Part shown: in pieces, positions 1 through 64,000 of the stretch
Position numbering within the stretch: the stretch's first letter is position 1
Layout: every line of letters starts with the position of its first letter
Assembly (NCBI RefSeq): GCF_026571515.1
Contig: NW_026853644.1
Coordinates: forward strand, 1 to 64,000
Source: Ruditapes philippinarum
Lineage: Eukaryota
Direction of reading: 5' to 3'
Length of the DNA: 64,000 nt
Translations under genes and position numbers: made by a program
The notes under the pieces: generated by a model
What the model saw: only the letters and a program-made list of their open reading frames with translations
What the model was told of the DNA's origin: nothing
Database searches by the model: none

Positions 1-2394
1 GGGACGTAACTTTGTTTACCCCACGTGCCAAATAGCGGGACCATTCGTAAAATAACGGATGTACCGACAAACGACACCTGCTGTCATAATATGAAAACAA
101 AATATTGCAACTCGCATTATGCTTACTGCCAACTGCTTAGTGCGTACTGTAACATGCGATTATAATAATGCTATCGTTGTCATCTTCGTTGTCAATGCGC
201 ACTGATCATGTCTTGCATTATATTTGTAATAAGTGAATATATGGCAGCATATGAATGCAAAGACACGTCAAATTCGCCCAAGTATTGATAAAAATCAATT
301 ATTTTTTGTGAAATAGTGTCGACAATATGTAAGTGGCAGATTTATAGCAAATTAAAGGTACTTTCAGGAACTTAATTAATTACCATTTAACATCTAGTTA
401 TATCAAGAACAAGCAAAGAATGTTATCTTAAACACCGAACATATTATACGCTGTCCTTAAAAAAGATGCAATTAAACATATAGCATATTAAAATATGTGA
501 GTTTAATGGTTCAGAAAGGAACACATGAAGTTGCGATTACATGATAGTGCATTCAGTAATCATAATGCATGACTGTATTCAGCAATACGTAGGTTTCCAT
601 TGTCATAAAGAAGTATAGAATCAAGCATAATGTAAGTCCAAAGATTGAATAAATGCACTAATTCTGTTCCATATTATTCGATTTACCCACAGACTTGTGT
701 GAAATTAATTCACATACTTTTTAACATTTTTCAATATTTTCAATTATTGTCATGCAAGCTTCAGTGTGTGGCAATACCACGTGACATTGACGTCATTTTC
801 GGCATCAATACCAAGACAAATGTTGCTCGATTCGGAAAAGAAAATAGCCGTAAATATGTTATTTCTGTACCAATTTCTTTGGGATATGCACCAGTCTACG
901 GGGGAAAAAATAAGCTTTCCACAGAATATTGGATCTTCGTCAGTTTATAAGCCGTTTTATCAAACACTTTGCATAACATTGGAAGTTGCTTGTATTAGAG
1001 CGGGCTTCAGTTGCAAGCTATTTCGTTTTCTGGCGTTATCTGGTCTACGCCATGATTAAAAAGTCAGGTTTACATCAACCGGGAGTACGGAAGGCAAAAC
1101 TCTACCTAAATATGTTCATATATATGAGCGGTATTATTATATATGGGCCTCGTTGAATGAAATAATAGTATGCTCTTTAGACTTTCACAATGTAATCTTA
1201 TATTCAAATCATACTGAATATGCACTCCTATAGGCCTATATATAGATCTATATTATAAATTTCGAGATTCGTTTTTTTTCACCGCCATTTACATTTTGTC
1301 ACACCTGAATTCCCTGTCTAAACCATAATAAAGTTTCCTTTTAAAAGGAAAGGCTTGCACAGTTGTGCCTTCATAAAGTGTTTATTTAGTTGTTTTTTTT
1401 TTCTTGTAAAAACGAATATTTTTTGTCAAAACAATTTGAAATCTATTCTCTATTGTATAAAACTTGTAAAGAAAATAATCAATCATAAAAATACTAACTA
1501 TTCTATCATACTGAAAAGGAAACAAGTGTGAACATTTCATTTCCAGAGAAATCATTCGTTTTGGCAGTTGCTAATTTCATTTATATAGCATCTTTATGGA
1601 CAAGTAAATGCACTAAAATACTTCGTTACGTGGTACCAATTAATAAGCATGTATCAACTATGTTACACAACCACAGATACGGTAAGGTTAATGATATGCA
1701 TGGGCTATTTTAAGATTACCTCACTGCGTTCATTAGATCTAAATATAACTCGATCATGCACTAATATTCTCTGTGATTTGGTAAGCAAGACCACCCTTTG
1801 GAGACGTAACCATCCTCTATTGTATAAGGTATATATGTTAATTAATATACAAAACTAATACAGACAAAAACAATTATAAAAGAAACTGACTTTTGCGTCT
1901 TGAAAAAGAATTGAAACGTAACAATTTCGTTTAATTTATTACGGTTTAAACCGATAAATCAAGTAAAAATAGAAATCCTATTTATATAAACAAACTGGGA
2001 TTACTGAAGTAACTAAAATAGCTTAGATTTCCGTAATATTACTTCGTCTGATTCCGCAGTATGACGGAATCGCCCGAATTGTCACGATTGCAATCGGAAC
2101 TACATCGGCTATAATCATTAAACCGAAGAGTGACGGAAAGGGCCAAAAAGTTGCGATTGGCACGATTGCAGTTGGTTTCTCGTTCAATCATGCGCTAACA
2201 AATGTAAGCAGGAAACCACCTAACCGGAACAAGTTTTCCAAAACAAATGGGCTTGCAGCCGTGCAGCCAAAAAATAAGTATGATGCGCAACATATAATAT
2301 CTATTTTTAGAATTAGCAATCGGATTTCCTCGTTCATTGCCGTATCGTACGGAAGCGTCCTGGTGCCAATTCATAATGTTCTATAAAAAAATAA

Positions 2395-2920
2395 ACTCCT
2401 ACGTAGGAGATAAAAAAGCCTAATTAGGAGTTTGTAACTCCTACGTAGGACTTTTAAACTCCTACGTAGGACTTACAAAGTCCTACGTAGGACTTTATAA
2501 CTCCTACGTAGGACTTTATAACTCCTACGTAGGAGATAAAAAAGCCTAATTAGGAGTTTATAAGTCCTACGTAGGACTTTTAAACTCCTACGTAGGACTT
2601 TTTAACTCCTACGTAGGACTTTATAACTCCTACGTAGGAGATAAAAAAGCCTAATTAGGAGTTTATAACTCCTACGTAGGACTTTTAAACTCCTACGTAG
2701 GACTTTATAAGTCCTACGTAGGACTTTATAACTCCTACGTAGGACTTTAAAACTCCTACGTAGGAGATAAAAAAGCCTAATTAGGAGTTTATAACTCCTA
2801 CGTAGGACTTTTAAACTCCTACGTAGGACTTTATAACTCCTACGTAGGACTTTTAAACTCCTACGTAGGACTTTTTAACTCCTACGTAGGACCTTATATC
2901 TCCTACGTAGGACTTTATGA
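2395..2920 (+). repeat. 21-bp tandem array (left arm), unit about CTCCTACGTAGGACTTTATAA
   Basis: About 25 units with palindromic core TCCTACGTAGGA and a periodic variant AAAAAGCCTAATTAGGAG. Confidence 0.95.
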
Positions 2921-2931
2921 CTTTATAAGAA

Positions 2932-3590
2932 TTGCATACAGAATGCTTTGCAAATCTCAACATTCCGGACCGGTATATCGGCGAAGGAACTAGACACTTA
3001 CCCCCCCCCCCCCTCAAATCTAAAATGTAGAGGACATTTCACCTTTGGTTCATACAGAATTTATTTAAGTTTGATTGTGTAGGAAGCTATAAGCTTATAG
3101 ACACACTTTCGAATCCGTTCCTGGAACCAACCAGTACGTACTTAGCAATGAGTGTAAAGTTTCTTACTCAAGGAAACAACGGCTTGCGCTTAACGGGGTT
3201 TGAACCCATGCGGCTAGCGATCATTAGGCTACTTGTCACACGGCCATGCCGCAACACTTCACCTTTTAATAAAGTGTCTCAGGTTTCTAGAGTGTACAGT
3301 GTCTTAGGGTGAGGTGTCTGTAAGCATTGGCGATGTATCCCGAAGAATTGCTTTACAGCTATTCGAAAAAAACTTACTCGACATCAAGCATATATATCAA
3401 AATTTTAAAAGGCTTTAGTGATTACGATTTCAATACGAACTAGCTGACCAAAACGAGCAATTTATCTATTTTCGGCCGTTTCAAATGATTAAATCCTTAT
3501 AGGGGGGGGGGGGGGGGGGTAGTGAAGTGTCTTGTTCCTGCTCCGTAAAGTTTAAGAAGATAACGGTTTGCGGAGCATTATGCATGCATA
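2932..3590. mobile_element. Degenerate nested MITE-like inverted repeat
   Basis: AGGAACTAGACACTTA-C(n) near 2985 pairs with G(n)-TAGTGAAGTGTCTTGTTCCT ending 3539. Weaker pairing between about 2932-2955 and 3565-3590. Confidence 0.5.
3095..3255 (-). mobile_element. tRNA-derived SINE remnant (CORE-like)
   Basis: On the minus strand, B-box GGGTTCAAACCCC followed by GTTGTTTCCTTGAGTAAGAAACTTTAC (CORE-like) and GTACTGGTTGGTTCCAGGAACGGATTCGA. Confidence 0.6.
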
Positions 3591-3792
3591 TGTTTAATAA
3601 TGAATTACATTGTATATCCTACTCTGAACAAAGTTTAACCCATACATTTTGTGTACATGTGTATAATAAATATAACTAAACGTACATAATACAGACTCAT
3701 CGTTTAATATATGCAGAGAATGACAAAATCATCTCTGGCTACAGACTAAAGGTATTTACTAAAGTGGCTTGCCACAATTACAACTTGACACA

Positions 3793-4026
3793 TATAAGCC
3801 GCGCCATGACAAAACCAACATTGTGGGTTTGCGACCAGCATGGATCCAGACCAGCCTGCGCATCCGCGCGGTCTGATCAGGATCCATGCTATTCGCTATC
3901 AGTTTCTCTACTTGTAAAAGGGTTTGTAAGCATGGATCCTGATCAGACTGCGCGGATGCGCAGGCTGGTCTGGATTCATGCTGGTCGCAAATGCACTATG
4001 TTGGTTTTGTCGTGGCGCGGCTCATA
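3793..4026. mobile_element. Palindromic MITE, copy 1
   Basis: Arms of about 100 bp (AGCCGCGCCATGACAAAACCAACA...GGATCCATGCT and reverse complement); further copies at 10860 and 30153. Confidence 0.85.
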
Positions 4027-4117
4027 TAATTTATTTTCCAACATAATATGCTATCTTAAGTTATACTCTAGCATACATGTCCGTCGAACTCTGTGCTTTC
4101 AGTTCTTTGATATGTAT

Positions 4118-4697
4118 TCTACGTAGGAGTTATAAAGTCCTACGTAGGAGTTTAAAAGTCCTACGTAGGAGTTACAAAGTCCTACGTAGGAGTTATAAAG
4201 TCCTAATTAGGCTTTTTTATCTCCTACGTAGGAGTTATAAAGTCCTACGTAGGAGTTTAAAAGTCCTACGTAGGAGTTATAAACTCCTAATTAGGCTTTT
4301 TTATCTCCTACGTAGGAGTTATAAAGTCCTACGTAGGAGTTACAAAGTCCTACGTAGGACTTATAAAGTCCTACGTAGGAGTTATAAAGTCCTACGTAGG
4401 ACTTACAAAGTCCTACGTAGGAGTTTAAAAGTCCTACGTAGGAGTTACAAACTCCTAATTAGGCTTTTTTATCTCCTACGTAGGAGTTATAAAGTCCTAC
4501 GTAGGAGTTATAAAGTCCTACGTAGGAGTTATAAAGTCCTACGTAGGAGTTTAAAAGTCCTACGTAGGAGTTATAAACTCCTAATTAGGCTTTTTTATCT
4601 CCTACGTAGGAGTTATAAAGTCCTACGTAGGACTTACAAAGTCCTACGTAGGAGTTACAAACTCCTAATTAGGCTTTTTTATCTCCTACGTAGGAGT
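4118..4697 (-). repeat. 21-bp tandem array (right arm, inverted copy)
   Basis: Reverse complement of the 2395-2920 array; it produces the spurious VLRRSYK-repeat ORF. Confidence 0.95.
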
Positions 4698-4838
4698 TTA
4701 TTTTTTTTATAGAACATTATGAATTGGCACCAGGACGCTTCCGTAGTATCGTTATAATAAGTACTTATAACTATTTCATTTAAGTACTAAAACTATTCTG
4801 TTTCCACGATTATTTACAGGCGTCACTTGCACAGAAGA

Positions 4839-7800
4839 ATGACAGAGCCAATAAGAAACCCAGATATCAAATTTACACAGGTAAGTGGAAAAAAACTTTT
4901 TAATTTCTCTCCTTGTAGGTTATTAATAATTGTGTGTACATTTTTTCTACTTTCAGTTTCATCAATGTTGATATCAGAACTAAACACACAGACGCTTGGG
5001 GTTTGGAGCTCAAAACGCCTTTAAAATCCAAATAAAATGCATATTTGTCAATCCCAGGACATGTACTGATCATATATATCAAAAAATCTTAATATATGCC
5101 GTTTTGAAAAAAAATCATATTTCAACATCTATAATAATACACAAGATAAAAATGTTCGCCGGAAAAAATCCGCACCCCTACCGTCATAATCACCATGTAT
5201 TTTAATCCATTTCCAATATTTTCACATAATCCTTTGGTCCATCGACACAGAAGATATAATTCTTCACGATGATGGTCAATTTTAAACTTCAACGGTAATA
5301 TAAACAACGCAACAGCCGTAATAAACATCAATATTCTCGCCGTTTTTTTTCAACGACAAAAACTTTCGATAAATTCAATGGACCAGACGGCTATGAACGA
5401 AGCTATCCGATTATGTGGCCCCAGCTTTGCCGTGTGCAAAATGCGCAGCGCTTTTAAGTTTGGGAACCACATAATCGGATAGCTTCGTTCATAGCCGTCT
5501 GGTCCATTGAATTTATCGAAAGTTTTTGTCGTTGAAAAAAAAACGGCGAGAATATTGATGTTTATTTCGGCTGTTGCGTTGTTTATATTACCGTTGAAGT
5601 TTAAAATTGACCATCATCGTGAAGAATTATATCTTCTGTGTCGATGGACCAAAGGATTATGTGAAAATATTGCAAATGGATTAAAATACATGGTGATTAT
5701 GACGGTAGGGGTGCGGATTTTTTCCGGCGAACATTTTTATCTTGTGTATTATTATAGATGTTGAAATATGATTTTTTTTCAAAACGGCATATATTAAGAT
5801 TTTTTGATATATATGATCAGTACATGTCCTGGGATTGACAAATATGCATTTTATTTGGATTTTAAAGGCGTTTTGAGCTCCAAACCCCAAGCGTCTGTGA
5901 CTAAACATATGTAAATCTCGCTTAAACATGTATATATTGTTAAAAAAAATAAATCATAAATCAATCGCATCATGTAGCCGAGGAGTTCTGATTGGTCTAA
6001 CGTCGGCACGGCCTATAGTATATTTTCGCCCTATATAATATCTGTGTCAATCATTATTGACCACCCAGATATTATATTGATACAGTTTGTGGCAAATCGG
6101 TGATATCCAGACACGTACGTGGGCCTCAGACCCTGTCAATCGTCTTGTTCCACCCATTAACTATTGCACGAATAGGCACTTATGGCAATCTCATTTATGT
6201 AAATTTTGTTTTGATACTATTTCAGCATGAATTGGAAGATAATAAACGCATTCCATTTTCCACAAACGCTCATTAAAGTTCTTCTTTAGCAAATGCAACA
6301 AGTATTCAAAAACGTTATGTGATAGTACCATGTGAATGTACCTTGTTAATGCATCAATTATACAATGTACAGTAAACATTAACAAACATTTTACTAATTC
6401 ATACATGTAACATAAATTAATCACTCTTCAGTGCCGTAGCCAGACCTGAACCCCCCCCCCCCACACACACAAAAAAAACGAAATAGAACGTGAAATGAAC
6501 ATGAACAGATGTATTGTCACATATAAGCCACCCATAAATTAATTGACATTGAAAATTAATTTATACCATAAGGTAATTAATATTCATATCATAAGTTAAT
6601 TGATATCATAAGTTAATTGACATTAAAACGTTAATTGACACGATAAGTTATTTTTTTTTAGAGAAGTTAATTGATAATATACTAGTTACTTGATTTCATA
6701 AGTTAATTGATATTATTAGTTAATAGATATTATAAATTTATTGATACATCATGAGTTAATTGATATTATAAGTAAACTGTTATCATAGGTTAATTGACAT
6801 TATAAGTTAATTGATATCATAAGTTAATTGACATCACATCATGAGTTAATTGATATTATAAGTTAATTGATATCATAAGTTAATTGACATCACATCATGA
6901 GTTAATTGATATTATAAGTTAATTTATATCATAAGGTAATTGACATCACATCATGAGTTAATTGATATCATAAGTTAATTGATATCATAAGTTAATTGAC
7001 ATCACATCATGAGTTAATTGATATCATAAATTAATTGATATCATACTTAATTGACATCACATCTTTTCAGACTCTTGTTTCAGATTTTCATCAATAATGA
7101 GTGGGTGAATAGTAAAAGTGGGCGTGTCTTCCCAACAATCAACCCATGTGACGGCAAGAAAATATGTGACGTACAGGAAGGTGACAAGGTATATTGCTTG
7201 TTAAATGTTTAGACTGAAAGCTTTGGAATAATTTTCTTTATTAAAGTCGCCATATGAATTATACTGTGTTGGTGCACTTAAACCCAACCCCAACCCATCC
7301 CAAAATCCCAACTCTGAAAAAATACCATTATTATAAAAAAAAACAAAAACAGTGCTTATTACAAAAAAAGAGTAAAAGATGGTCCAGATATATGGCATGT
7401 TAGTACTTTTTCCATGTTTTCAGAAAAATGTAACAGTTTTTGGGAAATGAAAATAATAGCATTTTTTAGTTTAATGGGCATTTAAATACATATGTGCTAT
7501 ATGCATGTTATCATAGATATTTATAGACACCCATTATATTTGTCATTTATGAAAATAGAATCAAACAAAACAGGATAAAAATATCAATGACTAGAGTTAA
7601 AAGAAAATTGTAATGATAATAATTACCTTATAATTGAAAACCCATCATGTTGTAAAAGTTACACCTTTGAAAGAAAGGCCTATGAGTTTTTTTCTGCGCT
7701 GTTCCTGACCAATTTAATTTAGAGATGCTTACTAATAAACACTTAACTATTCAAAATGTTTATTTTCACTGTGTCTTATTTTTACACAAATAAAGGCATC

Positions 7801-8885
7801 AAAACGCAATGATGGTTTATGCCGATTGGGGAAAATGAGCTTTGTTGATAAATCTTATTTTTCAATCAGTATGGTTTTTCGGAGAAAAACATTTTACGAA
7901 TTCAAATGTATGAAAAAATTGTATTGAATTTATCACACAGGATGATATCGATGATGCTGTTAGCGCAGCACGTGCAGCGTACAAACGTGGCGCCCCCTGG
8001 CGTAAGCTTGATGCCTCTAAGAAAGGACAACTCCTGAACAAACTTGCGGACCTGATGAAACAAAATATCTCGTATCTTGCCGTAAGACCTTTACTTTAAG
8101 TTTTTAAAATATTTATAAAAAAAAGAAGAAAAATATGAAAATTTAAAATGCATTATTTTTTATGTTAAAATTTGTTTGCATTTGATTCTGTTTAAAAAAG
8201 GCTGTATAATTATAAAGCCTTCAAGCATTATTTTCAAACTACATGACCTAAGTGTATTCTTTCACAGAGTTTAGAAACATTGGACAACGGTAAACCGTTT
8301 TATGATGCGGAGGAGGACATAGTGTTTTCCATCGAAACATTGCAATACTACGCCGGATGGGCAGACAAAATTTGCGGGAAAACAATCCCAGTTGGTATGT
8401 AGGTGATATATTTATATACTTTCCCTTTGTTAAAGAAAAGTCTATCCTTAATTAGATTAATTTGTTTGAATGGTTTATAAATAATATTTGTGTTATTGAA
8501 TATTAAATCAAAACTTCTAATTAAAATCTTGTTGATATGATTGGTCGATAACTTTATAAGTAAAGAAGAAATTTTTTTCCTGTTCAAACAGATGGTTCAT
8601 TTTTCACGTTCACAAAACACGAGCCTATTGGTGTCTGCGGAGCTATTATTCCGGTAAGCTATGAATTGTCCAGCGTTATTTTAAGGTACATGTTTTATTC
8701 CTCAATCTATTATAACATTTTATATAATTACCTAATTTACATAAATAAAACCTTTTTCCGGGAAGCTACAAAAAAAGATCAATATTCTGGCTAGCTAATA
8801 ATGGTAAATAATGGATATCACTTATCATGAACCAGACAGTTTTTAGCTCGACTTTTCTATGAAAAGGGGAGCTATCCTACTCGCC

Positions 8886-8916
<31 letters not shown>

Positions 8917-11290
8917 TGGCGTCACACCTTGGTTAAGTTTTTCGTACCACCCCACTTTATTTCAGAAGTATTACAAGTATGGCTTTGAAACTTACCATAC
9001 TTGTTCACCATCATAACCTCCATCTACAGACAAGAGTACATAACTCTGTCAAGGTTTTTGACAGAATTATGGCCCTTTTTTGACTTAGAAAGTGTATTGA
9101 GCTTGGTTAAGTTTTTTGTACCACCTCACTTTATTTCAAAACCATTGGAGGTATTGCTTTGAAACTGACCATACTTGTTTACCATCACGACCTTCATCAA
9201 CAGACAAGAGGACATAACTCTGTCAAGGTTTTTGACAGAATTATGCCCCTTTTTGACTTAGAAAATACATTGAATATGGGTAAAATCCACTTATTGCCTT
9301 AACCCTTTGAGATATTGCTTTGAAACTTTTAATGCTATTTCACATCATTACCCCCATCTGTACGCAAGAGAAGGTAACTCTGTCAAGGATTTGTTTTTAA
9401 AAATTAAGGCCTTTTATCGACTTAGAATCTTGGTTAAGTTTTTAGTACCAGTCCACTTTTTGACTGAACTGTTTGAGATATTAATTTGAAAGTTGGAATA
9501 CTTGTTTACAATCATGATTCCCAAACATGTCCAGGAGAAGGTAATTCTGTCAAAGATTTTATTTGAATTATGGCCCTTAACTGTCAATGTTTTGTATTAT
9601 AGGCAAGCAGTGTTCAAGGGTATCACACAATTCAGTAAAATAATTCTTCACTAAATATCTTAATGCTCATGGCCATTGTTCACTTTAAAAATACAGAGAT
9701 TCTTGTATTGCCTTTTACTGCAAAAACTTTTTTTATTGGCAAGCAATAAAAAAGTCGAGCGCGCTGTCTTACGGACCGCTCTTGTTATTATCCCTAACAT
9801 GGCACGTCTTTCGTAAAATTTAATGAAGCTGTAGTGTAAGGGAGACTACTCGTATATTTTTCTAGTAAAATGCTCGACAGATTTAACGTTATTGGGTCTA
9901 TTTTAACTAGTGGAATTACCCGATACCAATGATGATATGGAAGATTGGACCTGCACTGGCATGTGGCAACACGATGGTCCTTAAACCTGCAGAGCAAACC
10001 CCACTCACTGCTCTGTATTTATGTTCCTTGATTAAAGAGGTGAGCTTTCTTTTTATAAGTTCTCACTAAAATTCTTTTACATATATCATCATAATCTCTG
10101 TAGCTCAGAGTATAAATAATTTTGTTACTTTAGCTAGTGTAAAATTATAAACATGAAAGTTCTTGCCACGCCCAGTAAGATAATGATATCTTGATTTTGC
10201 AATTGTGCTTTTCTTTCATTCTTGTTGTGTTCTTATAACATGATTGCTACATATACAATTATTATAGATCCATTTCTATATCGTTTAACAGCGCTTATTT
10301 GACTAATAATAATAATATTATTATTATTAATAATAATAATAATACTTTGAAGGCATTCCTTTCTTATTCTAATGTATAAATTGGATTTTGACGGTGAATA
10401 TAAAGCTCAAATTCCCAGTCATTTAACTAAATCTGGCCTTTTGGTTCATATTTCTTAAAATCGAATTTTCTCAAGGGTAAAATGAGAAAAAATATTTCAG
10501 TTTTGACTAAACTATGATATAATATTAGATGTAGTTGTCTACCCATTTCCAAAATGAATATATATGTGATTATTGTTCATATTTTGTATAGAACGTAATT
10601 TATCTTGAATATTTTAACCAGGCTGGTTTTCCGCCGGGGGTAGTGAACGTTGTTCCCGGGTATGGCCCAACGGCCGGTGCGGCAATCGCGGAACACATGG
10701 ACATAAATAAAGTGGCATTTACCGGTTCGACAGAGGTAACAATAATGTTTGTCTACATTTGTATTTTACATGTATTTATTTGTGTAAAATAGTATATATT
10801 TATTTCTTATGTAAAGTTTTGATAGGATTGGAAGAACTGTGTGATACCATAAATAATAATATGAGCCGCGTCACGACAAAACCAATATAATGGGTTTGCG
10901 ACCAGCATGGATCCAGACCAGCCTGCGCATATCTGCTCAGTCTCAGGATCCATGCTGTTCGCTGTCAGTTTCTCTACTTGTTACAGGGTTTGAATAGGAT
11001 TTATTATCAAACAGCATGGATCCTGATCAGACTGCGCGGATGCGCAGGCTGATCTGGATCCATGCTGGTCGCAAACCCATTATGTTGGTTTTGTCGTGAC
11101 ACGGCTCATATTATGTTGATAGTATTACGTATCATACGTGATAACAATCTATAAAATAGCTTTGTATTGATGTTGTTGATAAGTGTGAGATATATGCTCC
11201 TCACAGTGTCGCCACTATATATGGCAAATAATTTATATATATGTATTGTAAAAATCTACGATATCAAAAATATTTATAATCATCATCATC

Positions 11291-11324
<34 letters not shown>

Positions 11325-14300
11325 TCATCACTACAATCTTCATCATCATTTCTATCATCATCATTATCATCATCATTACCACCACCACCATCATCATCAT
11401 TACCATCGTCATGGTCTTTATTATTTAAGACTCGTTTTTTTTCTGTTAGTAAAACGACCAAGTTGTCTTACGACTCGATTGTTTCCAGCTGTGAAACGAT
11501 CACAACTGACAGTATTTTAATTGTTCAAGGTCGGCCACCTTATCATGCAAGCGTCTGGAAAATCAAACTTGAAAAGAGTTTCACTAGAACTTGGCGGGAA
11601 AAGTCCGCTCATCGTCTTAGCAGACGCCAACAGTGAGTGTTTTTTTTATATATTGCATATCAAAATTCAGTACTACCTTGTCTCAATTGTGACACTTATC
11701 ACTGCCTCTGATGTGTATAAAGTATTTAAGTAAATGACTAACTAGATAGTACGAAAGACCCGTGGGGACATTTCAACTTTCTGAATTCCCGATTTCATCT
11801 CTGTGAAATCAAGTTTTCAACATACGGAATTCTTTAAACTTCATGAATTTGCGAATATGAAATCGTTAATTCCTTAAGTTGAAATCGTGAAGTTCAAAAT
11901 GTGAATTATGAAGTTTAAAAAGTGAATTCATATAGTTGAAATCATGAATTCGCGAAGTTGAAATAGTAAAGCCATGGATTTGAAATATTGAATTCATGAC
12001 GTTGAAATCGTGAGTTCACGAAGCTGAAATCGTGAATTCATGAAATTGAAATTGTGAATTCGTTAAAATCCAGAAGTTGAAATGTCATCACCGGTATTTC
12101 GTAAGATAACTAACTATTTCTCAGTGAGTTAAATACACTTGCTGACTTGTTTATGTTTATGTGTTCAAGTAGTTCGTGCTATATACAATGTATATAATTA
12201 TGAAATGAAGTACAAGTACATGTAGTTGTTATATAAGACGATTATGAATGAACAAAACAAACAACATCACAAAAAAATCCAACAGTATATATAAAAAGCA
12301 ACGAAAAGTATTAAAAATCAAAGCACAGAAGGCGCTGAATTTTGTTTGGGTCTCAGAATGTCAAAAAGGTGAAGGTTGTGAGATTATAAACCAATTTGTT
12401 TTTGTATAGTGCCACCAATGCTTTCCAGCGTTTTAATTGTAGTAAATTGGCTATAAGACTAATTGCAACACTGATATTCAATCCAATGTTTATTTGACCT
12501 AAACAATTTGAAAAAAAATGAGTTGCCTTTAAAAGGATTTGAACTCCAGACCTCTCGCTTCCTGCTTCTTAAGCGAGCGCGCAAACCCCTCGGCCACGGA
12601 GAATTTATATATTTAGTACCTGAAGAAAACCATATTATTCTAAATTAGGGTTTGTAACGACGCTAACTGTTGTTTAACACAGATGTAAATAATCATGGAG
12701 CTTACTATAAGCATGTATATCTATAATGAATAAAACAATATTAGTAATCTTCGACCATTCGGGAATTATTTTGCTTGAAAATAAATGCGCCTGTCATTTG
12801 ACCATCTTTACGCAGTGATCTCCCCTGAATTTTTCGGCGTTAGTGTACATATAAAGGGAAGTAACCGCTTCAAAAAAGTGAACTACTTTCGGCAATTGCA
12901 ATTAACAGCATTAGAGTCTGAAATTTCGCTACCATTATTTGTTTGGTCTGACAAATAAACAAATAAAAATAGAATGAAAGACAATGAAGATGAAGATACA
13001 AATATTATATCTTTCGATTAATTTACAACTTTGCTTCAATTTTTACATTTGACATAAGATGATGAAATATCCATCATTTGTAGAAGATGAATGCAAGCTT
13101 ATGTAATTACTATGTGAATAATATCTGATCTATATACCGGACATTTGAATACGATTTTCTGCTCATATATATGTACTTAAATTAAAAGTTGTATACATGT
13201 TTGAATAAAATATATCCTGTGTATCTAAATGAAATACGTAATGATTATCGTCATCGGAAAATGATCATTCAGATTTTCTACTCCTTTATTTTTCTTGATG
13301 ATACATTTCCTTATTATGTTCATAAAAATCAAGCCCAGCAAGTTCAAACGTGAGAATTTGATCATAAAAATAAAATTCTATCTAGGAATAGTTCTGTGTT
13401 TTATTGATTTGTACTTGCAGAAAATTGCGCACTGACAAATTACCTAGATTCTATTTATAATACGAGATTTAGGCTTAAAGCAGTATGCCTGTTGTAAAAT
13501 GAACAAAGAAAGTAATTTACACATGACACTTACAAGCAATGTAAAACACCAAAAAGAGGTTAAATTATGCCAAAAAATAGCCCATACTGCGTTAGTCACG
13601 CAGAAGAAATACGGTGATAAATACTTCAATATCAGTCATTAATCACACGTAACTTGAATCTTGAATCCTTCTTAAAGGGACTTCACTGAGGTCTTTTGAC
13701 ATGATGGGGCTGAAAATATTTTTTCCTGATAAATGTATCATTTGATGTAGGTTTAGACCACTAATCTTAGTGCAAAACTTCAGATCATTCGCGCACTTCG
13801 TTTTTCCAGAATAATTATTCAAATTGTAAAAAAGTGACTTAAAATGAAAAGCGTTTAAACGCTTTTCACCCAAATCGGTCTATGAAAAGCATAAAAATTC
13901 GATTTTCAATTTGTTTCAAAGTATATTTCTTAACTATCTTTGCATATATTTCTGTTTAAAGTGCCCAGCTCATTTATGTAAGAAATTCAAATGTTATGTT
14001 TTTAGGTTTACAAACCTCAGTGGAGTCCCTTTAAATTCTATGTACATTTTTCTCAAGCTTGAAGTTTTTGAAATATTTTGGCTCATCTGGATGTATGCAG
14101 CTTTAAAGATAATTAAAACCTGTATAAAGATCGTTTGAAAATATCCGATTGATCTCTTTTTTATATGTTTATATATTTTTATGAGTTTGTCTTTTATGAA
14201 CATATCTTTATCAATATGAGTTATGCACCTGGCTGCATTACAGAAGTGTTTAAATGATAATAAATTGACTTAAATATCGCATGTTACTGTTGTGATGAGC

Positions 14301-17300
14301 GGATGAAAGCCTTTGAAGATTCTTGAAACTTTCATTTAAGCAGTATAGTGTGCTTAATTGTGGTTACTATGGAATAAGAAAATGCGCTCATCGTTTAAAT
14401 CTTAAGGTCGTGTATTACTTATCGTAGAAACAGATGTTCTAGTGAGAGGTGTATACACCTTTTTTAGTTAGAAATATTCTGTTAATCCGGATCTATTTGA
14501 ATTATGTATAACGTAATTTTTCTTTGCATCTTGATAATTAAATTTAGATTTCAGTGGCATTTTTACACGTTGGATAACAGCTATATGATCATGTGGTATT
14601 TCCCCTTAGGGTCAATGAGTTTGATAACTTCTTCTTTCCTTTAATTTTGTACCCAGAAACCTTTTGCTTTAAATACATATATACATGTTTTAATATATAG
14701 AATAAAAAAATCAGAGGCAGACCAAATAAGTTTTTGGAGATACATGTATAATAATAACAACAGTTCAATATTGTTATTATTGATCTATTGCTCATTGAAG
14801 AAGAACCCCCCCCCCCGAAAAAAAAACAAAAAAAAAACAACACTTTATTATTATAGATACATTGTAACACAAATTGAATGTTTAGTGTTGTTACTAAAAC
14901 AATTAAAAGAAATCGAATAAAACTGATAATATATGACGAATGAATTAAATACATATCCTGGAGTAAGATTCTACGCGGAGATTTTTTTCCTTTTTTGTAC
15001 ATATGTTCTATGGGTTACATAGAAGAAAAATCAGGTTTCAAAAATAGGGGTCACCATGCTCGTTTTTTCACAATGTCGTTTTTTCAAGGGCCATTACTCT
15101 GTATGTCTTTAAAAAATGATATTCAGACAATTATAATCAATAATTGTAATAAAAGACAAGAAAATACATAAAAGTCATGATTTCTTCTTCAAATTATATT
15201 TATTGAGCATTTTAAAATACAACAGATATAAAAATCAGTACATTTTGGGTAAAAATTTTGGGATCACTTTTTAGTCGATGATGCGGCGATGTGGGCTCAT
15301 GCTGCAGTCATGACCAATCACGGCCAAAATTGTTGTGCGGGGTCAAGAACGTATGTGGAGGCTTCAATATATGATGAATTTGTAGATAAATGTAAAAACA
15401 TGGCATCATTCAGGCAGGTCGGGGATCCATTTGATGCACTGACTCAACAAGGACCTCAGGTAAACACACATGTTGATCGCTTTAACAGTTACAGTATTAA
15501 ACATTGATTTACGGCTTAAACCAAAGCTTAGCGGTCAAGAAACAATAAATTATTACCGATCTTTAGTAGATCCAATTAAAGAATATCCGCGGTTTTCCCC
15601 GCTAAGTTTTGATATATACAGTGCCTTGTTGATTTCATTCCGTTTCTATGTTTAAAAACAACATGCCAAAATTCTTCTTGTAGTTTCTTTAGTAATGACG
15701 CAAACTATAAAGTTTGACACATATTGAAAACTCAAATATCCAATTTGGTGTTACACTCAATTAAATCAATTACAGTTGATCCCATGTTTTTCGACATATT
15801 GACTCTTCCATGATAAAGAATGTTTGCGCTTGTCAACATATTTCGGAAGAATGCTATAGACAAATTAACATGTATACAACTGTAAACAGTGTGTTTACTC
15901 CATTTGAATCAGTAAACTGCGTTTTAGTCTTGGTTCTAAATTAAAACTTTATCCGAAACTTTTTTTCTGTAAATAAATTGACGAAACATTCAATTCTGAA
16001 TTGCAAATATTGAATTGAAAAGTTAACACTGTCAGTAGCTCTATTTTTCAAATTCTTTGCTAAATATTTATGGGAGTCATTATTAACCTTTCACTTATAG
16101 ATACATCTATTTGATGTTAAGAAGTAAGGAAGCTTCAAAGGTTAGTCTTAGTAGCCATGGTTTTAAAATTCGTTCTTTGACAATTGTATATAATTCATTT
16201 ATTGGTACACTACATACACAACTGATAATGTAAATACTCATTTTCTCATACCATTTAATTATTTTCTTATCATATCGTTTAGATCAGCGAGGAACAATTA
16301 AACAAGATACTTGGACTAATCGAGACAGGTAAAAAAGAGGGTGCCAAACTAGAATTTGGCGGTGAAAGGTCTGGCGAGGAAGGTTACTTCGTGCAGCCGA
16401 CTGTGTTCTCAGATGTCAAGGACGATATGACCATTGCAAAAGAAGAGGTAAAACTTATTTGAAATTGTTAAAGATGAGAATGAAATATTTGTCGATAGAT
16501 GGGATAGTTTTTCAGATTTTTTTTTTTATGAAAAAAAAATAAATTTGTATGTTTTATAATGAAAGTTGTCGAAAAATAGATTTTTTTATAAAAAATTTCA
16601 ATACATTTGTCGAAATGTGGGAAAGGTTGTTTCTAATACGAAATTCTGAAAGAGGATTTTTGATGTATTCAAAATGTTAATGTCTTATAAACTACAATCT
16701 GACTAAAGTTCAGATCTACTTATTATGTATCATGATATATTTCAGATTTTTGGCCCAGTGCAGTCCATTATCAAGTTTACAGATATTAATGACGTCATTG
16801 AACGTGCAAATAATTCTAAATATGGTCTGGCAGCAGGTGTAATGACGAAAGATATTAACAAAGCATTGATGATGTCACAGAACTTAGAGGCCGGAAGCGT
16901 TTGGTACAGATAGTTCAATTTTGCTGCAATCTTGGTTTCTTTCTATTCATTAACCCATTACTTCATATACACGCCTTTTAACGCCTTTTTCACCCCCCCC
17001 CCCTTTTTTGTTGTCTCAAATGATGAAAAAATGCCTTATTTAGGCCCCAAACACTTGTTTTTGTTTAAGAAATGTTGTTAAAAAAAGTGACCTCTTTTTC
17101 GGCGCGGCCCCCCAACCAAAAGATACATCAGGGGGTTGCCAGAAGGGGGATGTGCCCCCTTCTGTTTGGGGGGGTTTGAAGGGGGGCGGAGTCCCCCTCA
17201 TCGCCAAGAAAATTTTGGACTTGTGAGAGGCTGTAAATGACCCCAGATTGATCATAAGGTAACGTGTAACCAACGCTGAAAAGCATTTGACTCTATCTCA

Positions 17301-20080
17301 ATCCATTGAGAAGTTGCAGCACTTTGAAATCAATTTTGATGGAAAAAATCAACGCAAAATAGTGATTTTTGGCAATTTTGAGATGTCCCCTCGTTGCCAT
17401 GGTAACAGAAAATTTAAGCCTGAGCATGTTGTTGCAAGGGCAATGGTCCAGTCAACATTTGTGCCAAGTTTGATTAGTGTTGGAGCAGTTTTTATAGTAT
17501 TATAGCAATTTGAACTTGTAACGGGAGACTTTTCAATGAAAACAGCCATTTTTCACAAAATGCTCATGAAGCAATGGGTTAAGCATTTTTATGTTACGCA
17601 AAATGTCCCCTTGACATTAGCAACTATTTCAATAACAATATTCTTCAAATCTAGCCTGGATCTACATTATCAAAGTATATGAGACAGAGAACCAGACTCT
17701 GTTCAAATGTGACATTGAATCTGTTATAAACATGCCTCATTTTGTCCAAACAAGGTCAATAAAGAACGAAATACAGCCACTAGGTTTGTCGCAAATTATT
17801 TGAATAATGATGTAAAAATATCTATTAAACAATTAAAATAAAAACACGAGTTTTCATTTTGCGGTAATGCTACAACTATATTGGTATTTTAGGGTAAATT
17901 GTTACGATATACTGAAGGCACAGACGCCGTTTGGAGGTTTCAAACAGAGTGGTCATGGAAGAGAACTGTAAGTTACATAGTGAATGAAAAGCGTATCATG
18001 TTTATACAATACATGTTATTCAATAGCCCAAAGTATGCATTTTTAGACAACAACAACAACAAACATTTATTCGCTGTAAGGCCACCGGCCCATGCAAAGA
18101 ATATATACAATTACAAACATTTTAATAAAGCATAGCATGTGTATGATAATAGGTAATATTTACAATTCTTGTATATATCGTTTTCTTCTTTCAAATGCAT
18201 AATATAAATACATTGCAACAGATTTTATAAGTTCTTCATTTTTAGTTGACATGATGATATTAAATTTATTAATATTTGGTTGAGTAAAATATTTCAAAGG
18301 TATGTATGCTGCACGTAAATCAGAATAATAATTACAGTTTAACAAGAAATGATATTCACCCTCCACAGTATTAGTATCACATAATTTGCATATTCTATTT
18401 TCTCTTATTGTATTATTATATCTCCCTTTTTCAACTTCCAGATCATGACTACCAATTCTAAAATTTACATATGTATACAGAAACTTCCTGAGATTAAGAA
18501 TATCAATATATCTTTCAAATATAAATTCCCTTTTGAAGGTTTTATATAGTTGCAACTTTGAATTTGTATTTAAACTTTCATTCCACTCCTGTAGACTTGT
18601 ATCTTTTAGTCTAGTTTCAGAATTTCTCAAATAGCCCAAAGTATGCATTTTTAGACAATATTATAGATTAAAATACTTCTTTTCTTTTGATATAACTACT
18701 GAATTATAATATATTTATCTTTCAATAGATAATGGACATACATGTACATGTTTTGGTTTTGTAAATCACCAGATAATGTTTCTTAGGATATACACTTTAC
18801 GTAGGCAGTTTTATTATTACATCCCCATGTGGCTGAGGGGTTTCCTTAACAGGTTAAGTCAAAATAATTACAGCCACCGTTTATCCCTGCATGATCGTAA
18901 GATGCAACTAAATGGGTTCGAATAACTGGAGTCTATGCATCTCTTAGCTCTAGCAGGTGAGATTGCTTTGACCCCTAAGTTTGTTAAGCCAAATCATCTT
19001 TCCTGTTTCGGTGCCATGTGACCTAAATTGTGTTGGTGCTAGAAATCAGTTTTCCCCTCGTAATTTTATGTTGCATTTCACTTTCTTTGAATATAGAACA
19101 AATTATTAGGTCTAAAAGAATTTTAATATCAAAATGCAGGCTAAAACTTTACAGTTTTGTGGTGCAAGGTGGCCTAGCTGGCGCGAACCTGGTAGCATAG
19201 ACCTCACACGCGATCACTAGGTTGCGGTTGTGGATTTTTTTATAATCATGAACTTTTTTAAGAGACCTGTGAGCAATAAGTAAAATTACTGTACTCTGGT
19301 TCCCTTCGCAGCCTCATATATTATTGCCAGGGGCAGGTTATTCAGACAAGTCTTCCGACATATATGTTTATATAATTATATGTTTATTTCAGGGGCGAAT
19401 ATGCATTACATGAATATACTGAGATAAAAACGGTAAGTCGGTGTTTTAAGTTAATTAGAATGTAAATGTTTATAGAATTTTGACAGCTTTAATATTAATA
19501 ACCCAGATAAATTTAAGGGGGCGTCCGTTAGTTAAAGTTGTCGAGTCCAAACCACTTGCCATTCACCATTGTAGTTTCTACCCGCGCAAGCGTTCTCGGA
19601 TTATATCATGTGAGCAAGCTATCCAACTAGCTTACGGAACGTCGGTGGTTCTACTCAGGTGCTGGTTTGTGCCCACAGTAACGCACAGAGGGTCACCTGT
19701 GGTCTTCCGCCATCAATAAAGCTGGACAGTCACCATATGACCTATACTGTGTTGGTACAACTTAAAACCCAAATAAAAAAGAGATAAAGTTGAGGTGCTT
19801 GCACACAATGATGCAAATTAGAAGTAAATGCTATTATTGTCAATGTATTATTAATAACAAGCGCACAATGATTTGTGATTCAAATATTTAAAATCTGATT
19901 CAAGTACTTTTCTTACACCGTATTTTTAACATGCAGATTTCCTAATTGACAAGTCGCTTATTCTTATTTAAAAAAGATCGTACATTTTAACTGTTTTCTT
20001 TTTAAGACAGAAAAAAAACCAAATAATGATTCATTTCTATTTTGCAGGTCACTATAAACTTTCCTGAGAAAAACCTGTAA
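4839..20080 (+). CDS. ALDH1A: Aldehyde dehydrogenase, class 1/2 (ALDH1A-like), 14 coding exons, 492 aa
   Basis: Exons 4839-4880, 7084-7188, 7941-8081, 8268-8394, 8592-8653, 9911-10039, 10622-10735, 11530-11632, 15275-15459, 16283-16447, 16746-16903, 17893-17967, 19393-19432, 20048-20080. All introns are GT..AG, phases are consistent, total 1479 nt. Motifs: [52 protein letters not shown] (catalytic Glu), GQNCCAGSR (catalytic Cys), [16 protein letters not shown]. Family call is firm; the 1A subfamily call rests on intron positions and the absence of a visible transit peptide. Confidence 0.95.
4987..5899. mobile_element. 913-bp foldback/MITE (hAT- or P-type ends) in the first intron after the ALDH start codon
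   Basis: Arms 4987-5418 and 5467-5899 are near-perfect reverse complements. Termini CACAGACG..CGTCTGTG; 8-bp TSD ACTAAACA at 4979-4986 and 5900-5907. Confidence 0.92.
6536..7062 (+). repeat. AT-rich minisatellite, 17-bp unit ATCATAAGTTAATTGAT with a 22-bp variant
   Basis: Tandem AAGTTAATTGA cores with a higher-order pattern including CACATCATGAG. Confidence 0.9.
8841..9786 (+). mobile_element. Helentron-associated non-autonomous element (HINE/DTC84-like)
   Basis: Starts TTTTAGCTCGACTTTT, then a (GGCGTC)n microsatellite and internal repeats of about 175 bp (CTTGGTTAAGTTTTT at about 8928, 9103, 9429). Subterminal inverted repeat AAAAGTCGAGC, a short hairpin and a CTTGTT end. Confidence 0.8.
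10860..11110. mobile_element. Palindromic MITE, copy 2
   Basis: ATGAGCCGCGTCACGACAAAACCAA...TTGGTTTTGTCGTGACACGGCTCAT; same family as 3793-4026. Confidence 0.85.
11281..11412 (+). repeat. (CAT)n/(CAC)n microsatellite
   Basis: Intronic trinucleotide run; explains the poly-His and poly-Asp ORFs. Confidence 0.95.
11750..12103. mobile_element. Short IS3EU-like non-autonomous element with internal 21-bp periodic repeats
   Basis: TIR TACGAAAGACCCGTGGGGACATTTCAACTT versus reverse complement TACGAAATACCGGTGATGACATTTCAACTT. Flanks AGATAG/AGATAA (6-bp TSD, one mismatch). Internal GTTGAAATCGTGAATTCATGA-like units. Confidence 0.75.
12528..12601 (-). mobile_element. tRNA-like SINE head fragment
   Basis: Minus strand reads TCCGTGGCCGAGGGG (A-box) ... 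GGAGTTCAAATCC (B-box); no complete cloverleaf. Confidence 0.45.
13676..14030. mobile_element. Kolobok-like MITE
   Basis: TTAA|AGGGACTTCACTGAGGT ... ACCTCAGTGGAGTCCCT|TTAA: 17-bp TIR with one mismatch, RR..YY ends and a TTAA TSD. Confidence 0.8.
16954..17578. mobile_element. piggyBac-like MITE
   Basis: TTAA|CCCATTACTTCAT ... ATGAAGCAATGGG|TTAA: 13-bp TIR with one mismatch and CCC..GGG ends. Confidence 0.8.
18051..18629 (-). mobile_element. 5'-truncated non-LTR retrotransposon (RTEX-like 3' end)
   Basis: ORF 18160-18648 has [41 protein letters not shown], typical of a post-RT C-terminus. AATAAA and a (TTG)n tail follow. 29-bp direct repeat AATAGCCCAAAGTATGCATTTTTAGACAA at 18022-18050 and 18630-18658. 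Confidence 0.85.
18875..19075 (+). mobile_element. Degenerate SINE remnant (Nin/Deu-like domain)
   Basis: CCCTGCATGATCGTAAGATGCAACTAAATGGG resembles the GTCGTAAGAGGCGACTAA core of Nin/Deu SINEs. Confidence 0.4.
19516..19778 (+). mobile_element. V-domain SINE (RUDI-like), old copy
   Basis: TGTGAGCAAGCTATCCAACTAGCTTACGGAACGTCGGTGGTTCTACTCAGGTGC...; homologous to the copies at 31263-31602 and 41832-41953. Confidence 0.75.
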
Positions 20081-20505
20081 ATAATGGGTGCAGTTTCTAT
20101 TGTCTTAACATCTATTTACTACGTAATTATATCCAAGAAAACTTTACCGTTTGAGAGAATGAAATCATCAGGTATCCTAGCGGATGCATCTCCTGATTCA
20201 CTGATTGTGAAGGTGTTTCCCTATTCCCGCGGCGCTTTGATTTATACAGATTTATATCTACCTCAATCAAAAACAATTAAAAGTTAAATAACCCGGATTT
20301 GTTATGTTTTTTTTTTTGTTGTTGCTTATTTCATTTAAATGGAACTTATTCTTATCGTTTATCTCGTTTATAGATGTACTGTCTAATATTTGTATAAGAT
20401 ATTAATTGTGTTGTATATAAAAAATTCACAAAATTCAATCATGTTTAAATAGGAAGTGGAATAAGAACGTAAACTGAAATTGTTCGTTTTCTGTTAAATT
20501 TAGTG

Positions 20506-20608
20506 AATGAGTGAGTGTGAGTGAGTGAGTGTGAGTGAGTGAGCGAGTGTGTGAGCAAGTGAGTGAGTGAGTGAGTGACTGCCTGACTGACTGACTGACT
20601 GACTGAGT
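20506..20608 (+). repeat. (GTGA)n(CTGA)n compound microsatellite downstream of the ALDH stop
   Basis: Directly visible tetranucleotide runs. Confidence 0.9.
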
Positions 20609-23600
20609 TAGTTATTTGACACAATGTAAAGAGGAGTATTTTTATAAGAATCAAAAGTGACTCCTCACAATTTAACAGCTGTTAGTTTAGACAGTTTTTA
20701 TTTCATATATTTCAAACATATACTTTTATGTACAACAACATGATATCAAACAGGACTGAAAAAGGAACTCAACGATTTATGTAAATTTCTTTCCTGTAAA
20801 TAGTAAAAGTGTTTATTGATGATTTCATAAGATACAGGAAACATCAAAATTTATAAGTGTTAATATTACAAAAAAGAAAGAAAGAAAAAGGAATCAAAAC
20901 TGGCCGTATGTGTGAAAAAGACAAAGTTGTAATGATTTCATAAATATTGATGTTATTTATAAAGTTTAAGAATTACAAGTACATGTTTGATGTTTATTTG
21001 TTAATATACATGTATACTTGTCAATATAGTATTTGTTTGATAAATATAATATAATTGTACGTGCATATCTTACTGACACGAAATAAAGTTAGTCTCGACT
21101 TAACACTAAAACAAAACATCTATTTTTTCAACTGAATATTTTCATATGAAGTGTTTTGTCAACTTAACACGTATCTCTCATTTACTTATTGTTTGTTGTT
21201 GTTTTTTATTCTGAATTAAACAATTAGGTCTATATTTATTATGATTCAGAGGAAACGAAAAAATGTATATGGAAACTAGAGGTCAATTGTTTTAGTCAAT
21301 AGGATATATACACAAAATGATTTGATCGTAGTGACACCAGGAAGTCACTATGACGAGATCACTTGTCCGGGTGCTAAATAATTGAAACATCAAAAGTTTT
21401 TTTTATCTATAACTGTGTCGCATGATTACACCTCAAACCAACTTTGATTTTTTTTAATCCGGTAGCCATACTCCAAACCAATCAAGATAGTTTGTTTTCT
21501 CTTCAAAGTCCCATATTTTTGTTTTATATTAAACGTGACGATTGAGTGTGAGTCAATTTGAAAGACTATGAATGAGTAATTTATAAGCCCCTACACCATG
21601 TAACAATGCACTTCTTATTCGTCTACGTTCACAAACAATGGTTGGATCATTCAGGAGTACAGACACCATGATTGGCCATTAGTTGTTTAAAACTTTTTTC
21701 AATGTTTTCAATGCCAAACCCTTTATTAGGAGAATATACGATGAAAAAATAAAATAGAAAGAAAATTGAACAAAGTGGTCTGTAATATATATATACAATA
21801 CCAAATAAAATGAAGTATAAAAATATCAGAATATTTACAGGGAAATCGAAAACATGAAATAAATAAAAAAGCGGAAAAAGTGGCAGGCTGTTGTCTCGCC
21901 AATACCACACATGCGAGGTTGTCCAGCCAATACCACTCGTGTGAGGAAAAAACAACAAATCATGCAATAAAATCTGCCAAAAATATGAAAATGATAGCAT
22001 CGCATAATACCAACCACGTGTGTTAGGCCTCTTGATGGCAATCATTTCTTGACATTGTATAAGTTGCGCAAGGAAACAAGTGCTTAAGTCCCACATCAAC
22101 CCCGACTGCCGGCTTTTTAATACCCGTCTTCCGAATTTCCTTTTGGAAAACCTCGTTAAAAAGTCACGTAACATGTATATACTAGTATAAACAATTTATT
22201 CTATTTTTAATCTATTTTTCTTGTCACTTTGACTCAAAATTCAAACAAAGACTGTGACATTTGTAGAATTATGTGCAATATATATATTTTCAATAAATAT
22301 ATTTTCTTCATAAATAAAAAAACAACAACATCGTTTTCTCTCAAGCATATCATCGCAATTTTATTGCGTTGACATGGCGATGACGATGGCATTTATAACA
22401 ATCGTGGTTCAAATGACGAACAGTATGTACATACATATAATATTCCAAAACCTTATGAAGTGCAACCGTACAGATGTAATATGCAAATTCTACCCCATAT
22501 GTTTCATCCGTGCATCTTTAATAAAGACGTTAATAGGATGCATCTTTTTCTTATTCAGTTATTCTGAGGTGTACCACAAGGGTCGATCCTAGCTTGGTCG
22601 GCTTCTGTTTCTTATATATTTCAACATGTAGACTGGTGTCTAGAAAAAAACTTGTTATGTGACGATGATTCTGGTATTATTGCTTCTGATCAAATCAGAT
22701 ATATTCGGCTCTAATTGAAGATCAGCAGCTGGTTAGTTAATGGTAGGATCTGTAAACAACCTTCATTTCTTCTCGGTAAGACTGAGTCAATATTATTTGA
22801 TTCTGAACATAAAGGCTTAGGTAATATTTCTCTGTTGATATTTTGTGTAATCACCTGACATCAAAGGTGCATCTTCTGTGTCCTACCTTAGTGCTGCTAT
22901 TGATCAAACTCCGTAATTTAATTCTATGGCTGGAAAAGTGTTACCAAAATCAAAAATCTATACGACAAAATTGAAAATGTTGCAGGCTCGGTTTGATTGT
23001 GCCTGTTACATGACGGTACAGAAAATTTCAAGCATTGGTAAAAGATGAACATGATTTATAGATAAACTAGAGACAATACTACAGTGAATCACTTTAAAAC
23101 ATAACAGTTACATATATAGTTATACACCTATTTTAATTTTTTATTATTAGGCAGTTATATACAAGGGACGCAACTTTGCTGTCTTCTCCTATAACAGTTT
23201 ATGAATCTGAACTTCAACCTTTTAGTTTGGCCATACTTTAGATTAAAGTGTCAAATTAAGCTGATATGACTTTACATGTATATATTCCAAAATGTTGACT
23301 TAAAATTGTGATCGACCAACAGTTGATATGGATAAGGGATAAAATACATCTGCCTTATTTATAAAAAAACTGCCGAGGTCTTTCTAAATTGAATGTTACA
23401 GGTAATTTTTTATGGATACTTTAAGAAGTATCCTTGAATCGCGTAAATTATAAAATTGAGATGGACTATGGCAAATGAAAACTAATTTTGATAAGATGGG
23501 CATTATGTCACTTAAATATTATGGAATTAAATAATTTGCTTATGAAAATACACATCCATGTCAAAATACGAGAACTGGCTGAGCGTTAATGCATCATACA

Positions 23601-23894
23601 TCAGTTTGAGAAAACATATGGCATTGATATATTAATTTCATACTGGATATCTGTTTTCGATATAATTATATCACATTTTATTAATATAAAAAAGGATAAA
23701 TAGCACATTTATTAATATAAAAAGATCAATATCATATTTTATTAATATTAAAAGGATAAATACCAGATTTTTTTAATATAAAAATGGACTGACTCTGTGT
23801 GTTGAGCATTCGTTGCAATATATTTTTAAAATGAAATTTGAAGATTCGTAGTTGAAGAAGTTTCGATTAGATACACAAAACTTATACACTATCT

Positions 23895-24059
23895 NNNNNN
23901 NNNNNNNNNNNNNNNNNNNNNNNNNNNNNNNNNNNNNNNNNNNNNNNNNNNNNNNNNNNNNNNNNNNNNNNNNNNNNNNNNNNNNNNNNNNNNNNNNNNN
24001 NNNNNNNNNNNNNNNNNNNNNNNNNNNNNNNNNNNNNNNNNNNNNNNNNNNNNNNNNNN
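23895..24059. other. Assembly gap
   Basis: Run of N. Confidence 1.
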
Positions 24060-24559
24060 ATTGTTCCGATTTATTTTTCCATTATTCATCCGTGAAGAAA
24101 CAGAAACTTGGTTCTACCGGTCCCTTTATGATCTACATGCAGCTACTAGTACAAGTGTCGCATTGTGTGACCAGCAATTGTTTTACAATCATTACTCATT
24201 CAAGAGTATGAAGAAAAACTCGTCGGGCGATCATGTCTCCTGTTTAGTGAACAGCGTGAAAAAAACGGTGCGACATCAACGACGTTATGAAATGAGCCGG
24301 GTGGACGATAGTTTCGTATGTAGTTCCTTATATTTTGCAAGAATGTGCTGGACTTTTTTTCAATTCATGATTGTATTATTTTGTATACGATAAGTTGAAC
24401 TATATAACATTTACAAGCACAAGTCTACGTTATTTTGGATTATTCCTCGTATGTTCAAATCTAGCACATCAGTATTGAGAAAGATTAACAATTTTTCATT
24501 AGAAGATGCTTATTTTAATCTACTTAGGACCCTAGCTTAATAATTCACAATTAGGTTTC

Positions 24560-25115
24560 ATTTTCTTACTACGAGACAAACACATGCTGAGAATTATCAC
24601 AATCTAATCAAACACGTGCACAAGTTAGCTCAAATGTAAAGTTTGCCTAAAAATGTCATATTTTATTAAACAAACGGCTATAACTCAGGAAAGCATGTTG
24701 AGATCTTAATTATATTTAGAGAATATCATTTACTTATTATTATATACATCTGTAGTAGTGATTATCATTACACCGAGTTGCATTACAATGAAATAAATAA
24801 ATCGCTTGTAAAATATTGATCAAATGTCATAATCTGTAAAATTCAAACACCTTTTTTAATGTAACAAAGGGCCATAACTCATAAATGCCAATACAGATTT
24901 TGATGATTTTTAGTATTTGATGAGCATAGATTCCTTATAACATGCATAGTATACATTCTTGCTAAGTCAGATTACCATGTTACCATGTTAAATACACAAA
25001 AAATGACACAAAAATGACAATGTATCTTTAAGGACATCGATTTCTAGATACGGATCCGGACGGACTGGCGGACTGACAGCCTCATTTTTATACTACTTTC
25101 CATCTCCGACTGCTG
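24560..25115 (-). mobile_element. Degenerate HINE-like element
   Basis: Repeated GGC(T/C)ATAACTC cores (about 24676 and 24870) and a CGGACGGACTGGCGGACTGAC microsatellite; orientation is opposite to 8841-9786. Confidence 0.4.
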
Positions 25116-26493
25116 GTTACGTTTTTTTTTTTTTTTTTTTTTGTTGTTGTTGTTGTTTGTTTGTTTGTGTTGTTCTTTCTTCTTCGGTATTTGATAATAC
25201 TCTGTATTATAGGTTTCATCGCTGAAATTGAATCGTGAAATTCTTATAACTCATAGAACTGGGTGTAGCCATCAAGAAGTAAATTGGTAGGTTAAAAATA
25301 GCTTGTGTTTCTTGTTACAATCATTGAACCGGAACGCACTGGTGAAAGGTACAACAATGACGTCATTGTCTGTACCGCAGACAAATATATGCGCCGAAAG
25401 CAGCGGGCTCGATTTATGTTTTGACATATTTCAATTTTTTAATTTCATTATGACAGGAAGATAATGTATATTGTAATTGTTTGCACTGATATAACCATAA
25501 AAACCTGACGACAGTCTTAATCTGCTATTGCGATATCAATATTAGTGTAGTACTGAAGCAATCTTGCTTGTTTTTCTAGTCTTATGTCAATAAAAACAAT
25601 AACGATAATAAACATTTTTTTTTTTCAAATGTACTTTCGATTTCATGTATATTCGATAAAAGATGCAGATACGAACGGATATGTCCGATTATTCGCACAT
25701 ATCGATATTGAAATGAGCGAATAAGCCTACCCCCATAGGACTGGCATGGGAAGCTGCGATTGTTTATGAAAATAAGTGCAGAATTTTATGATAATAATAT
25801 TATCTCACCTTACCTAAGCTAGCAGAAAAGTTTTTGATCCTTACAAACAATGTACCCTAATTGTGTATGAAAGACGTTATTACAGAAAATAGAGATTGAC
25901 CGCCTTGTGTTCTTTAAGGTAGGTGGTTCTGGTAATTTTGTATTGAAAATAACACGTTTGTTTGTTTGTGAACGAAAAGCTACAAAAAAGCAATGTGATT
26001 GTTTTTTATGGAAGTTGTTATGGAAGTTATAAAATAATTATTGCCTCGTAAACCACTTGGAATTAGTTCATTAAGCGCTTTGATGCTTTTATATAGGCGT
26101 GTATGCAGGGAGGATAATACGAGCTTTAGAAGATAAGATACAATTAAAACATTCGTTTCTCGTGCATTTTTTCCATCAATTGATTACAACTGTATTAATT
26201 GGTACCCAAAGGATAGAAAATCGTGATTGTTTATTTATTTTGTAAACACATAATGCGCAAAAGGATGATTCCTGCGTAATAACGTTTCGCCTAAAACTAT
26301 CAATGAAACGTTGTAAGGAAGGGATATAGAACAAACAAAGTTATTAATTTTTTAGCCTCTGATTAAAAACACCACCAATGCACTGAACTCGTTTTTGAAC
26401 AAACCGCTCCAAAAACCGCGTAGACTGTTGGTTTCTTCATTAATTAACCAATTTCCTCATTCATCTTTAATTGATATATCTACTTGTCGTCCA

Positions 26494-26697
26494 TGACTCA
26501 ACAAGGATTCAACACGCACTCGTAAGCCTGCGTTTGAAAAAAGATAGTGATCAAATAAAATAAAAAGATATTGTCGCAAAGTTCAACCGGAAGTACTTGA
26601 AATGGTCACGTGACAATAACAAATGGTTCCCGGTTTCTTGATAGGAGGGGAGCTTATAGAGGATTAGCTTTCTGAGGCATAGAATGAAAGTATAAAA
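26494..26697 (+). promoter_or_regulatory. Putative astacin proximal promoter
   Basis: TGACTCA (AP-1) at 26494, CCGGAAGT (ETS) at 26587, GTCACGTGAC (USF/MiT E-box) at 26605, TATAAAA at 26691, 121 bp upstream of the ATG at 26812. Confidence 0.6.
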
Positions 26698-26811
26698 CAG
26701 ATGTCGGCTGCAAATTTAGCGGTAATAAAACTAAAAGCCTCATCTAAGTTCCAACAGGGTTTAATAGGAAAACATTAGCTAGAATTTGTATACATAACAA
26801 AAACACACAAC

Positions 26812-29800
26812 ATGGATATCTGGAAAATAATCTTAGCTTTTATTTTGAAGGTAAGAAATTTTCGAGAGCGCACGATTAATTTGAAAAAAATATTGCTGCA
26901 TTAAAAAGATTAAGATTATTTGATCATATATATTGAACTTTAATGAAGTAACTTGTACAAATGTATGCCTTTCGTTTTTGTTTATATCAGACAAGCTTTT
27001 TTTACCATTGCTTATTTATTTTGGAGAAGGATATGAATATTATAAAAATGTAATGAAAAAAAATCCATTTAATATATAGATATAAGGTTTGTAGTCCAGC
27101 TAAAATATTGGCCGATAATATTACTCATATTGTCTTACTTTTAACGAAACAAATTTAAATTATAATAAAGTTACAAAGGCAACAAATGGAACTTTATCAT
27201 ATATACATGTTGCACGTCTGCTCGAAATTTTATTAATAATATTGTTCATATTTTTGACACGATAACAACGAACATGTATATAGTAGTACGGAAACGGCTT
27301 GTAATATGAAAAGAAAGAAATATGGCACCTTTAAGTGGCCTAAGCGATTAAACTTAAGTATGTTTAAATTGGCGCCCCCTGTTTCTGATAATAACATGGT
27401 AATGGGCAAATAAAATGTATTATTACAAAATTAGATAAGGAAAGATTGCGTCATAATTAAACGTAAATTCCCTTTAACATATTTGATTCTATATTTTCAT
27501 ATTATATGTATTTTTTGCATTGTTGTTTACGAGTTTTACACGGAATTGGCGTTGTTGTCTGAATAATTTGTTCTGTGAAAGAGATTAAAAATGATTATTT
27601 TATGAGGGATATCCGAACAGAAAAAAAAATCTTGCCAAATTCTAGCTTAAAGCAACAGATTGTTCGATAAAATCCGTCATTTTTATATTTGATGTATATT
27701 TAAAAAGCGTCAAGATGCCAAGATTTTTTATCCTGGTCACATATACCCGTATTTGATTGACGTACGCGCCGACGCGCGACGCCCTTTATGGAATGAAATC
27801 AGATTTTGTGAAATGGCAATGACAACTTCTCGGGCCTTTTCGTCGGTAATAATAGCCGATCATTCCGATTGGTATGAGAGTGTTTGATTATCAAAAATGA
27901 AATGTCGCGATATACACAATGAATAGCGAACTGGAGAATTTCTCAATGCAAACATATTCAAAATGAAATTATCTTATTCGCCAATTAATCCCGCTCTTCG
28001 CTTTTTATATACCATAGTGTTTGTCATGGCCTGTAATTAATGGAATTGATATACATTTGACCCATCACCGAACTAAAGCCGAGATATTCCTGGTGGTCAA
28101 AGATTGCCGCAATTCAAATCCCGTAATATTCTAGATTATTCGTGTTGGCTAATTTCTCTTTCCCTTTTCGTATATCAAGTAATTTCTCATTTAATTTCAT
28201 TGCAATTGTTCTTATTCTTTTTTTATATATATAAATACGGAAAATGTTCTGATTAATGGATGTCTCCTCACATTTTACAATAGATTACTAAGAAATACAA
28301 TCCTCTATAATTCAATGATAACGATTCGGAAATGATCATAAGTGATTTAAAGCTGTCAGAAATATTCTAGGATGAAACATCAAAAGATACACGATCGCTG
28401 CAAGTAGTCAGCTTGACGCGTAATAAATGCTACTTAAATTTGCTATTGTAATATTACTTAGAAAAAGGATATAAGTAACATTGCATATTGATTTGTAAGA
28501 TTGTTTGATGTGGTTTTTTAGATTTTTTTTCACGGACAATGACAAAGAGGGAAATGTACACGATTTTTTTATGCACTAATGTATACTCATACTGGATGGG
28601 TTAGATGCGTCACATTGAATGGACGCTAATTGTTAATGCACACTTATTGCTCTTTATTGTTTTAAGTAGTGATTTACCGTTATACAACCATATAAGGTTA
28701 TTTCAATATCCATGAAGCATTATATGTAGTAAAAGTTTCTGGATATTCTAAGAAAATGAAAGTACATGTTTGTTCGTTGTTGCTACTGTCTTTTGGTGGT
28801 GGTGGTGGTGGTGTTGGAAGTTTACCCCCCGGTTCACGACAGTAAGAGCACAGTTCAACCACTGCATCGTTCCTGGGCAGGCAGTCAAACAGTTTACCAG
28901 TACTAGTTGCCTTCACTTTCGCATGCCATAGCAGTACATATACGGTGCGAATGACCGAAGAAATGATTTCATGATCAGTCTCAACGAAAGTGACATGTGC
29001 CGTCCGGGAATCGAACTCGGGTCGCCCGTTTCACAGTCCAATGCTCCCTGAGCAAAACGGACGGCTCGCACCTGTCTCTTCGATATAATCGATCTCTTCG
29101 ATATTATCGACGGACAGTGCCGATGTATACCGATATTTTACGAGCATATGGTGGATTAGTTCAAAAGAACACCTGTTTCTTAAGTATCGTCTTGTAATAA
29201 TTTGCTGTCTGTATTAAAAACACATTTTGTACTCGTTTTCCCTTTTAACCTTTTTCATCTTCTTTTAATCTTTACTTTAATTGTTTATCCAGAAATTGTG
29301 TCTCTGGAATTACCAGGCGTATTAATTTTAGTGCATCGTTCGAGAATAACTCAAGTGGGTTATTAGGTTGGAAAAGTAGATTATCGGACTTCTCTATTCT
29401 GTGATATTAATGACTTACTGGCATAATTTCAAATGACGTAAGCGTCAGAAAAAAAATGATAACAGACATTACGCAAGCTCTATTTACACATAGAATGCCT
29501 CGCAACAAATCTATATTTATAATTCTGAGATTTCTGTAATTATTGTTTGATGATTGGAAGATACAGGATGCAGACACGTCTGTACAGGTGAAGTATCAAA
29601 TGTGCTCCGATAACAAAATGATGTACACGGTTCCTTCTTAAATATTAATGTAATTGGATAAAAAAAATGCAATTCCTAAGAAACTACGATGGAACGAATG
29701 AAATTTTAATTTTTATAAGATACTTCCATGATGATCAAATAGAGAAAAACGGAATCCCTAAAGAACGCCCAAAAACAAAACAAAAACAAAAATTGAAAAT

Positions 29801-32800
29801 GTTGCAGGCTCGGTTTGATTGAGCCAGTTCATGGATGGTACTTGAAAATGCAAGTTACCGCCCAACGCCCGGTAACCACCCTGTAGCACCGGCTTAAGCA
29901 AAATTCAACATTTAAACATATGATTTATAAAGGTCATTTGAAGGTCACGGTCATATTTTGCACAAGTGATGTTGTGTTTAAGTATGAAGGATTTAAAGAT
30001 GTTATTGCTTATGTTAATCTGCGGAGATACAGACTAAACAAACAAACATAAACAAAAACAAACGAAAACTGCAAAATATTGGGAACATGAAATACAGGGG
30101 TACATTACAAGAACGGATATTTGACAACTTCATGTAACAACTCTCAGCATTATATGAGCCACGTCATGACAAAACCAGCATCCGCGCAGTCTGATCAGGA
30201 TCCATGCTGTTCGCTTAGAAACCCTTTTACAAGTAGAGAAACTGATAGCGAACAGCATGGATTCTAATCAGACTGCGCGGATGCGCAGGCTGGTCTGGGT
30301 CCATGCTGATTATGTTTTACTAACGCTATCAAAGCTTTCGACTCACATCTGCTGATAGAAACACACACGACGTATCGCAGTATATCTAGCAATCATAGCA
30401 AAGGTAAAGCAAAATCAGCCTACTCTGTTATGTTCTGTTTGAAAAGTACACTAAATAACAACAATAGCTTGTATTTTCAAAAGTGCAAAGCAAATCACAA
30501 CGCGTGGGAATATTCTTCACCCTTCATTAGTGACGTAATTACATTACAACAGTCTGCTATAGTAATTCCTTGTTCCTCAGCCACCTGGGAAATTTATCGG
30601 CACATTTGCTTGTTAAACAGTAGATTGCGGTTAACCATCTTTTAAACAAGCTCTATTTGTGTATGAAGTGAACCGTAGATTGGAGTAAACCTGCAATATA
30701 AGCCTTTTGTTTGAAATGTTTCTGCTAGAAATTGAGAACAATATATTTAGTGTTTTTTTCTAGCAAAATGTTGATAAAATGCAAAAAATACCAAGTGTCA
30801 TTGCTAATACAAACATTAAAATCTCGTTTAAAAACATTTCATCATTGTATTATAAACGCTTACTTTAAACGGAAAAGCAGCAAAAACAGAGCGTCTGATG
30901 ATTTTGTAAATGATTTCTTTTCTTCGTCTGCCAGCATGTCAATTTGGTTACGTTAGCACTATTGTTCTCCTATTGACGTCTGGCATTTTCTTCTGTTTCC
31001 GTAAGCTATTTACATATACTTCCGGTTTCAGGAAATATTAGTCTGCCCCGATGGCTGGATGGCTGGTATTTCTGTTTGTTTGTATGTGTTAACGCTATAG
31101 CACGCCATCTGTTGTTCCGTTTCAATTGCCAAAAAGTTCGTTTGCTTCCTTTTGCCAGAATGACGTCTGTCAAAACTTGGCGTTTCTTGCCCGTTCTTAA
31201 ACCATTATGGCATGTTGTTATATGTGATCTTGATTTGGAGGTTAAAGTCACCGGATAGTTTTTTTTTTTTTTTTTTTTTTTTTTTGATGCGTTTATTTAA
31301 GGTCGCCGCCGGAAAGCCCATATGGGCGACCGTACACTCAAGTCGGGTCATCTAGAGCGTCCCGCCGAGATTTTTCGTCGATTTTTTTCCAGCTTTATTG
31401 GTGGAGGAAGACCCCAGGTGCCCCTCCGGGCATTATTTCAGGCACGAGCGGGCACCTGGGTAGAACCACCGACCTTCCGTAAGCCAGCTGGATGGCTTCC
31501 TCACATGAAAGATTTCGACCCGAGTGAGGATCGAACCTACAGTGGTGAGGGACCTGTGATCTCAAGTCAACGACTTTAGCCACTCGGCCACGGAGGCCCC
31601 TAGATAGTTTTGATTGTTTGTAAAATATACCTAATTTGTAAGCATAATAGCCAATCATTTCCCTTCTTATATTGTAGCCAATCCTGTGTCCTCTTACATT
31701 TACAGATTGTCATATCATTGCGCTTGTCGGCTGCACAGGTGCTAATGGAAGAACTCAGGGCATATAAAATCGACGATCGGGACATGAACGGCACAGAACA
31801 ATACACAGAACTTTCAATAGATCAAGTTATAATGATGGCAAGCGGGGGATCTGGCAGTAAGTTGGTCCACTCAAAAATATCAAAATCTTGGTACCCACGT
31901 TCACTCCCGTGGCAATGCGTACAGTTTCAAAATCAAGTATTTAGACATATAAATATAGTAGGCATTTTCTGAAGTATATTTTTTGTATGAAAATGTGAAA
32001 TGCATGACGCTGCACATCTCTATATACGGAAAATAGCGCTAATGCCCGTTTGGCCATTCATTAACAGTCAGGCATAAGTCTTCGGGCTGATTAAATCCTT
32101 CTTCGTACTTCTGCAGCTGTTAATGCACGAAAAGCATTGACCATCATTCAAGGAATAAAACAAGTTAACAGAGTGTATTAGACTATAAAACATATTTTTT
32201 ATACAATAGACAAAAAACGAAGAGTAACTTTCTACGGAGGATAGTTTTTGCCATAATGGTATTCGTGTACATTGTATTTAATTGTGCGGGAGTCAGACAT
32301 ATGACTGGCAATTACCAGCAACCTCAGTTTTGCTTTTGATTGTTTTGTATGCTTATATAATGTATGTTAAGAAGAAATCTTATTTTATTAGTACAACTTT
32401 ATATTGTTATTATTTTAGTGGCACAGAATTTAGTTCTTGGGGATGATGGGACAGTTTTAGCCGAGTTGGATATGAGACTGACACAGCCACAATTTGTCCG
32501 TCTGTACGAGCAACCTTCGGCTATGGCGTATGTATCATATACTTGTATGAAAACAGTATAATTGTTAAATTTAAAAATGTCTACACTGTACACGCGAATT
32601 AATTTGGTGACGTGTAAGCAAGCCATCAGTACATATAACCATGCAATAGTTGTAAATTTATAACTGACAAACTAGCTTTTGGTACGCATTCTGTGATTGG
32701 TTAAATTCAAATACAGCATGTGATTATAAACCAATCCGACTCCTGATTATGCACTACTTTATGAACTCTTTTACGACAATCTTTAAAATTGATTACTGTT

Positions 32801-35800
32801 ATACATGTACGTACATTCTGTAACCATAATGAAGCACTATGGTGAATATGTTAATTTAATATTTTTGTAAATTAAAATATATTCTAGCTTTTAGTATCTA
32901 ATGTAATGCATTGTAAAATTTCTTGTTGCTTACCTAGGGTACGTACTGCTAAAATATTGTCGGTAAAAGATAAACGAAAATATTTGAAAACAAAGCAGTT
33001 TCTATTATATTTAATATGACTCACACAGCTTTTTATGCAAAGGTCTGCAACTGTTTTTACTTTCATAACAGGTTATTTCTTATAAGTGAAACATATGTTA
33101 CTTTTATGCATGTTTTCACGTACTGCAAAGGAACATCGTTTGTTTGATATTATATAATTTTGATTTGCAATAAGTTTACAACAAAAAGAACCCAGTATCC
33201 TACAGCAAATCAAAGCTGTTTTAGGAGTAACATTTAATGACTTGAACCACTCCATACCATCATTTAGGCTAATTCAGTATAACAGTGATCTTGTTGCTTA
33301 AAACACTGACAGAGAGATTATTACTACAGGTCAAGTGATTTACTTACTTTTATTCCGTATTAAAACAGAGAATTTGTACTTCTAGCATGTTTCATAGATA
33401 AAGAAGATACATATCAATGGAAATGTCAGTGAGCGACACTGAATTATGGAAAGCCATGGCTGTCTGATATTGTTCTTTTTCAATTTATGTAACCATTTGG
33501 ATAATATATGAGTTCACTTCGACTATATATGAATTGAAAACACCTTCTTATTTAACCGGAATCCATTATATTAATCCACAGTGACAATATAAATTATGAA
33601 ACCATACTGTCAGTGTATGAAACCGAGTTAGCAATATATAAGTTGATTTACTCAATATATGATTCCAATTCTTCAATGTATGGAACGAGATGTCCTTATA
33701 TGAAACCGAATTATCAATATATTAATTCATTTTTACAATATATGAAACCAATTTATCAATGTATGGAACCAAAGTAGCAATATATGACTTGATTATCACT
33801 TTATATGATACCAGTTCTTCAATATATTGTACCAAAGAAGCCATATATAGAACCAGATGCCGTTATATGAAACCGAATTATCAATATATCATGCCACTTT
33901 TGCAATATATGAAACCATTTTATTAATGTATGGAACCAAAGTATCAATATATAAGTTGATGTTACATTCTATGATAGCAATTTTCATTATATGGAACCAA
34001 AATAGCCTATTTTCGTGTCAACAAGTCAAAGGCCGAGGTCACTGGGTTCTGTTATTACAATGCATACTTTTTCATGAAATCAATTATTATTTGACTGATT
34101 ATTTTTAAACTTTGTGAGTAGATTAACCTTGTTGTGTCCTACTTGCCATGTCAATTTTTGATCAAAGGTAAAAGGTCGAGATGAACTTATTTTTTTAATA
34201 TGTTTTTGTTAATGGTCAGTACGGCTCAATAGCTTAAATTATGACATACAACTCGTACATATATAACGATAAGTTTTGCCTGCCCAGCCCATTTGAAGTG
34301 AATGTGACGTTAAATTCAAATATTTCCTTATTTAGAAAATGTGCAGTATGCAATCAGTGAAGCACGCTAGTCTTTTGACAGTTCAACAAGGAATATTGGC
34401 GCGAAACTGTAATACCGGTGCAAAGATAGAATACAGTCTTTAAAAAAAGTCCCGTCAATATAATGACATTTTGGTTCAATATATTGATACTTTGGTTCCA
34501 TATATTGAAGAACTTGTATCATATAATGTGAAAATCAACTTATATATTGCTAATTCAGTTACACACATTGATAAACTGGCTTCATATATTGTAAAATTGA
34601 TTTACAACTTATATATTATCCAAATGGTTAAATAAATTGAAAAAGAACAATATCAGACAGCCATGGCTTTCCATATTACGACAATCCATTAATTTGTGGA
34701 TACCTTCCAGTCTAGTATGATTGTCTTTGTACCAAAATATTTAATGATTAATTACTGGTGTATACATGTACTTACTAATGTTTGTAAAGACTATTTTACT
34801 TCATTTTGTTTAATTTAGAGTTTTAGTACAAATCGTTATAAGAATGTTTATACTCCAGTTATCGCAAAAAATGCATTTCATTTTGTTTATGTGCAGGAAT
34901 TCTTTGTCCATTCCAAGAGGAAAGCGTCGAGCTATTAAAAAATTGATAAAAGAGAATAAGAAAAAAGCTAAAAGAACAAAAAGGAAAGCCATACGGGATA
35001 CAGTGCTCAGATGGACTGATGGAATTGTTCCGTACAGATTTGTTCCCGGACATTTTCGTAAGGTTTTTATCATATCCAAATTGATAATCAAGAATCTCCT
35101 ACACCTAAACTTCATTCAAAGAAATTATACAGCTCTGCCTTTGATTCCTACCGTTGTCAGGTCACTACACATGCGCTCCTGAATATTCAATTTTCCATAC
35201 ATTAAAAATCCGCCTATATGCCAAGAGTGAAATATATTTTTGAATATCTTCCTCCCAACTAGCACTATTATTATTTAAATTTACACATTATGAAATCGCC
35301 ATGGCGAGCCGGCAACATAATACGGAATTTTCTATCCGTCTCATGATTTGCGTGTATTTTAGATTAAAGGTATATAATAAACCACGCTATAATTTAGAGC
35401 AATCTACTTAATATGAACATTTGCTATAGCAATGTTTAAGGATACATTACACTCATATTTGACTTACATACTTTTATTGTAGAAAAAATATAGAAATCTA
35501 GAAAATTCTAGCTGAAAATGTATGATTTGAACAGGAGAATGAACAAAGTATGTTTGGGGATTACTGGTCAAGTTTCTTTGGCATTGCCTTAATGACACCA
35601 TGTATTCATACTGCGCTTTTGTATAATGTGTATGACTACTCCATGTGTACACAAAAGGTGTTTATTTCAAATTTAAAAAAGGGACTGAAAAGCAATTATC
35701 AGAACTTTCAATTATCAAATTCGAGCATGATATATCTTAAAGAATCCATAAAATTAATATATTATCACTTTATTTGATTTCAGAGGATAAAGAACGATAC

Positions 35801-64000: not shown

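What the first reader, a model, noticed from the sequence alone, without database searches (positions are those of the whole stretch)
2342..4751. 2.4-kb foldback transposon whose arms are palindromic satellite arrays, ending 75 bp before the first ALDH coding exon
Seen: two inverted arms of about 570 and 630 bp, each a unique terminus of about 45 bp plus about 25 units of 21 bp built on the palindrome TCCTACGTAGGA, with a recurring CCTAATTAGG variant. A perfect 6-bp TSD GTATCG shows the whole unit inserted as one piece. The 1.2-kb interior holds older-looking DNA (a decayed inverted repeat, a SINE remnant, a MITE). Knowledge: TAY..RTA ends with a 6-bp TSD characterise the poorly studied IS3EU superfamily. 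Inference: the arrays are multimerised transposase sites, and the element may have captured host DNA as a composite transposon.
Basis: partly seen in the sequence, partly recalled or inferred. Interest (0 to 1): 0.7.

Follow-up and report, generated by a model that had tools for sequence, protein, structure and literature searches.

The report
IS3EU foldback transposon with autonomous partner
This is a young, gene-less jumping element with mirror-image arms of 21-base repeats, one of about 100 copies in a mollusc genome and missing from this spot in three other samples; it is likely moved by an intact 32-kb IS3EU transposon that has the same arms, and the repeats are predicted to be docking sites for its enzyme.

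Summary
Observation confirmed. Window 2348-4745 is a 2,398-bp element with TACGG..CCGTA ends, a GTATCG duplication and arms of 25 and 27 units of 21 bp. Its terminus has 184 exact matches in the genome, and 45 of 60 paired copies have perfect 6-bp duplications. The site is empty in 3 of 3 DNA runs laid. The interior was not captured here: 50 of 60 copies share it, and a more diverged subfamily lacks the MITE. A 31.7-kb element with the same arms and a 6-bp duplication carries an open IS3EU-type DDE transposase gene and a HECT gene, which supports the IS3EU call. A sister family (64% identical transposase) has related 21-bp arrays without the long palindrome, and its own foldback derivatives. 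A terminus motif next to an array precedes 10 of 20 related transposase genes (0 of 103 control tiles). Both genes start 35-110 bp inside the arrays. Transposase binding to the arrays is inferred, not shown. Foldback arms are known from the Mutator and P superfamilies; my searches found no paper on them in IS3EU. This scan noted IS3EU foldbacks and the HECT pairing before on other DNA. New variant of a known kind.

The parts
2342..2347 (.). left target-site duplication GTATCG
   Evidence: single copy at the empty site in 3 of 3 DNA runs
2348..2396 (+). unique terminus of left arm (TACGGAAG...), first 44 bp identical to both ends of the 31.7-kb autonomous element
2397..2922 (+). left array, 25 units of 21 bp, higher-order pattern (A B Cn)
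2923..4118 (.). family-wide non-coding interior; shares only the MITE with the autonomous element
2985..3539 (.). weak, decayed inverted repeat (arms 2985-3013 and 3507-3539)
   Evidence: E 8e-4
3044..3233 (.). fragment of an independent dispersed repeat (SINE label untested)
   Evidence: 3 copies outside the family at 74-83%
3795..4024 (.). palindromic MITE with TA duplication, absent from the more diverged subfamily
4119..4694 (-). right array, 27 units plus one partial unit of 21 bp
4695..4745 (-). unique terminus of right arm (...CTTCCGTA)
4746..4751 (.). right target-site duplication GTATCG
4820..4880 (+). neighbour, not part of the element: first coding exon of an ALDH1/2-class gene (acceptor AG 4818-4819, ATG 4839); further exons to about 16910

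Best explanation
The element is a gene-less foldback member of a family of about 100 copies with IS3EU-type ends; it is likely cut and pasted by the DDE transposase of a 31.7-kb element with the same arms, and its 21-bp arrays are predicted to be extra binding sites for that enzyme. Shown: ends, 6-bp duplications, family-wide interior, presence/absence at this site, one open transposase gene inside identical arms, and arrays directly inside the termini of several related families. Inferred: the transposase acts in trans, cleaves at the TA ends and joins them to a 6-bp staggered target (from the family's integrase-like DDE core). Units spaced by two helical turns would let several enzyme molecules load on one face of the DNA and so raise end recognition, as shown for Galileo and Muta1 (about 0.6 for this step). 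Unit number changes by slippage and crossing over between units. The interior is filler acquired once, into which a MITE later jumped, founding the dominant young subfamily.
For: 184 exact terminus matches, control 0. 45 of 60 paired copies with perfect 6-bp duplications, 4 more with one mismatch; 45 different hexamers among 46 when the autonomous copy is counted. Interiors of 31 full copies lie a median 2.3% from their consensus on a tree that looks star-like. Empty-site contigs in runs X1, X2 and X7, three samples of three studies. G000:C5854:27647-59307 has duplication CCATTG, the same unit types and identical first 44 bp, a two-exon 384-aa frame with D128, D187, E227 and a 996-bp GT-AG intron, Pfam rva_4 E 2e-31, and 49 of 70 core residues equal to IS3EU-1_DR1p by my own count from the supplement passage of PMC10045372. 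It is the only hit above 64% among 141 scored. Sister family: 21.7-kb element with transposase and HECT exons, 21-bp arrays, and 14 of 15 paired short copies with perfect 6-bp duplications; unit match 14 of 21, shuffle p about 0.01. Terminus motif plus array within 1.3 kb upstream of 10 of 20 related transposase genes, 0 of 103 control tiles. 1443 of 1546 unit spacings are exactly 21 bp. Precedent: PMC3688188 (abstract), PMC5499845 (passages).
Against: No binding or transposition was tested. Copies with only 6-7 units in an arm still have perfect duplications (L038, L048), so long arrays are either not needed or shrink after insertion. The terminus motif was derived from the same loci, and the 10 hits are about 5 families; 10 of 20 loci showed no terminus-plus-array within 1.3 kb. 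11 of 60 pairs have no clear duplication (some are mis-paired ends), and 17 of 77 loci examined gave no pair. The sister autonomous copy has no perfect duplication. Expression of the transposase was not tested, and the sister enzyme could be the mobiliser (17 of the first 20 terminal bases shared, from the sequences). The interior's donor was not found.
Confidence: 0.78

Rival explanations
1. Same family and mobiliser, but the arrays are mainly promoter or enhancer DNA bound by host factors, driving the two inward-facing genes; the gene-less copies merely inherit them.
For: In both autonomous elements the start codons of the transposase and of the HECT gene lie about 35-110 bp inside the arrays, leaving little other room for a promoter. 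In C5854 an extra inverted segment of about 70 bp with a TATAAAA lies between array and gene on both sides. TAATTA and ACGT cores resemble homeodomain and bZIP sites (recalled, from no call).
Against: Array sequences differ between families (7-bp, 21-bp, 42-bp units), as enzyme-specific sites would. The gene-less copies keep long arrays but not the inner TATA-containing segment. In three related families 200-650 bp separate array and start codon. Not exclusive with the best explanation.
Confidence: 0.2
2. The arrays are neutral minisatellite expansions of a subterminal motif and do nothing for transposition.
For: Unit number varies from 6 to 50 per arm; short-array copies exist; blocks of units are duplicated wholesale; array-only and rearranged copies are common.
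Against: Arrays keep the same position and polarity in both arms and in several families, a 21-bp period is held in 93% of spacings, and the unit is still recognisable between families whose transposases are 64% identical.
Confidence: 0.15
3. One reading: two short array elements flanked host DNA at this locus and moved it as one piece.
For: The interior is unrelated to the autonomous element except for the MITE, and array-only copies of 0.55-1.0 kb exist.
Against: The same interior is in 50 of 60 paired copies at unrelated sites; the empty site holds no interior DNA; no inner terminus faces the interior; one array-only copy, L032, reads as a deletion joined at the shared TAGG core. A single ancestral capture remains possible.
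Confidence: 0.04
4. Assembly artefact: the inverted arm is a fold-back chimera.
For: No contig of the filled allele was listed in the three DNA runs (35 pieces not shown).
Against: The arms differ in unit order and number, the duplication matches the single hexamer of the empty site, and dozens of loci have the same build.
Confidence: 0.01

Closest known systems
IS3EU / GingerRoot superfamily (PMC10045372 passages and supplement passages; PMC12730594 passages; PMC6839031 passages)
   Same: TA..TA ends, here exactly the TAYGG..CCRTA reported for rust-fungus IS3EU; 6-bp duplications; integrase-like DDE core close to IS3EU-1_DR1p and IS3EU-2_SK1p; relatives in oyster, fish and coral; foreign DNA carried inside (GingerRoot gene fragments).
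   Different: Described inverted repeats are over 30 bp (fungi) or 100-150 bp (clubmoss) with no arrays mentioned in the passages read; here the arms are about 0.6-0.75 kb and mostly tandem units. The autonomous copy is 31.7 kb against 3.9-12.9 kb for clubmoss GingerRoot, and carries an intron-rich HECT gene. Repbase entries themselves could not be read.
Foldback elements: Galileo (P superfamily; PMC3688188 abstract), Muta1 (Mutator; PMC5499845 passages), Tetris (PMC4079207 passages)
   Same: Long, internally repetitive inverted arms around a non-coding middle; variable unit number; many rearranged forms; for Galileo and Muta1 the repeats were shown to bind transposase or to raise excision.
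   Different: Those belong to the P and Mutator superfamilies (8-10-bp duplications for Tetris and Muta1); this one has a 6-bp duplication and an IS3EU enzyme. Unit 21 bp with a 12-bp palindrome, against 12 bp (Muta1) and about 220 bp (Tetris).
Oyster satellites CgiSat35 and CgiSat47 labelled DNA/IS3EU (PMC8268682, one table passage)
   Same: Tandem repeats linked to IS3EU in a bivalve.
   Different: Units of 690 and 129 bp; their position inside the elements is not given in the passage seen; not compared by sequence.

Membership tests
IS3EU/GingerRoot | termini TA..TA (TAYGG..CCRTA) | tested here: met
   TACGG..CCGTA in the window copy and the family; definition
IS3EU/GingerRoot | 6-bp target-site duplication | tested here: met
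   45 of 60 paired copies perfect; single hexamer at the empty site
IS3EU/GingerRoot | cognate integrase-like DDE transposase of the IS3EU lineage | tested here: met
   in the autonomous copy with identical ends: Pfam rva_4 E 2e-31, D128/D187/E227, 49 of 70 core residues equal to IS3EU-1_DR1p by eye; the window copy itself has no gene
IS3EU/GingerRoot | placement in the IS3EU/GingerRoot clade on a tree with reference proteins | not tested
   reference proteins were only read in a supplement; no tree was built
Foldback elements (structural class) | long inverted arms with a unique outer part and internal tandem repeats around a middle region | tested here: met
Foldback elements (structural class) | internal repeats bind the transposase or raise transposition | not testable with these tools
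   needs binding and excision assays; only indirect support
Mutator- or P-type foldbacks | 8-10-bp duplication and a MULE or THAP transposase | tested here: not met
   6-bp duplications; rva_4-type enzyme
Composite transposon formed at this locus | two complete elements flanking locus-specific host DNA | tested here: not met
   interior shared by 50 of 60 copies; no inner termini; empty site lacks it

The most novel reading that the evidence does not exclude
IS3EU arms are dual-use: helically phased, family-specific arrays are both the transposase's landing pads and the promoters of the inward-facing transposase and HECT genes, giving an IS-like self-repression loop. The hundred or so gene-less foldbacks would then scatter portable regulatory arrays, and the polymorphic copy just upstream of the ALDH1-class start codon would change that gene's expression.
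Probability: 0.15. Interest if true: 0.7.

Novelty: new variant of a known kind. Interest (0 to 1): 0.45.

Why it matters
IS3EU/GingerRoot is defined from sequence, and I saw no mechanistic study of it in my searches. This locus supplies a testable set: one open transposase gene, about 100 recent substrates, empty sites in other samples, and a sister family with related but distinct arrays for specificity swaps. It also adds an integrase-type superfamily to those (Mutator, P) reported to evolve foldback arms, which suggests arrayed ends are a recurring solution to end recognition in large genomes. The insertion is a presence/absence variant 74 bp from an ALDH exon; any effect on the gene is unknown.

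Tried and rejected
Donor locus of the interior: the 40 best-scored candidates gave family copies (all 20 fetched had arrays on at least one side). A 24-mer search gave 127 matches; 18 of 20 fetched were beside arrays, and the two without (L167, L168) are 91-95% identical pieces that look like truncated copies. No donor found. Gene conversion between the two arms of a copy: unit order was more alike within copies than between them (0.14 against 0.08, 30 copies, 0 of 10,000 permutations), but a length-fixed nucleotide test of the outer 220 bp was not significant (p 0.66 and 0.16, 31 copies), so inconclusive. Upstream ALDH exon and expression: RNA run X23 gave 0 reads on 4722-4984 (no test); run X21 on the left flank was swamped by a high-copy repeat. 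So intron versus promoter position is open; the acceptor-like sequence at 4818-4819 favours an intron. One search also did not show the empty site. A genome search with Pfam Aldedh did not list this contig among 15 matches (only 14 of 154 candidates scored); exon-level scans did. Array at L108 was dropped as a different repeat, since the same repeat lies far from the gene in L095. Paper searches for HECT with IS3EU/GingerRoot or with transposase and for foldback with integrase and 6-bp TSD found nothing relevant. No structure or complex prediction was run.

Full report
Observation. The window copy runs from 2348 to 4745 (2,398 bp) between two GTATCG hexamers and ends TACGG..CCGTA. Each arm is about 50 bp of unique terminus followed by 21-bp units: 25 left, 27 plus a partial one right. 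Most units carry the palindrome TCCTACGTAGGA; a CCTAATTAGG unit recurs after an A-rich unit, giving a higher-order pattern. The 9-bp spacer is asymmetric, so the arrays have a polarity, and it is mirrored between the arms. The first coding exon of an ALDH1/2-class gene begins at 4820, with ATG at 4839. In runs X1 and X2 a T>A change at 4828 makes an in-frame stop upstream of that ATG, which fits 4839 being the start. The organism is a mollusc by run labels; earlier notes call it a clam (untested).

Family. The terminal 31-mer has 184 exact matches in the 1.41-Gb assembly, control 0 (100 listed). I examined 77 loci (the window, 56 taken from those 100 listed matches, 20 from the interior search) and found both ends in 60. 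Of these 45 have a perfect 6-bp duplication, 4 differ at one base, and 11 have none or are mis-paired. The two central target positions are A/T in 83 of 92 symmetrised counts. Fifty of 60 carry at least 300 bp of the same interior; 31 full interiors lie a median 2.3% from their consensus. An interior 24-mer has 127 matches at up to 2 mismatches. The family therefore has on the order of 100 copies and spread recently.

History of the interior. It shares only the MITE with the autonomous element. A subfamily 86-88% identical to the window copy has the same interior without the MITE, with a single TA at the site (L151, L152, L155, L157). So the MITE most likely entered an existing member, which then founded the dominant subfamily. 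A piece at 3044-3233 belongs to an independent dispersed repeat (3 outside copies). No donor was found.

Polymorphism. Contigs of three DNA runs from three samples and three studies join the left flank through one GTATCG to the right flank, and account for all depth just behind the target. No filled allele was listed (35 pieces not shown; contigs show presence, not absence). This argues against mis-assembly and shows the insertion is not fixed.

Autonomous partner. G000:C5854:27647-59307 (31.7 kb) has the same ends, duplication CCATTG, the same unit types and identical first 44 bp. Just inside the right arm lies a two-exon gene for 384 residues with D128, D187, E227, Pfam rva_4 E 2e-31. Its core equals IS3EU-1_DR1p at 49 of 70 positions by my count from a supplement passage of PMC10045372. 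That paper gives TA..TA ends and usually 6-bp duplications for IS3EU (passages), and PMC12730594 gives TAYGG..CCRTA (passages). A convergent multi-exon HECT gene starts inside the left arm; its last exon matches Pfam HECT at E 3e-12. I did not verify its whole frame. No other copy of this transposase was found; the next hit is 64% identical (141 scored of 1039 candidates).

Are the arrays general? The 64% relative is a 21.7-kb element with transposase, HECT exons and 21-bp arrays in both arms; its ends have no perfect duplication. Its terminus has 20 exact matches; of 16 further loci fetched, 15 were paired and 14 had perfect 6-bp duplications, nearly all 1.0-1.7 kb and made almost wholly of arms. 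Its unit matches ours at 14 of 21 positions (shuffle p about 0.01) but keeps only a 6-bp dyad, so the 12-bp palindrome is special to this family. Among 20 related transposase loci chosen from the top of the 141, 10 have a terminus motif directly followed by an array within 1.3 kb upstream, against 0 of 103 control tiles. These are about five families with periods 7, 21 and 42, and the motif was derived from the same loci, so the contrast is inflated.

Mechanism. Shown: structure, family, partner, polymorphism. Inferred from the DDE family: trans-acting cut-and-paste with a 6-bp stagger. Inferred from position, polarity, a 21-bp period (1443 of 1546 spacings) and family specificity: arrays as extra transposase sites. 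Precedents are Galileo (PMC3688188, abstract) and Muta1, where more repeats gave more binding and excision (PMC5499845, passages). Against a strict need: copies with 6-7 units in an arm exist. A second role is suggested because all four genes of the two autonomous elements start about 35-110 bp inside an array, so the arms probably include the promoters. Neither role was tested. Homogenisation between arms was inconclusive.

What is known. Foldbacks are said to be mostly Mutator, with exceptions (PMC4079207, passages), or MULE and P (PMC5499845). Searches for IS3EU with subterminal or tandem repeats, foldback in bivalves, foldback with integrase and 6-bp TSD and HECT with transposons showed no paper describing IS3EU foldback arms or the HECT partner; I saw mostly listings, and Repbase entries are outside the library. 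An oyster satellitome table labels two satellites IS3EU (PMC8268682, passage). This scan has noted IS3EU with HECT many times and IS3EU-type foldbacks or arrayed ends on other DNA; these notes are unchecked. What this locus adds is the foldback family together with its cognate open transposase, a sister pair, and empty sites.

Verdict. Real, young, polymorphic non-autonomous IS3EU foldback; new variant of a known kind; interest 0.45.

Noticed in passing
window 4752-4764 (run X2): One empty allele lacks 13 bp directly behind the single GTATCG; an ordinary deletion or an imprecise excision scar.
   Followed up: no
window 600-2280: The left flank is itself a very high-copy repeat, with contig depths of 1e4-1e5 against about 40 in unique DNA.
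   Followed up: no
window about 4985-5900: A near-perfect palindrome of about 900 bp in the intron after the first ALDH coding exon, seen by eye; probably another foldback or MITE.
   Followed up: no
window 6554-7063: 17-bp tandem array with 56- and 90-bp higher-order periods in an ALDH intron.
   Followed up: no
L039 and L048 (G000:C1330, C3791): Same target hexamer and near-identical flanks but 1,389 versus 1,562 bp with different arms: probably two alleles of one insertion that changed after landing.
   Followed up: partly
L157, L159, L161, L155, L170; sister family L148: Family copies often sit inside or about 50 bp beside other copies of the same family; possible local hopping or self-targeting.
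   Followed up: partly
L042, L116, L169: Rearranged copies with a third array and duplicated or inverted interior or flank, as expected of unstable foldbacks.
   Followed up: partly
G000, 141 places: The genome holds many IS3EU-type transposase genes, a good number with open frames, in several families with different arrays.
   Followed up: partly
L146 (G000:C12641): A sister-family copy appears to have inserted into the same dispersed repeat that forms part of this element's interior (flank, judged by eye).
   Followed up: no
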